Source: a virus. Taken from it: a stretch of 64,000 nucleotides of DNA. The position numbers and the translations under genes are program-made. Below are positions 1-64,000 of the stretch, piece after piece. The notes under the pieces were generated by a model. The model saw only the letters and a program-made list of their open reading frames with translations. It was not told the DNA's origin and did no database searches. Positions within the stretch are counted from its first letter, which is position 1; the number at the start of each line of letters is the position of its first letter. The stretch lies in IMG/VR virus record IMGVR_UViG_3300025133_000032; one strand, 5' to 3'.

Positions 1-1
1 A

Positions 2-319
2 AACAGACTCGGCGACAACCGTCGTTGCAAGTTCAAAGTTAGCAACGAAATTCATAGGAACGAATAATTTATTGTCAACAATCGCCTCAAGGTGGACATT
101 GTTACGCCCAGGATTAACAAACTCCTGTAGAGCTGGAATATCTACTCTTACGTCGCCATCATCCGTCGGCGCACCATGGAACATAAGCTCTAAGCCATTC
201 TTTCCCTCGCAGACAAGTCTCCAAACAGATTTCGCGTCGCTTGAACCCTGTACTTTAACACAAAATGTTAATTTATTCTTCTCATCTAGTTTTAGAGAGA
301 TAGCCTCAGTCTCATTCAT
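2..319 (-). CDS. Hypothetical phage protein, 3' end truncated by window edge (MNETEAISLKLDEKNKLTFCVKVQG...)
   Basis: Manual translation is open from ATG 319 (or GTG 325) to the window edge; AGGAG Shine-Dalgarno at ~329-333; absent from the ORF track because no stop is reached. Confidence 0.75.
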   Translation of the reverse strand, partial: MNETEAISLKLDEKNKLTFCVKVQGSSDAKSVWRLVCEGKNGLELMFHGAPTDDGDVRVDIPALQEFVNPGRNNVHLEAIVDNKLFVPMNFVANFELATTVVAESV

Positions 320-343
320 ATTCACTTACTCCTGTTATAAGTA

Positions 344-925
344 TTAGATTCTATACTTAATTATAACAGGAACTGCGCCTCTATTCGTTAACTTTTTTAA
401 AAGTAGCTGATTCATGTTATTGTATGTATATCTATCATACAGTTTGTCTATTGTTTGTGTATTATTCATTGTTGTCATACAGGATACGTCAATTAAGATT
501 TCAATAACTTCACAAAATTTTTGCGATAACTCTGAATATACTGGATGCCCACCGACGCCAGAAGCTTCAGCGTAGCCTAACTTGCCCATATCAGCGTAAT
601 AACCGAATAGAGAATTTGTTATTACGCTGTCATTTAAAAACCCAGATACAAACAACGAGACATCACCGAGCCTTTTAAAAGCATGAGTGCGTTCTTCTCG
701 TTGTTTGTATAACGCATTTTCGTACAGCACTACAAGAGGAGTTGTGCCATTATAATTAGTACCAAATTCATGCAGCATAACAGGATCTGCAAATGTGGTT
801 AATAAATTTGTTAAATACTGTTTAGATAAATCACTTAATAAGAAGCCAGTTTTGTCTAAACAATCATTTAAAAGGTTCTGGAAATATAAGAAAATTGTAT
901 TTTCGACTAAGTCTTTTTTGTTCAC
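344..925 (-). CDS. Conserved hypothetical protein of bacterial (Myxococcota/Proteobacteria-like) type
   Basis: Motifs YLxNLLxxF, PLxxLYxxAL, RLGDVSLFVSGF, YYxxMGxxxY, VYxELSxKF match a bacterial uncharacterised family recalled from memory. Confidence 0.65.
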   Translation of the reverse strand: MNKKDLVENTIFLYFQNLLNDCLDKTGFLLSDLSKQYLTNLLTTFADPVMLHEFGTNYNGTTPLVVLYENALYKQREERTHAFKRLGDVSLFVSGFLNDSVITNSLFGYYADMGKLGYAEASGVGGHPVYSELSQKFCEVIEILIDVSCMTTMNNTQTIDKLYDRYTYNNMNQLLLKKLTNRGAVPVIIKYRI

Positions 926-938
926 TTATAAGTATATA

Positions 939-1172
939 TCATGATGCGAGTGTAATAAAATCTTCTCTCCATTGTGAAATGGTTTCATTGACCAAAACAT
1001 TCCAGTATCTATGTTCTGTATCGACAGCTTCATATGCCGTATCATCGATGTCAATTATAATCCCTAAACCAGACAACGACAGTGTTGTTAATGTAGTTAA
1101 CGAAATTTTGCAGTTATTTTCTGGTTGTGACCAGATATGAAAAACGGAATCACCAGGCGTAAATTTATTCAT
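939..1172 (-). CDS. Small hypothetical protein (FxPGD start, SH3-like candidate)
   Basis: 77-aa ORF packed in the minus-strand gene run; TATAAT 5 nt before ATG. Confidence 0.6.
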   Translation of the reverse strand: MNKFTPGDSVFHIWSQPENNCKISLTTLTTLSLSGLGIIIDIDDTAYEAVDTEHRYWNVLVNETISQWREDFITLAS

Positions 1173-1203
1173 ATTTAATTATACAATGAAGTGAATAGAA
1201 AAA

Positions 1204-1623
1204 CTATAATAAATCAGCTATATTATTCTTATAGAAAAGTTCTTTCACTTCATCATAAAGTTTCATAGAGTCATTTTCTCTCTCTATTTTTCTTACAGTG
1301 GCAGCGGCGCACTCGTCTGTCCACTCAGCAAGCTTTAAATTATATACCTGAAGTTTGTCTTTATATTCAGCTAGTTGCTTTTCATATTTTGCATTTGGTG
1401 TGATTATTACGTATGAGACGTATGCGACATTATTATTAACCTGCACAGTGATGTTGCTTGCAGGTACATCAGTAGGTATGAGATTTATTAGATCGGCAAG
1501 GGTGGTAGATCCACTAGATGATGACCAAATGCACTCTGTCTTTTTTGTCGTTTCGTTGGGTCTACGAGGTTTTGACGGCTTCTTTGAGACAAGCTCTGTA
1601 ACTATGTTTCTAACTTTCTGCAT
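1204..1623 (-). CDS. Hypothetical protein with C-terminal coiled coil
   Basis: 139-aa ORF; helical heptad-like C-terminus (YEKQLAEYKDKLQVYNLKLAEW). Confidence 0.65.
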   Translation of the reverse strand: MQKVRNIVTELVSKKPSKPRRPNETTKKTECIWSSSSGSTTLADLINLIPTDVPASNITVQVNNNVAYVSYVIITPNAKYEKQLAEYKDKLQVYNLKLAEWTDECAAATVRKIERENDSMKLYDEVKELFYKNNIADLL

Positions 1624-1644
1624 GTGATATCCAATAATAACTAT

Positions 1645-2262
1645 TTATGAATCTGGATTAAAGCCACCATGGACTATTAAGCCATGTACGTCTTGCTTTA
1701 AAATGATAGCTATACGTGCGTGCTCTATACACCAGTCTTTGATGGCTGTGAATCTTCTCTGTGCTTCGCGATCAGCAAAATCATCTATTATGTAAATTAT
1801 TTTCTTTTTAAGGTGAAGCAAACTTGGCTTGTATAAATGAATCTTTCCAGAAGAATCTTCCCAGGGTATTTTCGCGCCTGAATCGACGTATACTGGATCA
1901 TTCGCTTTGACGCACGCGTTAAAAAGCTCGACATCAGCGTACGTTGCAAGATATTCTTCTTGTCCATTAAATGGATTAGCGAACCAGCCTGGTGAATTAA
2001 TAACAACATCTGCAGGTGTCACAGACATTGAGTTTTGCAAGCCGGAATTATCATGCCCTTTAATATATTTTGCAAACCCGCCCTTTCTCCATGGAAGCCT
2101 TTCTGAGCACCCGCAAATGCAGACTGGCCAGATGTTATTATGTTCATATTTAACGATATATTCTGGCCAGTCTGTTTCATGTGCAGTTCTAACATGTCGC
2201 GCAAGAACATTATTTGAGTTCGCAACGGCTTTATCACAAATTTTACAAATAAGCGTTTTCAT
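1645..2262 (-). CDS. C2H2/CxCGC zinc-finger protein with degenerate TnsA-like PD-(D/E)xK domain
   Basis: CKIC...HVRTAH, PVCICGC and KYIKGH motifs; C-terminal IPWEDSSGKIHLYKPSLL...IIYII resembles IPY-D-GK-H-Y-PDF...IIEIK without the acidic catalytic residues. Confidence 0.6.
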   Translation of the reverse strand: MKTLICKICDKAVANSNNVLARHVRTAHETDWPEYIVKYEHNNIWPVCICGCSERLPWRKGGFAKYIKGHDNSGLQNSMSVTPADVVINSPGWFANPFNGQEEYLATYADVELFNACVKANDPVYVDSGAKIPWEDSSGKIHLYKPSLLHLKKKIIYIIDDFADREAQRRFTAIKDWCIEHARIAIILKQDVHGLIVHGGFNPDS

Positions 2263-2432
2263 CTATATTACTTTAAATATACACGCTTTTTGTAAAATTT
2301 GTTCAATAATTATTCTAATCCTTCAATTAGTGCCTATATTACATCCAGAACATACTTAAAGTAGAGCCTGTTGCCCTTTAGATACATGATATACTGATTA
2401 TTATAGAACCTATATTAAAAATATCATGGCAT

Positions 2433-2666
2433 CTAGATGTAAGCAGGAGTATTGAGTAAGCGAAGGAATCTTAAACAACTTTTGCCTATAATAAAGATGT
2501 CACCCTTGTAAAGGAAAGTGGCGCTTAAGGCGGTGGCGCTGGTATTTAAGCAGATAGCAACTTGCTTTGGCTTCATAACAGTAATGTGATATATACCACT
2601 CTTGATATTACTGTCTGTCATGAAGGGCCGCACTATTTCATACATACACCCAGGTTCAAACTTCAT
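2433..2666 (-). CDS. Small hypothetical protein (FEPGC start; related to paralogue array)
   Basis: 77-aa ORF overlapping the upstream gene stop by 11 nt. Confidence 0.55.
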   Translation of the reverse strand: MKFEPGCMYEIVRPFMTDSNIKSGIYHITVMKPKQVAICLNTSATALSATFLYKGDIFIIGKSCLRFLRLLNTPAYI

Positions 2667-2997
2667 CTCGTTTTCTTTCTACAGAGAGGCGCCAAGTATC
2701 ATTCTTTGACAATGTAGCCTCCAAGAAGCTATGTGGAACATCAAAGAATGGAGGACTATCAATCTCTGGTATTCTTAAATATCCCCAACTCTTTTGTGTC
2801 TTAAGATAAGTGCCTTCACCAATGACATAGCAGAATAACATTGGGCCTAAATTGTTTATGCATACAACCCATACATGTGATTTTTTATCATCATATTCAA
2901 CGCAGTTTTCTGTTACTTTCTCAACAACGGCTTGTCTGCCTTCACCAGGCATTGCTATCCAGCCATTAAGCTTCTTGTTATCGTCGTCTGTTGTCAT
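2656..2997 (-). CDS. Hypothetical protein, possibly DUF6927-like
   Basis: WGYLRIPEIDSPPFFDVPHSFLE...WRLSV resembles the WGYKxxxExxGPxxxxCPxxxL...WR pattern. Confidence 0.45.
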   Translation of the reverse strand: MTTDDDNKKLNGWIAMPGEGRQAVVEKVTENCVEYDDKKSHVWVVCINNLGPMLFCYVIGEGTYLKTQKSWGYLRIPEIDSPPFFDVPHSFLEATLSKNDTWRLSVERKRDEV

Positions 2998-2998
2998 A

Positions 2999-3583
2999 TT
3001 ACTTGATTACCTTATCAACCAAGCCGTATGCTACAGAATCTTTCGCGGAAAGATAAGTATCTCGTTCTGTATCCTTGGTTATTTTCTTCTTTTTTTGGCC
3101 AGTATGCTTTGCTAAGATCTTGGTTAGTTTCTTCTTGACAAATCGCATCTCAGTTGTGGCAATTTCCACGTCTGTGACTTGGCCATAGCAGCCCCCGGTA
3201 GGTTGATGAATCATTACCCTTGCGCTGGGAAGAATTGTTCTGTGCCCTTTGCTACCAGCAGCCAAAAGTACTGCAGCCATAGATGCAGCTTGGCCCATAC
3301 AAACTGTTGCTACCTTGCACTTTAAGGACTGCATTGTGTCATAAATCGCAAGGCCAGCCGAAACACTACCACCCGGGCAGTTTATATAGAGGTTGATTTT
3401 TGCATCGCTATCCGCTTGATCTAAAAATAACAACTGTGCAATCAGCACATTTGCAGTTTCATCATCAATAGCTGATGTTAAAAACAGTACTCTTTCTTTC
3501 ATCATGCGAGAATAAATGTCATAAACACGCTCGCCTTCATCAGTTTGTTCAATAATAATCGGTGTTGATACCATATAAATCAT
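2999..3583 (-). CDS. clpP: ATP-dependent Clp protease proteolytic subunit (probable start ATG 3574)
   Basis: YDIYSR, YINCPGGSV, GQAASMAAVLL (catalytic Ser), VMIHQP (His), ERDTYLSA (Asp), YGLVDKVI. Confidence 0.96.
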   Translation of the reverse strand: MIYMVSTPIIIEQTDEGERVYDIYSRMMKERVLFLTSAIDDETANVLIAQLLFLDQADSDAKINLYINCPGGSVSAGLAIYDTMQSLKCKVATVCMGQAASMAAVLLAAGSKGHRTILPSARVMIHQPTGGCYGQVTDVEIATTEMRFVKKKLTKILAKHTGQKKKKITKDTERDTYLSAKDSVAYGLVDKVIK

Positions 3584-3609
3584 TATATAACATTGTGTTT
3601 TAATTTACA

Positions 3610-3909
3610 CTAGATTCCTTTGCAAAGGAATTTGACGTTAGCCAATAGTGTAGTATGAAAAGAGGCAACTGTAGCATAAACTTTACCTTTTAAGAGAAGA
3701 TACAGATTATATTCATCACTTCCATTACTGTGTATATACCCTATAATGATGAAGTAATCAGACGCGAGGAAGTACGGGCAGGTCCACCCGGTCACCTGCC
3801 GACTATCAGACAAGGCAGCTAAACGGCAGTATGTTACTAGATTAACCAGCGAACCTAATGGATATAAGCGTTTTAAATGCTCTAAGCTATTAATATAGTC
3901 GGTGGACAT
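3610..3909 (-). CDS. Small paralogue-array protein (LEHLKRLYPLGSLV)
   Basis: 99 aa; shared [FY]PxGxL[VI] motif and IIIG...YNLYL. Confidence 0.7.
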   Translation of the reverse strand: MSTDYINSLEHLKRLYPLGSLVNLVTYCRLAALSDSRQVTGWTCPYFLASDYFIIIGYIHSNGSDEYNLYLLLKGKVYATVASFHTTLLANVKFLCKGI

Positions 3910-3942
3910 TACACTATTACCTCAAATGGGGTAGACATTATT

Positions 3943-4296
3943 TTACGTTAGATTTTTATTCATACTTGCGATCACACGAAAAGCTCTCAGGGGTGTTGAA
4001 TGAAAAAAGAAGTCAGTAGCATAGCATGTGTTGTTCAAAAAAAGGTATAGATTATAACTAACGTGAAAGTCAGTGCCGGTGTACGTGTGGCCTACAATTA
4101 CAAAATTGGTGCCAGGCTCAGCGGTAAAGTGTTCTAAAGTGCTTGTTGCATACCCGATCCAGGAGCCCACTACATTAGAATACACGGGTAAATCATCACC
4201 TGCCGCTATGACTTCGATTGCTTCGTTTGAAGTCGCGATCGCACCGAGCGGAAACAATCGTTTAAAGTGTTCTAGGCTTGTTATCGTATTGGGCAT
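3943..4296 (-). CDS. Small paralogue-array protein (LEHFKRLFPLGAIA)
   Basis: 117 aa; clear paralogue of 3610..3909 (YNLYL...YAT..FHxTxL). Confidence 0.7.
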   Translation of the reverse strand: MPNTITSLEHFKRLFPLGAIATSNEAIEVIAAGDDLPVYSNVVGSWIGYATSTLEHFTAEPGTNFVIVGHTYTGTDFHVSYNLYLFLNNTCYATDFFFHSTPLRAFRVIASMNKNLT

Positions 4297-4562
4297 CGCG
4301 CTATAACCTTGAATGGGACAAGAATGCTGTTTGAAATGTTTATCTTTACTATCATCCTATTAAAATAAAATCTAAATAATCGTGTATGAGATAGCTCACG
4401 CATCCCTAAAGAAACAAGCGGAGATGTATAAGGAACGTCTATAATTTCAGTCCAATCTTGCCAAAAATGAAAAGTAATGTCCGTAGAACTAACTACGAGA
4501 TCTCCTGGCTGGATGTAGTATTCACTGGGGGTCTCGTAGTAATAAGACTCGATATCAGACAT
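4281..4562 (-). CDS. Small paralogue-array protein (IQPGDLVV)
   Basis: 93 aa; overlaps both neighbours, consistent with translational coupling. Confidence 0.6.
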   Translation of the reverse strand: MSDIESYYYETPSEYYIQPGDLVVSSTDITFHFWQDWTEIIDVPYTSPLVSLGMRELSHTRLFRFYFNRMIVKINISNSILVPFKVIARCPIR

Positions 4563-4821
4563 GACGAAAAAGATCCTCGAGTGTTCTATAATAAAATGCA
4601 GCAGTAGTGTAATGTTCGCGCCTGTAGTAAAGATGAAGTCGGTAATAGTATGCGTGTGATTTCACAAACCCTAAAACGATGCCTGCAGTGTTTTCATCAA
4701 ACCATGGCTTGTCATTTGGCCGGGAGAGCACTCGATATAACCACAATCTCCTACATGAAACTGGAGATATCAGCGAGCCAATGGGGAATTCTTTTTCCAG
4801 TTCTTGAATGTACTTATCCAT
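4555..4821 (-). CDS. Small paralogue-array protein (LEKEFPIGSLISPVSCRRLWL)
   Basis: 88 aa; N-terminus nearly identical to 4814..5110. Confidence 0.7.
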   Translation of the reverse strand: MDKYIQELEKEFPIGSLISPVSCRRLWLYRVLSRPNDKPWFDENTAGIVLGFVKSHAYYYRLHLYYRREHYTTAAFYYRTLEDLFRHV

Positions 4822-5101
4822 TGTGGTAACCTGCTATAACTATAAAAAGCTCTTTGAACATTTCATTCCCATAGGCTGCAGTTATATAGCATGCACCTTT
4901 ATAGTAAATAACCATCCCATGATATGCTGCAGAATATTGCTCGAACCCTAAAACAACAGCAATTGTATCTTCAACAAAATCTAGTGCAGGTGCAGTGTAT
5001 GAACCTGCTGAGCCCGGTAACCACAGTCTTCTGCACGAAACTGGAGATATCAGCGAGCCAATAGGAAATTCTTTTTCCAGTGGTTGAATGCAATTATCCA
5101 T
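4741..5101. repeat. Direct repeat pair of 81 bp (4741-4821 and 5021-5101)
   Basis: Manual alignment gives 10 mismatches in 81 nt; covers the 5' ends of two adjacent paralogues. Confidence 0.9.
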
Positions 5102-5110
5102 TATAGACAC
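4814..5110 (-). CDS. Small paralogue-array protein (LEKEFPIGSLISPVSCRRLWL; likely start ATG 5101)
   Basis: 98 aa; recent duplicate of 4555..4821. Confidence 0.7.
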   Translation of the reverse strand: MSIMDNCIQPLEKEFPIGSLISPVSCRRLWLPGSAGSYTAPALDFVEDTIAVVLGFEQYSAAYHGMVIYYKGACYITAAYGNEMFKELFIVIAGYHNG

Positions 5111-5403
5111 CCGACCAATATAAAACTGTCTGTCAACTTTTCCAATGTGACACCATCCGTAGTGACTATGCCATCCGCAGAATATAGCGTTAGTGCTATA
5201 ATGCCTCGGTGCTTATATGGTTTTACGCAATTTAAGACTATAAAACATCCAGGTCTAGAGAAAGGTCGAAGGTAAGTAAGAGCGTCTTTCTTCACTTCAT
5301 AACGCATACATGTATGTGCGTTATATAAACTAGTAGCTGTTCGTTTAAGAGATATTAAAGCCCCAGCAGGAAACCCTTTTTTAGCTTGGGCTATCATAGA
5401 CAT
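5101..5403 (-). CDS. Small paralogue-array protein (KKGFPAGALIS...PGCFIVL)
   Basis: 100 aa; paralogue of 5394..5750 (PGCFxVL, ALxLxSxxGIxTT, FxLVxCL). Confidence 0.7.
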   Translation of the reverse strand: MSMIAQAKKGFPAGALISLKRTATSLYNAHTCMRYEVKKDALTYLRPFSRPGCFIVLNCVKPYKHRGIIALTLYSADGIVTTDGVTLEKLTDSFILVGCL

Positions 5404-5750
5404 TTGACCAGCATAAAGTTTTCTAATAATCTATAGAGTGGATCACCTGTAGTTGTTAATATACCACTCGTTGACCATAATATCAACGCAACTTGCTTAT
5501 CTCGCTTTACTTTCCAACCTAAAACCACAAAGCATCCTGGACCTCCGAGAGATTGGGAGAACATATATTCATTTAATATAGATGTATAGTGAATGTCTAC
5601 ACGCGGGCCTAAATCACCTCGCTTAATAATCCAATTCCCTCTAAAGAAAACTAAAGATCCACGGGGAAACTCTTTTTCTACATCAACCAGCAAATAATAT
5701 TTTTCGTGAACGAATAAACTTTCAGGAGATAATTTGTTTTTCCGTTCCAC
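5394..5750 (-). CDS. Small paralogue-array protein (VEKEFPRGSLVF...PGCFVVLG)
   Basis: 118 aa; first gene of the array, TATAAT 7 nt before GTG. Confidence 0.7.
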   Translation of the reverse strand: MERKNKLSPESLFVHEKYYLLVDVEKEFPRGSLVFFRGNWIIKRGDLGPRVDIHYTSILNEYMFSQSLGGPGCFVVLGWKVKRDKQVALILWSTSGILTTTGDPLYRLLENFMLVKCL

Positions 5751-5768
5751 TTAATATATTATATTACT

Positions 5769-7211
5769 TTATTCACAGATTTGCATCATATATTTTTTGC
5801 TGCCGCAGCCATAAATTTTGTTTACGCCCGCTACGCCAGCCACTGCTTGCTCAGTCATCCCGTCTTTTGCACGAAATTTAAATCTAGAATAACGTTTACT
5901 ACCATCATTATAGTCGTAGCTCAATCCTGTCCACCCTATATCTTCAAATCCAGCTTTTTTGTATCCTAAACCCTGGCCATATCGTAAATCTGCATAAGTG
6001 ACAATAGACTTATAACCTTTGCTTCGGCATATAAGACGACCTCGTTTTAAAAGCTTTTGCAATCCGCCTACTACACATGTATCAAGTAATGAAGCGAATC
6101 GAGCAACCTCAGCTGAGCCCTTGTATTTTGACGTGTGAAACGGCTTCCTGAAGGATATAGCAGATACTAACTCGTCTTTTTCATAGAGGCCTAAATTGAC
6201 TATCCCAGCCCTTGTATAACCAGCGACATGCGTTGAATCAAAGAATCGTCTAGCTTCTTGTGTAGAAATCTCTCTGACACTGCACTTTCTAGCGTATACT
6301 CTGCGCTTGGTGGTGCCCAACCTGTATGCTATCATTGACTTGACGATCGCCTGTTTATCTCTCCATTCATCCTCAAATATATGAATAAGATTAATATTTA
6401 AAGCTTCACACGCAACAGTCTTAGCGTAATGTCTATCTTTTCTTGTGTCTTTTTCGCTATATGAATGATAATAGAAGCTATCATATTCAATAGCAACTTT
6501 GCGAGATGGTATGTAGATATCAAGCTCTTTAGGCCCAATCGCTTCTCTGTCATTGTAAATTAAGTCTGTAATGCCTAATGTCTTTATGAAATCTGCTATC
6601 TCAAGTTGAGCGACAGACCCACCTGGATGACATGTCTTGCAGATAGGATTACGCTCAAAGTTAAGAAGTGTGTGTTCTATAACATCATCGCATGTTTGAC
6701 ACTTGAATAAAAGCTTCTGGCCTTGTCTGTACTTATAATCATTATAACTGGATAGGCATATGAACCTATCTGGCTTTGAGTTTACGCGATTTGAAAATTC
6801 TTCTAATGAAAGTCTATGTTTATCCGCATTAGACTTTTTGGCAGCATCAGTGTGTTTTTTTCCGTAGAAAGGATTCAGTTTACCAGGGAACGTCGATTTT
6901 TCAATTCTTGAATCAGTGTTGATTGTCTTGCCTTTATTCCATGCTTGAGCTTTCCCTCCCTTTGTGCCTCCTCGAGACTCAGCAATTGAACTATGTTTCT
7001 TGCAATAATCTTTAAAGTCATATGTGCAGTATCTAGTTGGTTCACCACACTCCAAGCATTCGGGTAGTTTACCAGCACGGAGGTATTTGACAGTGTATTC
7101 ATGAGCTTTTAACTTGTGCTTAGATAATACATGTTTAGAAAAGTGCCAGGGCCGAGTTTCAATGTGGCCGCAAATAGCGCATATCGTAGGGTATATTTTT
7201 TTGTTTGTCAT
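5769..7211 (-). CDS. Freestanding Hef-like homing endonuclease: Zn fingers, NUMOD3, Vsr/DUF559-like nuclease, C-terminal Mom/GNAT-like domain
   Basis: CAIC...HVLSKH; NPFYGKKHT (NUMOD3); ELDIYIPSRKVAIEYDSFYYHS and LIHIFEDEW; ARKCSVREI...GGLQKLL...TYADLRYG. Confidence 0.8.
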   Translation of the reverse strand: MTNKKIYPTICAICGHIETRPWHFSKHVLSKHKLKAHEYTVKYLRAGKLPECLECGEPTRYCTYDFKDYCKKHSSIAESRGGTKGGKAQAWNKGKTINTDSRIEKSTFPGKLNPFYGKKHTDAAKKSNADKHRLSLEEFSNRVNSKPDRFICLSSYNDYKYRQGQKLLFKCQTCDDVIEHTLLNFERNPICKTCHPGGSVAQLEIADFIKTLGITDLIYNDREAIGPKELDIYIPSRKVAIEYDSFYYHSYSEKDTRKDRHYAKTVACEALNINLIHIFEDEWRDKQAIVKSMIAYRLGTTKRRVYARKCSVREISTQEARRFFDSTHVAGYTRAGIVNLGLYEKDELVSAISFRKPFHTSKYKGSAEVARFASLLDTCVVGGLQKLLKRGRLICRSKGYKSIVTYADLRYGQGLGYKKAGFEDIGWTGLSYDYNDGSKRYSRFKFRAKDGMTEQAVAGVAGVNKIYGCGSKKYMMQICE

Positions 7212-7216
7212 GCATC

Positions 7217-7245
7217 ATTATACCTTTACGTGGCGTTGTTGTAAA
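7217..7245 (-). promoter_or_regulatory. Sigma70-type promoter for the endonuclease, leaderless geometry
   Basis: TTTACA (7245-7240), 17-nt spacer, TATAAT (7222-7217), 5 nt, ATG 7211. Confidence 0.8.
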
Positions 7246-7279
7246 CTTGCGTTGTAACAACTCAGCTCATTTTTTAAAG

Positions 7280-7307
7280 AAAAAAAGGGAGCCGCAAGGG
7301 CTCCCTT
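7280..7307 (-). terminator. Rho-independent terminator after the major capsid gene
   Basis: AAGGGAGCC-CTTGC-GGCTCCCTT stem-loop followed by a U-tract on the minus strand. Confidence 0.9.
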
Positions 7308-7342
7308 CTTAAGTTTAAGATTTCTCTAAGGTACCAATATTA

Positions 7343-9271
7343 TTAGATAATATTCATATCTCGGACGGTTACTGTACCGTAGAAATCGCTTCTGACCATA
7401 CGCTTACCGTATCTCGTCATCACGCCCTTCCTGGGTGTGAAATCTTCAGGAGCGAATATTGTAGGAGTCACAATCAATGGGACATAAGGTGCGTAAACGT
7501 ACCCAGTTTCAAGATAATTCTTGCCCTTAAACCCTACCAAAACCTTGTTCTGCGGGAAGTAAGGATCCTTATAGACTGTGAATCTATTACTGATTGAACC
7601 TACAGGTTCTGCGCCCATCGTAAATGGATTCGCGACTTGACCCTGTGCATCAAGACTTAGAAGTGGCTTCCAAGCAATCGATGCTTCAAGGATAGTTGCA
7701 ACATCAGGCCCGACAACAATGAAGTTAGCAGAGCCACGAAGCGTCTTACGATGAATAGTATTCGCTACATCAATGATTGTTTCGACAAGAGTCTCGTACC
7801 ATTCACGTACTGTACCAGTAAATGTTGGGCCGGGAGCAAGTGTGCTAGCCAATAATTGTTCAGCACCAGTATTCTTGTTAACAAATCTACCAGGTGCTCT
7901 TGACCAATAAAGGTTAGCACCATTAGCTTCACGAAGAAGGTCAGAAAGAATCTCACGATCAATCTCAAGAGCGATTTGCTCAGAAAGAATCTGAGTAAGC
8001 TCGACTTCTGCGTCCATGCTGTGATAAGCGTTAAGATCCTGAGCAAGCTCTGGAGACCAACGTGCTCTTAACTTACGAGTGACTGCCGTTACAGAGATTG
8101 ACTCAATCTTGATATCAATTTCTGGAATGATAGGTGAAGCATCAGATGTACTGAAGTCCGACTCGAAGGAAGGAATTGTCAACGTTGAACCATCAGAACC
8201 ATCGACATCAAGACTTGCGCCCTGTGCAAATGAAGCAGTAAGTCCAAGTACTGGAGTTGCAGGAGCCAAAGGACCTACAAGTGTACCAGAAACGACTGTT
8301 AACAACGCAGCGTTAGCGTCAGTTCTACCAACCAAAGCGTTTGCAGTAAATACGCCATTAGCATATGTACCTAACTGGTTAGTACGGCGGAGGTTAAGAA
8401 CATTCTGTCCCTGGCCTTGAAGTGCTTGTGGCATTACTGCCAAACCAGTTTGAGCCAACCCTGCTGAGAAGACTGCAAATGATTCAACCTGAGTTAAATC
8501 GATTGTGCTAGGTAGTGCGGAAAGGTCAAAAACCAAGAATGAAAAACGTCCAGTGTTATCAAAAGCACCATTCGCAGAATCTTCTTCGATTCTTTGTCCA
8601 AGCTCAGGATCGAACATCATAAGCTGTCCGTCTGTACCCGTTGCATGAAGGAAAGCACCTGCAGAAAGTGTAGTACCACCCTGATAAGCACCAGAAGCAA
8701 GAAGAACTAGCTCATTGCCTGATGTAGTATCATGGACCTTCGTGTAACTCTGCCCAACAAGGTCGTATTGTCCGCCAGTTGCTAGTGAACCGGAACGAAC
8801 ACCCTTACCAGTAGGGGCATTGTAAATTGATCTTCCTGCTGAATACGTTTGTGCATTCGCGGAACCTGCTGCGCCAGTTGCTCTAGCACTGTCGCCACCT
8901 ACGTTAGTACCGTAAGTATAATCAAGATAGAAAAGCAGGCCAGAAGGAAGGCTCATTGGTTGAATTGAGACAAGCTCATTAGCAATTAAGCCACCAAAAA
9001 CACGACGAACAATTGGGAATGCGATATTGCTAAAGCCCCTAATATCGCCTGATGATGCTAGTGCACCTGCGCCAGTTGAAAGTGAGTTAACCTCACGAAG
9101 GACTTCGGCTGCTTGGTTTTCAAGCATCCGCGCCATATTCTCTTTACCAGCTCCGCCGAGGCCACGAAGAAGACCAGTACGGTTCCACTTCTCACAAAGC
9201 TTGGTTGCTACTGCACCCATATCGCGTTGCTGAATTCCTTCGGTGAGTTGATCTAAACTAAATTTACCCAT
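7343..9271 (-). CDS. Major capsid protein, T4 gp23-like, with large insertion domain
   Basis: FPIVRRVF, LVSIQPMSLPSGLLFYLD, TRKLRARWSPELAQDLNAYH, EIDREI, GYVYAPYVPL, GVMTRYG. Confidence 0.97.
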   Translation of the reverse strand: MGKFSLDQLTEGIQQRDMGAVATKLCEKWNRTGLLRGLGGAGKENMARMLENQAAEVLREVNSLSTGAGALASSGDIRGFSNIAFPIVRRVFGGLIANELVSIQPMSLPSGLLFYLDYTYGTNVGGDSARATGAAGSANAQTYSAGRSIYNAPTGKGVRSGSLATGGQYDLVGQSYTKVHDTTSGNELVLLASGAYQGGTTLSAGAFLHATGTDGQLMMFDPELGQRIEEDSANGAFDNTGRFSFLVFDLSALPSTIDLTQVESFAVFSAGLAQTGLAVMPQALQGQGQNVLNLRRTNQLGTYANGVFTANALVGRTDANAALLTVVSGTLVGPLAPATPVLGLTASFAQGASLDVDGSDGSTLTIPSFESDFSTSDASPIIPEIDIKIESISVTAVTRKLRARWSPELAQDLNAYHSMDAEVELTQILSEQIALEIDREILSDLLREANGANLYWSRAPGRFVNKNTGAEQLLASTLAPGPTFTGTVREWYETLVETIIDVANTIHRKTLRGSANFIVVGPDVATILEASIAWKPLLSLDAQGQVANPFTMGAEPVGSISNRFTVYKDPYFPQNKVLVGFKGKNYLETGYVYAPYVPLIVTPTIFAPEDFTPRKGVMTRYGKRMVRSDFYGTVTVRDMNII

Positions 9272-9299
9272 GTTATATCCTTAACTCTTAAAGTTATTA

Positions 9300-11300
9300 T
9301 TAATCCTGAAGCAAATCTGTTCCTGCAATACGAGACCACTTTTCAAGTAGCTGATCGTTTTTGCGAGTAGCAGTTGCTGATGTCATTACCTTAGATGTTC
9401 CTGAGGCTTTTGACCGTTGTGCTGATTCTTTAAGTGTAGCTGCATTCTTTTTGAGTGCACCAACAATTTTACCATACAGCTTATTTACTTCCGCACCAGT
9501 TCTTCCCTTGTCAAGAGTCTCAACAATCTTCAACTTCTGGGCCTTTTTAAGACCAGGAACTTGTAGAACCTTATTCAACGCGATGAGCTTTGTGTTAAAC
9601 AGATTAGATTCTGCCAACTTTGCTTGGAGCTTTTTATTTTTAGCTTCCAAAAGCCCGTTTTTCTTATTTCGTTGCGCATTTTTTCGCGCTACGTTACGGC
9701 GTCTCGACTCGACAATGTCTTCGTCGTCGCCTTCATCGATTTCGTCCAATTCGTCAAGCTCATCAAGCTCATCGCAATCTTCGGCTTCATTAACGTTTAG
9801 GTCAGATTCACTTGAGTCTTCAAATGATTCTCCTTCAACATCGCCATCCCCAAAATCGCTTAAATCTGATCCTGGGCCGTGGCCGCCGTGTTGTATTGGA
9901 TACTTTTCTTCTCTCAATTTCTTCATTTTCTTTAGTTCTCTTAGAAGTGCGTTTTCGTCAATCTCGACGATATCATCATCATCGTACATTTCCTCAACGG
10001 GCTCTTCCAAATCAACCTCAGCTGGTTCCGCGTCATATTCGCCAGGAACCTCATCGTCCATTACGGAAACGTTAACGTCTTCACCATCAACTTCATCATC
10101 GCCAGGAATATCAAGGTTTAGAAGATAATCACCTTCTTCAACGTCATCATCAGGTCCCATAGCAGGAGCTTCATCATCAGCGACATCTAAATCTAGATCA
10201 TCATCGCCCATGTCATCCATGCCTTCAAGATCATCCATTTCGTCGTCTTCTGCAGGAACAACAGAAACTTGAATAGCATCTGCGTCAATTTCACCAAGTT
10301 CATCTGGTAGGCTGAGGCTAAGTCTAACTTCCGCCTCATTGAGTAGCTTGCCCTTTCTGTTAGCCATTTGTCTTATCTCCGTATAAAGTTTTGAGAGGTT
10401 ACTCTCAGCACATTGAATTTCTGAACTATCAATGCTGTCATCAGTTCCCAGGGTTTCATATAACCCTTGGACCGTTTTGTGTAAATCAGCTGCTTCTTTT
10501 AAAAACTTAAAACATGAAACAACATACTTAGTTACGCTCGATTCATTTAACTGCTGGTTACGAGTGTTTTTACTTAATTTGCCAGCCCTCAAATTCAAGC
10601 TCTTAGTAGCTTCAACAATAGTAGCTAAATGTCCTGCGCCACTGTAACTTTCCATTACAGTACGAAAAACGGCTTCGAGCTTATTTTCAATGAGGTTTAC
10701 CCTACTTTCGTTAGCATGTTCTTTAACTTGCTGCAAGTCAGAAAAAAGGCTTTCGCATTCAACTTTAATTTGTCTAGCAACTTCCTGGTTGCTGACCGTT
10801 GATTCGTTTATAGTCGCTAGTTTCTTAAGGGCTTCGTTTATTTTTAAGGTTCTTAACTCAATATAGTCTAAGCCCTTATTTTTCTTTGTGCTTATCAAAC
10901 TACGCAAAACGTTCGCGGACTCTGTTGATAAGTCATATTGGGTACCTGATGCCAGGTCGTCCATGTCAACAGTAACTTTACCATCTTCATCTGGTAGAGT
11001 TATGCCGGCGGCGTCGGGTGCTAATTGCGTGTTTAAATCGCCGGCCGGTAAATCAATCATTGGATCATCACTAGGTACTACATCAAGTGCCGGGATAGGG
11101 TCACTTTCACCAGGGTCAGTGACAAGGTCTAAAAGAATGTCATCCTCATCAGCCTCAGTCATTTCTCCCAGAAGTGCATGATCCAACATTTCTTTGATAC
11201 GTGGTGTAACCGCTTCGATAATTTTATTCTTTGCATTCGCCTCAGCAATTTCAAGAAGTTTCTCTTTATCTGCTACGGCTTCATTAAAAAGATCAGACAT
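9300..11300 (-). CDS. Prohead core/scaffolding protein (highly acidic)
   Basis: Directly upstream of MCP; D/E-rich, many L/I/V-x-E sites, C-terminal LAESNLFNTKL and KWSRIAG motifs typical of T4-like scaffolds. Confidence 0.8.
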   Translation of the reverse strand: MSDLFNEAVADKEKLLEIAEANAKNKIIEAVTPRIKEMLDHALLGEMTEADEDDILLDLVTDPGESDPIPALDVVPSDDPMIDLPAGDLNTQLAPDAAGITLPDEDGKVTVDMDDLASGTQYDLSTESANVLRSLISTKKNKGLDYIELRTLKINEALKKLATINESTVSNQEVARQIKVECESLFSDLQQVKEHANESRVNLIENKLEAVFRTVMESYSGAGHLATIVEATKSLNLRAGKLSKNTRNQQLNESSVTKYVVSCFKFLKEAADLHKTVQGLYETLGTDDSIDSSEIQCAESNLSKLYTEIRQMANRKGKLLNEAEVRLSLSLPDELGEIDADAIQVSVVPAEDDEMDDLEGMDDMGDDDLDLDVADDEAPAMGPDDDVEEGDYLLNLDIPGDDEVDGEDVNVSVMDDEVPGEYDAEPAEVDLEEPVEEMYDDDDIVEIDENALLRELKKMKKLREEKYPIQHGGHGPGSDLSDFGDGDVEGESFEDSSESDLNVNEAEDCDELDELDELDEIDEGDDEDIVESRRRNVARKNAQRNKKNGLLEAKNKKLQAKLAESNLFNTKLIALNKVLQVPGLKKAQKLKIVETLDKGRTGAEVNKLYGKIVGALKKNAATLKESAQRSKASGTSKVMTSATATRKNDQLLEKWSRIAGTDLLQD

Positions 11301-11330
11301 ATACTTTATCCCTCATGGATGCGTTATTGA

Positions 11331-11337
11331 TAAGTAC
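11331..11337 (-). promoter_or_regulatory. Putative late promoter (RTANTTA) before the scaffold/MCP genes
   Basis: GTACTTA; the same motif occurs at 338, 929, 1638, 12862, 21567, 26894, 55221, 57730 and 62624, each shortly upstream of a start codon. Confidence 0.5.
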
Positions 11338-11378
11338 GCTGTTCATAGCAAAAAACATTATAATTTAACACTTTATAC

Positions 11379-12008
11379 TTAAAAAACTTCATTAAAAATA
11401 ACTTTTATGTACTTGTTAAGAAGAGCATGCCCTTCTTTTACAGTAAAATTTTGTGAATGAATCCTGTTTTTGATGATGTCAGCATGGTCTTCAGCATCAG
11501 ATTCAGTATCTGCGATATCTCTTAAAGTATATGCAGGTGTTTCTGGATCAGATAGCTTTGGGCTCGGAGCCGAAAACCATCCTGCTTTAGAACCTATCCC
11601 TTTCTTAGGCCCAGTTTTAATCACACCAGCGCCATTAGCTATATTACTGGGAGATGCCTTATTTATAGAAGCTCCCAACTCAGTCACAAGATGCTCCAAA
11701 ACATCACTAGCCTCGATAGAAGCCATGATGTTTTGTGAACTAGCAAATGAATTAGGGTGATAAACTTTTTGACCAACATGATCAGCTGGTTGGTAACGCC
11801 CCTTTCCTCTCACTGCTTCTTTTGAGTCTTCATCGTCTAAATTAGATGACTTTGCCTCAATCTCAGTATCAGTTAAAGTGGTGTACGGATAAGAGTCGCT
11901 TGATCCAATGTCACCGCCTGCGCCTCTAGGGCCATGACGGGCTGTTCCATAACCACCTGCTACGTTGGCATCACCGCCAACAAGCGTGTTCGCTCCGCGA
12001 TGAGGCAT
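11379..12008 (-). CDS. Hypothetical head-module protein (Gly-rich; C-terminal LLNKYIKVIFNE)
   Basis: 209-aa ORF in the head operon. Confidence 0.65.
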   Translation of the reverse strand: MPHRGANTLVGGDANVAGGYGTARHGPRGAGGDIGSSDSYPYTTLTDTEIEAKSSNLDDEDSKEAVRGKGRYQPADHVGQKVYHPNSFASSQNIMASIEASDVLEHLVTELGASINKASPSNIANGAGVIKTGPKKGIGSKAGWFSAPSPKLSDPETPAYTLRDIADTESDAEDHADIIKNRIHSQNFTVKEGHALLNKYIKVIFNEVF

Positions 12009-12011
12009 TTA

Positions 12012-12479
12012 TTAGCAGGTAGCGCCAGAATCGCCAGGTGATAGATTTCCGGGGGTTACTCCGCCACCTTCATCCTGAGTTGCAATTTGTACAGAGCTCT
12101 CATGAGGTGACTTTGAAGATCCAGCACCAGAAGCTCCACTACGCGGGTGATTAGCAGGGGGAGCAGGTATGTCACTTGGATTCATGCTTCCTGGACCCGG
12201 GCTTCCCGGAGCAGGAGTATGCGCAGATCCAGGTAAACCACCAGCTCCCACATTAACAGACGAAAGATCAGGTGCATCGCCATAGTCAAGATCAACATCT
12301 GGTAGATCAGGGTTACCAGTAGGTGTACCATTAGTGAGTGTTTTCATAATAAAAGCAACTTCATTATTATCATAGCCACTAATAGCTGGTGAAGCAGGAA
12401 ACATCGCTTCTAATGTCGCAACATCAGAGCTACCTTTTTGGCCTACTCTTATTCTTTTTTCGATTTCAATTTTAGCCAT
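12012..12479 (-). CDS. Hypothetical Pro/Gly-rich head-module protein
   Basis: 155 aa; AGGA Shine-Dalgarno upstream. Confidence 0.65.
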   Translation of the reverse strand: MAKIEIEKRIRVGQKGSSDVATLEAMFPASPAISGYDNNEVAFIMKTLTNGTPTGNPDLPDVDLDYGDAPDLSSVNVGAGGLPGSAHTPAPGSPGPGSMNPSDIPAPPANHPRSGASGAGSSKSPHESSVQIATQDEGGGVTPGNLSPGDSGATC

Positions 12480-12545
12480 TATCTATCTTCCTATCTTTCG
12501 ACTGTCCAATGCCGCCTACTCTATTTACTAGTGATGGTCCATGCT

Positions 12546-12839
12546 CTATTGGCTCTTTTTTAAAGAGCGTGCTTCGTTAATTCTTTTACGGCGAACCTTC
12601 ATTGATTCACGGAGCGTTTTAAGCATGCGAACCAACTTTGCTTCTTTAACCTTTTGTGCCTTCAACTGGTCAAGATCTTTTTCAAGAACCTTCTTAGTTC
12701 CATGCTCATCGGCGTCGACTTCTTTAGTCTTCTTAGCTATCTTTGATACATCTTCGATTGCAGCTTCGCGTAAGCTCTTGCTCTCTTGTTGAATTAGTCT
12801 CTTCAGCACATTTACTGATAATTTATGAACTTTTGGCAT
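12546..12839 (-). CDS. Small basic prohead-core-like protein
   Basis: 97 aa; GGAG Shine-Dalgarno; VLKRLIQQE...LRE motif. Confidence 0.65.
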   Translation of the reverse strand: MPKVHKLSVNVLKRLIQQESKSLREAAIEDVSKIAKKTKEVDADEHGTKKVLEKDLDQLKAQKVKEAKLVRMLKTLRESMKVRRKRINEARSLKKSQ

Positions 12840-12892
12840 TTTACTCTCCGTGGTTATGTTATAAATATAACGTTATAAAGATCTTTACTCAA

Positions 12893-13504
12893 TTATTTGA
12901 ATGCTAAGTTTGCCCAGTTACCAGCAGACTGTGGGAAAAGATCACTGGGGGTATGTTTCTCTGCGAATGCAGCAGCAGCATCAGCCGGTGGTGAGTATCC
13001 TTGACCAGGCATCTGTGGACCAGTGCTGGGAACTGATTTTCCATGGCCCTTTGAGTTTTGTTCGGCAAGCGTCGTGGCCGCTGTATGCGCAAAGATATCC
13101 TGCATAACATCAGGTGATATTCCTGCAAGCTCTTGGGGCGCCTGTCGTTGATTACTATGTGATACATCATTGGCAATATTGCCTAATATATTCTGCGTCG
13201 GAGATGGCTTGTCAAGAACGCCATCAAATTCCTGGCGGCGCTCATTTTGTCGTGACATCATAAGACGCTGTGAAGGATTAATATAATCCCTAGATGCTGG
13301 TTCCTCTCCAAGACCAGCTAGTACGGAGAACTTACTAGTGTCAGTAATTGATGCATAAGATTCTGCCCCCTGTATTTGGGCGGGCTTGGGCTTCGAGGTT
13401 GGTGTTAAAGCTTCCAGCATTGAACCGGGATTAACTTGCTCCTTGATTATTTCACGCAAACATTCTTTGACTAACTCTTTCAGCTGGCTTCTTTTTAATC
13501 TCAT
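12893..13504 (-). CDS. Hypothetical head protein with LKELVKECLREIIKE leader
   Basis: 203 aa immediately downstream of the prohead protease. Confidence 0.7.
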   Translation of the reverse strand: MRLKRSQLKELVKECLREIIKEQVNPGSMLEALTPTSKPKPAQIQGAESYASITDTSKFSVLAGLGEEPASRDYINPSQRLMMSRQNERRQEFDGVLDKPSPTQNILGNIANDVSHSNQRQAPQELAGISPDVMQDIFAHTAATTLAEQNSKGHGKSVPSTGPQMPGQGYSPPADAAAAFAEKHTPSDLFPQSAGNWANLAFK

Positions 13505-13507
13505 ATT

Positions 13508-14149
13508 TTACTCGTCGAAGGTTAGGATGCTCTCTGCAGCACTTAAAATTCTGCCACTTTTTTCTGGCGATTCCTGAAGTGGTTTGTTTCCTATTACATT
13601 TCCATGGCGATCATAAATGACCTTACCTTCACTCATCATAAATGCACCAGGTGTCGAAGGTTCTGCAACCATATCCCAACAAATCAACTGGAAATCATCA
13701 TTTACTAATTGGTGGTCTCCCTTATCAGATGTCGAGCCAACGCCTCTTGATGAAATTCCGACCTTGATTCCAGATGTAATTAGTCCTTCAAGAATTTTAC
13801 CCATAGGCGTCGAAGTAAGTACTTCGATTTCACCCATAACGACGTCACCTTCTAGAACAGCGCTAGTAACTACATGTGATACCTTTTGTAGCTCTACTAC
13901 AGATGTCGATGGATGGTCTAATTCACCTAGTGCCCGTCTTTCATTAATAAATTTCTGGTAATTTCGTACTTCACGCTCCAATATAGCATGTGGGTAGATT
14001 CTACCATTCTGGTTTAATGTTTCAGCTTTTTGCAGAACACCTTTCAAAATTATCTTGCCGCCATTTCTATCACGCGATTCACGGATAGAATCTGCAGTAT
14101 ATGAAAATGGAGCCCATTCTTGAAGTAATTTGACTGGCACTTTACTCAC
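13508..14149 (-). CDS. Prohead core protein protease, T4 gp21-like
   Basis: NQNGRIYP, ALGELDHP, VSH, GISSRGVGS, DFQLICWDMVAEPSTPGA. Confidence 0.95.
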   Translation of the reverse strand: MSKVPVKLLQEWAPFSYTADSIRESRDRNGGKIILKGVLQKAETLNQNGRIYPHAILEREVRNYQKFINERRALGELDHPSTSVVELQKVSHVVTSAVLEGDVVMGEIEVLTSTPMGKILEGLITSGIKVGISSRGVGSTSDKGDHQLVNDDFQLICWDMVAEPSTPGAFMMSEGKVIYDRHGNVIGNKPLQESPEKSGRILSAAESILTFDE

Positions 14150-14984
14150 CTATAATCTCATATTTAAGCTTTGAAACCCTTAAATATCTAGTTAAAATTT
14201 TGTCGTCGATTACACTCACCGGTGTTTCTATTAACAGTTTGACTTCGTTAAGCTTATTTAAAACATCTGGATTGTTTTGCTCTACTAAACATGACTGGAT
14301 AGCATTAAGAGATGTCATTCTAATTTTTTCTACTTGCTCTTCTACAGTAGCTTTGTCATTCGATTTCTCAGAGTAGACATATGAATTAATTAGTGCGATT
14401 TGCTCATTATTAAGAACATTCTCATACTTCGTTTCAAATTTCCTTAACATCAAACCTACAGTAAATGGATCGGCGTCTTTCGTCTTTTGTTCGGCAAGTA
14501 TATTTTTTTCTTTTGGCTGTAATAAGAAGTCAGTCATACTCGACTCATATATCGCCGTTCTAGCAATATCATATGTCATGTCAGATCTCCAATCGTTGAT
14601 CAAGGTCTGTACCGTCGCATACGTTTTATACTCTTTTATCTGCTTGTTATAAAAGTTAGGACTCTTGAATGTGTGGTTAATACTTCTAATTAACAAAGAC
14701 TTTTCTTTATCAAGAGCTTCCCTATTATAGGATCTAGCAGCATTCTTAGCTTCGGAAATTATCCTACCTGCGATATCTCGATCTTCGACGTATGTATTAA
14801 TTAAAGCATTAAATAATCGAAATTCCCTGTATAGCTCAGTACCTTTCTTGAAATGCTTTTTTATAAGTTTTGTCGTCTTCTTAGCTTGTGCAATATCATT
14901 CTCGACAAGGCACTCAGTAACATGCTTGACTAAAAACTCATACATCAAGCCTGTGTTTCTCTTTTTGTTGTGTGACCTACTCAT
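14142..14984 (-). CDS. Conserved hypothetical head-module protein
   Basis: HNKKRNTGLMYEFLV N-terminus; lies between portal and protease. Confidence 0.7.
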   Translation of the reverse strand: MSRSHNKKRNTGLMYEFLVKHVTECLVENDIAQAKKTTKLIKKHFKKGTELYREFRLFNALINTYVEDRDIAGRIISEAKNAARSYNREALDKEKSLLIRSINHTFKSPNFYNKQIKEYKTYATVQTLINDWRSDMTYDIARTAIYESSMTDFLLQPKEKNILAEQKTKDADPFTVGLMLRKFETKYENVLNNEQIALINSYVYSEKSNDKATVEEQVEKIRMTSLNAIQSCLVEQNNPDVLNKLNEVKLLIETPVSVIDDKILTRYLRVSKLKYEIIGE

Positions 14985-14996
14985 TTTGTCCTCATA

Positions 14997-17900
14997 TTAT
15001 GAATCAGACTCGTTTTCGAAATCACTTAAGTCAATTTCGAAAATCGGATCGTTAATTACAATGTCATCTACATTAAGATACTCTGTTAACATTTCCCGTG
15101 GCATTTTCATTTCTTTCTTAATACTATCTATATGCTTGCCAAGTGAAGTTAAAATAACTCTCATTTCATATGACATATTTGATGTCTTATTTTCTGCAAG
15201 AAGCAAAGAGTCATCGTTTAAAATTGCATCAGAGAGTGAACCACTAAATGGACTACCACGAAAAAACTTTAAATCGTTAGGATCACCATCAGGCTTTACT
15301 ATAGAACTAAAATCTGGCATGTGCGTTTTTGTGGGACCGTGTGTTCTGCGACGCTTCCTATTATAACCATATCTCGATAGTTGATCAGATTGCTTCACAG
15401 ACTTTTTGCGCTTCCTAGGTTTATCATCATCTTCACTTCCATCATCCATTAGCGCTTGGTGAAGTGAGATATCCTCATCGTCGTTTGGATCATCATCAGA
15501 AACGATTAATCTCTTTCCGTGATCTTCGCCTGCGAATAAGTCTTCTTCTCCAGCGCCAGAATCTCCGCTATCGTCGTCAATGTCAAGGTCTTCGCCACCG
15601 CCCCCGTCATCACCCGCTAGACCATCTGGAAGATCGCCGTCGCCGTCTTCACCTTCATATCCGCCACCGAGCCCGCCGCCGCCAAGAGCGCCGCCACCCC
15701 CTCCGCCCATGGGTGAATTATCCTCAAGTTCTTCTGACTCAAGTTTTAAGTCAAGCACTCTATCTTTGAATCTGCCCTTCTCAATCAGCTCAATCTCGTC
15801 ATCTGATAAGCTTAATACTTCTTTTTGGATATATGATCTGTCAAGAAGGCCTTCTGGAATTGAACCTGCAATTTCGAATTTAGTTCTAAATAACTCTAAT
15901 TTTTGTTGCTGGGCGACCGTAGAGGGGTTCGATAGCATTAGCGAAAAATCTGATAGATCTTCGCCCTCATATCCATGTGTATATAGATGGATTTGAGCTA
16001 TCTTCTCCAATTCTGAAATTAGGACGCGTTGAATCTTACTAATTGTTCTACTAAACCTGATGTCTTCCTGTGCAAGTGTTGCCTTACTGGATAAACTCTC
16101 GTCATACCCCAAATATGCTTTGGGAACTTTTAGAGCAGAAAACAGCTTTCTTTGAATGTACTCTACATCAGCGATGTCAGATACGTGTTGTCCACCAGCC
16201 AAAGTATCAATCTTCGTTCCAGTTTCGCCACCACGAACAGGGATGAAGTAATCTTCGTCCACAGACAATGGGTTATACCTAAGATCAACCCTACCCGATG
16301 ATTTATCGACGACTTGAGACCTTTTTAGCTTAGTTTGGGCGGCTTCCATGTAGTTAGGAATATCCTCAGTAGGTACCGTTCCGACATCAATGTAAAAAAC
16401 ACGCCTTTCTGGTGATCTGACAACCCTATAAACAAGCATTGCATCTTCAATAAGGATTAATTGCCGCCAAATCCTTCTTGCACTTTCTAAGACGGACGAC
16501 CCATATGGCAAGAAGGCATCATTACCGACCATTCTGAAATGTGATACCTGCCAGGCGTCAAGTATTTGGTTACCTTGTGTAACCCACCTAAATCTTACAG
16601 CAAGGGGCTCTTCTGGATCATACCCTTCCTCACGCTCGACTTCATTTACAGGCATGGGAAACACATTGACTACACCAAGCTCAGGGTGTACATCATTGAA
16701 TAAGAACATATCACCATATTTGCAAAGATTTCTAGTCCAGGCTGTCAGGTTATGGTCAACATTAATAATATCAAGAAATAACTCATCAAGAAGCTGCTTT
16801 ATTTTAGGGTTCTCAGAAAAAATGTGGAGTGATGAATCCTTCTCATTTACGGCAGTCGTTTCCTCAGAAAAGATGTCAAGTGCACTACAAATCTCAGGTG
16901 TATTATGCGAAATGACCGTATCAGTGGCGAAATTCTTATACCCGTCAACAGTCAAGTCATACAGGGGAATTTCTCCATAATACTCTACAGAAACAACTTT
17001 ATGATTTGCGTAATTTTCTCTAAAATCAGTAAAGTTTTTGTAACCGTTGTTTTTTAGCCTGTTTTTAACTTTAGCAGCCGTTGTATCTAGTTTTTCACAA
17101 AGAAGTGACAACTGCATGCCATCTTCGTATGTGTCACAAACAGACTGGAATGTTAACGATGAATCGTAGCGTGGGTTTTTACTTCCCTTATTATCCCATG
17201 AGTTATTTTTCCACCCAGGTGAGTAGGCTGCAGCAAACGTTTCGAAATTCTTAAAACCATTTTTTCGCAATCTTCGCTTGATTACGTTCGGGTCAGTATC
17301 AAGCTTGCTGCATAAAGAATAAAGATTAAACTCAGAATTTTCGCATATTTCTAAAATTTTTCCGAAAGTGATGTCTCGTCTTTCAGCAGGATTATTCTCC
17401 TTCATAAATTTAGAATGATTAGCTTTAAATTTGTTTATCCACTCTTGATTATCAGGTGACCACTTGTGCCCATTTAAAATCTTACGATGGTAGCGATTAT
17501 GTTCGTCTGCCGTCATTATCTGTAGATTTTCTGGGTTATTATCAAATTTCGTGAAATTCTTATGATGAACAACTTCGCCCTCTTTAAGTTGTCTGTTTGA
17601 TGCCCACTCTGCTACTACTTTATGTTCACGCTGCCAACCATTCGCGATAGTATATATAAATCTATAATCGGTACCAGAATCTGTGCCTTTCCCTTCGCCA
17701 TACCATGATTTACGATAAAATGGCATCATCGAATCGCCGGCACTTAAACCGTCAATTCTACAAAACGTACCGTCACGTTTCATTAATCTATGATTTGCTG
17801 TCCCTATTATTTCCTTGCCACTATTAAATGTAACTTTCCAAGCATGATCAAATCTTGTCTGTCTAGCATGTTTTCCGAGAGCCGGTACGATACTTTTTTT

Positions 17901-19397
17901 CTCATGATCGTAAGCATAGACATAAAAAGTATCATCAGCGCTATACTCTTCAGATAATTGTTTTATCGTTTTATACCCATCTAGTGTAGCTATCTGTGTA
18001 TCGCCCGCCAAACAATATTCCATTTCAGCGAAATCTGCGTACCGTGAGTTATGGCAAACTATTGAATTTGTTGCAAAATTCTCATGCCCGTCGACAGTCA
18101 TATCGTAAACCGGAATTTTTTTCCAAGGAGTAACAGAGACAACTTTATGATTTCTAAAATTATCTTTCTTAAATTGCTTCCATTTTAAATCTTTTTTATC
18201 AAGAAATCGTGTAAGTGTTGCGCCGCTAATATTTAGTTGATCTGATATTTTTAAGACTGTTGGTTTATCGATTCTCTTTCCAGTTTCAACTATTAAATCA
18301 ATTGTTAATTTAGCAGTTTCACTTTTTCTTGATCGGCCTTTCCAGTATTCTGCAAAATTTCTTGAAGATTTTATTCTACCCTCAGCCCATGCGTGCTTTA
18401 TTGTTTTTGAATGTTTATTTTTATTTTCTTCTACTTTATACCAATCGCTACGTGTTTTCGCACCCTTTGCAACACTCTCAGGATTATGCGATGGATTATT
18501 ATTTAACCAATGATTTCGGCGCATTTCACGAATTTTTGGTTGGCGATTAACATTAGCGACACCGGCTCGTCGAGAGCCATCATCTTCATCCCAAGCTTGC
18601 TGGATCCCTGCAATCATTTTTTCGCGATGGTCGATCCATTGTTGCTTTGTATCTTGGGCATGTAACTTTAGGTGCTCTTTAGCATCCATAATTAACAAGT
18701 TGTCTGGAGTGTTATTCTCAGAATCATAATCAATATGATGAATATGTTCCTCGCCTTTCTTTACTTTTCTTTTTGTGCTCCACTCTGCAATTAATTTATG
18801 CTCAGATATCCACCCATTCCAACCAGATGGATCCATTGTATAAATGTTTTTATAACCGGTGAATTGTTTACCATCTTTTGATGTTCCATTAAACTGCTTA
18901 CGATAGAAAGGCATCATTGAGTCACCAGCTTTTAAACTGCCAGCGTCTTGATACTCCCCGCTACGTGTCATACAAGGATGATCAGGCGTACATATAAGCT
19001 CTGTGTCATCGTCAAATTTAATTTTTACAGTGTCTTTTATACCTGACTGTCTTGGATGATGCGCGTAAGCTGGAACTATCTGTTTTTTCTCATGATCATA
19101 TGAATAAACAATAAACTTTTCATCTTTAGGATATCGCTTAGCTAATTCTGCAATCGACACAAATCCCTCTTTTCCAGGAACTGGTATAAGTGTATGTCCC
19201 GCTAGACACTGTCGATCATATTGCCCATATGCATTTAATGCATTACTATATACTTGGCTGTATGATTTTTTAAATGCGGTTACCGCACTCGTTGCAGTTG
19301 GTTGTCTAAAAGAACGAACTTTTTTCTTTAATACCGGGCCGCCACGAAAAAGTTGCGTTAGCCTTTTGAATAAATCATCTCGTCGATTTTCTGCCAT
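14997..19397 (-). CDS. Portal protein, T4 gp20-like, interrupted by two inteins (spliced length ~708 aa)
   Basis: PEICSALDI, RNLCKYGD, ARRIWRQLILIEDAMLVYRVVRSPERRVFYIDVG, EDYFIPVRGG, TKIDTLAGG, LKVPKAYL, EDIRFSRTI. Confidence 0.95.
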   Translation of the reverse strand: MAENRRDDLFKRLTQLFRGGPVLKKKVRSFRQPTATSAVTAFKKSYSQVYSNALNAYGQYDRQCLAGHTLIPVPGKEGFVSIAELAKRYPKDEKFIVYSYDHEKKQIVPAYAHHPRQSGIKDTVKIKFDDDTELICTPDHPCMTRSGEYQDAGSLKAGDSMMPFYRKQFNGTSKDGKQFTGYKNIYTMDPSGWNGWISEHKLIAEWSTKRKVKKGEEHIHHIDYDSENNTPDNLLIMDAKEHLKLHAQDTKQQWIDHREKMIAGIQQAWDEDDGSRRAGVANVNRQPKIREMRRNHWLNNNPSHNPESVAKGAKTRSDWYKVEENKNKHSKTIKHAWAEGRIKSSRNFAEYWKGRSRKSETAKLTIDLIVETGKRIDKPTVLKISDQLNISGATLTRFLDKKDLKWKQFKKDNFRNHKVVSVTPWKKIPVYDMTVDGHENFATNSIVCHNSRYADFAEMEYCLAGDTQIATLDGYKTIKQLSEEYSADDTFYVYAYDHEKKSIVPALGKHARQTRFDHAWKVTFNSGKEIIGTANHRLMKRDGTFCRIDGLSAGDSMMPFYRKSWYGEGKGTDSGTDYRFIYTIANGWQREHKVVAEWASNRQLKEGEVVHHKNFTKFDNNPENLQIMTADEHNRYHRKILNGHKWSPDNQEWINKFKANHSKFMKENNPAERRDITFGKILEICENSEFNLYSLCSKLDTDPNVIKRRLRKNGFKNFETFAAAYSPGWKNNSWDNKGSKNPRYDSSLTFQSVCDTYEDGMQLSLLCEKLDTTAAKVKNRLKNNGYKNFTDFRENYANHKVVSVEYYGEIPLYDLTVDGYKNFATDTVISHNTPEICSALDIFSEETTAVNEKDSSLHIFSENPKIKQLLDELFLDIINVDHNLTAWTRNLCKYGDMFLFNDVHPELGVVNVFPMPVNEVEREEGYDPEEPLAVRFRWVTQGNQILDAWQVSHFRMVGNDAFLPYGSSVLESARRIWRQLILIEDAMLVYRVVRSPERRVFYIDVGTVPTEDIPNYMEAAQTKLKRSQVVDKSSGRVDLRYNPLSVDEDYFIPVRGGETGTKIDTLAGGQHVSDIADVEYIQRKLFSALKVPKAYLGYDESLSSKATLAQEDIRFSRTISKIQRVLISELEKIAQIHLYTHGYEGEDLSDFSLMLSNPSTVAQQQKLELFRTKFEIAGSIPEGLLDRSYIQKEVLSLSDDEIELIEKGRFKDRVLDLKLESEELEDNSPMGGGGGGALGGGGLGGGYEGEDGDGDLPDGLAGDDGGGGEDLDIDDDSGDSGAGEEDLFAGEDHGKRLIVSDDDPNDDEDISLHQALMDDGSEDDDKPRKRKKSVKQSDQLSRYGYNRKRRRTHGPTKTHMPDFSSIVKPDGDPNDLKFFRGSPFSGSLSDAILNDDSLLLAENKTSNMSYEMRVILTSLGKHIDSIKKEMKMPREMLTEYLNVDDIVINDPIFEIDLSDFENESDS
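16902..18014 (-). mobile_element. Intein 2 in portal (371 aa) with HNH endonuclease
   Basis: Starts Y/CLAGDTQI; block B IIGTANHRL; VVHHKNFTKFDNNPENL...EH (HNH); ends LYDLTVDGYKNF...ISHN/T. Confidence 0.93.
18048..19208 (-). mobile_element. Intein 1 in portal (387 aa) with HNH endonuclease
   Basis: Starts Q/CLAGHTLI; block B LICTPDHP; HHIDYDSENNTPDNL...EH (HNH); ends VYDMTVDGHENF...VCHN/S. Confidence 0.93.
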
Positions 19398-19447
19398 TAC
19401 ATCTTACCTTACACAAAAACTTGAAAATGTGAACACTCGAAGCTTAT

Positions 19448-21076
19448 TCAAAACAGCCAATCCATATTAGCAGCGGGGTTTGTGTTCTTTTTCCGCTTTT
19501 TGTTCGCTTCGATACCAGTCCCACCAGCGTATGGTACCATCCCTGTCCAGGAAGGTAGTACTTCATTACCATTATTGCTTAAATTTTCGAAATCATTGTG
19601 TGACATACCAAACCCGCCCAACATAGCAGAATTTAGTTTCGTTGCAAAGTGGCTATGTGTTCCAGACACATCAAATAAATATAGTCCAATAGCTAAAGCC
19701 ATCACTAAGTCGTCATTGCAACTTTTTTGTGCCTGGGGTTTGCGACCCTTCATAATGAATGTTTTGAACTCATCATATAATCGCGAAGAATACGTTTTGA
19801 ACACCCTATTGCGGATAACTTCTTCCAACTTTGTTAAAACATTCTCTCGTGACCCTTTTTGCATGTCAAACCCAGCATTCGAAACTGAATTTGGTTGCAC
19901 ATAGTCACCTACAGGTGCGTGTTTTTTGTTTTCGTAGTATATATTCGTGTACCCAATATAATCTATTAGATGGATTAGAACATGGTTACCGTATGTGTTC
20001 TTCTCTGGTGCAATCAGCGCGTTATTATATTTTATTGCATACTCAGCAAGCAGATTTGCGAACTTATCTGGTCTTATTTTGCCGCGATATTCTGCAACTT
20101 GCTCTGCCAATGTTGTATTGATAACATGAAAAGTAGAATAGTCATTACTATCACCACGTCCGACGTCTGCGGAGATAATATACTTGACGTCATCGTCGAT
20201 TATCGGCTCTTTCCAGACCCAAACATTTCTTTCTGGCCCTTCACGCCTAATAGGGTCAATGATATTTTGGCTTACCCATTCTATATCACTAGCCTCTAAG
20301 TATGTATCACCAGAAGCACCAAAGTCGCACAAAAGTTCTTGAGCGACGCCTTTTTTTGACAGTTTTGTACATTCGTTCTCAAACCATGCTTGATCACGTT
20401 CTGGGTGTACGTCCCAAGGCAGCAAAATTGGGAAGAATTCGCTTGTTCCGTCTTGTGCATCCTTCCATAACGTGTGAAACTGGTTACCAACACCCTTTGG
20501 GGTCGAAATAATTATAGCCCGACCACCCGTTGATAATGTAGAGTTCAAACCCGTCCATAATTCATCAAAATTGTTGATATGGGCTGCTTCGTCAATGATC
20601 AACAAAGATAGAGCTTCTGATCGACCAGCATCGGGAGCAGTCGGGATAGCTTCAACTCTTGAATTCGAGGGCGCACCAAAAATAAGTGATTGCTTATTAT
20701 CTTCAACGATCTTAGGTAAAACAAGCCACTTAGGGAGGCTATTAACGACATGTTTTACTTTACGGATCAATCCCATTGCCGTCTTTAACTTCGTAGCCAT
20801 CACCAATACTTCTTTATTTCTGTGAAATATTAGTAACCAAGCAGCATATGCAGTGGCGAGAGTCGTTAGACCAAGCTGGCGTGATTTATTTACGATCACA
20901 TACCTATTAGAAACGAATGCTTTAAGACAGTCATCCTGAAATGGAAATGTCTTGAATATGACTGGTCCTTTTACTGGGTGAGGAATTTTTGCGTAAGTAT
21001 TAAGGAAATAATGCGGATCTCTTGCGCACCGACGGATTTCATCAGTTTGCATCTTTTTACTTACTGATAATGACAT
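19448..21076 (-). CDS. Terminase large subunit, T4 gp17-like
   Basis: FPFQ, KSRQLGLTT (Walker A variant), LLIIDEAAHI, ISTPKG, ISADVGRG, NDDLVMALAI. Confidence 0.95.
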   Translation of the reverse strand: MSLSVSKKMQTDEIRRCARDPHYFLNTYAKIPHPVKGPVIFKTFPFQDDCLKAFVSNRYVIVNKSRQLGLTTLATAYAAWLLIFHRNKEVLVMATKLKTAMGLIRKVKHVVNSLPKWLVLPKIVEDNKQSLIFGAPSNSRVEAIPTAPDAGRSEALSLLIIDEAAHINNFDELWTGLNSTLSTGGRAIIISTPKGVGNQFHTLWKDAQDGTSEFFPILLPWDVHPERDQAWFENECTKLSKKGVAQELLCDFGASGDTYLEASDIEWVSQNIIDPIRREGPERNVWVWKEPIIDDDVKYIISADVGRGDSNDYSTFHVINTTLAEQVAEYRGKIRPDKFANLLAEYAIKYNNALIAPEKNTYGNHVLIHLIDYIGYTNIYYENKKHAPVGDYVQPNSVSNAGFDMQKGSRENVLTKLEEVIRNRVFKTYSSRLYDEFKTFIMKGRKPQAQKSCNDDLVMALAIGLYLFDVSGTHSHFATKLNSAMLGGFGMSHNDFENLSNNGNEVLPSWTGMVPYAGGTGIEANKKRKKNTNPAANMDWLF

Positions 21077-21082
21077 ATTGAC

Positions 21083-21538
21083 CTACGAGATTCCGTATAC
21101 TGCCGTAACTCTGTAGTATGCTCGCTTGTGTGCTAGTGGAGTAACCTGTGTATAAGGACTAAGTGAGCTTCCTGTTTGCAGCATTTCAATAGAGTCTGTA
21201 ATTGCGGAATCTTTGACTTTAAGTATCTTCTTTTGACATGCACGATACTCTTTCTTAATTGACTTCACCTTATCGTCCATCAGCTTTTTTGCTTGAGCCA
21301 TGAACTTTGTTCTTTGGACGTGAGATTCTTCTGCAGTCCTAAATGTTATTACGGTGACGTACTTTACAATGAGCTTTAAGTCTTTTCCCTCTTCATATTG
21401 TACTGCTCCCTGCAAATTACATTTTATAGAGTGCTGGGGTGACGTTCTGAGTGGGTAACCCGTTCCGTCTGCCGATGAAGCTCCCCAGTCAGTATTAATG
21501 ATTTGTCCGATAGTGTTTATCTCTTCAGTTGATAGCAT
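21083..21538 (-). CDS. Hypothetical protein upstream of terminase
   Basis: 151 aa; GAGG Shine-Dalgarno; putative late-promoter motif upstream. Confidence 0.7.
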   Translation of the reverse strand: MLSTEEINTIGQIINTDWGASSADGTGYPLRTSPQHSIKCNLQGAVQYEEGKDLKLIVKYVTVITFRTAEESHVQRTKFMAQAKKLMDDKVKSIKKEYRACQKKILKVKDSAITDSIEMLQTGSSLSPYTQVTPLAHKRAYYRVTAVYGIS

Positions 21539-21588
21539 CTTATAACCTCACGCAAATATCTAACATTAATTATGGTCCATGGACTTAA

Positions 21589-21930
21589 TTAGACACTTAA
21601 CTTTATTACCTTCTTTCTAATTTGTCTTTTTTTATTTTCGGCGTGGACCTGTTGCTGTGATGGTCGCCAACCCTCTTGCCAATCTTTTTGGTGTGTATCA
21701 TACCATTTTAATGAGCACAAAAAACAGCATTCATTACTGTCATAGCTTATGACGTCGTCACCCATAAGCATAGCATGACCACAAACACCACAGAATAGCG
21801 GCATTGGAGCAGTAGAGTTTTTAGATTTAATTATACTAAATCCAAGCTGATGATGAAATATCAGCCTAGAATCATCGAGTGATTCCCAGTTATTACACAT
21901 ATAAGTATAATAACTGGAAACACCCAACAA
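21589..21930 (-). CDS. Small Cys-rich (CxxC...CCxxC) protein; likely start ATG 21900
   Basis: PLFCGVCG and ECCFLC motifs, W-rich C-terminus. Confidence 0.6.
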   Translation of the reverse strand: MLGVSSYYTYMCNNWESLDDSRLIFHHQLGFSIIKSKNSTAPMPLFCGVCGHAMLMGDDVISYDSNECCFLCSLKWYDTHQKDWQEGWRPSQQQVHAENKKRQIRKKVIKLSV

Positions 21931-21935
21931 ATAAA

Positions 21936-24515
21936 CTAATCGCAGATAACTAGTGAGTCCTTTGTATTTTCTGGTCGCGTAATCTCGATTAAGTTGTCAG
22001 TAATATCTTTCACGCCGTCGATATGCGAAATAACTAAAATGTTCTTATACCAGCGCTTCAAAGAAGCTAGCATTCTGTTACATGCTTCGATGCTAGATTC
22101 ATCCAAAGTACCGAACCCTTCATCTATTATTAGGAAATCTGGTCGGGGCAGCGATGACGCATTTTGTAAAGCGACCCTAATAGCTAGTGATGAAATCATC
22201 TTTTCCATTCCGGAACCTAACTCTATTAATCGCTTTGAGTCGCCATAATCTATATAGATGTTTGTCCTATCGTCACCCTCATCTTTCTCGAATCGTAATG
22301 TAAAGTTCACAATCCCTTGTAGCGTTTTTTGAATCTCTGAATTTATCACTGGTAACTGAGATTCTATTATCTGTGTGGGTATCCCTTTTTTTGACGTCGC
22401 TAGCGTAAACATTTCGAACAGCTTCCACTTTGTTCGAATACCTTTATACTCGTCACGCTCTTTTGTAAGCCTTTCTATTTCATTTTTTAAACTTCCCTGC
22501 TCTGATGCTACTAATATCCTGTTTTTGTCTATTTGGTTTACTTTCGTTTGCAGGGTGCCTATTTCTGTTTTGATGTTATCCGTCTTGTCATCAGTAGTAT
22601 CAACAACCCTGAGCGTATAGTCAGATAGTGTGTACTCCGCATTAGCAATATTTTTTTGCATATCTGCAATATCACGTTCAGTGCTGTCCAATGATGCTTT
22701 AGATTTTGCAATCTCTGTATCAAGCTTTATCTTTTTCTTGACAAGCATGCCATGCTCTTTTATCTTACTCTCCACTGATTCCAGCTCTAGGGACGTTAAA
22801 GCCTTCTCTGACTCTTCTACGTCCTTCATTAAAGCAGCAACTTTCGATTCCTGTGTAATGACCAATGCTTTATCTCTATGTGAGTCCTTAATATACTTAC
22901 ACCCAGGAAATTTATCATCACATGGAACATCTGCTAGTTTTAAAACAGACTTTCTTTGCAGTTTGAGTCTATCGTAAGCTTTTTCGTGTTCATGTTTTAA
23001 AGCCAATGTCGCACGCTTCAGATTATGTATACTCTGTGCTTTTTCATTTAGCTCGTTAATTGAAATTTCACTAAGCAACATCTCTGTATTAGACAACAGC
23101 TCTTTGTTACTCTTCATGCTAGCGTAGACTTGCTCCTTTACACTCATGTCAGACTTCAAGTTGTTTAAAAGTTGCGCTAACTTCTTTTTTTGGCGTTCAA
23201 CATCACCCGGCGTGATTTGTGTAGCATGTTTTGATGTTGCAAGTTTGACCTTTAGAACATCTAGCTCTTCTCTGTAAGCACTTAGACTCTTCTCTGCCGT
23301 ACTTAATATACCACCATACTGGAGTATTTTGTCTTTATGCTGTGCAATCGTGCTATCCCAATCAACATCAGGAGCATTTTTTACCTGAGCCTTGATCAAG
23401 CTTGAATCTTCTTTCACATATGCATTGATCTTATCAAATATAACAACATCTAAGAGTCTAGAGATTATTTGGTCACGTGTTGTAGTACCAGCATCGATGA
23501 ACTTATTCATACCATCTTGTGATGCTAATGCAGTCATCATAAAATCTTCTGGTGAACCGATAAGCTTCCTTATCTCTTTCTCCGTATCTTTTCTTTGCTC
23601 TCCGTTAAGTTCTTTCTTCACAGTTCCGTCATCATTTAAAAGATCAAAGTTTAAGCTTGTTATTGCATGTTTGTGCCCAGCTTTTGTTTCATTTCTTACC
23701 GACTGTCTAGAAACACGATAATCTTTGCCATTCACTGTGATTACAACAGTAGAGACGCAATGATTATACCTGATGTTTATCATGTGAAGGTTTTTTATTG
23801 ACCCTCTGTCTGATTGGTTAAACAACGCAAAGAGTAGCGTTCCTAATAATGATGATTTGCCTATTCTATTTGCTCCAAAAATGCCTGTTATGCCACGTAA
23901 GTTCTTAAAATTTACTCTATTTCCTGAGCCGTACCCGAATGTGTTATCGAATGTCATTTCTTTTAATGACCATCTAATACCACGAGCAGTCTGATCATCA
24001 ACCACAGCACGGGCAGTGTACTTTTTTATCATATCTCGTACCTCAACCCACTCTTTATCAGAGAACTCATCCTCCTTGAAAAATTCACGAAACAGCTTAA
24101 GCATAATGTCAGGATCACGAAGGTCTGTTTTTTGCAGAGATATATTCTGTGTATCAATGACGTTCGAGTCGACGATATGTTCATCTTTGAAAACGACCTC
24201 AGATGCACCTCTTACAGCCTTTATCTCATTCGTAAGCTGCTTAACTTCAGTCTGTGTGATCAGTGCATTTGATCTGACGCGGATTCGGGCCCCTTTTGGT
24301 ACATTATTTATCGCACTGACGGTATCTTTAATAGTCCCTTTCCAATCGATCGTCCAAAACTCTCTATCATGTTCAATTTTCTTGAATGTAACATCAAAAT
24401 CTTTTTTTGCTCTAATTTCCCATAGCAAATAGCCTTTCCCAGGCTCTTCGCCGTAAGATTGCATAATTGTTGATCCGCTATATCCGATATAGGGCTTTTT
24501 AATCTTTATTTTCAT
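21936..24515 (-). CDS. SbcC/Rad50/gp46-like ATPase carrying the C-terminal part of the SbcD nuclease at its N-terminus
   Basis: N-terminal YSGSTIMQSYGE...KGYLLW; Walker A GANRIGKSS; coiled coil; LGSGMEK signature; LIIDEGFGTLD; VISH. Confidence 0.9.
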   Translation of the reverse strand: MKIKIKKPYIGYSGSTIMQSYGEEPGKGYLLWEIRAKKDFDVTFKKIEHDREFWTIDWKGTIKDTVSAINNVPKGARIRVRSNALITQTEVKQLTNEIKAVRGASEVVFKDEHIVDSNVIDTQNISLQKTDLRDPDIMLKLFREFFKEDEFSDKEWVEVRDMIKKYTARAVVDDQTARGIRWSLKEMTFDNTFGYGSGNRVNFKNLRGITGIFGANRIGKSSLLGTLLFALFNQSDRGSIKNLHMINIRYNHCVSTVVITVNGKDYRVSRQSVRNETKAGHKHAITSLNFDLLNDDGTVKKELNGEQRKDTEKEIRKLIGSPEDFMMTALASQDGMNKFIDAGTTTRDQIISRLLDVVIFDKINAYVKEDSSLIKAQVKNAPDVDWDSTIAQHKDKILQYGGILSTAEKSLSAYREELDVLKVKLATSKHATQITPGDVERQKKKLAQLLNNLKSDMSVKEQVYASMKSNKELLSNTEMLLSEISINELNEKAQSIHNLKRATLALKHEHEKAYDRLKLQRKSVLKLADVPCDDKFPGCKYIKDSHRDKALVITQESKVAALMKDVEESEKALTSLELESVESKIKEHGMLVKKKIKLDTEIAKSKASLDSTERDIADMQKNIANAEYTLSDYTLRVVDTTDDKTDNIKTEIGTLQTKVNQIDKNRILVASEQGSLKNEIERLTKERDEYKGIRTKWKLFEMFTLATSKKGIPTQIIESQLPVINSEIQKTLQGIVNFTLRFEKDEGDDRTNIYIDYGDSKRLIELGSGMEKMISSLAIRVALQNASSLPRPDFLIIDEGFGTLDESSIEACNRMLASLKRWYKNILVISHIDGVKDITDNLIEITRPENTKDSLVICD

Positions 24516-24522
24516 CTAATCT

Positions 24523-25170
24523 CTACGAAATGACTTCAGCATTAGGGTACTTGTGAAGATCTTCTTCGTCTATTTCAATCTCATATTCTCTGTAATCAAG
24601 AAATTGCTGACGGTGGATATCACCAAGCATAACATAATCATAATCTTTAAAAAAATCGACAGCTAATTCTGATTCAAGTTCCCAACCTGCATCAGTAACG
24701 CTACCTGTAACAGAACCATGAAATAACGCAATGTTTATTTCACCCTCTACAGGCTTTACTCTACTCCATCCTTCTTCATCAAAAACTGAAAATACGCACC
24801 AATTATAACCTGGGGCAAAATTATATGTTCCAGACTCTTTATACAGGAATATCCTGTCGTCATCTATTGCATTAATGATGGGTGATATTGCATCTTGCCT
24901 ATAAGAGTTTACCAGATTCCCATCATGATTCCCTAGAATTACGTGGACATCACAGATCTTGACCATCTCTTTGAACCACCAAGTAAGCTGATCAATCAGT
25001 TCTGGTGATATTCCTTGCGTTTTGTTATGAACGATATCGCCTGCTATCATGATGATATCAGGCTTTGTTACTTTTAGTTCTTCGAATAATTTTTCAAAAA
25101 CTCTTCTATACTCTTCGTGGCGTTGAAGGCCCCGCCAATGCACGTCACCAATGTGTACTATGCGACACAT
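24523..25170 (-). CDS. SbcD/Mre11/gp47-like metallophosphoesterase, N-terminal part
   Basis: HIGDVH, IAGDIVH, ILGNHD, LFHG, LGDIH motifs; the last YxGS motif is missing and sits in the next gene. Confidence 0.9.
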   Translation of the reverse strand: MCRIVHIGDVHWRGLQRHEEYRRVFEKLFEELKVTKPDIIMIAGDIVHNKTQGISPELIDQLTWWFKEMVKICDVHVILGNHDGNLVNSYRQDAISPIINAIDDDRIFLYKESGTYNFAPGYNWCVFSVFDEEGWSRVKPVEGEINIALFHGSVTGSVTDAGWELESELAVDFFKDYDYVMLGDIHRQQFLDYREYEIEIDEEDLHKYPNAEVIS

Positions 25171-25267
25171 AGCTTATCCCCATGTATATCAAGAGCAAAT
25201 TCTTGTTTAATCATATATGATTATACATGTATATGGTAAATAGTGTTAATCAGGTAACAGACTCCAG

Positions 25268-26887
25268 TCAGGCACGTGAGGCGGCCCACTTGACATCTAT
25301 GTCTTCATCTTTCAAAAGTGCGAACAGAACATCATCTGGTGTGTTTTTATTGAGTCCTACACATGTCTTAACTGAACTATTGGGATCTTTCGCAAGTACC
25401 CTTAATATATCAGGTGATATATTGGGGTTATTCGCTAAACCCCACCTAACTCCTGCGGCTTTATCTTTTATAAGAGCTTTTAAGACATCACCCGGCGTGC
25501 GGTGGTTCATCGCCACCGCACGCCGGACATTTGCACCTGGGTCTTTTGAAAGTTCTCTTAAAGTCTCAGGGGGCATATTATTGGACGCAGCATTTTGCCT
25601 TGTCTGGTGATCGTTATCTTTTGCAAGCTCTTCCAGGGAGTCGGGAGGTGTATTTGGGTTTGATGCTATACCACGTTTAGTCTGTTTATCTTTACTTTTC
25701 ACAAGTTCTCTCAAAGTATCAACTGGTATATTTGGGTTAAGTAATGTATTGTACCGTGTAGTTTCATCAGGATCTTTCGCAAGCTCTTTTAAGGAATCAA
25801 CTGGTGTATTTGGGTTTGATGCTGCGCAATGCCTAACCGTTGCATCTTTATCTTTTGCAAGTTCTCTCAAAGTATCAACGTGTACGCTTGTATTATAAGC
25901 TACATCTTGTCGAATGCGGACATCTTTGCTTTTTGACATTTTTGAATAGTGGTGGTTATTTAAAACAATAATATAATCTTGAACGTCTTTTGTTGGCTTT
26001 AAGCCAGCAATATTCTTGAATTGATTTGTAGTTGCGACGAATGCGGGTGGTCTTAAGCCCTGAGCGAATTTTTTAAATCTTGGAACTGACGTTACTGCTT
26101 TCTTGATATCTCTTATTGCTGGGTGGACGTCATCGATTGCACGGCTCATTTCGATAGCCGCATGTATCTTGGGCCATTCATCACCAAAAGCTTCCTGGAA
26201 ATCAAACTGTTGATTATTTTGGTTAACAGTCATTTCATTCGGGTGTGATGGTTGTACCTCACCGCCGATTGTTCCGATTGACCACTTCTTATTTTCGTCA
26301 TGTTTATCAAGAACATAATAAAGTGATGTTGTACCTTCTAAAATATAGCTATAAAATAGATTCTCGCCCTTTGTTCTTGCAGTGCACCATGTTGTGCCCT
26401 TTCCGATTGCACAAGAAGCCTGGATGCTTCTTGGCATCAGAACAATAAAGTTGTCTGACTCATAAACTTTGTCAGCATCGCCAGATGCTGCCTTGAAGTC
26501 TATCTTAGAGTCATCAGGAAGCTCTTCAAGCTTCCTGTGTAAATCACCGGCCGTTCTATAACTATTAATGTCTGCGTCTTTTCCCTTTAGCTTCTGTCTG
26601 CTTTTGGCGCCATCAAAAGAAATAATGAGGGGCGAAATGTCTCTTAAAGGTTCTTGATTTGAACGTGAAACACGTTCAAGCCACATAAGATATTGTCTTA
26701 GTTTGGCTTGAGGTAGAGCTTGAAGTTTTTCTAAAACTTCATCCCACTCTTCTGGAGACCTGTTAGATTTTGCTTTGACATCATCAATCGCACCTTCTGA
26801 GAGTAATTGTCTGGCTAGGTCTTTTATGCGGGCCTCTACCAGCTGATTTGAAATTATTTCCCGGAGTTCTCTAATCGTGATGAGCAT
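25268..26887 (-). CDS. Leader + PcfJ-like (WCT) domain + ~9 LRV/HEAT-like 24-aa repeats; probable head-packaged protein
   Basis: MLITIRELREIISNQLVE leader; ASCAIGKGTTWCTA; repeated LAKDxDxxVRxxxAxNPNTP. Confidence 0.75.
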   Translation of the reverse strand: MLITIRELREIISNQLVEARIKDLARQLLSEGAIDDVKAKSNRSPEEWDEVLEKLQALPQAKLRQYLMWLERVSRSNQEPLRDISPLIISFDGAKSRQKLKGKDADINSYRTAGDLHRKLEELPDDSKIDFKAASGDADKVYESDNFIVLMPRSIQASCAIGKGTTWCTARTKGENLFYSYILEGTTSLYYVLDKHDENKKWSIGTIGGEVQPSHPNEMTVNQNNQQFDFQEAFGDEWPKIHAAIEMSRAIDDVHPAIRDIKKAVTSVPRFKKFAQGLRPPAFVATTNQFKNIAGLKPTKDVQDYIIVLNNHHYSKMSKSKDVRIRQDVAYNTSVHVDTLRELAKDKDATVRHCAASNPNTPVDSLKELAKDPDETTRYNTLLNPNIPVDTLRELVKSKDKQTKRGIASNPNTPPDSLEELAKDNDHQTRQNAASNNMPPETLRELSKDPGANVRRAVAMNHRTPGDVLKALIKDKAAGVRWGLANNPNISPDILRVLAKDPNSSVKTCVGLNKNTPDDVLFALLKDEDIDVKWAASRA

Positions 26888-26916
26888 ATACGATAACTAT
26901 TGCACACACACACGAA

Positions 26917-27492
26917 TTATGCAGGATCACCCAGCCCTAGATTGCAAGCCTCAGCAATAACGTAAGCATCAACTTTATCCAAACAATATGGCTGAACTTT
27001 CTTATTCCTATTCAGCTCCCAAACTTCATGCTTAAAAACTGAGTTGGAAAGATATTCAAACGTCTGCTCTTTTTGATTCTTACCTCCAGCTTTCTTCTTT
27101 GATAGTAATGGAATACCAATTGCTTTACGTGCCGCTGTTGCGTCTATATAGATTGGGTCAATTAAAAACAGTTCACGTGCAAAATATGATACCATGATGT
27201 TAAATTTTGCAAGCAAAGCAATCGTGTTCGCAGATGACATACCACGTCTGAATTTCTTTACTGGATCTTCTATCGCTAGTTTCGTTATTGAGAAGTTGTA
27301 TAAATCAATGTCATACTTTAGAGCTTTTAATGATTCTTTCGTGATGTCAACTTTACCCCAGAAACCAGATTTAACTTTTCTAAGGTCGATATAACCCATT
27401 TTAGCCGGATACGATAGAAGCAGATTCGATTCTTCTAATATAGACCATCCGATTACGCTTGTGCTAACATCTAACGCCAGTATATAGCTCAT
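26917..27492 (-). CDS. RuvC-like Holliday junction resolvase
   Basis: ILALDVSTSVIGWSI, LAIED, ARKAIG, KEQ, DKVDAYVIA. Confidence 0.85.
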   Translation of the reverse strand: MSYILALDVSTSVIGWSILEESNLLLSYPAKMGYIDLRKVKSGFWGKVDITKESLKALKYDIDLYNFSITKLAIEDPVKKFRRGMSSANTIALLAKFNIMVSYFARELFLIDPIYIDATAARKAIGIPLLSKKKAGGKNQKEQTFEYLSNSVFKHEVWELNRNKKVQPYCLDKVDAYVIAEACNLGLGDPA

Positions 27493-27549
27493 GCATAATA
27501 ATACACATAGGTTTGCTGGATGGTAAATTACCTGTGTATGTCTTTGCTG

Positions 27550-29013
27550 CTAATAATTATTGTCTGCAGCAAATTTCACAGAATCATTTTTATCTTTTCT
27601 AAGCATAACAACAATTTCATCTGGTGTCGAGAGATTTTCGGCGACGTTGCGCCTGACACCTGCGTTACTACTCTTTGCTAAAATTTCGTAAATGTCAAAT
27701 CCGAGGGCCGGTCGGCGTGATAGTGCGGAGGTAACAAATGGAATATCATTTGTCGCAAGTATCTTAAAAACTTCATGCGAAGCATTTTTATTATTTAAGA
27801 CAGCATACTGGATCGATTGGTTGGGACGTTTGGCAAGCATGGTGATTGTTTTCGGATCTGTAACAGTCATTGCAGCTTGAGCTAGAAGATCTTTATCATC
27901 GCCGTCTATAAATGTCATTAATACTTGCTCGGGTGTCGAAGGGTTACGAGCAACGCCGCGACGCACAAACCAGTTATCATCAGAAGCCAATGTAGCAAGA
28001 AGCTCTGGAGGTGTGCGAGAACTATGAGATGCTTCTTCTCGCACACCCTCATTTTCGCTTGTTGTCATCTTTGTTAAAGCCGGTATTATAATTTCGTTGG
28101 TATAATCACTAACTTCACCAGATAATTTATTACCTGCTGATTCTAATGAACTCAATAAAGCTAAAATTGCTGGGACTCGCATGCCTTTAACGAGCTTTTT
28201 AAATCTTGAGACTGACGTTACTGCTTTCTTGATATCTTTTATTGCTGGGTGCTCTTTTACTTTTTTTGAATGCAGTGTAATAGCATTTATAATGTCTTCT
28301 TCTTCTTCTTCGAACTCAAAACTAAAATCAAAATCATCGTTATCTTCGTCAACTGTTACAGAACCATACTCAGGCTCTTGTACTTCGCCATTGACTGCCC
28401 CAATTGACCACTTTCTTTTTTTATCATGCTTGTCAAGAACATAATAAAGAATGACGCCATCATTTATTATGTAATTGTAAAATAAGTTCTCACCTTTGGT
28501 CCTTGCTGTGCACCATGCCGTGCCGCGCCCAAGCGCGCACGAAGCATCAAGGCTTCGGGGCATCAAAACAACAAAATTGTCTGATTCATAAACTTTGTCA
28601 GCATCGCCAGATGCTGCCTTGAAATCTATCTTAGAATCATCAGGAAGCTCTTCAAGCTTCCGATGAAGATCCCCAGGGGTCTTATAGGCGTTAATATCTG
28701 TGTCTTTTCCCTTTAACTTCTGCCTGCTTTTAGCTTTGTCGAAAGAAATGATTAAAGGTGAAATATCTCTTAGGGGCTCTTGATTTGAACGTGAAACACG
28801 TTCAAGCCACGTGAGGTATTGTTTTAGTTTAGCTTGGGGGAGGATTTGAAGTTTCTCGAAAACTTCATCCCATTCTTCAGAATGTCTATCAGATCTTGCT
28901 TTAATGTCATCAATGGTGCCTTCTGTAAGAAGGCAATTTATTAGCTCTTTCAAGCTAGTTTCTACCAGCTGATTTGAAATTGCTTCCCGAAGTTCTCTAA
29001 TCGTGATGAGCAT
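27550..29013 (-). CDS. Paralogue of 25268..26887: leader + PcfJ-like (WCT) domain + ~7 degenerate LRV/HEAT-like repeats
   Basis: MLITIRELREAISNQLVE; ASCALGRGTAWCTA; VRRGVARNPSTP, VRRNVAENLSTP; long near-identical DNA blocks shared with the other copy. Confidence 0.75.
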   Translation of the reverse strand: MLITIRELREAISNQLVETSLKELINCLLTEGTIDDIKARSDRHSEEWDEVFEKLQILPQAKLKQYLTWLERVSRSNQEPLRDISPLIISFDKAKSRQKLKGKDTDINAYKTPGDLHRKLEELPDDSKIDFKAASGDADKVYESDNFVVLMPRSLDASCALGRGTAWCTARTKGENLFYNYIINDGVILYYVLDKHDKKRKWSIGAVNGEVQEPEYGSVTVDEDNDDFDFSFEFEEEEEDIINAITLHSKKVKEHPAIKDIKKAVTSVSRFKKLVKGMRVPAILALLSSLESAGNKLSGEVSDYTNEIIIPALTKMTTSENEGVREEASHSSRTPPELLATLASDDNWFVRRGVARNPSTPEQVLMTFIDGDDKDLLAQAAMTVTDPKTITMLAKRPNQSIQYAVLNNKNASHEVFKILATNDIPFVTSALSRRPALGFDIYEILAKSSNAGVRRNVAENLSTPDEIVVMLRKDKNDSVKFAADNNY

Positions 29014-29125
29014 GTAGTATTATATATTGACGTTACATCGTAAATCATTGAATTTTATGCCTTAGTACCCAATACATATGAGGTTAAAGTTAACTAGATG
29101 ATGATACATGAACACTGGTGAAACA

Positions 29126-29699
29126 TCAGGATATATACCCCAGCCCGCCTAAAAATTTATTAACCTCACCCTGTGACATTTCTCCAAGATCGCCAAATTC
29201 TTCTGGGATTGTATGAGCTTTGTTACCATATTTTGCTAGCTTTGCTCCAGCTTTGCCCTTATCCAATATAGCAATCAATGGTCGGTTCAAGGCCATAAAA
29301 AATGATTTTAAGTAGTGGGGATCGTTAGATAACACAGCGATACAAGGGAACCCAGCATTTAAGATTTTGATCGCATCAAAAATACCTTCAGTTATGAATA
29401 TTGTAGCAGTAGACAGCTCAAGATACTCAAGACCCCAAACAAGAAGCTTTTTCTTGCCTTTTCTACGGAGTGGATCACCTTCCAAACCGGCATACGTAAA
29501 GTATTTTAGTTCACTCTTGCAAGTTACGCCTTCTATGTGTAATGATTTTGCTCGTGCTGGATTATATTGTTGGTAACCTGCAAGTTGTCCTGACATGTTC
29601 CAGATCGGAAACGTCGCTATACCCTCTATCTCATTCAAATACACATTAATAGATGTTGTGTCAACCCCCCCTGCTGAGGAGGTGATCTCTTATGCTCAC
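29126..29699 (-). CDS. TOPRIM-domain primase-like protein; 5' end disrupted by an extra G in a G7 run (29665-29671)
   Basis: FITEGIFDA, AVLSND, ILDKG; GAGGA Shine-Dalgarno + GTG 29699 reads MSIRDHLLSRG and joins the 29644 ORF frame if one G is removed. Confidence 0.75.
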
Positions 29700-29752
29700 A
29701 ATTTCTTCCTCACGTTGATATGACATATCATCATTGTATCACGAGTTATAAC

Positions 29753-30184
29753 TTATTGCAACAATTCTGGTGCATGATATTTTTTGGTGTAAGTATTTTT
29801 TAGAGCTTCAAAGTCATTCTTTAATAAAAGATATAAGCGATATTCAGTACAAGAATATTCTATGTCATGTAAATAATAATAAGCATCCATGATGTAGCAA
29901 TCCTTGCTCAAGACAACTTCAGCAGGACCATCTTCTCTATGGAGATTGCCGCTTCTTCTATATATTAGAAATTGTAAAGATCCATCATCGTGGTACTTGA
30001 TATATGATGGCCCATGCATACGATGTAATACACCATCCATGAAATACAATAAAGCCTCTACATTTCCCGTTAAGGAAAAGCACTCAGTGACAGATGCTGC
30101 TCCAATGGCCCAGTTCCTGCGATACTTATCAGTGCTATCGCTAACCACATTTTTATGCGATTTAATCTCACAATAATAAACCAT
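29753..30184 (-). CDS. HRxDGPA-repeat (MORN/YwqK-like) protein
   Basis: GVLHRMHGPS and GNLHREDGPA repeats. Confidence 0.7.
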   Translation of the reverse strand: MVYYCEIKSHKNVVSDSTDKYRRNWAIGAASVTECFSLTGNVEALLYFMDGVLHRMHGPSYIKYHDDGSLQFLIYRRSGNLHREDGPAEVVLSKDCYIMDAYYYLHDIEYSCTEYRLYLLLKNDFEALKNTYTKKYHAPELLQ

Positions 30185-30216
30185 ATTATTATAACGCGGG
30201 CTATAACTTATTACAA

Positions 30217-32607
30217 CTAAAAATCGACCTTCGTTCTAAATAACAATTTATCACTATCTCGTTTTATTATAGGCTGAGCGAAGCGCGTCTTCATGATGAC
30301 ATTTAAGTTATCATCATGAAAATTAAGACCAGTGATGTATACAAATTTTGCATCAGTTTCATGAGCTAAATTAGATGCTGAAACTGGTATATATGATGGA
30401 TTTGATGATGAATTAAATTCGCCTGCCCTTGCTGGAACGTGAATTCTCATCATGTGAATGTTTTGCTCACCAGCTAAACTGATTTCGTATTTATCTTTCC
30501 CAAAAAATGGAATATTCGGCGTCTTGACAACAGCTAAGCCCTCATTGTAGAAAATATTTCCGATGTTATTCCATGTTGCATGTTTTGTCTTTGAATCTGC
30601 CCTATACAACCCGCCATTAGAATTATCGCGTATCGTTATAGAAACTTTCCCATTTGTGCCAGTTATATTTGAATCAGTCGCTATGAATGTTCCAGGGTCA
30701 ATCTTATTGCCATATAAGATATTACTGATGTCAAAGAATACAACTTCATTCGATGAATTATCTCGTGTTCTTTGGTATACAGTATGAACAGCTCCAGGTG
30801 CAATGCCTACAGCCTCTGGGTTCGCGCCGGCCATCGTTTCAAAAAATGAACCTGAGTCAAAAATTAAACCATCGAATAACGTTGATGTTGGGATCATATT
30901 ATTTAGTGTTATTAAACTATAATCCAAGTTCCCAAGATCATTTACATATTTATCATGAGCGCAACCTGATTGTGGGCATACATCACTTGCTCCTGATGCA
31001 AGCAAGCTAAAATCAGGAATGAATAAGCCATTGTCGTTAGGTAGCACAGTGACATTTCTTTTCCTCAACGAGCCTGTAGCGTATGTAAACTGGTTTGCGC
31101 TTAATGCCTGTGTGGGACCAGTTATCTGTGTACCAGAGAGGTTAAGAAGGCGTGGAAAGTTGCTTGTGATTAAGTCTTTTGTAAAATTTTCTAGATTTAG
31201 CAGATGACCTGCAAGCCCAAAAGAGTACGCAGTATTAAAGGGTGTATCCGTCGTACCAGAAATCGCTATAAAGGGAGTTTGTAGTATACCTCCCCTTACC
31301 GCACCAGCTACGCTTGTCCCTTGTGGGCTTCTCGTTGGTGAGCCTTTTGTAAAAAATGGGGGAACATAAAAAATGATACTCCCAGTTTCAGTTGAACCAG
31401 TATGGGCAGAATATTGCAGTTGTTCGCTAGTTCTGTATGTGTTATGTATCTTTAGCTCATGAACTTCGGCGTTTAGTGGGTGCGAAAATGTATATGCCTG
31501 TGGACCATCAGTTGCCGCGTTTCCGTTATCGATTAGCTGGACCAGCCCTTCGCGCTTTCGTATATTTTGATTAAAGAATAATGCTTGATTGCTGTTTCCA
31601 GAGTTGTTTCCTTCATAAAAATTGCCAACGCACAAAACGTCTGGATTACCAGCAGAAAATGGTGCTGGAGCAATAGTAGCAGAAGGAAATACAAATGTAC
31701 CTTTCTCTAAGCCATCTATAACAAATGAACCTGTTCTGCTATTTGTATTTTCTGCCCATCTAATACCAACATGATGCCAATGATTTCTTTTAAGCGAATG
31801 CTCATCAGATAAATATGTCTGATCAGGAAGTGCTGAGAGATCTATTGATGAGGGAGATGTATCTGCGCCACCTGATACTTGTAGCAGTATTCTATAGCTT
31901 GATACACGGTTTGTTGAGTCGCGTCCAGAGCCTGATACTATTGATACTGCATAACTAGAAGACAGGTGAAATAATGTGCCTGCTGGGTATTCATCAAACT
32001 GCTTGTCCGTCGTATATCTTGGATTTATATAGAACTCGAATGTGAATGCACCATCCAACATATAAGAACCTGATGCAGCGCTGTTAGAGCTAGCAGACGA
32101 AGAGTTTGGGTATAATAACACAGAGTCAGTCGGGACAGATGATGCAGTAAAGAAATTTAGTGTATGATAATTTGTGTATGCCCAATGTGATGAAGGCTGG
32201 ATATCCCTATAATATGGAAACAGTAAATTCTTTACTATATTTTTCTTACCAGTATCAGAAGTGAACTTCGTAGAAGGTTCAAATCTAGTAATCTGGCGGG
32301 TCGTCTGCTTCGCTATAGAGCGTACACTTGCGTTTACAGAACTAAGGTATGCTGCCATTTCACTTGAGATGTCAGATGTACCTTTATTTACCGCTGTGGC
32401 AAGAATTTGTTCTATATTATTGTCATTAAACACACTTCCAGAAAATGTTGAAAGTGTGTTTAACTCTTTTTCTATTTTTGAACTTCGAGCAAAAAGTGAA
32501 ACTGATCCAGTTACACCATCAGTCGACGATGATATAAACGTTCTACGAGGGTTCGTTTGCAACGTAAATTGTTCAACATCGTCCTTTCCGACGTATTGAA
32601 TAGCCAT
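30217..32607 (-). CDS. Tail/baseplate protein with LamG-like domain and C-terminal DUF3751-like segment
   Basis: FTFEFYINP, NHWHHVGIRW (LamG); ends YITGLNFHDDNLNVIMKTRFAQPIIKR...KVDF. Confidence 0.7.
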   Translation of the reverse strand: MAIQYVGKDDVEQFTLQTNPRRTFISSSTDGVTGSVSLFARSSKIEKELNTLSTFSGSVFNDNNIEQILATAVNKGTSDISSEMAAYLSSVNASVRSIAKQTTRQITRFEPSTKFTSDTGKKNIVKNLLFPYYRDIQPSSHWAYTNYHTLNFFTASSVPTDSVLLYPNSSSASSNSAASGSYMLDGAFTFEFYINPRYTTDKQFDEYPAGTLFHLSSSYAVSIVSGSGRDSTNRVSSYRILLQVSGGADTSPSSIDLSALPDQTYLSDEHSLKRNHWHHVGIRWAENTNSRTGSFVIDGLEKGTFVFPSATIAPAPFSAGNPDVLCVGNFYEGNNSGNSNQALFFNQNIRKREGLVQLIDNGNAATDGPQAYTFSHPLNAEVHELKIHNTYRTSEQLQYSAHTGSTETGSIIFYVPPFFTKGSPTRSPQGTSVAGAVRGGILQTPFIAISGTTDTPFNTAYSFGLAGHLLNLENFTKDLITSNFPRLLNLSGTQITGPTQALSANQFTYATGSLRKRNVTVLPNDNGLFIPDFSLLASGASDVCPQSGCAHDKYVNDLGNLDYSLITLNNMIPTSTLFDGLIFDSGSFFETMAGANPEAVGIAPGAVHTVYQRTRDNSSNEVVFFDISNILYGNKIDPGTFIATDSNITGTNGKVSITIRDNSNGGLYRADSKTKHATWNNIGNIFYNEGLAVVKTPNIPFFGKDKYEISLAGEQNIHMMRIHVPARAGEFNSSSNPSYIPVSASNLAHETDAKFVYITGLNFHDDNLNVIMKTRFAQPIIKRDSDKLLFRTKVDF

Positions 32608-32626
32608 TTTTTACTCCAGTGTTGTA

Positions 32627-33037
32627 TTAATCAGTTAAACCTGAGCCAGTCAACGCAGCCATATGTTTACTAGGGATTACTGTAAGTTCAGCAGCAACTT
32701 CAAATACTGCATTTGCCGAGCCATCGGCAAGTGATACCCACATCTGTTTTGCCATAACCTTAAACGTCGAAGAATTACTTGCTGAGGGTATTGTCGCGTA
32801 GTGCAATCCCGCCTCAACTCGTCCTGACGTCAGATCATTAAAATGAACTCTGATTGCTTGATCAGATTTGTTAGTTACCCTGATCTCTTTCGTTACATAG
32901 GGAAAATCTAATCTTTGTTGGGCGTTGTTGTTGCCAAAACTTGCTGCTAGTAGTGTCGAGCCTGTCATGTATGGAACTCCAGTAACCTGGTGAGAACCAA
33001 CATTAAACAGACCCGCTGAGTGCCAATTAAGTGTCAT
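32627..33037 (-). CDS. Small beta-rich virion protein
   Basis: 136 aa in the tail operon; FPYVTKEIRVTN. Confidence 0.6.
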   Translation of the reverse strand: MTLNWHSAGLFNVGSHQVTGVPYMTGSTLLAASFGNNNAQQRLDFPYVTKEIRVTNKSDQAIRVHFNDLTSGRVEAGLHYATIPSASNSSTFKVMAKQMWVSLADGSANAVFEVAAELTVIPSKHMAALTGSGLTD

Positions 33038-33046
33038 ACTTTTTCC

Positions 33047-34273
33047 TTAAAAATCCAATCTGATGCGAAGAGAAAGATCCTTCTCGTCGTTTTTTTCAAC
33101 TGGGCGTGACAGCTTTGCTACAGCAAGCATATTGCTATTTGCATCATAAAGCCCAACAGATGTTATAAATGTAAATGAACGTTGCGTTTCTTCTTGCCCA
33201 ACATCAATAACTGTAATCTTGTTATCAGAATCAACGAATGATGTATTCGATGAATAATTAAACTCATCTGCCGATGCTCTAGCAAAGTACAACGTCGAAT
33301 TAATGTTTGTCAAATTCTGGAATGCCATAGCAGTTTCAGAGCCAGAACTAAATCGTGTAGAGCAAAAGTGATCGATGATGTTATCAACAGAACCTGATGT
33401 TAGAAAGTCCGGAATAAATTTTGCCCGAGGATTGCCGCCCTTGGGCCCACCAATAACAGTCTGTCCAGCTTGAGGCACAGCACCTGCACCATTCAACGCA
33501 GAAATAGCACCTGTTACTAATTGTGATGATGATATAATTTTTGCGAGGTCAAGTACAACCACACCTTGGTCATTAAACATCAACCCAACTGTTCTTGAGG
33601 TATCAGATGAATCTACGATGTTTGATACCTGACCGCCGAAAGTTACTTCTTTCGTTATTGCCGCACCTGTATCTGTGAAAATAACTGAGCCTGATTCTGA
33701 CGTCGTCGCTAAATTAGGTGTCGTCGGTTGTGATGCACCAAGAGGAGCATAAGCAGCAGATTGAAAGAACTTCATTGCGAAGGTTTCTCTCTTTATCTGA
33801 TCGCGATGAAATAAGCGTTTGTAGCATATAAAGAGAGCGTCATCTAGTTGATCAGACGTTGACATAGAATTTAGTGGCGCAACGAATTGTGCTGTAGATT
33901 CTCCTAAAAGGTTCTGCGCAAATTGTTTATAAACACTAACTTTTTCTCTCATCATTAAAGATGTAGATGGGAACAGCAGCTTACCAGCTGAATCTTCGCC
34001 AGTTTTAGCATCTTGAACTGTAGAACCAGAGTAAAACAAGCCAACCGTCATGTCAAAAATCGGGTTTGCTGTTTGAAGTGTAAAGTCTTGATCATAGACA
34101 GTCTGAAAGAGTGATGATGTGACCCCGGGCCCCACACCTCCCGTGACAAAAACTTGATGTCTTTGACGTGTTGTAGAACCTGATATATCTTCTTGCGTAA
34201 TATCAACTAACTGGTTAAGAAAATTCTTAACTGTTTTAACGTCTGACTGCTTTAATTCTTTAAATACTGACAT
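33047..34273 (-). CDS. Tail/baseplate protein with C-terminal DUF3751-like segment
   Basis: Ends FITSVGLYDANSNMLAVAKLSRPVEK...RIRLDF. Confidence 0.7.
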   Translation of the reverse strand: MSVFKELKQSDVKTVKNFLNQLVDITQEDISGSTTRQRHQVFVTGGVGPGVTSSLFQTVYDQDFTLQTANPIFDMTVGLFYSGSTVQDAKTGEDSAGKLLFPSTSLMMREKVSVYKQFAQNLLGESTAQFVAPLNSMSTSDQLDDALFICYKRLFHRDQIKRETFAMKFFQSAAYAPLGASQPTTPNLATTSESGSVIFTDTGAAITKEVTFGGQVSNIVDSSDTSRTVGLMFNDQGVVVLDLAKIISSSQLVTGAISALNGAGAVPQAGQTVIGGPKGGNPRAKFIPDFLTSGSVDNIIDHFCSTRFSSGSETAMAFQNLTNINSTLYFARASADEFNYSSNTSFVDSDNKITVIDVGQEETQRSFTFITSVGLYDANSNMLAVAKLSRPVEKNDEKDLSLRIRLDF

Positions 34274-34279
34274 TTTTTA

Positions 34280-34978
34280 TCATCCTGTTTTTGAGATTCG
34301 AACTTCGAACTCTTTAACAGTCCCGCTGTGCAAACCAGAAATTTTCACGAACGTCCTAATTTGACTTTTATCTTGTAGTGTACCGAAAACATCAAATTGT
34401 GCATCAGTAATTGCTTTAAGTTCAAGTGTGAATGTTAATCTAGAACCGCCGAGTGCTGTCTGTGCAGCATCACGTGGTAATAAGTATTTAGCACGTTGGT
34501 TTGAGTTAATGTCATCAGGTGTATTTCCTGCAACTTGTAAGAATAAATTACTTACCTCAATCTCGAATGCTTGATCTCTCAGTTCAACGTCAATTGAACT
34601 TTCATTTAAAATAGTTTGTTCTACGACCTGTCTAGTCTGCCGCGTTGATGAGCGACCCATATCTATTAAAGAAGCGCCACCAACAAGCGACATCGAGGGA
34701 AATCTAATTAAGTTTGGATTCGAAACACTTACAAGTCTATGTTTTTGTGCTAGATTACTATTCGTAATAGCTTCAAAGATCGGTGTATTTTTTTCGATCT
34801 TTTCTTTCCCTACGGTTCTACCGAACTCTTTGATTATCCCATAATCAATTTCGTCGTCGCCGAAAGCAAACTTCACAACAGAAAATGACCCGTCGTTACG
34901 TGACAAAAATTGCCGGCCTGTATCTGTTAAAACTGCATCTAACAGTATGTTATTTGTCGCATGATTTAAAAAACCCAT
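34280..34978 (-). CDS. Tail/baseplate protein with N-terminal DUF3751-like segment
   Basis: DAVLTDTGRQFLS...VKFAFGDDEIDY; GGAG Shine-Dalgarno. Confidence 0.7.
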   Translation of the reverse strand: MGFLNHATNNILLDAVLTDTGRQFLSRNDGSFSVVKFAFGDDEIDYGIIKEFGRTVGKEKIEKNTPIFEAITNSNLAQKHRLVSVSNPNLIRFPSMSLVGGASLIDMGRSSTRQTRQVVEQTILNESSIDVELRDQAFEIEVSNLFLQVAGNTPDDINSNQRAKYLLPRDAAQTALGGSRLTFTLELKAITDAQFDVFGTLQDKSQIRTFVKISGLHSGTVKEFEVRISKTG

Positions 34979-35053
34979 GTTGTTATCGTCTCCATTTTAA
35001 AAATCTTCTTTAATATATGTACTTTACATAAAATCTATTAGATTGATAAATAA

Positions 35054-36952
35054 TTATATCGTCCTACGAGTTCCTTGCCCAGAATTTGCGTTTATATCTG
35101 AGGGAGTTGTGTTTCGTCGGTCTTTCACAGTTATATCTACACTTGCTTGCTTCTGCACGTCAGTATTTATAATCTGTAGTTTGTACTTTTCGTCAGCAGG
35201 ACCTGTAGCGATTAAATCTAACCCATTCCCGTTCTTGTCGTTTACCTCAAGAAATTCAGGGTCAAAAACGACAGTAACCCTGGAGTGTCCAGAGCTCTTT
35301 ATTGTGTCCATGAATAAGTCAGTTGATAGCATCATATTCGGATATGCTTTCGGGGCCCCAGATGATGACACAAGTTCTTTCGTCAATTTATTTGCGAATC
35401 TATCAAATTTAACATCAAACTGCATTGAGTAATTTGATGTTAAACCATGAGCATCAACGGAACACAATGCGTAGATAGCGGATGAATCTTTTCCAAACCC
35501 AAGATCTGTATATAATGTTGAAGGTGACTTTAATACTTCAACACTGCTAGCAGCCGGCGTCTCTAAATTTCCAAACTTGATAGCTGCATCGTTAAAATCA
35601 AGCTCATGTATAAGCTGGAATGCAGATGCTATCGTATTTCTTTTAAATACTTGGAACTTTTTTATATCTCTCTGTGTGTTAGTTGGAAATGACCACATTA
35701 GTGTAGGCGCTCTCTGTTTGTAGTCCCATGTAATACAAAAATCGACAGGTGGTGGCGGAGGAACGTTTTCAACACAAGAAACCGTAATTCGTTTACTTCT
35801 TCTTGATGCAATTAGCCCAACTGCGTTAACGACCTCAGTAGAATCATCATTTGTCGCCCTGACTGTGACTTCTGCAATGGTTCTTATAGTATAGACATAG
35901 ACTTTCCCGTATGCAACTTTAGAATCTACAGCGACGGTTGATGTATGCCCGTTAAGTATAATCGATTCTCTTTTAACTGGCGTCAACCCATTTTGCAGTT
36001 CATACTTTTCTATGACATACCCTAGAATTCTGCTGCCTGTAATGATGTCAGTTGCATCAACTGGTTGAACTCTTATTGCTTCGAATAATGAATCAAATTC
36101 GTCTTTGTTTATCACATTTGGTGTTGCCACTGATAGTGCATGTTGTTGTCTAGATACGGCATCAGAAAGAATCTGCGAAAACTCATCGCTGAAGTTGCTC
36201 ATATTGTCATTTACTACAGAACTAACGACAGTACCGACTATTTTATTGTTGAACTGTGCTTTGATCGTTACATCTTTAACTGCTTCGAAAGTATCATTTA
36301 TCAGCTCCGTTGTTTTCTCGTCATCGATAAAAGACAACTTTAAGATTTGTATTTTGTCCAATGCTGCAGAAACCAAATTATCTGATACTTGGCCTGACGT
36401 CTGCTCTGCTAATGCTTTAGCTGCATCTAACAATGAGTGCTCATCAGTTAAACCATCTATTATTGTTGTTGTTTGGTCTTCTATTTGTGCAAGCTTAAGT
36501 CTATTATGAGATGTTACTCTTTTTGCTATTGAGCCAGATACAATCGTTTTAAACTTTCTATCAGAGTTATCATCTTGAAATGACATCCCTAGAAATGAGT
36601 TATTCGAGAATGATTCCTCAGTTTGAATTGATTGGATATTATCTTCTATGTCTGTTGCAAACCCAGCACCCGCGTGCTCTTGTGTAGTAACGAATTCATT
36701 TTGGCGAGTAGCGAATGGCTGGACTGGGCAAAAACTAAACCTCACGAACCTTGGATTCGATTTTGCGATCAAATCTATTCTCTTGTCATTCAGTACTTGA
36801 CCAGGAACTTCCAGCAGTCTTGCAGGGACAGTACCCCCATCATTAGTCATCTCATCCCTAGTAAAGAAATTATACTGAAATTTTGCCCTGAATGCAGTAA
36901 CTTCAGGCACGTCTGCTAATGTTACTCTTGATGATGGAAATGAAACCGTCAT
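35054..36952 (-). CDS. Putative structural protein with Ig/FN3-like C-terminal domains
   Basis: GYVIEK...VDSKVAYGKVYVYTIR; PPPPVDF...LMWSFP. Confidence 0.6.
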   Translation of the reverse strand: MTVSFPSSRVTLADVPEVTAFRAKFQYNFFTRDEMTNDGGTVPARLLEVPGQVLNDKRIDLIAKSNPRFVRFSFCPVQPFATRQNEFVTTQEHAGAGFATDIEDNIQSIQTEESFSNNSFLGMSFQDDNSDRKFKTIVSGSIAKRVTSHNRLKLAQIEDQTTTIIDGLTDEHSLLDAAKALAEQTSGQVSDNLVSAALDKIQILKLSFIDDEKTTELINDTFEAVKDVTIKAQFNNKIVGTVVSSVVNDNMSNFSDEFSQILSDAVSRQQHALSVATPNVINKDEFDSLFEAIRVQPVDATDIITGSRILGYVIEKYELQNGLTPVKRESIILNGHTSTVAVDSKVAYGKVYVYTIRTIAEVTVRATNDDSTEVVNAVGLIASRRSKRITVSCVENVPPPPPVDFCITWDYKQRAPTLMWSFPTNTQRDIKKFQVFKRNTIASAFQLIHELDFNDAAIKFGNLETPAASSVEVLKSPSTLYTDLGFGKDSSAIYALCSVDAHGLTSNYSMQFDVKFDRFANKLTKELVSSSGAPKAYPNMMLSTDLFMDTIKSSGHSRVTVVFDPEFLEVNDKNGNGLDLIATGPADEKYKLQIINTDVQKQASVDITVKDRRNTTPSDINANSGQGTRRTI

Positions 36953-39900
36953 AATACCTCTACCAAACCTGCATCAGGTTTTGTTAAGCGTGTAATCTCT
37001 GATTTTGTAGCCATGGCGGTGCGAGTGCTGGAAGCTAAACCCTTCGCGGCGCCGTGGCTAACAGTTCTTGTAGTAGGCGTTTCTCTTGGCCCCGAATTTC
37101 CAAATGAAATCTCTGTAGCTTGAGCCGGAACTGGTGATGCAACCTGATCAGCAGCAGGCATATGCTCTATTGAAACAAAAAACTGCTGGATGCCCACAGC
37201 TCCCTTTGGACGTAATACATCATAGTTTACTTTAAATGTATCAATGGTCGTTTGCCCAGTGGTCGTGGATACTTTAGTTAACCCACTGACTATAGTATTC
37301 GAATCTAAAAATGTTCTGCCAGAAGTTGTGCTTCTCGTTTTCTCAATGTCTATTTCGAAATCGTTAGCATCGAGAGCTAGCATAAAGATTCTTTCAAACA
37401 GTTTTGGTGATAAAACCTTTTGCCGCCTAGCTCCGGCACCGAATAATACTGATTTAGAAGAAAAAACATTTAAAAATGTTACAAGATCTTGTGATATCTC
37501 TATATTAGCGGAATGAGGTTCTGCCGGAAATGAATTTGCAATCTTCTCGATGATACCAGGAAGTGATTCATCATTATCAAGTTTCGTTAAAAACCTGTCG
37601 ATTGTATCACTACTGGCCCTGATCTCATCAAAGGTTAATTTTCTATTTAAGAACTGGGAGACGTGTAAGGCCAGTAACTTATTAAATTCCTCGTGTGTAG
37701 TACTGTCGACACGCATAGAAGCAACTTCATCATTTAGGAAAAAGTTGTTTTCTCGCATGTCGACGCCGGTCAAGATTTTAATATACGTTCGCAATATATA
37801 ACTCTTCGTATGATTAGTTATTAACTCTAATTTCTGTGTATCAGACAAAAATTCATACTCTGGCGAATTTAACGCAGCAATACCAACTCCAGATTCTAGT
37901 AAAGGTGAGCCAGATAATGCTACTTTATGCTTTATTTTTGTTGTAATATTATTAAAAGCCATTACTTCTTGGACATTATTTTTAAAAGAATCAGCGCTTA
38001 CGAACCTTCCCATCTCGAAAATATACTCTTTCGGCTTAAAGATAACATCATCGAACATCGCGTCTTGCATGTATACATTCATTTTGATGATGCCGCTTAA
38101 AGAGCCCTTTATTTTTGTCGCACTTCTATCAGCAAAAAAGAAATCAAGTTTTCTTTTTAGAGCGTCATTAAATCCAGCTGGTATACCAACAGCTAGCACC
38201 TTCATACTTGTTTCAGCTGAGCCTAAAAATTCTGGTTGCTTCGCCAAAGAAAAAACTGAATTCCTTACATCTGGTGATGTCGCAGTATCATCTATAAAGG
38301 GCGAAACATCACTAGATAGAGCCCCAGCGTTCGTTTGGTCCGATGCTGCTGTTGAGCGTGCTATAATATGATCATCCAGCTCAACTCTTGCTAGTGAAAC
38401 TTGGGCTGCATCGAGCGCACTAAGCTTTTCATTCGAGTCAATTGATAATGCTATTGACTCGAGTAAAGTAGCGTTTGAACCTTTTGGATCAAAAAAACTC
38501 TTTGCTTCTGCAGCTGATGCAACAACCATATTCATGATTGATAATAAAGCGTCAACAATATCTCTTACTAGTAAGTCTTCGTTTGATGCTTTTTGTCGTA
38601 TGTTGTTTAAATCTCCTAACTGAGCGCCAATACGAAATCTCATATCTCTATCAAGCCGTAGATCTATTCCAGCACTTAAACGTGAACCTGAATCTAGAAA
38701 TTGGAAGAGTGAGTGTTCCATCACTGTAAATGCATCATCATCTATGTCTATTTCTATTCCTGGGCTACTGACTTTAAGTGCGTCACTAAATGATGTACTT
38801 GTATCTAAAGATCTCAAAGACTTAACACCAGTTATCATGATTGGTGCAAACTTAGTATATGTAGTAATAAAGATATCTAAAACAACCATCACCATCTGAT
38901 GGACACCAATATTGTTAAACTTAGTCAACCCTTTATGTGTATTAGAAAAATATGCATCGCTATTGTCAGTGCTTTGTGTTGCTGTGATGGCCGATCTGCA
39001 AATATTATCAAGCGAGTTTAACATGCTAAACATTGACAGAAATAGGTTGTCTTGTGACGTCCCGGCACCTAAACCAGTTAAGTGGTTAAACGCGAAGTTT
39101 CCGAGGTATGAGCTTTTTGATGGGTCGACTGTGTCTTTCCGAAATCTAAAATACACTCTTTCCATGATCATCTCAGAGATAAGTATGATGTCAGATGTAT
39201 TACCGGCTCTGTCGATTAAGCCTTGTACTGGGTTAACGAATGGTTCTAAAAATGCAGCTTTTATTGCGCTTGCAACTACAGCGCGTGTCAAACCAGCCGA
39301 CTGCATAGTTTCGAAAAATTTATTTTCTACACCAAATTTATCAGACTTTTCATACCCGAATATCAACATATATAAGTAGAGATAATACCGCATCGTCTGA
39401 TCTGAGCTTGCTGATATTAGTAACGCGGGTATGAATGTATCCCTTGTTGAATCCTTGTCAGATATAGATTTTGCAGAATCGTGTATTGATCGAAAAGCAC
39501 GGTCCATTAGATCATCTACATTCAAGCCCAGTCTATCATTATTAACAGCATTAACATCAAGTGTACCTTCGACGATTGCTGCAAGGCCAGTAACACCAGA
39601 ATTTAATGCTGTAGCATACTCATTAAGTTGCGTAGAATCAAAAATGTTATTCCCTCTGACTATTGAGTCAACATAGAAATCGCCTCCAGGGATGTATTCT
39701 TGAAACGCGTTTGTTGAAATCGCAGATTGTTCAAAGGGTAATACGACGCCATCAGCCGTCACTAAACGAAGCAAGCTACTAATTGAGTTTTCTGGTGGCG
39801 GAATTGATGACAAAACTTCATTACCGATGTTACCCAACATTTTTTCGAAAATGCTTCCGTCAATATTAGTCTCAGAAAAAACCGACGTTGCGATTGTCTT

Positions 39901-40968
39901 TATATTTTTTAAACTTAACCCTGTAGAAACCCTCAATTCTTTTGACAATAAACTAAATAGTATCTTTAGTCTGTCATCATGGTTTGTCACTTGTGATAAA
40001 GAAGACATGTATGATGTCAGTGCATTGCTTGTAGCGCCAGATTGAACATCCGCTTGTGAACTAAGTGATAGGTTTGCAATATCAAACTCTATGGCAGAAC
40101 CGATCGTTTGATCATCTATTCTTGACAACCTGGTGGGATCTAGGTCATTTTCCCTGTCTGCGTTAGGCAAATCAAAAATTTGAGGCGAGAATGATGTTAA
40201 TATCGCTCTCAAATCGTCTATCAACTGCCCTATAATCTTTGTATTCGTAAATTTCGCAAACCCTTGAGACGAAAACTTTAAATCATCAACCATTAGTTCG
40301 CTAAGCGTCTTTGTGGGACGTACGTTCCTAGATATACTGGCTTTATTTCTACCCTGTATGTCTCGCCTCGCCTGTATTTCAGCCTTAATTTTATTACTAT
40401 TCAACTTAACATTAAATGAAGTTTTTGAAGCATTTAACACTCTAACCAGACTATCAAGGAACTGGATTTCTTTATTTGCCGCCTCTTCATGCTGCGAAAT
40501 CTCTTCTTCTATTCGAGAAATTATGCTGCTTGTCTCTGGGTTCGTTTTTAACTCGTTGACAAGCCTCATTACATTCTCAGCCTGTAAACGTCTTGCTGCT
40601 ATTTGAAAATCGAGCATTTTTCCGACGGGCCCAGGGATGTTGTTATCATCTTCGTAAACAGGCTCGAATTGAAATGCTGCAAGGATTTCGGGTCTAAAGC
40701 TGTTAAAGCCCTTATTCATTACTGCGTTATAATTGCTTGAATCAGATGATAACTTTACACTTTCAAGTGATTCATTTGGTATGGTGTTTGACTCTGCTGG
40801 TGGCCGAGAAAATGTTGATACACTTGCCACAGTACTTTTAACTGCGTCTGTTAGGCCATTTACAGTTAAGTTGCTTGTCGTTCTACCTTCTCTGGGTTGT
40901 GCAGCAACATTTCCAGTTCGTGCATTCCCTGATGTTGATGTATTCCCAGTTCTTGCGCCAATAGTCAT
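36949..40968 (-). CDS. Large hypothetical structural protein (1339 aa, largely helical)
   Basis: Long ORF translationally coupled within the tail operon. Confidence 0.65.
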   Translation of the reverse strand: MTIGARTGNTSTSGNARTGNVAAQPREGRTTSNLTVNGLTDAVKSTVASVSTFSRPPAESNTIPNESLESVKLSSDSSNYNAVMNKGFNSFRPEILAAFQFEPVYEDDNNIPGPVGKMLDFQIAARRLQAENVMRLVNELKTNPETSSIISRIEEEISQHEEAANKEIQFLDSLVRVLNASKTSFNVKLNSNKIKAEIQARRDIQGRNKASISRNVRPTKTLSELMVDDLKFSSQGFAKFTNTKIIGQLIDDLRAILTSFSPQIFDLPNADRENDLDPTRLSRIDDQTIGSAIEFDIANLSLSSQADVQSGATSNALTSYMSSLSQVTNHDDRLKILFSLLSKELRVSTGLSLKNIKTIATSVFSETNIDGSIFEKMLGNIGNEVLSSIPPPENSISSLLRLVTADGVVLPFEQSAISTNAFQEYIPGGDFYVDSIVRGNNIFDSTQLNEYATALNSGVTGLAAIVEGTLDVNAVNNDRLGLNVDDLMDRAFRSIHDSAKSISDKDSTRDTFIPALLISASSDQTMRYYLYLYMLIFGYEKSDKFGVENKFFETMQSAGLTRAVVASAIKAAFLEPFVNPVQGLIDRAGNTSDIILISEMIMERVYFRFRKDTVDPSKSSYLGNFAFNHLTGLGAGTSQDNLFLSMFSMLNSLDNICRSAITATQSTDNSDAYFSNTHKGLTKFNNIGVHQMVMVVLDIFITTYTKFAPIMITGVKSLRSLDTSTSFSDALKVSSPGIEIDIDDDAFTVMEHSLFQFLDSGSRLSAGIDLRLDRDMRFRIGAQLGDLNNIRQKASNEDLLVRDIVDALLSIMNMVVASAAEAKSFFDPKGSNATLLESIALSIDSNEKLSALDAAQVSLARVELDDHIIARSTAASDQTNAGALSSDVSPFIDDTATSPDVRNSVFSLAKQPEFLGSAETSMKVLAVGIPAGFNDALKRKLDFFFADRSATKIKGSLSGIIKMNVYMQDAMFDDVIFKPKEYIFEMGRFVSADSFKNNVQEVMAFNNITTKIKHKVALSGSPLLESGVGIAALNSPEYEFLSDTQKLELITNHTKSYILRTYIKILTGVDMRENNFFLNDEVASMRVDSTTHEEFNKLLALHVSQFLNRKLTFDEIRASSDTIDRFLTKLDNDESLPGIIEKIANSFPAEPHSANIEISQDLVTFLNVFSSKSVLFGAGARRQKVLSPKLFERIFMLALDANDFEIDIEKTRSTTSGRTFLDSNTIVSGLTKVSTTTGQTTIDTFKVNYDVLRPKGAVGIQQFFVSIEHMPAADQVASPVPAQATEISFGNSGPRETPTTRTVSHGAAKGLASSTRTAMATKSEITRLTKPDAGLVEVL

Positions 40969-43433
40969 TAAATCCTTCCATCTTTAATTATTACCGTAGC
41001 GCTGTTTGATGACAACCCTCTTTTATAATCATTTAAAACAGGTATAACTCTATAACTTATTTCGCCGATATCATCTGACTCTAATGTGTCATAAAACTCG
41101 AACGTGTTGTTCGATGTTACATGATGAACTTTTCCAGAAATAGCACTCATACCAAGATTGTCTTTTATTATAATGTAGTGTTCAACAAATGTAACATCAC
41201 CATCAATTACCCATCTTACATTAACTGTATCGGTACTAACTCTTGTAGCACTGATTTTTTTGATAGAGGGCAATGATATGCTTAGAGGAACATTAATGAC
41301 TAATGGGTTGCCTATTCTACCCATAGCAAAATCATCCTGTGGATGGTTTGAAGCATGTGACTGTCTGTCAATTAACGTACCTGTCTTTAAAGTAAATGGG
41401 TGCAAAAACTTCGCGGGCTTAAATGTATATGATTTCCCCGTAGAAACATCATCAGCTGACTTAACATAATCGTCGAATGTAGTCTCTGCATCTCGTAATA
41501 ATGTTGTAATAATGTAACGATAATTGTTACCTACTTTTAGAGGTTTAATTGAGGTACTTACGCTTGCAGCACTGTCGATAAAAATTTCGTCTGTAATAGT
41601 ACCAAAATCTTCTTTTTCGCCAGTAGTCAAATTTAATCTAACAATATTATGTGCGATTAGTCTCTGCAGCTTATTTCGCTCAAGCTTTAACTCTTCGCTA
41701 AATAAGCTCGCAAGCCCTTGCTTTTCTAGTGTTTTTTTCACTGCATCTAAATCGGTGGCTTCTATTTTTGACGCAACATTAAAAGAAACATCTGTTCTCG
41801 AACTATTCTTTATAACTTGTAAATTACTAATTTTTGCTGTAACAACACCCACTGAATGCTTTATGAACTCATGTAAAACATTCGCGCTTGAGTCTAAAAC
41901 GGAACCATCATTGTAATAAAGCCTACATATATACTCATATACATGACTATCTTTTACATCTGAGTCAATAAATAGCGTGTTTTGCAGCCCATCATTAATT
42001 AAGATGACCCTAGTGTCTGTCTTAATGAATTGAAATTCTTTTTGAAATACTGTTTTATCTCTCTTTAAAATGGCGACGGCTATTGGCCCAGGCGAAACAT
42101 TTTCAACCAATACTTCAACACCTGAAGGTGAATTTATTGCTGAGAGTGATGCGAAGGCTTGTCTGTGCGACGCATCGCCACCTATACCTTTTTGTGCAAT
42201 AGCAACGGCATTTGCAAACTCAGCACCTTGTGCATTTCCTGGACCAATAGAGATGCACCTGTATAAGTTGATGTGTGAATTATTCGTAACGTCAGTAAAC
42301 TTGACTATGCCTTCCGCTTGCGTTAACTTGAGTTCAGCGATGAACTGATAGACAGATGATAACATATCTGGGTCTGATTTTTTTATTGAACGTCTATAAA
42401 CGCCAACCTTCATGGCGATGGGATCATTCTGCTGAACTTCTAGAACATTCCTACCAGATATTTGAGTTGGTGATATATTAATGCTTGGAGGTAGTCTAGG
42501 TGTATTAAATACTTTTGATAGAAAGCTGTGGTTTACTCTTCTTGCTTGTGACTCTAGTACTTCACCGGTGCTAGTTATAAGCTCAAAAATGACATAGAAA
42601 TCTTCTAAGCCGACATCGACCTCAGGCACTAGAACAAGCTCAGAATTTCTTACGTCAATTTGTTTTTTATTAGAAACTACTGGAACTGGTGTATTTGCTG
42701 CAAGATCACCTAATGTTATTGTTTTCTTAACATTACTTAATAATGTATCTATAAGAAATCTTCGGCGTGAATCTTGCGCATTTACCGTGGGCGTTTCAAC
42801 TTGTTCTTGTGCAATAGGAGCGACGCCACGAAATGCTTTTTCTGTCCCTACAGATGGTCTATACCTTGCAGCTACTGTAGATGGATCAACACCATCATTG
42901 AATATCATATCAACTGCCGCTACTTGATGACCTTGTCGTGATGATGTTTCTTGTGACCGGGCTACTGAGTTTTGTATGACTGGTACATTCAAGTTTGAAG
43001 CCCTTATCTCCGTGACAGTTTTTAAGTCGACAACTTTACGAGCAGGCATTATGCTGCTTGCTGGCAAAGAGCTTAATTTTATGCTAGAGATGAGATCATT
43101 GTTTAGCTTCGACGTGATATCAGAGTTTTTTCTTACCAGTATACTTGACTCATCATCTCTTTTTGCCGACTTTTTCTTTGGTTCATAATGTAGTATATCT
43201 TCAATAAGTTCATAATTCGATTTACCAGCACTCTTGAAGATGTTATCTTCTTGCAGGGGTAAACTTTTTCTAACAGACAACCTAACTATATTTGCGCCTT
43301 TTCTAAGTGCATCGATCGTTGAAGATCTATATTCAAACTTGTAATAAAATATTCCGCCCTCTATCTTTAAAAGTTGTGCGAAATTATTATCGACCTTAAG
43401 TAATTCGGATGTTTTTTTGCTTGCGATTTTCAT
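40968..43433 (-). CDS. Putative structural protein with tandem Ig/FN3-like domains
   Basis: Repeated FxD...YxY strands (FIDSDVKDSHVYEY, FYDTLESDDIGEISYRV). Confidence 0.6.
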   Translation of the reverse strand: MKIASKKTSELLKVDNNFAQLLKIEGGIFYYKFEYRSSTIDALRKGANIVRLSVRKSLPLQEDNIFKSAGKSNYELIEDILHYEPKKKSAKRDDESSILVRKNSDITSKLNNDLISSIKLSSLPASSIMPARKVVDLKTVTEIRASNLNVPVIQNSVARSQETSSRQGHQVAAVDMIFNDGVDPSTVAARYRPSVGTEKAFRGVAPIAQEQVETPTVNAQDSRRRFLIDTLLSNVKKTITLGDLAANTPVPVVSNKKQIDVRNSELVLVPEVDVGLEDFYVIFELITSTGEVLESQARRVNHSFLSKVFNTPRLPPSINISPTQISGRNVLEVQQNDPIAMKVGVYRRSIKKSDPDMLSSVYQFIAELKLTQAEGIVKFTDVTNNSHINLYRCISIGPGNAQGAEFANAVAIAQKGIGGDASHRQAFASLSAINSPSGVEVLVENVSPGPIAVAILKRDKTVFQKEFQFIKTDTRVILINDGLQNTLFIDSDVKDSHVYEYICRLYYNDGSVLDSSANVLHEFIKHSVGVVTAKISNLQVIKNSSRTDVSFNVASKIEATDLDAVKKTLEKQGLASLFSEELKLERNKLQRLIAHNIVRLNLTTGEKEDFGTITDEIFIDSAASVSTSIKPLKVGNNYRYIITTLLRDAETTFDDYVKSADDVSTGKSYTFKPAKFLHPFTLKTGTLIDRQSHASNHPQDDFAMGRIGNPLVINVPLSISLPSIKKISATRVSTDTVNVRWVIDGDVTFVEHYIIIKDNLGMSAISGKVHHVTSNNTFEFYDTLESDDIGEISYRVIPVLNDYKRGLSSNSATVIIKDGRI

Positions 43434-43445
43434 ATATCACCTGTA

Positions 43446-44363
43446 TTACTCAAAAATAAGTGTAAATATATTCACGAATGTATGAGCGCCGAAGCTATCA
43501 ATAAATAGCTTCCCTATGAAATATATTCTCTTATTTGGGAAATCTTGATCTCCAGTTGAAATTTCGCCAAAATCAATAGCGTCTAACTTCAAAAGTCGAT
43601 CTTGCTTAAATTCAAAAAATTGACACATTACGTTCGCTTGTAGTGTATTTTGTGAAAACTCTATAACACGCTTTTCTTTGTTGGCCAATTCACCCATGAG
43701 CTGTGTATATGACAACTCACTCTTTTGCTGGCCAAGCAAAGGATAATCACCAAGTGATGTGCCGTCGGTGTTTACTGGCGGTAGATATTTGAAGTTCGGA
43801 AGGTGAGACAGCCTCTTATCCTGAAACAATGTTTCAACATCATCTATATTTGCTGTCGTCATTTGTCCGGGGTTAATAGGTGCAGCATCAGAAATACTAA
43901 ATTCTACTTCGTTTGTATTCACAGCGAATTCGTTTTCTGCATCAAAGAAATTATCTTCTGTTCTAATTAGTTGCAATTTTTGAAAATTGTTGACTGTTGT
44001 ATCAGCAAGTACCTCTGCCAAGCTTGAAAATGCGGATCCAGTAACAACTCCAAGAAATGATGTAGATGAACCTGATAAAATCTTGCCATCGAGAACATCA
44101 ATATTTGAACCTCTTAAAGGTTTAAGCTTTCCAGAATCATCTGACTCAAATGTTATTCTATCTTGGGGCAGCGAACCAACCTCAAGGAATAATCTATCAG
44201 ATGCGTCTGTTGACCCGCTGATTATGTCACTTTCATAAAATGTGTTACAATCTGTAAACGAGACGAATTTTATTCTTAATTCGCCGGCAGCTATTTGTCT
44301 CTTGCCCTCGTCTGTAACGACGGTATCAAGCATTCTTGTTTTGCTGTCTAAAATACCTGACAT
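43446..44363 (-). CDS. Tail/baseplate protein, paralogue of 34280..34978 N-terminus
   Basis: MSGILDSKTRMLDTVVTDEGKRQIA...FVSFTD; start set at ATG 44363 (track gives 44387). Confidence 0.65.
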   Translation of the reverse strand: MSGILDSKTRMLDTVVTDEGKRQIAAGELRIKFVSFTDCNTFYESDIISGSTDASDRLFLEVGSLPQDRITFESDDSGKLKPLRGSNIDVLDGKILSGSSTSFLGVVTGSAFSSLAEVLADTTVNNFQKLQLIRTEDNFFDAENEFAVNTNEVEFSISDAAPINPGQMTTANIDDVETLFQDKRLSHLPNFKYLPPVNTDGTSLGDYPLLGQQKSELSYTQLMGELANKEKRVIEFSQNTLQANVMCQFFEFKQDRLLKLDAIDFGEISTGDQDFPNKRIYFIGKLFIDSFGAHTFVNIFTLIFE

Positions 44364-44364
44364 G

Positions 44365-46974
44365 TTAGTTCCTTGATACCCCATCAAAATAGGGTAAACT
44401 AGATGTTGCTTCGTGACTTAAGTTTGAAGAATCTGTTGTAATAGGTGTAACTGCTGTATTCGAACCTGACGCAACGAAGCGTATAGTAATGGGGCTTGTG
44501 CGTAGAGCTGGGCCCCCAGACTTTATACCATCGCTTGTTAACCCTATAATATCATAGAATTTTGCATCTAAGCGCTGCTCAAGCATATCTCTGAAATATC
44601 CATAGTGATCTCTCTTGAAGATGGCCTTTGTAAATTGCTTTATTGGGTTCAAGATGCCATACTTGAAGCCTCTATGTACGGAGCCAAAAATATATTTATC
44701 AGACCTGACCTCAAAAGGCTTTACGCTACCAGAGAAAAAGTCGCCTGTACCATAATAATGCAAAAGCATATCTCTTGATGAAGCTGCACTGTGATGAGTA
44801 AAATCTCCTGCTGAGCTTACCCTATCTTTAGCATTTAATAGTGAATACCTTTGAGTAGAGAATAAAAGATCATTAGATCTCTTAATGGACATCGGAGAAC
44901 GCCTAGTTACACCGGGTATGAATGTTTGATCTGCCACTGTCGGTAACGTTAGATTTCTGTTTAACGATGAATATTTTGGCTCAAACGGAAAAGCTAAGGG
45001 CCACGTAGTGTCTGTGTTGCTATCACCAGTCATAACGTGACCTAAGTTAATCATGTTTTGGTTAGCCAGCGTTCCGCCGTTTGATTGCCACTCAACTAAG
45101 ACACCATTCAGCGCAGTTATTTCAGCTGGATCTGGTAATAATGTATCAAAGAACCTTTCATTCTCCGATGTATGTTGAGTACCCCGAATAAATCCTGGGA
45201 TAAATGAGCCAGATAAAAGTTTATGATGACTTACATTTCTGTCAAAAGAGATTGTTGATGCTTGGACGCGCCTAGACTCCGCTAACCCGATAGTACCAGT
45301 TAAAAATCTAGCATTTATTGTACCAGAAAACTGTGTTAATTGCTCGACGTCGAACTGATCATGAATAATCCCAGTTCCTCTCACGTCTTCATGTACAGCA
45401 TTTGTCGTTAATTGCTGGTTGAGTGAATCATGAATTTCTTGAGCATCACAAATGTATGACCCATATAATGTTAACCTACCAGACGCCGGTGGTAACGTTA
45501 GTGTTGGATTAAATGCATTTGCGACGCTTACTGGTGAACCAGGTTGAGCAACTTGCCACCCAAAAATAAGCTTATCACCTGGCATAATGATGTACGGACT
45601 TGTACCAGAAATTACAGTAGCTTTGTTAAAATCCGTTAAGGCAATTGGTGTATTCCCGATGTTCGAAACGAATCCAGAGACAAGATCTCTTCCTGATGGC
45701 TTTCCTAAATTGCCTCGGCCACCGAAACGATAAGTTACAGGTTCTTCATTGACATCATCGTTATCATTAAAGCTACTATGCAACCCTACCTTCGCGGGTG
45801 TTTTTGCGACGCCCGACAATATCAGTTTATCTGACCAGTTAGCTCCTGTCGTAGATATTATATTCTTTTCCCTAAGAGCAAAGTTTGAGTGGTCAGACGA
45901 AGAAGAGTTAATGGTCGAAGAAAATGATGCAACTTGCAACCATGTAACGATATCACGCTGAGTATCAACGTATGTAGGTGAACCATTTTGTGATAAAATG
46001 ATACCAGAGGGAATTGATGTTGTTAGTTGCTTGGTGTCAGTTAGTAAATATGGGCCATTACTTATTGAAGCAGAAAATGGACCTCTCTGGTTCAAGACAA
46101 AAAATGTGTTATAGAGGCCCTCAGATTGTTCAATAAAGTCACCAGTTCCGCTAAATGATGCAGAACATTCATATATAACCTTTTCTACTAGAAAGGGTTT
46201 GTCTATCAAGTTAGAAACTGGGTAAACTTGCGATGAAGTTGCATGAAATTTTTGGTGGGTAGGAAATCCGAATGCATCAAATGGGATTGCCGACTGCGAA
46301 GAATTGCCTATAATATTACCATCACCCAAAAATGATGGCGAAAAGCCTAACATTTGAGTTGCTAAGTTGTGATCAGGCTGTCCATCCGCTGTAGGCGAGT
46401 TTGTATTATATCCTGTCCCTTGGCCAACATTTTCCCAGGACACTTTATCAAAATTGTAATATGCCATAGGATAACTGCCGGTGCCATCTACCCTATCATT
46501 GTTTAACGATGATGATAATTGCAGTGTTGTAGTCAATGACTGGTTTAAGTTTACAGTTAGTTTAGTCTTACTTCGTAAGGGTGATGTAAACCCGAACCCT
46601 ACGGTTGCTAATGTTGAACCAGTTTCATGAAAGTTATCATAGACACTTTGCTCAGGATGTAAGCTATCATCGAAGGCAGACAGTATCTGACCAGTAGAGA
46701 ATATTGCGATGCCGTCGGCGATACCTTTCCGTACGGCCCCAGTTACTGACGTGAATGAGGATGTCTGGTCAGTAATAAATGGTGATGATAAAGGTAACCC
46801 AGCGGGTAATGTGATCTGTGTAGATTCAATAAACACAATAGAGTTTGTATCATCGAACCTGCTGCCAAATGTACCGGGGCGATCTGTACTCGTTCTAGAA
46901 ATAGTAGGATAACTACCAGTCGTGTTATCCTCGTCTCGTATCTGTATACGAGATGCTAAGTTGATGTTAGTCAT
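44365..46974 (-). CDS. Ser/Thr-rich structural protein (869 aa)
   Basis: Coupled in the baseplate operon; S/T/G-rich. Confidence 0.65.
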   Translation of the reverse strand: MTNINLASRIQIRDEDNTTGSYPTISRTSTDRPGTFGSRFDDTNSIVFIESTQITLPAGLPLSSPFITDQTSSFTSVTGAVRKGIADGIAIFSTGQILSAFDDSLHPEQSVYDNFHETGSTLATVGFGFTSPLRSKTKLTVNLNQSLTTTLQLSSSLNNDRVDGTGSYPMAYYNFDKVSWENVGQGTGYNTNSPTADGQPDHNLATQMLGFSPSFLGDGNIIGNSSQSAIPFDAFGFPTHQKFHATSSQVYPVSNLIDKPFLVEKVIYECSASFSGTGDFIEQSEGLYNTFFVLNQRGPFSASISNGPYLLTDTKQLTTSIPSGIILSQNGSPTYVDTQRDIVTWLQVASFSSTINSSSSDHSNFALREKNIISTTGANWSDKLILSGVAKTPAKVGLHSSFNDNDDVNEEPVTYRFGGRGNLGKPSGRDLVSGFVSNIGNTPIALTDFNKATVISGTSPYIIMPGDKLIFGWQVAQPGSPVSVANAFNPTLTLPPASGRLTLYGSYICDAQEIHDSLNQQLTTNAVHEDVRGTGIIHDQFDVEQLTQFSGTINARFLTGTIGLAESRRVQASTISFDRNVSHHKLLSGSFIPGFIRGTQHTSENERFFDTLLPDPAEITALNGVLVEWQSNGGTLANQNMINLGHVMTGDSNTDTTWPLAFPFEPKYSSLNRNLTLPTVADQTFIPGVTRRSPMSIKRSNDLLFSTQRYSLLNAKDRVSSAGDFTHHSAASSRDMLLHYYGTGDFFSGSVKPFEVRSDKYIFGSVHRGFKYGILNPIKQFTKAIFKRDHYGYFRDMLEQRLDAKFYDIIGLTSDGIKSGGPALRTSPITIRFVASGSNTAVTPITTDSSNLSHEATSSLPYFDGVSRN

Positions 46975-47810
46975 CTCTTTAGACCGCCATAAGCGATAGA
47001 ATCTGTGCCTGCAGGATTATTTGAATATGTAAATCCTGCTCCCATAGACTTATAATCGATACCAGGTATATCATCTGTCGCTGAATTGGTCATTGCTATT
47101 ATTGCACTCTCTATATCGCCCGTACTTGAACCAGCGATGCTTCCTGGAATAAATACTTTACCCTGTGTAATCGTTTCATCAAATGGTGCAATTTTTTTCT
47201 CTGATTCTGGAAAATAGCCTGGAATAAGAATATCACCACCTAATGAGCCGATATGTGACGTAGAATCGATATATAGGTCATCTGGAAGTGAATCATCAAA
47301 ATTATCTATGAATTGTACAATCTTCGATGTTTTAGTAAATGAATCCTCATTTCCGTCTTGTATATGCCCTCTAATTCTATGAGGGTCATCATCAAGTGCT
47401 TGTAATGACTTTAAGAGCTCTCTAGAATCTATTGTTAATGGTTCTATAAACCCACCGAACCTCTCTGGATCTTCAAGTGATGCATTGCCAAGAACTGCGG
47501 GAAAAATTAAAGTATTTGGATTCTCTATATACGTTACTGGGTTAAAGCGTAATAATTCTTCGAACTTTTCATTCTCATTAAACTCTTTTGATTGCCCAAA
47601 AGTTGTGATTTCGATCTGCCCGTCGAGGCGACCGGTGCCCAACTTTGGTAACATACCAGAATACTTTTGTCTCTCCGTAACGACAGAAATGCCTTGCAGC
47701 ACATGCTCTATAGCACTCAAATTTGAGCCTGTTTGTGTCATTACAGTAGGTGTTGTTCTTACTGTTTTAGCTTCTACAAAGGGCGTAAAATATCCAAATG
47801 AGCCTTGCAT
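46971..47810 (-). CDS. Hypothetical structural protein
   Basis: 279 aa; ends GTDSIAYGGLKR; coupled to both neighbours. Confidence 0.6.
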   Translation of the reverse strand: MQGSFGYFTPFVEAKTVRTTPTVMTQTGSNLSAIEHVLQGISVVTERQKYSGMLPKLGTGRLDGQIEITTFGQSKEFNENEKFEELLRFNPVTYIENPNTLIFPAVLGNASLEDPERFGGFIEPLTIDSRELLKSLQALDDDPHRIRGHIQDGNEDSFTKTSKIVQFIDNFDDSLPDDLYIDSTSHIGSLGGDILIPGYFPESEKKIAPFDETITQGKVFIPGSIAGSSTGDIESAIIAMTNSATDDIPGIDYKSMGAGFTYSNNPAGTDSIAYGGLKR

Positions 47811-50800
47811 TTATTGTCTCCCCAATTGACCTGTTAGCTGCTGTACCAATATGATACCCTTCTTGCTGTCTCTATCAGCCTCGCCCAAATAAATATCGGT
47901 CGAATGATATTCAAGCTTAGGCCTTTCAAGCATGTGGCTTTCAATAATGAAATTTGTCCCTAGAAATAGCGTCTTCCTTGGGACAAGCTGCTCTATAAAT
48001 GATGATATACCCAGCATTGAATCAAACCACTTAAAAAATTCAAAAAATTGTCTCATTCTTACTTGTCCAGTTAGTCTATTAAAGTAAACATTTCTGAGCG
48101 TTTCGAGCTCTGGATAATCTGGAGAAAATAACAATTCAGGGTTACCTAAAGTGTTGTCTAAGCTATCTAGTGTTGAAAATATCTTAATGATATCGTCATT
48201 TAGAGCATCCATGATAGAAAAATCTATAGAGAACCTGGCATCATCGACAGGAGCTTCGCTTAAAGGGATCTCATAAACTGGAGCTATCTGCGTCTTAAAT
48301 GATGAAGCATTTTCGAATGATTGGAAACTTCTTATTCTTACTTTATTGTTCGATGCTGCTTCATCAAACCTAGGTGATAGCTGACTAAAGAAATATCTCT
48401 CTGGTGATAGAACGTTAACAGATGGCTCAAATCCAGAAGCTGCGCCATGGAAATTATTCTGCGAATAGTCAAAAAGTTCTATATCACCACTTGCTGAGCT
48501 CTTTGATAAGTGCTGCTCTGTCGTAATATCCAAACGAAGCTTCTCGAATGAACCTGAGAAGCCGGTTGAAAAGTTAAAATTTGAACCGGGAGTTTCTACA
48601 CCAAGAGAATCATAGTTTCTTGCATGCTCAATACTTTCGCCCTTTGTAAGCCCCTTACTCCAGAAACGTATCTGCGTAACTTTTCCACTGAACGATGTTG
48701 CTTTGGCCATTTGACCTACGGCGGAGTTGTTCAAGAACATGCCAGACTGGTTCTCAGTTAGGCTTTGCGAACCAATCACGACAAATGTACCAGAAGCATT
48801 TAGTGTAGGTGATATAACAGACTGTGCATCAGACATACCTGCTGTTGAGCCTGATGCAAGAAAAAGGCTTTGCGTTGTATAACTTTCTACTATAGATCCA
48901 AACTCTTGTCTTGCTGCTCGTAAGAAATATGAAGAGGAATTAAAGGCTCCAATTTCGTCGCCTCTATTTCTACCGAATGAAATACTCCATGGATGACCAT
49001 CCATGACATCAGCACCTGATAGTGGCAGCGTCAATGTTGGAGCTGTGCCGCCTACGCCCGGAGATGCAAATAGCGTGAGCATAGATCCAGACACAGCTAC
49101 TAAGTTAAATAATAAGCCGCCTGACCCTGTTACCTGAGTCGCAGAGCCTGTTGTAAATATTCTAGCAAGGCTCTGTGTTACGGCATGTTGCCCAGTTATA
49201 TAAGTGGGGTGTCTATATAGCGCTTCATATGTCCATGAACCAGATGTGAACAGGCCATCACTGGCATCATTCGAGATACCATGGGGGCTATGCATCGAAT
49301 GCTGGGTCATAAGTCCGCGAGCACCAGGGAACCCAACCTCTGTTCTTGAGCCCGAGAGATATGGCAATTTCAAAAAAGGTTTATTATTCGGAATGCCATG
49401 CGTATTAAATGATGAAACTACTGATGCTAAAGACCCACTAAAGTCCAGCATTGTTCCTACACGAGATCTATCTTCTCTTGAATCCTGCAGTGATCTTTTT
49501 GTTGCGCCGCCAAATTCGCGTATTTTGAAATTACTATTTGCGTCAATGCCCATTGAACGTAAGAGTGACTTTATACTATGCAATGTTCCCTTTGACTTAA
49601 TAATCTCGCTAATGTTCGTTAATATCCGGCGCCAAATTTGGTTTTGGACATACTGTAATGCTAGAGCATTCGTGCTGATGTCACTACCGATATTTTCTGC
49701 ATCAATAAATTGCTCGATTGATGAATTCACAAAAAATGCAGGCATTTCGAAGCCATAGTAATTTGCAAGAAACGGCAAAAACTGATCGGCTGTAAAGTTT
49801 GGCTTGTCATAATCAACATGTGTAATTGACCCAAACAAGTCAACCATCATTTTGATTTCGTCAAAAAACTTTGCCCATGTATACAAAAATGATGACATTA
49901 ATTGTGATGTTCCAAACTCTGCGCTACCAGGAATACCACTACCAGCCAGTGTATCACCTATCGAACCAGTTTCGCTACCAAGACCTTCATGTACCTGACC
50001 TTCTAAGAAGTAGTGGTCAGGTATAAGCTTCGTAATGATATTCGGATTATCACTATCATATAAGCTGGCCGAGGCCAATAAACTTTCATTGAATGCCGCA
50101 ACACCAGCGTAGCTTGGAAATAAAATTGGGTTCGCTGCTAATTTTTCCGAAAGCATAGGTACGGGAATAGAACCAGTATTTCTTAAACTGAGTGAAAAAT
50201 TCGATATTTTTGAGTGTAAAGAGTTTCCAGAACTATCTAAAATCGTGCTGTCTGGACCGATTGTTCCTGAGGGTTCATTGAACTTAAAATATAACTTTAG
50301 CTCAGGAGTTGCAAAAATTGATTTTTTTGCAAAGAGTTTTTGTTCATTCAGTGTTCTGGCGCTATGAAATACCCTGAATTCGTCTATCGCTCCAGATAAT
50401 GTAGCTTCGGGTGTTACTATACCTGTGTGTAAAGAACCGCTACCTATAATCAGGGGTGAGGTAGTAAAGTCTATTAAACCCATTTCTTCAATGTTCGATG
50501 ACGTTGAAACAAGCGCTTGGTTTAAAAATAGCTGTAAGTTGTTTATGCCTGGCCTTCTATCAAATGTAGCTACAACATGCGAAAACTGGCCCTTCGTAAT
50601 TGGCATGCTCGTAGTAAGTGTATGCGATCCAGAACTAACCCCGAAAAGAAGACCACATGTTGCAGTAGATGCGGAACCCGTCAAGGCAATCGATAAACCA
50701 CTACTTGATCCAGAAAGTTTTTGACAGATTACTTGAGCTGTGTTTGTCTCGGCCGGCACATAAATGTGGAATTCTGTAGTAAATGGGTTTAGACCAGGGT

Positions 50801-51305
50801 CAAGTATATTATCGCCCGACCTTGTCTTTGATACAGTCGGGTATTGATGTCCAGCAAAGTCTTTAACACTAATGTATGTTCCCTCGCTAGAAGATGGTGA
50901 GGAAGATCCAGAGAAGAATAAGTAGCCTTTATTACGTGGGAAACTATCAAATACCCATTTCTCATAGCCCGTTAATGAATCTAGAAATACCTCAACCTCT
51001 TTTCTTGTTCCATCAAATGGGTATTCATTAATAATTCTATCAAATGCAACGTTTACATTGACTTCAGCAGAGCTAAAAAATGTATGATTTTCAAAGCTTG
51101 AAAAGTCTGTAGGAATCTGTTGTGTCGAACGGATGCCAAGAAATGGTGGGTCATATCTGAATGAGGCTGATGAGGCGACATTTGTGTCTGCTAGATCTTG
51201 TGCGTTTTTATTGACAACAGACCCATTATCGTCGACGATGCGACGAATAGCCGTCGATGAAAATAGCCTAGGTTTACCAAAATCGAGTGCTGTTCTTTTT
51301 GCCAT
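47811..51305 (-). CDS. Baseplate wedge protein (gp7/P2 gpI-like core) with two LamG-like domains
   Basis: FLPFLANYYGF...IWRRIL...IKSKGTLHSIKSLLRSMGI; FSHVVATF...GAIDEFRVF; GKVTQIRFWSK. Confidence 0.75.
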   Translation of the reverse strand: MAKRTALDFGKPRLFSSTAIRRIVDDNGSVVNKNAQDLADTNVASSASFRYDPPFLGIRSTQQIPTDFSSFENHTFFSSAEVNVNVAFDRIINEYPFDGTRKEVEVFLDSLTGYEKWVFDSFPRNKGYLFFSGSSSPSSSEGTYISVKDFAGHQYPTVSKTRSGDNILDPGLNPFTTEFHIYVPAETNTAQVICQKLSGSSSGLSIALTGSASTATCGLLFGVSSGSHTLTTSMPITKGQFSHVVATFDRRPGINNLQLFLNQALVSTSSNIEEMGLIDFTTSPLIIGSGSLHTGIVTPEATLSGAIDEFRVFHSARTLNEQKLFAKKSIFATPELKLYFKFNEPSGTIGPDSTILDSSGNSLHSKISNFSLSLRNTGSIPVPMLSEKLAANPILFPSYAGVAAFNESLLASASLYDSDNPNIITKLIPDHYFLEGQVHEGLGSETGSIGDTLAGSGIPGSAEFGTSQLMSSFLYTWAKFFDEIKMMVDLFGSITHVDYDKPNFTADQFLPFLANYYGFEMPAFFVNSSIEQFIDAENIGSDISTNALALQYVQNQIWRRILTNISEIIKSKGTLHSIKSLLRSMGIDANSNFKIREFGGATKRSLQDSREDRSRVGTMLDFSGSLASVVSSFNTHGIPNNKPFLKLPYLSGSRTEVGFPGARGLMTQHSMHSPHGISNDASDGLFTSGSWTYEALYRHPTYITGQHAVTQSLARIFTTGSATQVTGSGGLLFNLVAVSGSMLTLFASPGVGGTAPTLTLPLSGADVMDGHPWSISFGRNRGDEIGAFNSSSYFLRAARQEFGSIVESYTTQSLFLASGSTAGMSDAQSVISPTLNASGTFVVIGSQSLTENQSGMFLNNSAVGQMAKATSFSGKVTQIRFWSKGLTKGESIEHARNYDSLGVETPGSNFNFSTGFSGSFEKLRLDITTEQHLSKSSASGDIELFDYSQNNFHGAASGFEPSVNVLSPERYFFSQLSPRFDEAASNNKVRIRSFQSFENASSFKTQIAPVYEIPLSEAPVDDARFSIDFSIMDALNDDIIKIFSTLDSLDNTLGNPELLFSPDYPELETLRNVYFNRLTGQVRMRQFFEFFKWFDSMLGISSFIEQLVPRKTLFLGTNFIIESHMLERPKLEYHSTDIYLGEADRDSKKGIILVQQLTGQLGRQ

Positions 51306-52858
51306 TATGGATCTACTCTAAAAACGCCACCAACACGTTCAAAAATCTGCTTGACGCCGCCGTTATTTATTAACATATCTATCTGATAAACTCTTCCAAC
51401 ATCTAAATCATTCATAAATAAATCGAAGTACATTCCTGATGAGTCTGTCGATAGTTTTGTTGAATTTGTCGTTTCATCAAATTCAAAAATAGTTTCGTTG
51501 CTGTTCGTATCTCTGACTCTGTAATAAGCTTTATCAAAAATTACACTTTTTGCTTCTATAGGTACTCTAGTGTAGCGTAATGAAAACGTGCCCTCATCTT
51601 GTGCAAATACCCTAAACCTAACTTTCTCAGTTACTTTAAAAAATTCTCTCATATTTGTGACGTTAAGCTTTAAACGCTCAGGGACATTAGAGAATGATGA
51701 TTTGGGTATAGTCTTTACTACGAGCGTACCAGTATGATAACCTATCGTACCATCGAGTGAACCCCAAATTTCAGTGAATGTTGCTGACTGTGCATTTATT
51801 ATTTCATCCCTAAGTGCTGGTTCAAATGAAGAGATTGATAATGATGCAGAATAGACTCCTGGGATAAAATTCGTACCAACCTGATGTTGTGATGCCGTTG
51901 TTGTCAACGAAAAATACGAATTTGCAAGAGAACCAGAGTTCGTCCCCGACGTGACGGTCAACAACAGAGAATTTAGACCTGATATTTGTGTGGCTGCGGT
52001 GCCTGACACTATATTCGATGGTTGGCCCCGAGCAAAATTATTTAAAAACAGTGATCCGCTAACATCAAACTCAAAATTTTCGTGGTTATCATGCACCGAG
52101 TCGTCCCAGCCGATGATGACCCTGGGTGTCTGCCTTGTATTAGTACTATGTCTTGATATGAATCTTTTTACAAACCGGGTCTTTGAATCTGTTTCCTGAC
52201 TTCCTGAGAATGATATACGGAAACCATGGTCTGGAAGTTGGTTTGTCATCGTCGCCGAGATGATAGACGTAATATCCATGCTAAGATCTTCAGAGCCCTC
52301 AGCGAAATATTGTGTTGCAAACATGTTACCAAGAGACGTAGAGCCAGTAATTACGTCAACATTTTGCTGACCTGCATATCCCATTGCATTGGCACCAGAC
52401 TGTGCCCAAATTGACGTTGATCCGCCTGCTGTTGATGCTGTAATGAAGTTACATGAATCTATATCTTCATATGAAATAACATCACGCCCCAGTCCCTCAT
52501 CAAATGATTTTGATAGCGGATATAATATCGCAGTAAAGTTTGAAGGTATTGTTTGCCCGCCGATTACGTCAAACATCTTTAGTGTACATTTAAATGACTG
52601 ATCAGAGATATCAAGTATGCTAGATGTTAATGCATATAACGGGCTTAAATCAAATTTTAGTAAGAGTCTTGTTAGCTCAATTGGGTCTGTCGTTCCTGAG
52701 ATCAGTGGACCATCAGTAGTGTATGAAGATTCACCCGCAAGCTTAAATAAATCCAACGTTCCTGCTTGACCGACATTTGTGTCTGTCGCACGAAAAGCAT
52801 TACGTATTATTCTGTTTGTTATGTAAGTATCTTTACTAGCTGATAATAGTCTTTTCAT
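51305..52858 (-). CDS. Structural protein with DNRLRE-like N-terminal domain
   Basis: ASKDTYI...RLLLKFDLS...YPLSKSFDEG...DITSI...HGFRI...PRVIIGW. Confidence 0.6.
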   Translation of the reverse strand: MKRLLSASKDTYITNRIIRNAFRATDTNVGQAGTLDLFKLAGESSYTTDGPLISGTTDPIELTRLLLKFDLSPLYALTSSILDISDQSFKCTLKMFDVIGGQTIPSNFTAILYPLSKSFDEGLGRDVISYEDIDSCNFITASTAGGSTSIWAQSGANAMGYAGQQNVDVITGSTSLGNMFATQYFAEGSEDLSMDITSIISATMTNQLPDHGFRISFSGSQETDSKTRFVKRFISRHSTNTRQTPRVIIGWDDSVHDNHENFEFDVSGSLFLNNFARGQPSNIVSGTAATQISGLNSLLLTVTSGTNSGSLANSYFSLTTTASQHQVGTNFIPGVYSASLSISSFEPALRDEIINAQSATFTEIWGSLDGTIGYHTGTLVVKTIPKSSFSNVPERLKLNVTNMREFFKVTEKVRFRVFAQDEGTFSLRYTRVPIEAKSVIFDKAYYRVRDTNSNETIFEFDETTNSTKLSTDSSGMYFDLFMNDLDVGRVYQIDMLINNGGVKQIFERVGGVFRVDP

Positions 52859-52868
52859 GACGTCTCCG

Positions 52869-54743
52869 TTAAACTGCGCTGCCGACTATGTCAAATTTGG
52901 GATATTTCATTTCGAAAATTGATCCAGGCGGCCCTATAATTAAATTCTTTCTTATATTAGAATTAACGTCGAATGCTGTGCCGCTGTACTCTCTTTCGTT
53001 TTGTTTACCACTTAGGTTTCTAAATCTTGTTTCTAACACTGATACGACACCTGGACTATTGAAAATTATATTTCTAACGTCATCGATCGGGATAGGTTGA
53101 TCTATCTGGAAGTTTTTAATATCAAAAAAGCTTTGTAATCGAGTTATTATGTCTTGAATGATTATATTCTTTATTGCTTGTTGCTCAGTAACGACTTTAA
53201 ACTCGACGCCTATATTCAAAACTTGTGCATCAAGAATATCAATCGCATCGCTAATCATCCTAAACTCATTGAGAAATACACGAAGGTTTTTCTTTAGTGA
53301 GTCTGGAGAAATGACGAGCCTTTGTTCAATATCTCTTGATATTATAAATAGCTGCGCGGCAAGAGGATTACTAGGGCTTGTTCTAATACCTGCACGAAAA
53401 ACTCTACCAAAATTAGATGGCATCGTGTAAACTCTTGCGAGTAAATCGGATTTCGTGACTATTCTTGACTGTGCATTCTTTGCAGCAGGTATTCTTGAAC
53501 GCAATTCATCTAATGTTAATGATTCTTCGCCACCAGCGGCGCTGTGCGGATTATTGACGGAAACAGACGCACGAATCTGTTGTGATAGCGCTGCAGCAGG
53601 AATACCGGGAAATCCCATGCGAAGTGTGGAAACTGTCTTTATAGTATTAGCGATAACATTATGTGATAGGCCGCCACCAAATCTATACACAACACTAATT
53701 GTTGTATTGATCGGGGATACACCTAATGTTTGAGTAGATAGTAGCTGGCCTGGATCAAGCGAAAATCTAGAAAATGTTTTTTTGCCGTATAAGGGTAGTG
53801 CTAATTCACTTGGGTCTGGAATAATATCATCATTCAATGTAGCTGCATTTCCAGCGCCAAATCGTATAGTCGTGAGCTTTGTGTCAAAGTCGGTTGTACT
53901 TGTAAACCTGTAAGGTGCTGGTATTACTTCTAAATTCTCATTAACAAGCTCATTGTCTGTCGAAATATTTCGTATACCCCTGAATATAGTATCTTGCGTC
54001 AGTGACTCTACTTCGTAGTATATATTACCCTCAGAGTCAGTAACCGAAATAATCTCTGATGCATCTTCGTTCGCTAGTGATATTTCACGAAAAGGTTGAA
54101 ATGTATTTTGTATAGTAAATGTTTCTGTCGTTCGTAAACCTGACAGACAAACCCCATCAGATGCTCTGGGTGAGTTTCCTGGGCCGCCGAGCTTTAATAA
54201 GTACGTTAATGGGCTACCATCTGCACTAGATGTTCCAACGATGACTTTGCATTTAAGATTACCATCGGCGCCTCTACTAGAAAAATCAAGATCTTCTGTT
54301 AACTCGAAGCTAATTCCAGAGTCTGATTCAACAATGCTACCTGCATAGATAACTGGTAATGCTGATTCCATGGGTCGGTAAATCGCCCCAGTGCGCTCCG
54401 CGGGAACCTCTATAACCCATTCTTCTGCGACAGCGGCGGGCGATGCACCAGTAATGGGGACACCAGCATTTTTAAGGTGGCGCTGGATATTCTTTGACTC
54501 GACAGCGATCGTGGGATCTAATTCATTGAATTGATGGTCTAAGTAAAATGAAGTTGTATCACCTACGTGAGCAGCGAAATCGAGGAACAAGCCCCCGACA
54601 GATGCCTCAGAAAAATCCCTAATCTTGTCAGGAAAAAATGTCCGCGCATACTGCAGCAGTTCTGATCTCAAAGAATCAAAGTCCTTATTCAGGAATGATC
54701 TGTTATTGACTTTTTTTATCTCTTTTTTGCTATTTATAACCAT
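52869..54743 (-). CDS. Baseplate wedge protein, T4 gp6-like
   Basis: NKDFDSLRSEL...DFSEASVGGLFLD...SFYLD; IRFGAG; AGGEESLTLDELR...AQSRIVTKSD. Confidence 0.88.
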   Translation of the reverse strand: MVINSKKEIKKVNNRSFLNKDFDSLRSELLQYARTFFPDKIRDFSEASVGGLFLDFAAHVGDTTSFYLDHQFNELDPTIAVESKNIQRHLKNAGVPITGASPAAVAEEWVIEVPAERTGAIYRPMESALPVIYAGSIVESDSGISFELTEDLDFSSRGADGNLKCKVIVGTSSADGSPLTYLLKLGGPGNSPRASDGVCLSGLRTTETFTIQNTFQPFREISLANEDASEIISVTDSEGNIYYEVESLTQDTIFRGIRNISTDNELVNENLEVIPAPYRFTSTTDFDTKLTTIRFGAGNAATLNDDIIPDPSELALPLYGKKTFSRFSLDPGQLLSTQTLGVSPINTTISVVYRFGGGLSHNVIANTIKTVSTLRMGFPGIPAAALSQQIRASVSVNNPHSAAGGEESLTLDELRSRIPAAKNAQSRIVTKSDLLARVYTMPSNFGRVFRAGIRTSPSNPLAAQLFIISRDIEQRLVISPDSLKKNLRVFLNEFRMISDAIDILDAQVLNIGVEFKVVTEQQAIKNIIIQDIITRLQSFFDIKNFQIDQPIPIDDVRNIIFNSPGVVSVLETRFRNLSGKQNEREYSGTAFDVNSNIRKNLIIGPPGSIFEMKYPKFDIVGSAV

Positions 54744-54747
54744 TTAT

Positions 54748-55215
54748 TCATCCTCCGGCAAAAATTGTAACTTGCATTACTTTCCCTGTAATCTCTAGTC
54801 TAGGAACGTCATAAGTAATTTTGATATCAACTCTATCTGTACTATTTTCCATTCCTATGAATAAATTTGACTCGAATGTTCTGGGTTCAATAACAGGCAT
54901 GAACTTGCTTATTGCAGTTCTCACCCTTGTTATAGCCTCAAAATCAAATGCTTCTTGACTAAGCTCTAAAGAAAGCTCTCTTAAATTTGCACCGAAGTTA
55001 TATTGTCCTAATCGCTCTCCGTGGTTTGTTAGCAACAAATTTCTTAAATTATCTTGTATCTGTGAAGCAACGTCAAAGTGCATGCTGAATATTCCATCGT
55101 TCGCAGATCCATATCTAAGAGGCGTCTTGATGCCTATAGGGATTTCATTTTGCTTAGCCTTGAACTTATTTGCCGAACTTTTTTCGCCAACGCTCTTAAA
55201 ATCTCTAATCACCAT
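54748..55215 (-). CDS. Baseplate wedge subunit, gp25/GPW-like
   Basis: QIQDNLRNLLLTNHGERLGQYNFGANL...AISKFMP. Confidence 0.9.
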   Translation of the reverse strand: MVIRDFKSVGEKSSANKFKAKQNEIPIGIKTPLRYGSANDGIFSMHFDVASQIQDNLRNLLLTNHGERLGQYNFGANLRELSLELSQEAFDFEAITRVRTAISKFMPVIEPRTFESNLFIGMENSTDRVDIKITYDVPRLEITGKVMQVTIFAGG

Positions 55216-55246
55216 TCCATTAATTATTGCGTACAGCTAAAGGTTG

Positions 55247-55690
55247 TCAAATTATTATGAAGCCGCCTGGCACACGAAGATCACCCACGGGAACTAATGA
55301 CACCGCCCATTGTAAAACAGCTTTCATGAAAGATGGGTTAGGGGGTAGCATAGCAAGAGCTGCAGTAGCAGTCGCTGGTGATATCGGTAAAGCTGGTAGG
55401 CCCACTGCTGCAGGAGTCTTGATGTTAACAGACCCTAGCGTCAGTGGTATCAATATAAATTTTGTGATGTCGGCAGCAATAAGGTTAATAAATGCTGCAC
55501 CTGGTGGTGGTGGCGGGTGTGGTGCAGCTATTTTAACAGCAAGCGGCGTTAAAACAAGCGGTAACGCTGGGTTGGGAGCTAAGCTTATAGCTACTCGCAT
55601 CAGCGCTTGACCCAAGGTATCAAAAGCGTCAATAAGCTCTGGTGAAATGCCACTAACAGAATTGGACACAAAAAAATCAGCTATCGTCAT
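55247..55690 (-). CDS. Pro/Ala-rich hydrophobic protein between the gp5-like and gp25-like genes
   Basis: 147 aa; ATGA-coupled to the upstream gene. Confidence 0.55.
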   Translation of the reverse strand: MTIADFFVSNSVSGISPELIDAFDTLGQALMRVAISLAPNPALPLVLTPLAVKIAAPHPPPPPGAAFINLIAADITKFILIPLTLGSVNIKTPAAVGLPALPISPATATAALAMLPPNPSFMKAVLQWAVSLVPVGDLRVPGGFIII

Positions 55691-57333
55691 TTTGTTTTCC
55701 CAACTTTCGATAAAAATTTTATTGTGTTATTCTGCAGTGTATCAGTTGAAACCTTTATTTGAGCCTTTAATGTAGATGCAGCGCTTATAATTGCACTCAA
55801 GCCCCCAGTTAAGCCTGGGACTGGTGCCCCGAGGTTGCCAAAATTGCCAGGAGGCGCTGTGAAGGGTGTAAGTCCAGAAGTTATCGCATCGGCAAATGCA
55901 GCAATGTTGCTGTTGATATTCGCTCCGTGGGCGTCTATCAGAGTTTTAAGTTCGTCACCCATAACCAATGGTTCCGTTGCATCTCTACCGATAATGACTT
56001 GCGCTCCCTTGCCATTTGCTTTCTCTATCCCAGAACCCAAAACTATTTTTGGACCATCTATCATAATAGAACCATCAGGCTCTATAAGAATGACAGCCCT
56101 TCCAGTGCCTTGCTCATTGTCTTCATCACCCTCTTTTACAATTCTTATTGTACCGTCTTTTTTAGCGATAATTCTATTATGTAGCGTTTTGACTATAATA
56201 GCAGGACCGGTGTTTACTACAACTGGTTTATTACCTGCCTCAAGATTAGGTAATGGTTTTCCGAAATTTAAATCTACATCAGTATCCATGCTACCATAGA
56301 TTCGAGCAGCATCATTCTCAAAACTTGGATTACCTTCATTCAAGTTATGTTGAGCCGAACGAGTTTTATTATTTTCTAATAACCCTCTAGCATTCTGGAT
56401 GACATTCGGAGATGTACCCGCTGGTTGAGCTCCTGGTTGCGGAAATACGCCATCCTCATTGAGGCCGCGGCCTACAACTAAATCAAACATTCCAGCAGAG
56501 CTGGACTTGTCTCCTGTGGGTTTTCCTATGATATTACCCTGGTTTATGTCAGCAGATGTTCCAGTTCTATCTTCACCGAGAACAAGAAGAGAATTATTAG
56601 AACCCTCAAAAGCAATGTCACCTGGTCTCTTATTATATCTGGGGACGACTTCAGGCGTAAATACACGAGAGGCGATAGCTTCGTCATTTATTCTTTCGTA
56701 AGCGTCGACGTCGGCAAGTGTAAAAGACTCCTCCGTACTTCCGCCATTGGGGAATTGTGGCCCTGTACCTGATGTTCTCTTTATCCTCTCCTTCACATCT
56801 TGAGCTAGATTATCAAAAGCCTGAATTTCATTCAGTCTATCTAGTGTTGTTGGTGTTCTATCGCTAATAAACTTTCTATCTGCATGTGTAAAATTTGGAT
56901 CATCTATGTCGCTGGGTTCTCTAATTCTTGTTATCCAAAAACCCTGGTCCAATGAAGAAGCTGGGTTTTCAAAAAAGACCCAGACGTGTTCACCTGGCTT
57001 TATAGGGACCCTAACATGCGAATGAAATGGGTAAAATATTGCAGGTGTTTGGTCTCGTCTATCTTCACCGAGTGAAACTACACGAGCTATGATACTATCA
57101 TTGGGTATACTGTCTAAGAGCTCAGGTGTTAAGAGTTCGCGATCGGTAAAAATATCTGCTAACTCTTTACGTTGCGCTTGCGGATCAAAGATTACGTCGA
57201 CGACGACTGCTCGCTTCATGAAAGGTGTAGGTGACGTCGAGATCAAATCATTCAATTCAGAATCACGATTCGAGCTTCCTGCGAATAGCTTTCTATCTGC
57301 TCGAAGCCCTTTCTTTGTAAGTATACCAGTCAT
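55687..57333 (-). CDS. Baseplate hub/central spike protein, gp5-like (OB-fold N-terminus)
   Basis: RAVVVDV, FYPF...PIKPGEHVWVFF...GFWI, PGDIAFEGSNNS, EPLVMGDEL, LSKVGKTK; upstream of the gp25-like gene. Confidence 0.7.
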   Translation of the reverse strand: MTGILTKKGLRADRKLFAGSSNRDSELNDLISTSPTPFMKRAVVVDVIFDPQAQRKELADIFTDRELLTPELLDSIPNDSIIARVVSLGEDRRDQTPAIFYPFHSHVRVPIKPGEHVWVFFENPASSLDQGFWITRIREPSDIDDPNFTHADRKFISDRTPTTLDRLNEIQAFDNLAQDVKERIKRTSGTGPQFPNGGSTEESFTLADVDAYERINDEAIASRVFTPEVVPRYNKRPGDIAFEGSNNSLLVLGEDRTGTSADINQGNIIGKPTGDKSSSAGMFDLVVGRGLNEDGVFPQPGAQPAGTSPNVIQNARGLLENNKTRSAQHNLNEGNPSFENDAARIYGSMDTDVDLNFGKPLPNLEAGNKPVVVNTGPAIIVKTLHNRIIAKKDGTIRIVKEGDEDNEQGTGRAVILIEPDGSIMIDGPKIVLGSGIEKANGKGAQVIIGRDATEPLVMGDELKTLIDAHGANINSNIAAFADAITSGLTPFTAPPGNFGNLGAPVPGLTGGLSAIISAASTLKAQIKVSTDTLQNNTIKFLSKVGKTK

Positions 57334-57334
57334 A

Positions 57335-57724
57335 TTATGTTATGTCATTTTCGTTTGCAATCGTCTCGTATAGATCGTCTGCGTCTATTTCTTCGTCTTC
57401 GGGCTTAGCAGCGTTAGCCATCTCAGATATTTTTAACAATTGCTCATTTGCTTTCGACATCTTTTCTAGATATCTTGTAATCTTATCACCATAATTTAAG
57501 TGGCCCTCCCTACTATTAGCAACAAATTTATATAGATCGAGAAATAATAAAGAAGCGTTTACTCTATCTTCAACGGCGTTGCGATAAGTTTCTTGCCACA
57601 ATTTTCTAACTTCAGGCCTGACGTAACTAATTTTTGAAATTAAATCATTAAATTCTTCAACATCAGACTGGGCGCTGTCTAAAGTTGCGACGACACCCTT
57701 TGATATATCTTTTTCATTGTCCAT
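57335..57724 (-). CDS. Hypothetical helical protein
   Basis: 129 aa; LWQETYRNAVEDR...KYLEKMSKANEQLLK-type helices. Confidence 0.65.
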   Translation of the reverse strand: MDNEKDISKGVVATLDSAQSDVEEFNDLISKISYVRPEVRKLWQETYRNAVEDRVNASLLFLDLYKFVANSREGHLNYGDKITRYLEKMSKANEQLLKISEMANAAKPEDEEIDADDLYETIANENDIT

Positions 57725-57744
57725 TTAGATAATTACTCCGTTAT

Positions 57745-58503
57745 TCAAAATATGCCAAATTCTGGATTATGTTTTAATTCACGATAGTGTTTTTTTAAAG
57801 ACGCTATGACGGTAGTAAGCTGTTTAGGCGTTAGTCCTGATATATCCCTTATGTATCTAAAGACTGCTCGTTTATTTAACATTATATCACTGCCGGGGGT
57901 TCCGTTATGATCACTTACAACATCAAAAATATGCACAATTGCATTCATACACTTAATTTCATTCTCGTTTGTAATACGATTAGATATTTCTTTAAGCATA
58001 CAGTTGATATTTTTTAAAAATTCCCACTCGAGCATTTGCTCATCCTGTGCTGGAATAACTTGAAAGTTTTCAATTGTTTCTGAGTCTCTTCGGCCAACAT
58101 GATCGCGATCGTCGATGCTTATATTCCTCTTTATACTCTTCATCCGCTGTTTTGATCTAATAATTAACCAGTTTTTCGCTACCACGTTAAAGTATGAAAA
58201 GGGCTTGGAGCCTCTACTAGCGTCAAATTTACAGATAGCCTCGTATAGAAATGATACGCAATCATTCTTTAAATCTTCGTATGTATCATGAAGCCCTCTA
58301 AACCCATGAATAAAAATCAAGTTTTCTACTAGTTTACTAAATGCAGGTAATATTTCTGTGTTATATAGCTTTTGTCGCTCTTTCAAGTCATCCGTTGCCT
58401 GATATGCATCAATCGCGGCCGCCGTACCTTCGTGAAAATACATATTCGGCTTCTTACCGGACTTTCGACGAGAAATTTTTCTTCTTCTTTTAATAGTTGT
58501 CAT
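57745..58503 (-). CDS. Phage sigma factor for late transcription, gp55-like
   Basis: DLKNDCVSFLYEAICKFDASRGSKPFSYFNVVAKNWLI (sigma region 2-like). Confidence 0.75.
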   Translation of the reverse strand: MTTIKRRRKISRRKSGKKPNMYFHEGTAAAIDAYQATDDLKERQKLYNTEILPAFSKLVENLIFIHGFRGLHDTYEDLKNDCVSFLYEAICKFDASRGSKPFSYFNVVAKNWLIIRSKQRMKSIKRNISIDDRDHVGRRDSETIENFQVIPAQDEQMLEWEFLKNINCMLKEISNRITNENEIKCMNAIVHIFDVVSDHNGTPGSDIMLNKRAVFRYIRDISGLTPKQLTTVIASLKKHYRELKHNPEFGIF

Positions 58504-58574
58504 TATTCATAAAATACATCTTGTTTCACCGAAATAAAGGTGTGGTGGATATATTGATTAAGAATATTAGATAA

Positions 58575-58898
58575 TCAGGCGTCGGCGGGTGAATTCTGGC
58601 CTGTATCCTGATCATCAGATACAGTATCATTGGCAGCATGAGCCATGATGTTCGAGACCTGCAATATTGCACTGTGCGCATCATCTACACGCTTGACAAC
58701 AAATCTAATCTCTTCGCTATCGGCGGCTACAGGCATCTCAAGAACATCATAAACTGAGTTATACACATCATCTAAAATTCTTAATGCATCTTCTGTAGCA
58801 TCATTAAACTTAAAAATTCTTTTTGCAAAAACGAAGTTATACCTAACTGAGATTAGGAATAGCACCAGAATTACGCCGAATGCAATCCAACCAGTCAT
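58575..58898 (-). CDS. Small protein with N-terminal transmembrane helix
   Basis: WIAFGVILVLFLISV hydrophobic segment followed by a helical soluble part. Confidence 0.65.
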   Translation of the reverse strand: MTGWIAFGVILVLFLISVRYNFVFAKRIFKFNDATEDALRILDDVYNSVYDVLEMPVAADSEEIRFVVKRVDDAHSAILQVSNIMAHAANDTVSDDQDTGQNSPADA

Positions 58899-60070
58899 TG
58901 TATATTCTCTTCAAAAAATGCATCGTATAAATTAGAGATAGCGCTGAAAGAGAACTTGGCTTTGATATCTTCCGCCAAATCTTCTGCCCATTTAAAAGGT
59001 ACATCAGGCTTCTCTTTAAATTTTCTCAATTTGCGCTTAGCAGATTTCTGATTAACTTCAGCCCATTTTGATCCATTTACAAAAATCCTACCATCTACCC
59101 TTGATGGATGAATCTCTTTTAATTCGAAGTCTAACTTTATAAATTTACCCAAATTCATAAAGTCAAGGTGGCCTGACCAATTCGTCGCGATGACAGTTAA
59201 ACCCGATGCTGCAGCCTCCAGTAATGGTAAACCGAAACCTTCCCCTCGTGTCATACTCAAAAATGCATGCATTTTAGGGTGTCTGTACAGGCCTGCAATC
59301 TCTTTATCATTTAATGTCCCATGAACCAAGTGTACCTTAGGATACTCACCGGTTCTTACTTGCTGTAGTACGCTTTTTAATAAGTTCGTCGTAATCTGTC
59401 TATCAATTTTTGTATCTCGCCCATTATTCGTTTTTAACACAAGCCCGACAGATTTGTTTCCCTTAAATTCTTCGCAGAACAACTTGATCGTATGAAATAT
59501 ACTTTTTCTATCGTTATCAGCGTTTTGACCGGTCGTTTGACCAACCAACAAAAAATTGAAATCTGTATCTAGTTCTAAGTCAATGCTAGCGTCTTCATCA
59601 AAAATGCTGTCAATAAATGACTCTGGAATTACGTGTATGGGTGTTGTGATTTCTTTGCCAGTTGATTGCGACGTTTTTACAAGAACGTCTTTCGTAAAGC
59701 TTGATGGTACGATAACGTGATCCATCATATTAACACTGTCTATCCAAGCTGGATTGCAAACATCAGTTTCGACGGCAGCCGTTACGCCTACATTAACACG
59801 CGCCAGCTTGTAATTCCACTCATTCGGAAGTTGTACCTGCACAGACATATCATACGTCTCATTTTCTGCAGGGCTTGCTTTCTTCATCAACTTACCAATG
59901 AGACCATCTTTTAAGTCACTGTCTAGATACCATGGTGTCGCGCCCCACTGTACAGGTTCAACAAACAATTCTACATCATCTCTACCAAGAAGCCATCTAG
60001 CAATTTGTCTAGAATGAACGCCATACCCACTTTGGCTTAATACTGGTGCTCTTAGAATAACTTTTTTCAT
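58895..60070 (-). CDS. Glycosyltransferase, GT-B fold, family 4-like
   Basis: SGYGVHSR, VIVPSSF, TRGEGFGLPLLEAAASG (E-x7-E), IATNWSG. Confidence 0.9.
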   Translation of the reverse strand: MKKVILRAPVLSQSGYGVHSRQIARWLLGRDDVELFVEPVQWGATPWYLDSDLKDGLIGKLMKKASPAENETYDMSVQVQLPNEWNYKLARVNVGVTAAVETDVCNPAWIDSVNMMDHVIVPSSFTKDVLVKTSQSTGKEITTPIHVIPESFIDSIFDEDASIDLELDTDFNFLLVGQTTGQNADNDRKSIFHTIKLFCEEFKGNKSVGLVLKTNNGRDTKIDRQITTNLLKSVLQQVRTGEYPKVHLVHGTLNDKEIAGLYRHPKMHAFLSMTRGEGFGLPLLEAAASGLTVIATNWSGHLDFMNLGKFIKLDFELKEIHPSRVDGRIFVNGSKWAEVNQKSAKRKLRKFKEKPDVPFKWAEDLAEDIKAKFSFSAISNLYDAFFEENIQ

Positions 60071-61332
60071 AAAACCTTATGCTCCCATGGAGAGTAAATT
60101 TCTTCCCTGTTATTTTCCCATTTATCGATTGTTGCGCTAAGTGTTTTATGCCAGTCAGAAACCGTCGTCTTCAAATCAAACTCTGAGTGTACATACTTTC
60201 TTGCTTTCTTGCCCAGGCGTTCTCGCTCATCAGGGCCCTTTTCGTACATTTCTAGCAATGCGTCAGAAACAGCTTCATTTGTGCAATAATCTTCGTAAAT
60301 GTACGGAACCATCTGTGATCCGACCAAAGAACGTTGAGTTACATCAAGTGCAATACCATTCTCAGTATCATCTCGATAATCAACAACCTGCCTAGTTAGA
60401 CCGCCTGTTTTTACAGCAATAATGGGCTTACCACATTGCATAGATTCCAATGTAGATAGCCCAAAACCTTCAGCAGATGAAATATTAAGACAACAGTCAG
60501 ATATATTATGTAATATATTCATTTGCTCGAAAGATAGTCTCTCTTTAGAAAAAAACACACTTTCATTTATATCAAGCATCTCTGACGTCTTTAGCAAATT
60601 TGAGCCTTGGTCATCCAGTGGGTCGGTATGCATCACCATTGTTGCATTCCTGTGACCATGCTTTAGCTCTAGTTTATCAAGAAAAAGCTTCCATGAGACT
60701 AAAACATCATTTGGCCGCTTCCTCTTCGCGTTCCTGTTTACCCATAATACAGTAAATGCATCAGCATTTTTCTTTCCCAACAGGTTAATCTTGTTTTCCC
60801 TGATTACGCCAGCGGGTAATACGTTGAATAACTCTTTCGGAAGAGCATGTGGTATAAAGTTTGTCTTTTTTGGGAAATGCTCTTTTACCATATTATATGT
60901 CAAATGTGAATGGCAATTTACTAAGTCGGTAGACTCATACAGTACCTTATTATACGCTGGCCATGGGCCGTTATCCCAAACATGCCAATAAGCTATTGGG
61001 CAAATTTGATGAATTTCTTCTTCCATCTCCCAGACCCAAATAAAGAATCTAGGATCTGTAAATAAGAATAATACATCAGGCTTCTCAGTCGCTAGAGCTA
61101 ATCTAAGCATATCCCTATTACCAAAGCCGTCGATCGGTTTGATAATAAAATCATCGCTTACCTTTACTACGTCATAATTTGAATGTTTGACAGCAGCGCC
61201 GAAACACCTAAATGAATATTCGCCAGTTTCTAAAAGACCATTGATCAGGTAGCGAGATTGCACGCCGACGCCCGAGGTAGATAACGGGTGGTCCGACAGC
61301 ACTAAAACCTTTTTCTTTTTTCTAGTGTTCAT
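60067..61332 (-). CDS. Glycosyltransferase, GT-B fold, family 4-like
   Basis: SDHPLSTSGVG, NRNAKRKR, SSAEGFGLSTLESMQCGKP (E-x7-E). Confidence 0.9.
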   Translation of the reverse strand: MNTRKKKKVLVLSDHPLSTSGVGVQSRYLINGLLETGEYSFRCFGAAVKHSNYDVVKVSDDFIIKPIDGFGNRDMLRLALATEKPDVLFLFTDPRFFIWVWEMEEEIHQICPIAYWHVWDNGPWPAYNKVLYESTDLVNCHSHLTYNMVKEHFPKKTNFIPHALPKELFNVLPAGVIRENKINLLGKKNADAFTVLWVNRNAKRKRPNDVLVSWKLFLDKLELKHGHRNATMVMHTDPLDDQGSNLLKTSEMLDINESVFFSKERLSFEQMNILHNISDCCLNISSAEGFGLSTLESMQCGKPIIAVKTGGLTRQVVDYRDDTENGIALDVTQRSLVGSQMVPYIYEDYCTNEAVSDALLEMYEKGPDERERLGKKARKYVHSEFDLKTTVSDWHKTLSATIDKWENNREEIYSPWEHKVL

Positions 61333-61374
61333 TTGTTATTGATTATAACTGTATATGTAGTGCTTGTATTTAAA

Positions 61375-61920
61375 TTAAGCTGTAGCAGATTCCATCGTCT
61401 CAAGATCAATAAACGTTATTGTCGTAGGCACTTTAACAGGCAAAAAAATGTAAAGGTACCCAAGGTCTTTTAAAGCCTGCGAAAATATTCTTTCCTGGTA
61501 GTCTTTCATGAAATCGGTGATAAGCTCAGTTGCTATACATGACACGTCAACTTTTACGACAACAACCTTGCTTATATCTTCATTAGACTCATTTTCAAAT
61601 TCATTCATGTTAGGATTATAACTTGCTTTGTTTTGTTGTTTACTTCCAAAGCGAATTATAATTTCATCATCATCGACATACCACCTGTAGTCCGTATATG
61701 CCATATCATGTGCCCCAATGTCACGCCACTCAGCAGTCTCGCCTGATTCATTATCCCATCTTTCATCACCTGGAAGAACTTCTTCTCCACTGTTAAGTCT
61801 ATAATATCCTTCTGGGATTGGGGGCGATGAGTGACATGCTCTGCAGGGTAGTATGTGTTTACCTGATCCAAAATCTATGATAGTAGGTTCTTTTTCACAG
61901 TAATAACAAATTGATATCAT
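61375..61920 (-). CDS. Hypothetical protein with N-terminal CxxC...CxxC
   Basis: CYYC...CRAC; PEGYYRLNSGEEVLPGDERW. Confidence 0.6.
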   Translation of the reverse strand: MISICYYCEKEPTIIDFGSGKHILPCRACHSSPPIPEGYYRLNSGEEVLPGDERWDNESGETAEWRDIGAHDMAYTDYRWYVDDDEIIIRFGSKQQNKASYNPNMNEFENESNEDISKVVVVKVDVSCIATELITDFMKDYQERIFSQALKDLGYLYIFLPVKVPTTITFIDLETMESATA

Positions 61921-61939
61921 AGTTCATATTAGCATAAAG

Positions 61940-62617
61940 TTAACAAAATGTATCACTAAATTGATATAGCTCGTTTTGGCTGTCGACTTGAGTAACATTT
62001 GCAGTGCATCTAACATCGCCGAATAATAATACTTCATCTTGGCCAATATCGAATAGCATCGGAACCTCTTTCCAATTTAAATAAAATCCGTTATTTTGTA
62101 TTGGCGCAGAAAACACTACCACCCAAGCAGGGTAATCCCACTCATCTTCGTCTTTATACCCAGATGGATTATAGTATTCCGAATGAAAATTGCTATGCAG
62201 CATTGCAAGATCACCAATTTTTTTATATGATGTAGTCCAAGATGAAACATCTTCCGTTTGTGACATTCCGCCGCCGCCACCTGCTTTATAGTTAAACGTT
62301 TGGTGGCCGGCGTGGAGCTTAAGCTTTTCTAATTCTTCCAATTTCGTAATAAGTATTACTCGGTATGCAGTTTTAAACTCTTGTGCCGGCTTGAGAACAT
62401 TAGGATAATCATCAGCCATATCACGTATTAAAGCTATTGTCTCTTTTGATATGCCCCCGCCTCCATCTACGTAACGCTCCAGCTGATGTGATGCCCTTCT
62501 CTCTGATGGTACATCTAATTCACCAGTGCCCCTTTCTTGACCTAAGGCATGCTTTTCCCACTCTGGTTCGGCGGCATCTTCTTTAAGAAATACTCTAATA
62601 AATTCTTGTAATAACAT
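61940..62617 (-). CDS. Putative ADP-ribosyltransferase (R-S-E class) with head-protein-type leader
   Basis: AYRV (R), SSWTTS (S-x-S), GQDEVLL (Q-x-E) in canonical order; N-terminal MLLQEFIRVFLKE. Confidence 0.6.
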   Translation of the reverse strand: MLLQEFIRVFLKEDAAEPEWEKHALGQERGTGELDVPSERRASHQLERYVDGGGGISKETIALIRDMADDYPNVLKPAQEFKTAYRVILITKLEELEKLKLHAGHQTFNYKAGGGGGMSQTEDVSSWTTSYKKIGDLAMLHSNFHSEYYNPSGYKDEDEWDYPAWVVVFSAPIQNNGFYLNWKEVPMLFDIGQDEVLLFGDVRCTANVTQVDSQNELYQFSDTFC

Positions 62618-62634
62618 TAATACTAACTATTATA

Positions 62635-63522
62635 TCACATGCTATTTTTGCAATGCTCCGTATTTTCAAAATCACAAAACCTGCATGAATCCCTATTTTT
62701 CAAAAAGAACCCTTTCTTAACAGCCTTCGCATGATTCTTAATAATATTTAATCCTTTAGCTTCAGCTTTTGGACCTACTGAAACTGGCACTAATTGCACT
62801 GCCGGTGATCCTATCTTTGCATCTCTCTTAAGCAAAGCAAAAGCACACCTAATATCTTTTAGAGGAATATTATGCTTTTTTGCCCAAAAGCTCTTATACA
62901 AAATCAATTGCAGCTGTACTTTAAAATCTTGCTTTTTATGACGTGTCCATCCCCAACCGCATGTTTTCCAGTCAATAATCCAGTAAATTACCTTACCATT
63001 CTTCTTCATGACCTTAAAGACTGCATCAATAAAACCTTTCAATGATATAGGTAATCCTTCGATGGGTTCGTATAACCTTTCTTCAGCACCAAAGCACTCC
63101 CAACCAGGAAATTCTTTATTTAGGAATTTTGGAATGCTGTTAAGGATATTGTCTGCTTTTTTGAGCCAATCATCTACATTACCATATCCCCCTGGAGACC
63201 AATCAGGAAAGGGCCCATTCATAAATGCTTCATGATTATCTTTCCAGTCTTTACGAATAAAGTCAAATGCTATCTGTTTATTCATTGTTCCTTTAGAGAT
63301 GAAATATTCATTTGCATTATGACATGCAGTCCCTAACCCAACATGGGGTGTAGTTGAAAATGTACCAAGCTTTTCGATATATAAGAGTTTGTGCCTCCAA
63401 CTACACTCAAGCCAGTTGGCGAGCTCAGAATACGAGACGTGGGGTTTACCAGTAGGCCAATCTACCTCTGTGGATTTAAAGTCTACTGGTAAACCTGTAC
63501 TGGGATCAATAATCGCTGACAT
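62635..63522 (-). CDS. PD-(D/E)xK nuclease, Cas4/RecB-like, with Fe-S cluster cysteines
   Basis: SYSEL...C, GTACH, KGFIDAV, IIDWKT, QLILY, CRFCDFENTEHC. Confidence 0.88.
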   Translation of the reverse strand: MSAIIDPSTGLPVDFKSTEVDWPTGKPHVSYSELANWLECSWRHKLLYIEKLGTFSTTPHVGLGTACHNANEYFISKGTMNKQIAFDFIRKDWKDNHEAFMNGPFPDWSPGGYGNVDDWLKKADNILNSIPKFLNKEFPGWECFGAEERLYEPIEGLPISLKGFIDAVFKVMKKNGKVIYWIIDWKTCGWGWTRHKKQDFKVQLQLILYKSFWAKKHNIPLKDIRCAFALLKRDAKIGSPAVQLVPVSVGPKAEAKGLNIIKNHAKAVKKGFFLKNRDSCRFCDFENTEHCKNSM

Positions 63523-63588
63523 ATAAATTATTATATGTCAGCGTGTGTTTTAAGTTTAAATTTAGTGATTTATGAATTCATGCTTACA

Positions 63589-63999
63589 CTATTTTAAATC
63601 TAAAACTTCTACTGTGCCTGTTTGCAGTGTTCCAAATTCATCATTTACGTTCAATTCGACTATTGCTCCATTCTGAGTAGAACACAATACATCTAAACTA
63701 CTATCATCGAATGAAAACTTCCCAGCAATAACCCCCGTAGATAGCTGGCCAGAACCAGCAGATGTATACTGACTGCAGTTCTTAAAAATCTTTAAAACAG
63801 CTGGCGAAGCATAGATCGTACCCTGCGCAAAATTTTTAGTGAGTTGCCTCTGTACATCGTAAATAATTTCTTGTAATGTTGATAACCAGTGTTCTGGTTT
63901 ACCAGTCCAGCTTGGTCCTCGAGCTGGACTGACTGGTGCTGTTCGTATACCTGTCAGTTTATTAACAAACTGCCCAGGGGTACTTGACCAATAATATTT
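63589..63999 (-). CDS. Divergent major-capsid A-domain paralogue, 5' end outside the window
   Basis: Manual translation KYYWSSTPGQFVNKLTG...GPSWTGKPEHWLSTLQEIIYDV...GTVEVLDLK* aligns with MCP YWSRAPGRFVNKNTG...GPTFTGTVREWYETLVETIIDV...GTVTVRDM. Confidence 0.8.
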   Translation of the reverse strand, partial: KYYWSSTPGQFVNKLTGIRTAPVSPARGPSWTGKPEHWLSTLQEIIYDVQRQLTKNFAQGTIYASPAVLKIFKNCSQYTSAGSGQLSTGVIAGKFSFDDSSLDVLCSTQNGAIVELNVNDEFGTLQTGTVEVLDLK

Positions 64000-64000
64000 T

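Follow-up and report, generated by a model that had tools for sequence, protein, structure and literature searches.

An ADP-ribosyltransferase-fold protein with a modular leader, a candidate injected effector of a large T4-type phage

INTRODUCTION

Does a 225-residue protein that routine annotation would miss belong to the enzymes that some phages carry in their heads and deliver into the host together with their DNA? The question is raised by an open reading frame (ORF) in a 64,000-nucleotide stretch of viral DNA (IMG/VR record IMGVR_UViG_3300025133_000032; the whole stretch is referred to here as the window). A sequence-only reading of this DNA, made by a model without database searches, had taken the product for an ADP-ribosyltransferase (ART) with a capsid-targeting-type leader, preceded by a late promoter and possibly injected at infection.

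In T4, each head contains about 40 copies of the ART Alt, which undergoes cleavage at ITE-6 and LTE-619 (PMC5694885), and the ARTs of myovirus phages are often head packaged (PMC9503650). The T4 internal proteins (IPs) have N-terminal capsid-targeting sequence (CTS) propeptides of 10 to 19 residues that are removed by gp21; in IPIII, targeting needs no more than the first 10 residues, and processing depends on residues 8 and 10 (PMC9026906). We therefore considered the protein in two parts, the predicted enzyme and the short leader in front of it, and then asked which account of its function fits both.

RESULTS

The gene lies in a large T4-type myovirus

An ORF of 225 codons is found where the sequence-only reading had placed it, on the strand that carries all of the large ORFs of the window.

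61940..62617, minus strand: gene for the ART-fold protein (P0001), 225 aa

An in-frame TAG four codons before it leaves the ATG at 62617 as the sole usable start codon, and homologues with 46 to 49% identity on other contigs establish that this is a real gene. The upstream neighbor encodes a PD-(D/E)XK nuclease; downstream are an unknown 181-aa ORF and then genes for two GT4 glycosyltransferases. The ART gene is directly upstream of the tail/baseplate (structural) block and is co-oriented with it.

The protein's own record is at home on a 308,593-bp contig, and the source phage is a large uncultured T4-type myovirus. Three window genes matter for what follows.

7343..9271, minus strand: T4 gp23-type major capsid protein (Pfam PF07068, E value of 2.9e-75)
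13508..14149, minus strand: gp21-type prohead serine protease, Peptidase_S77 (Pfam PF03420, E value of 1.2e-25)
2999..3583: ClpP gene, encoded in the window

The gp23-type major capsid protein shows that the head is of the T4 type, and by analogy with T4, cleavage after [LI]-x-E would be the task of the Peptidase_S77 product. Further window genes encode a portal protein with HNH insertions, a large terminase, SbcCD, and baseplate wedge proteins.

Key residues of the ART motifs are invariant in a family that sequence searches barely reach

The three catalytic elements named in the sequence-only reading (AYR, SSWTTS, and QDEVLL) are present in the expected order.

62360..62368, minus strand: A84-Y85-R86, Arg motif, within model strand 83-90, the first of the core
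62237..62245, minus strand: S125-S126-W127 (SSWTTS), S-T-S equivalent, within strand 124-128; helix 133-147 comes next
62033..62041, minus strand: Q193-D194-E195 (QDEVLL), [Q/E]-x-E catalytic motif; E195 opens strand 195-199, after a loop

By themselves, these three motifs are weak evidence for an ART, and the serine motif is a variant form, with S-S-W in place of S-T-S. The members compared here are the window protein and 12 relatives from metagenomes and viral contigs. An exhaustive phmmer search of 1.84 billion representatives yielded three true relatives only (P0002, with 49% identity, P0003, and P0005); the 2,801-aa P0004, from the same search, was dropped as a spurious repeat-protein match. 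Profile and pattern searches added P0006, P0008, P0009, P0010, and seven viral-contig loci, and in the case of two of the seven the viral contig carries extra ART copies. P0008 and P0009 are long forms of about 1,000 aa with the ART domain at the N terminus, and P0010 has 541 aa.

Across 13 family members, which show 17 to 49% identity, R86, S126, W127, and E195 are invariant. The full invariant set is E33, D35, E39, Y71, R86, Y110, S126, W127, E195, and G200, while S125 is kept in 12 of the 13. The majority sequence in the family reads Y-R-G, V-S-S-W-T, and E-x-E-[VYF]-L-L-x-G.

Other searches did not connect this family to described ones. Pfam searches with the protein and its homologues (5 members, E values up to 10) returned no family, including ADPrib_exo_Tox (PF03496; Alt/VIP2); PHROG scans of the protein and its homologues gave no match; and phmmer and hmmsearch against PDB sequences gave chance matches only. 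No relative of the protein was found by tblastn in 50,697 phage records, a word-indexed search found only the protein itself, viral-contig scans with A1, P0005, and P0009 gave no match, and a metagenome scan yielded nothing beyond a 1.3-kb contig. When a 9-member family profile was compared with T4 ARTs by hhalign, the probabilities were 1.2% for ModA, 4.3% for ModB, and 0.3% for Alt. The LYRG of ModB was aligned onto the YRG motif of the family, in a match that was not significant. Since none of the hhalign comparisons was significant, the protein is, as judged by sequence, not a member of the ModA, ModB, or Alt families.

The predicted fold is that of R-S-E ARTs

Because AlphaFold reached a pLDDT of only 33 from the single sequence, we used a model built on a 5-sequence alignment, which is shallow. 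This model has a mean pLDDT of 69 and a pTM of 0.68; values in the core from residue 80 onward are mostly 80 to 93, and those for residues 1 to 35 are below 50. In the model, the placement of R86, S125 to W127, and E195 on their strands is the canonical R-S-E ART layout.

Structural comparison of the model by VIA-align with 48,161 PDB representative chains gave Z scores of 5.0 to 5.7, within the range (below 6) that the tool calls “middling.” Of 35 matches aligning at least 85 residues, 33 belong to the ART superfamily; the remaining rows are helical-hairpin matches of 40 residues. The ART matches include XopAI, Vis, Tre1, KptA, EcPltA, SpvB, pertussis toxin S1, and HopU1 as well as ExoS, C3, ART2.2, VIP2, scabin, DarT, and diphtheria toxin. 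In a second look, the best structural matches include pertussis S1 (chain residues 2..158 on model residues 79..220), scabin (55..186 on 57..223), and the guanine-specific ART 5zj4. We take the catalytic residues to be R9, S52, and E129 in pertussis toxin and R77, S117, and E160 in scabin, and the S117A and E129D mutant entries in the match table agree with these numbers. Going by the alignment end-points and these presumed numbers, R86, S125, and E195 lie opposite both catalytic sets.

The AlphaFold and Foldseek check proposed in the sequence-only reading gave a weak result against the PDB: ART toxins top the Foldseek list, but the best E value is 0.06 and none reaches 0.001. The ESM Atlas model, a separate prediction, has structural neighbors that carry ADPrib_exo_Tox, Pertussis_S1/Scabin-like, ART, and DarT families. 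Matches among the BFVD structures (E values down to 3e-5) are uncharacterized jumbo-phage proteins, two annotated ART-related proteins, and a 1,390-aa head-morphogenesis fusion protein.

Since the Z scores are modest and the alignment behind the model is shallow, we rest the assignment on fold enrichment and motif invariance combined. Taken together, they make it highly likely that the protein has an ART fold of the R-S-E clade and represents an undescribed family, and the earlier proposal of an ART is supported by both the fold searches and the family-wide invariance.

The leader is a modular tag shared with unrelated proteins

The N terminus of the protein is an amphipathic leader, as had been proposed.

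62579..62617, minus strand: leader MLLQEFIRVFLKE, codons 1 to 13, ending in L11-K12-E13; candidate capsid-targeting propeptide and prohead-protease site

It has a helical hydrophobic moment of 0.57. Among the five closest homologues, L3, I7, R8, L11, and E13 are invariant, and the pattern conserved in close homologues is L-[RQ]-x-x-I-R-x-x-L-x-E. For comparison, the leaders in the T4 record are MKTYQEFIAE (IPII and IPIII), MKTFKEF…ITE (IPI), and MELITE (Alt). A QEFI string is common to the window leader and those of IPII and IPIII and is not kept in the homologues. In T4, processing is blocked by an Asp at the position equivalent to E13.

The [LI]xE motif alone proves little, because about 20% of window proteins carry one in their first 25 residues by chance. 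We therefore built a leader profile from the four non-window homologues only and scanned it over the N termini of the 57 other window proteins. Three of these proteins each scored above all 836 internal control blocks.

12893..13504, minus strand: head-module ORF, 203 aa, leader …LKELVKECLREIIKE…, directly after the protease gene
25268..26887, minus strand: leader-bearing paralogue 1, MLITIRELREIISNQLVE…, profile match, unrelated to the ART
27550..29013, minus strand: leader-bearing paralogue 2, with an LRV/HEAT repeat tail, profile match, unrelated to the ART

Beyond the leader, the three proteins have no similarity to the ART. In addition, core/scaffold ORFs near the protease gene contain 25 to 44 [LI]xE motifs per 1,000 aa, compared with 11 overall.

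The same tag is found in other phages. Viral contig G003 has a run of 10 or more neighboring genes that begin with M..LREYIR..L.E, the tag ending in [LI]-x-E; this array includes an ART homologue (MKLLREYIRQLLSE…), a PolyA_pol-type nucleotidyltransferase, and a Zeta_toxin-like P-loop kinase. Contig G001 has a similar leader-gene array with two ART copies. The tag is absent from the ART members of L009/L010 and L011, and L006/P0010 has another N terminus or no tag, while the complete 298-kb genome G005 carries a leaderless ART copy amid leader-tagged neighbors. Since it occurs on unrelated proteins and some family members are without it, the leader is a modular tag, separate from the ART fold. 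Both near-complete genomes with a family member (G002 and G005) encode gp23 and Peptidase_S77. These results support the claim of a capsid-targeting-type leader, in the sense of a modular leader of the T4 CTS type that ends in [LI]-x-E in a phage encoding a gp21-type Peptidase_S77.

Unlike its homologues, the window ART gene lies outside any leader-gene array, an observation that counts against packaging.

The region upstream of the gene has no recognizable T4-type late promoter

A short spacer separates the ART gene from the nuclease gene.

62618..62634, minus strand: intergenic spacer TATAATAGTTAGTATTA, 17 nt, with TATAAT at 62629..62634 and ATAGTTA at 62624..62630

The ATAGTTA that had been read as a late promoter does end exactly 6 nt before the ATG, but it differs from the T4 consensus TATAAATA and is not overrepresented, with 8 copies in the window compared to 12.4 expected; this part of the earlier reading is not supported. 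The T4 late consensus may not be that of this phage; all three minus-strand copies of TATAAATA in the window are intragenic, and none is upstream of the ART gene. The spacer contains no Shine-Dalgarno (SD) sequence and no −35 element, no terminator precedes it, and a search for a sigma-70 −35/−10 pair before the ART gene found none. In the T4 record, a perfect TATAAATA and an SD lie upstream of alt.

Of the seven minus-strand copies of ATAGTTA, four are within 15 nt upstream of start codons, and in two cases the gene is leader bearing and the distance is exactly 6 nt. TATAAT lies 3 to 11 nt before the ATG, with no SD, in about eight window genes. Some start-proximal signal probably exists. The position of the ART gene after the PD-(D/E)XK nuclease gene, without an SD or a recognizable late promoter, is a further observation that counts against packaging.

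DISCUSSION

A proposed route from head to host

We lean, on balance, toward the reading that the window gene encodes a leader-tagged mono-ADP-ribosyltransferase that is packaged in the head and injected to modify a host target. The protein starts with the same tag as several unrelated proteins and for this reason is probably capsid carried and injected; by analogy with T4, packaging in the head is a reasonably likely step, and the most likely role of the protein would be that of an effector injected as T4 Alt is. The first 13 residues, the local counterpart of the T4 CTS, would dock the protein on the prohead scaffolding core. The gp21-type S77 protease would then cut after L11-K12-E13, leaving a 24-kDa enzyme of 212 residues inside the head (residues 14 to 225, beginning DAAEPEWEK…), and this mature ART would be ejected together with the DNA at infection. 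In the host, it would use NAD+ to ADP-ribosylate a host target, with R86 and S125/S126 holding NAD+, E195 catalyzing the reaction, and Q193 helping to select the acceptor. The predicted mature protein is acidic (pI 4.7), which is an observation counting against this explanation.

The leader could also be read as a degron for ClpP. We rank this reading low because the tag always ends in an S77-type cleavage motif and also marks the head-module gene.

Alternatives to packaging and transfer

An active ART might instead be made after infection, like T4 ModA and ModB, and find its targets among the cytoplasmic proteins of host or phage without ever entering the head, its leader serving in oligomerization, in localization, or as a degradation tag for the phage ClpP. 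The size of the gene fits (ModA and ModB genes are 600 to 620 nt), its upstream neighbor is a nuclease gene, the spacer between the two offers only a TATAAT, without an SD, a T4-type late promoter is absent, and ClpP is phage encoded (2999..3583). However, the leader is also present on a head-module ORF next to the gene for the prohead protease, and the motif at its end is in every case the gp21-type [LI]-x-E. As in T4 internal proteins, it recurs as a module on unrelated enzymes whose genes form arrays, and the structural block, in the same orientation, lies directly downstream of the ART gene. We thus consider an unpackaged enzyme unlikely.

The ART fold might also act as an NAD+ glycohydrolase or other NAD+ consumer, for example, by draining or reshaping host NAD+-dependent defense signaling. 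R-S-E ARTs commonly have NADase activity, and in some families this is their main activity (PMC9503650); in addition, the protein shows no identified target-recognition feature. Nevertheless, the complete R, S, and [QE]-x-E set is conserved, including the acceptor-positioning residue at −2, which is typical of transferases, and the closest structures are those of toxins that modify proteins or nucleic acids, so we regard this alternative as quite improbable.

That the protein is no ART at all and merely has a common alpha/beta arrangement, with R, S, and E conserved for other reasons in a phage protein of unknown kind, would agree with Z scores that are all below 6, Foldseek PDB E values of 0.06 or worse, the absence of HMM and hhalign support, and the shallow alignment of the model, but ARTs supplied 33 of the 35 domain-size matches from 48,161 mixed chains, the separately predicted Atlas model yields the same families, and the invariant residues coincide with catalytic positions, all of which make it the most improbable of the accounts considered.

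A change at the predicted acceptor-selecting residue

In ARTs, E-x-E goes with arginine acceptors, whereas Q-x-E goes with asparagine (C3), cysteine (pertussis toxin), or guanine (scabin and pierisin). In the family described here, position −2 relative to E195 is occupied by Q in the window protein and P0002/L001 alone; 10 other members have E there. Because most members carry E-x-E, the Q is a recent change inside the family and no family-wide trait. A nonarginine acceptor is plausible for the Q-x-E subclade. The stronger proposal, that a natural E-to-Q change retargeted an injected ART to a nonarginine acceptor (Asn, Cys, Gln, or guanine in DNA or RNA), strikes us as distinctly unlikely; if it were true, this would be the first leader-packaged, injected nonarginine or nucleic-acid ADP-ribosyltransferase of a phage. 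In any case, the E/Q polymorphism at an acceptor-selecting residue provides a natural pair for studying ART target choice. The window protein shares Q at −2 before the catalytic Glu with C3 exoenzymes, pertussis toxin S1, and the scabin/ScARP/pierisin group, but it has only 9 to 15% identity to these Q-x-E ARTs, and most of its family members are E-x-E proteins.

Relation to known phage ARTs and internal proteins

Head-packaged injected ARTs are known as a kind; what is new here is the family, the tag, and the E/Q polymorphism. T4 Alt is the known case, and wider occurrence in myoviruses has been predicted. The system resembles that of Alt in its T4-type phage with a gp23 head and a gp21-type protease, in the R-S-E ART chemistry predicted here, in an N-terminal propeptide ending in [LI]-x-E (MELITE in Alt, with cleavage at ITE-6 [PMC5694885]), and in the predicted route of core docking, cleavage, and ejection with the DNA. 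Alt, however, is a protein of 682 aa, compared with 225 aa for the window protein, its C terminus is also processed, and it belongs to the Alt/VIP2 family. The window ART has no profile similarity to Alt, its 13-residue tag has a different consensus, it has Q-x-E, and its gene is not preceded by the TATAAATA and SD of alt. With ModA and ModB (200 to 207 aa), it has in common a similar size, a single R-S-E ART domain, and a T4-type phage as its source, but these two enzymes are unpackaged and without a CTS, and the hhalign probabilities were 1 to 4%.

The MuF-fused or polyvalent-protein ARTs of myoviruses are likewise phage ARTs predicted to be head carried and injected (PMC9503650). A further likeness is that one of the BFVD matches is the 1,390-aa head-morphogenesis fusion and that the family has forms of about 1,000 aa with the ART at the N terminus. 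In contrast to the MuF-fused proteins, the proposed means of targeting is a cleavable leader instead of a fusion to MuF or portal protein, and no MuF domain was found.

As in IPI, IPII, and IPIII of T4, a short N-terminal tag ending in [LI]-x-E (MKTYQEFIAE in T4) is found on unrelated cargo, and as with the T4 internal proteins, the genes of the cargo are of diverse kinds, lie in clusters, and differ from one related phage to another (PMC9026906). The consensus of the tag, M-x-L-L-R-E-Y-I-R-x-L-L-x-E, is 13 to 14 residues long, in contrast with the 10 residues of the T4 CTS. Moreover, whereas the T4 IPs are small restriction inhibitors, the cargo here includes enzymes (the ART, a nucleotidyltransferase, and a zeta-like kinase). 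The presence of the latter two beside the ART in the G003 array suggests that leader-tagged phages inject a variable cocktail of enzymes. Marine T4-like giant phages have, in the ART, a recognizable enzyme linked to their leader-tag system, a cargo whose activity can be assayed; searches with Pfam, PHROGs, and PDB sequences are blind to its family, so that routine annotation would miss it.

The “MKVKIK” N terminus of the G002/P0010 forms was considered as a second shared leader; it gave only three pattern matches, and the motif is also a common start of Mre11-type proteins.

Leader-tagged and leaderless relatives of the predicted ART gene

On the viral contig G003, at least 10 neighbouring genes, among them a homologue of the window's predicted ADP-ribosyltransferase (ART) P0001, every one opens with a leader of the M..LREYIR..L.E type. 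Also in this array are genes for a 541-aa PolyA_pol nucleotidyltransferase and a 253-aa Zeta_toxin-like kinase. The array has the appearance of a gene cassette for head-cargo enzymes.

Leader-gene array of G003
L016:10045-20000 and L017:886-1209, genes with a shared leader type

Copies lacking the leader were found on two other viral contigs. In G004 (L010:4965-6284), the family is present as two tandem copies, both leaderless. Only one copy (L011:9995-10567) is present in G005, a complete phage genome of 298 kb; it starts with TTG directly at the EPDTEIE motif and has leader-tagged neighbours. Loss of the tag may explain this form, or the gene may be decaying.

Three family members are long forms (P0008 and P0009, ~1000 aa each, and P0010, 541 aa) in which an N-terminal ART domain is followed by 300 to 800 residues, and no Pfam match was found in those residues. 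In P0008 and P0009, the Glu of the usual leader is gone and there is a conserved L-[TN]-E near residue 30.

Motifs outside the predicted catalytic triad

An acidic E-x-D-x-x-x-E motif at P0001 residues 33 to 39 (window 62501..62521, minus strand) is invariant in all 13 aligned family members, even the leaderless ones, and reads EPDTEIE in most relatives. It lies in a low-confidence region of the model, ahead of the first core helix. P0001 also has two glycine runs, each four or five residues long, at residues 51 to 55 (DGGGGIS) and 112 to 116 (AGGGGGM), both modeled as low-confidence loops; the second, also found in the relative P0002, immediately precedes the S-S-W strand.

Start-proximal signals and other genes in the window

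A perfect palindrome with a 13-bp stem (CGCTGACATATAAT…ATATGTCAGCG) is present at 63514..63543. Both a TATAAT and the initiation codon of the PD-(D/E)XK nuclease gene (62635..63522), the gene upstream of the ART gene, fall inside it, and the palindrome could control how the nuclease gene is transcribed or translated. About eight window genes have a TATAAT only 3 to 11 nt ahead of the ATG and no Shine-Dalgarno sequence; strong sites of the GGAG type precede the structural genes instead. This pattern suggests that some transcripts form a class that is leaderless or nearly so.

Examples of TATAAT near an ATG
63530..63535
29019..29024
7217..7222
5758..5763
1178..1183

A ClpP protease gene was also identified, and the portal gene carries HNH-endonuclease-like segments (residues ~180 to 260 and 550 to 650) before its portal domain (residues 832 to 1208); these could be intein-like or homing-endonuclease insertions.

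Other window genes
2999..3583, ClpP protease (PF00574, E 3e-77)
14997..19397, portal protein (1466 aa)

Follow-up and report, generated by a model that had tools for sequence, protein, structure and literature searches.

Among the proteins of tailed phages, the capsid protein with its HK97 fold is the most conserved. In proteins of this fold, a strand-loop-helix element of the A-domain lies around the capsomer axis. Uses of the fold other than building an element's own standard shell are known from satellites: Ccm, the capsid-size redirection protein of cos-type phage-inducible chromosomal islands, has the full HK97 fold and co-assembles with the helper capsid. In phage T4, the gp23-type major capsid protein (MCP) is accompanied by gp24, an MCP paralogue encoded in the same genome (PF07068; PDB 7VRT, 5VF3, 1YUE). 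Several bacterial immune sensors are reported to read the capsid protein, and binding of such sensors to the A-domain of the MCP has been described in the literature. Structural proteins other than the capsid are also sensed; the phage protein DSAD1 counters DSR2, a sensor of the tail tube (PMC11087589).

Here we describe a locus in a 64,000-nucleotide stretch of DNA of an uncultured virus (IMG/VR record IMGVR_UViG_3300025133_000032; the window in the following). The locus very probably encodes a complete, 138-aa, stand-alone copy of the A-domain of the phage's own gp23-type MCP, referred to below as the mini-protein. Literature searches for a stand-alone A-domain protein or a capsid decoy yielded no published account of either.

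The mini A-domain gene and its surroundings in the window

The open reading frame at 63589-63999 on the minus strand extends without interruption to the window edge; its 136 residues end in ...GTVEVLDLK, followed by TAG. In the initial annotation, it was taken for a second, truncated capsid gene about 55 kb from the MCP gene, with its N-terminus to be sought beyond position 64000. A second copy of capsid sequence is indeed present, at a distance of 54.3 kb; the gene is not truncated in any meaningful sense, since the edge of the window removes two codons (Met-Val) and nothing else. Codon 2 (GTA, Val) has its last base at window position 64000, and the ATG is located just outside, at 64004-64006. 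A HMMER search of 1.84 billion representatives retrieved a 138-aa protein (P0001) that is 100% identical to the window fragment, which corresponds to its residues 3-138. Two independent metagenome contigs, L002 and L003, encode the identical 138-aa protein, in both cases as an internal gene. Over the overlap with the window, L002 is 99.9% identical (1 mismatch in 876) and L003 is 100% identical, and both therefore belong to the same phage population; as the gene is internal on these contigs, the window copy lacks Met-Val only, and the gene is complete.

On L002, where the mini gene occupies positions 668-1084, an AAGGAG sequence is found 8 nt upstream of the start, and a short ORF upstream terminates in a TAA one base ahead of the ATG. 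A gp24-type vertex gene with its N-terminal two thirds beyond the window edge had been considered as a candidate and is ruled out by a 138-aa protein that starts two codons past that edge. A word-based protein search returned no longer relatives of the mini-protein, because the protein itself is only 138 aa long. Five contigs encode the 138-aa protein, one of which spans 0.2-1 Mb, so that the genome of this phage exceeds 200 kb. Further upstream on L002, positions 161-549 (approximately 64124-64512 in window numbering) hold a methyltransferase-like ORF of 88 aa, next an out-of-frame ORF and finally one of 38 aa with a strong GAGGAG site; the methyltransferase gene at this place may be split or frameshifted.

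Table 1. Features of the 64,000-nt window that bear on the mini A-domain gene
Feature	Position	Strand	Remarks
Mini capsid A-domain gene	63589..64000	-	codons 3-138 inside the window; TAG at 63589-63591
Perfect hairpin with 13-bp stem, CGCTGACATATAA-TAAT-TTATATGTCAGCG (coding strand)	63514..63543		in the 66-nt spacer after the mini gene
PD-(D/E)XK nuclease gene directly downstream of the mini gene	62635..63522	-	PF12705, E 2.9e-14; synteny anchor with related phages
Two GT4 glycosyltransferase genes, 421 and 391 aa	58895..61332	-	phrog_2170; synteny anchors, part of the sugar-gene island of the mini gene
gp23-type major capsid protein (MCP), 642 aa	7343..9271	-	PF07068 (Gp23), E 2.9e-75; phrog_138, major head protein
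MCP part copied in the mini-protein	residues 455-642, ~7343-7910	-	BLASTP, family alignment

The mini gene is co-oriented with, and upstream of, a 64-kb run of minus-strand genes (Table 1). It is followed by the PD-(D/E)XK nuclease gene, the two GT4 genes, the baseplate, tail and neck genes, a scaffold-like protein, the MCP and a homing endonuclease. Neither a gp24-type vertex gene nor a second full-length MCP paralogue was found in the 64-kb window, which includes head, neck, tail and baseplate genes. The 3′ arm of the hairpin behind the mini gene includes the ATG of the nuclease gene; the hairpin, which is present at 1130-1159 on L002, is terminator-like on both strands and could serve to end transcription or to gate the translation of the nuclease. 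No sigma-70-like promoter was detected in the 667 nt upstream of the mini gene or in the 1.5 kb around it, and no consistent upstream promoter motif was seen across the window, all genes of which are on one strand.

Several features of the full-length MCP gene and its vicinity were recorded alongside. The homing endonuclease directly downstream of the MCP gene (5769-7211, minus strand, 480 aa) matches phrog_3339/559 and carries a weak NUMOD3 and a C-terminal Mom-like region. The contig encoding family member P0034 likewise has an endonuclease gene after the MCP gene, and its mini A-domain gene is situated 2.3 kb behind the MCP gene. The MCP of the window matches the Pfam Gp23 model in two stretches, with an insertion of ~250 residues between them (residues ~120-370); MCPs of this inserted type, 600-680 aa in length, are abundant in IMG/VR, where one scan yielded 543 relative stretches and nearly all of the 80 that were kept are such MCPs. 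Residues 320-370 weakly resemble part of a 517-aa protein, at 51821-51973 (E 0.008).

Homology to the capsid protein and fold

Residues 3-73 of the 136-residue window fragment align with MCP residues 455-529 (BLASTP E 1e-11, 39% identity over 75 aa), and in a tblastn search of the whole window with the MCP, the mini locus is the sole other significant match (E 2.4e-8). The alignment with the MCP region encoded at ~7345-7910, which had been proposed by eye and whose significance had been left to be established, is thus borne out. Two of the short blocks in that alignment, GVIAGKF with GSISNRF and GTVEVLDL with GTVTVRDM, are on their own below BLAST significance; their placement nevertheless agrees with a 30-sequence alignment, with the profile and with the fold. 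The family profile (see below) scores the window ORF at E 7.7e-34, and within the window a C-terminal strand of the form V-x-V-[LR]-D-[LM] ends only the MCP and the mini-protein, the latter without the final NII. Pfam assigns no family to P0001 at E<=0.01, the Gp23 (PF07068) threshold not being reached, and Gp23 is matched by 5 of the 27 aligned family members (best E 4.6e-11). A search of PDB chains with a sequence profile gave nothing significant: gp24 came up at E 0.9, and a large clostridial toxin, listed at E 0.24, is a chance match. The window copy is a divergent member of its family: its N-terminal segment is 40% identical to MCPs, and near-invariant MCP positions have changed, from YWSR to YWSS and from GTVREWYETL to GKPEHWLSTL.

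The boundaries of the copied region are the same in all 27 aligned mini-proteins. Each starts at [FY]WSRxPGKFVNKxTG, a motif that comes immediately after a long helix (...DAEVELTQILSEQIALEIDREILSDLL) in the MCP, and ends at the C-terminal strand of the MCP, V-x-V-L-D-M-N-I-I. The P-domain hairpin of ~40 residues, ETGYVYAPYVPLIVTPTIFAPEDFTPRKGVMTRYGKRMVRSDF, is deleted in every one of the 27; the omission of the conserved segment ETGYVYAPYVPL...GVMTRYGKRMVRSDF, which had been noticed in the window copy, is accordingly real and common to all of them.

An AlphaFold2 model of the mini-protein, computed from the family alignment (pLDDT 84.5, pTM 0.79), comprises a sheet flanked by two helices, as in an A-domain. 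Foldseek searches with this model gave weak matches (best E 0.05), the top rows being capsid proteins, and the top nine rows of a VIA-align search are all phage capsid proteins (Z 7.9-10.0). These include the MCP of Staphylococcus phage S6 (Z 10.0, rmsd 2.7, 104 residues aligned to target residues 357-528), T4 gp24 (Z 9.7, rmsd 2.9, 108 residues aligned to 223-422) and T4 gp23 (Z 9.4, rmsd 3.0, 112 residues aligned to 315-521). The A-domain part of a related long form aligns to residues 234-383 of HK97 gp5, which are the A-domain of that protein, interrupted by the P-domain hairpin.

According to alignment and model, the mini-protein has neither N-arm nor E-loop, and it likewise lacks the spine helix, the P-domain hairpin and the ~250-aa insertion. 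The HK97 fold of the full-length protein is thus incomplete, as it consists of the part after the spine helix minus the hairpin, and the protein cannot be a lattice subunit. Its description as an A-domain paralogue, and not a gp24-type vertex protein, agrees with its length of 138 aa, with its correspondence to MCP residues 455-642 minus the hairpin and with a superposition confined to the A-domain. A co-folding prediction of MCP and mini-protein, run with alignments and no control runs, scored 0.14, below the cut-off, and is given no weight in either direction.

The family, its genomic settings and its evolution

Stand-alone A-domain proteins were grouped into a family by a start within ~35 residues of the motif [FY]WSxxPGxFVNKxTG, the lack of the P-domain hairpin and an end at the V-x-V-L-D strand; the window ORF has all of these characteristics. 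The family comprises at least 60 sequence clusters, with proteins of 116-176 aa as well as forms of 232-241 aa with an extra N-terminal domain. A profile search limited to proteins of 63-308 aa retrieved 535 proteins at E<1e-5. Sorting of 141 sequences by motif position and hairpin presence yielded ~40 mini-proteins (116-176 aa, and two of ~245 aa), ~20 N-extended forms of 232-241 aa and 71 MCPs or MCP fragments; a profile search of MAG contigs found full-length MCPs only. The names given in the source databases to the family proteins found do not go past 'hypothetical protein'. The window DNA, the mini-protein and a more typical member, P0081, had no match in the GenBank phage collection, so that this clade has no annotated relative in that collection. 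An exact 51-mer search of IMG/VR gave no hit.

The N-terminal domain of the long forms, ~100 residues in length, is predicted with high confidence (pLDDT 90.7) as a long helix followed by strands; it had no profile match to the MCP and was left unaligned in the superposition on capsid chains. Forms of 232-241 aa are encoded at the site orthologous to that of the window gene in two loci (L007:9710-10408 and L086:10001-10705). An ORF of 288 aa with an A-domain-like region at residues 105-237 was found on a MAG contig labelled Candidatus Woesebacteria (L112:7686-8552) and may be another capsid derivative of intermediate length, or a truncated MCP.

Five loci (the window, L086 on a 345-kb contig, L087/088, L089/090 and L007) have the gene at the same site of a sugar-gene island. 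The island reads glycosyltransferases, epimerases, DegT, acyl- and methyltransferases, mini gene, UDP-sugar dehydrogenase, a variable block, PD-(D/E)XK nuclease and two GT4 genes. The window lacks the block from the dehydrogenase to the dual-specificity phosphatase (DSPc) and is collinear with the other island loci elsewhere. The PD-(D/E)XK gene downstream of the mini gene is also present in L086-L089 and in L007, and short and N-extended forms of the mini-protein alternate at this orthologous site. In L086, L087 and L089, the block between the mini gene and the nuclease gene encodes NAMPT, a NadM-Nudix-type protein, PTH2, DSPc, an HD_4 protein (RelA/SpoT-type hydrolase), Band_7 and a tRNA-binding protein. 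The NAMPT and NadM-Nudix-type genes, which like the remainder of the block are missing from the window, stand for NAD salvage, and the variable block looks like a counter-defence or host-takeover set.

Elsewhere, the gene is found in different company: between RecA and dUTPase genes on one side and 5′-3′ exonuclease, DnaB and RNR genes on the other; between Band_7 and ThyX; or among small ORFs adjoining a DNA methyltransferase gene. Two members are located 2-3 kb downstream of the MCP gene (L050 and the P0034 contig, in the latter behind the homing endonuclease). A 204-kb IMG/VR contig carries two very divergent mini genes in tandem (L097:1444-2515; 166 and 192 aa) next to two HNH-type genes, with the MCP gene 11 kb away on the opposite strand.

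Eleven long related contigs or MAGs, including a 273-kb IMG/VR record (rated 82% complete) and a 306-kb MAG contig, encode the MCP and no mini-protein. The island recurs in G013 and G005, two related phages, where the UDP-sugar dehydrogenase gene (products 67% and 58% identical, respectively) directly follows a methyltransferase or epimerase gene and precedes the PD-(D/E)XK and GT4 genes; no mini gene is present anywhere on either contig. The mini gene is thus optional, with a sporadic distribution among related uncultured T4-like phages, some of which are represented by contigs of >200 kb.

A tree was built from 63 A-domain segments, 13 of them from MCPs; the latter form one clade (SH-aLRT 91), and no mini-protein groups with the MCP of its own genome (window, L050, L006/L097). 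Mini-proteins therefore constitute an old paralogous lineage and are not recent copies. The end branches measure ~0.8-2 or more changes per column for mini-proteins versus 0.1-0.2 for MCPs, so that mini-proteins evolve several-fold faster. Among orthologues of the window genes, identities fall from 47-57% (first GT4) and 43-52% (second GT4) to 33-43% (PD-(D/E)XK) and 29-34% (mini-protein); the MCPs of the clade are 45-72% identical. Change is distributed unevenly along the protein. In residues 1-57, which form the first strand, the long loop and the first helix, mini-proteins are 52% identical to each other and 56% to MCPs, as compared with 77% among MCPs; in residues 58-138, the corresponding values are 26%, 31% and 78%. 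One MCP-like strand-loop-helix element has been preserved, be it as a surface or as part of the core, and the remainder of the mini-protein keeps the fold only.

Possible roles and relation to described systems

We consider it the best explanation, at a probability of about 0.35, that the mini-protein imitates, in soluble form, the conserved face with which the MCP builds capsomers, and that it serves as an anti-defence decoy and not as part of the shell. A decoy is ranked first because the gene is optional, fast-evolving and outside the head module. Completeness, a single retained MCP-like element, fast evolution, sporadic presence and a location mostly away from head genes are the usual marks of an accessory gene involved in conflict and not of a core assembly factor. 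The mini-protein would be produced from a non-structural gene block, presumably with early or middle expression, and the free A-domain would then occupy host sensors that recognise the A-domain of the MCP. As the P-domain and E-loop contacts are lacking, the sensor would be bound and not triggered. More specifically, the free A-domain may fill the binding pocket of MCP sensors (Avs7/8/10 or Dsr1-type) without activating them, a tentative proposal that would amount to pattern-recognition immunity being pre-empted.

Four points count against a decoy. An isolated A-domain might activate such sensors instead of blocking them; the drift of the window copy at near-invariant MCP positions is odd for a faithful mimic; the members encoded 2-3 kb downstream of the MCP gene fit a role in head assembly; and small accessory genes are often fast-evolving regardless of their function.

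Were the mini-protein to act as a decoy, it would be the first such decoy to originate from the very protein that triggers the defence, and would embody a new principle of counter-defence. The family would in that case be a marker of phages facing capsid-sensing immunity, and the 138-aa protein a simple reagent with which to probe capsid sensors. A conserved, optional family that retains the A-domain alone, and of it mainly one MCP-like element, shows that phages reuse a piece of the shell protein for a job off the shell, and its recognition in any case allows annotators to avoid the labels 'capsid protein fragment' and 'vertex protein'.

The alternative that survives best, doubtful as it is in our estimation, is a modulator of capsid assembly, which would attach, as a free A-domain, to the corresponding face of MCP monomers or capsomers. 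Such a protein could be a chaperone-like cap that delays or steers the formation of capsomers, or a plug or decoration at the capsomer centres of a very large head, and if it controls assembly, it would bear on how very large heads are built. Retention of the MCP-like strand-loop-helix element is consistent with this role, as is the position of the L050 and P0034-contig members close downstream of the MCP gene. However, the gene is optional and absent from the 11 long related records that carry an MCP; most loci consist of sugar, nucleotide or replication genes and not of the head module; the mini-protein evolves 5-10 times faster than its supposed MCP partner; and its sequence, which starts MVKYYWSS, has no propeptide or leader of the capsid-targeting type.

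The shared position of five loci inside an island of glycosyltransferase, epimerase, DegT, acyl- and methyltransferase genes raises the question of a glycan-linked function: glycosyltransferases acting on the capsid A-domain might use the mini-protein as an acceptor-like adaptor or carrier, or the mini-protein might itself be glycosylated. In three of the five, the gene immediately ahead of the mini gene encodes ~320-330 aa; its L007 version overlaps the mini gene by 4 nt and is weakly glycosyltransferase-like (E 5.6e-4, below the cut-off of Pfam). This role is nonetheless improbable, given that G013 and G005 have the island without the mini gene, that other members are found in replication or nucleotide modules with no adjoining sugar genes and that the gene directly upstream of the mini gene differs among loci. 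Sugar clusters of this kind have been interpreted as serving the modification of cell-surface polysaccharides (Iyer et al. 2021, PMC7824862).

Ranked next, and improbable as well, is a weapon in conflicts between phages, by which a dominant-negative A-domain would poison the capsomers of co-infecting relatives while the phage's own MCP is tolerant. The sporadic distribution and fast evolution, the retained conserved MCP element and the divergence of the window copy from its own MCP would all suit such a weapon. On the other hand, self-immunity is without evidence, and selectivity would be hard to achieve among MCPs that are 45-72% identical within the clade.

A decaying, functionless remnant of a partial MCP duplication, arising for example through homing-endonuclease repair, is very unlikely. 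Homing endonuclease genes do adjoin the MCP gene in the window (5769-7211) and on the P0034 contig, and genes of this kind are also found next to the two divergent mini genes of L097. Decay is, however, difficult to reconcile with 27 of 27 aligned members sharing the N-terminal boundary, the internal deletion and the C-terminal end at ~30% mutual identity; their ORFs are intact, six positions are invariant and a ribosome-binding site is present. Nor does decay agree with a confidently predicted fold, or with orthologues that keep a syntenic site across phages whose other proteins are ~50% identical. Finally, a truncated gp24-type vertex gene, as the ORF open at the window edge had suggested, can be dismissed for practical purposes, since on L002 the preceding ORF stops one base before the mini ATG and the identical 138-aa protein is encoded on two contigs.

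How does the mini-protein, with a decoy as the preferred reading, compare with the systems described to date? Like Ccm, it is a homologue of the HK97-fold MCP employed apart from building the element's own standard shell. Ccm has the full fold and is encoded by a satellite, whereas the mini-protein consists of one domain and its gene belongs to the phage.

The closest structural relatives are gp23 and gp24 of T4. The mini-protein is homologous to the gp23-type MCP of the window, superposes on both T4 proteins and, like gp24, shares a genome with the MCP of which it is a paralogue; by homology and predicted fold, it is a derivative of the gp23/gp24 family. In contrast with gp23 and gp24, which are 427-521 aa long, it measures 138 aa and lacks the parts that make lattice contacts. 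A vertex gene of the gp24 type is usually next to gene 23, whereas the mini gene lies 54 kb from the MCP gene and is optional among relatives. Because it does not have a complete HK97 fold, the defining feature of gp23 and gp24, we do not file the mini-protein as a capsid or vertex protein.

In terms of mechanism, DSAD1 offers the nearest parallel. Both are small phage proteins, and the mini-protein is proposed to do what DSAD1 does, namely to compete for an immune sensor of the host with a structural protein of the virion. DSAD1 is not described as a copy of its trigger (PMC11087589), whereas the mini-protein, through its proposed binding to the sensor, would counter immunity as a domain copy of the trigger itself.
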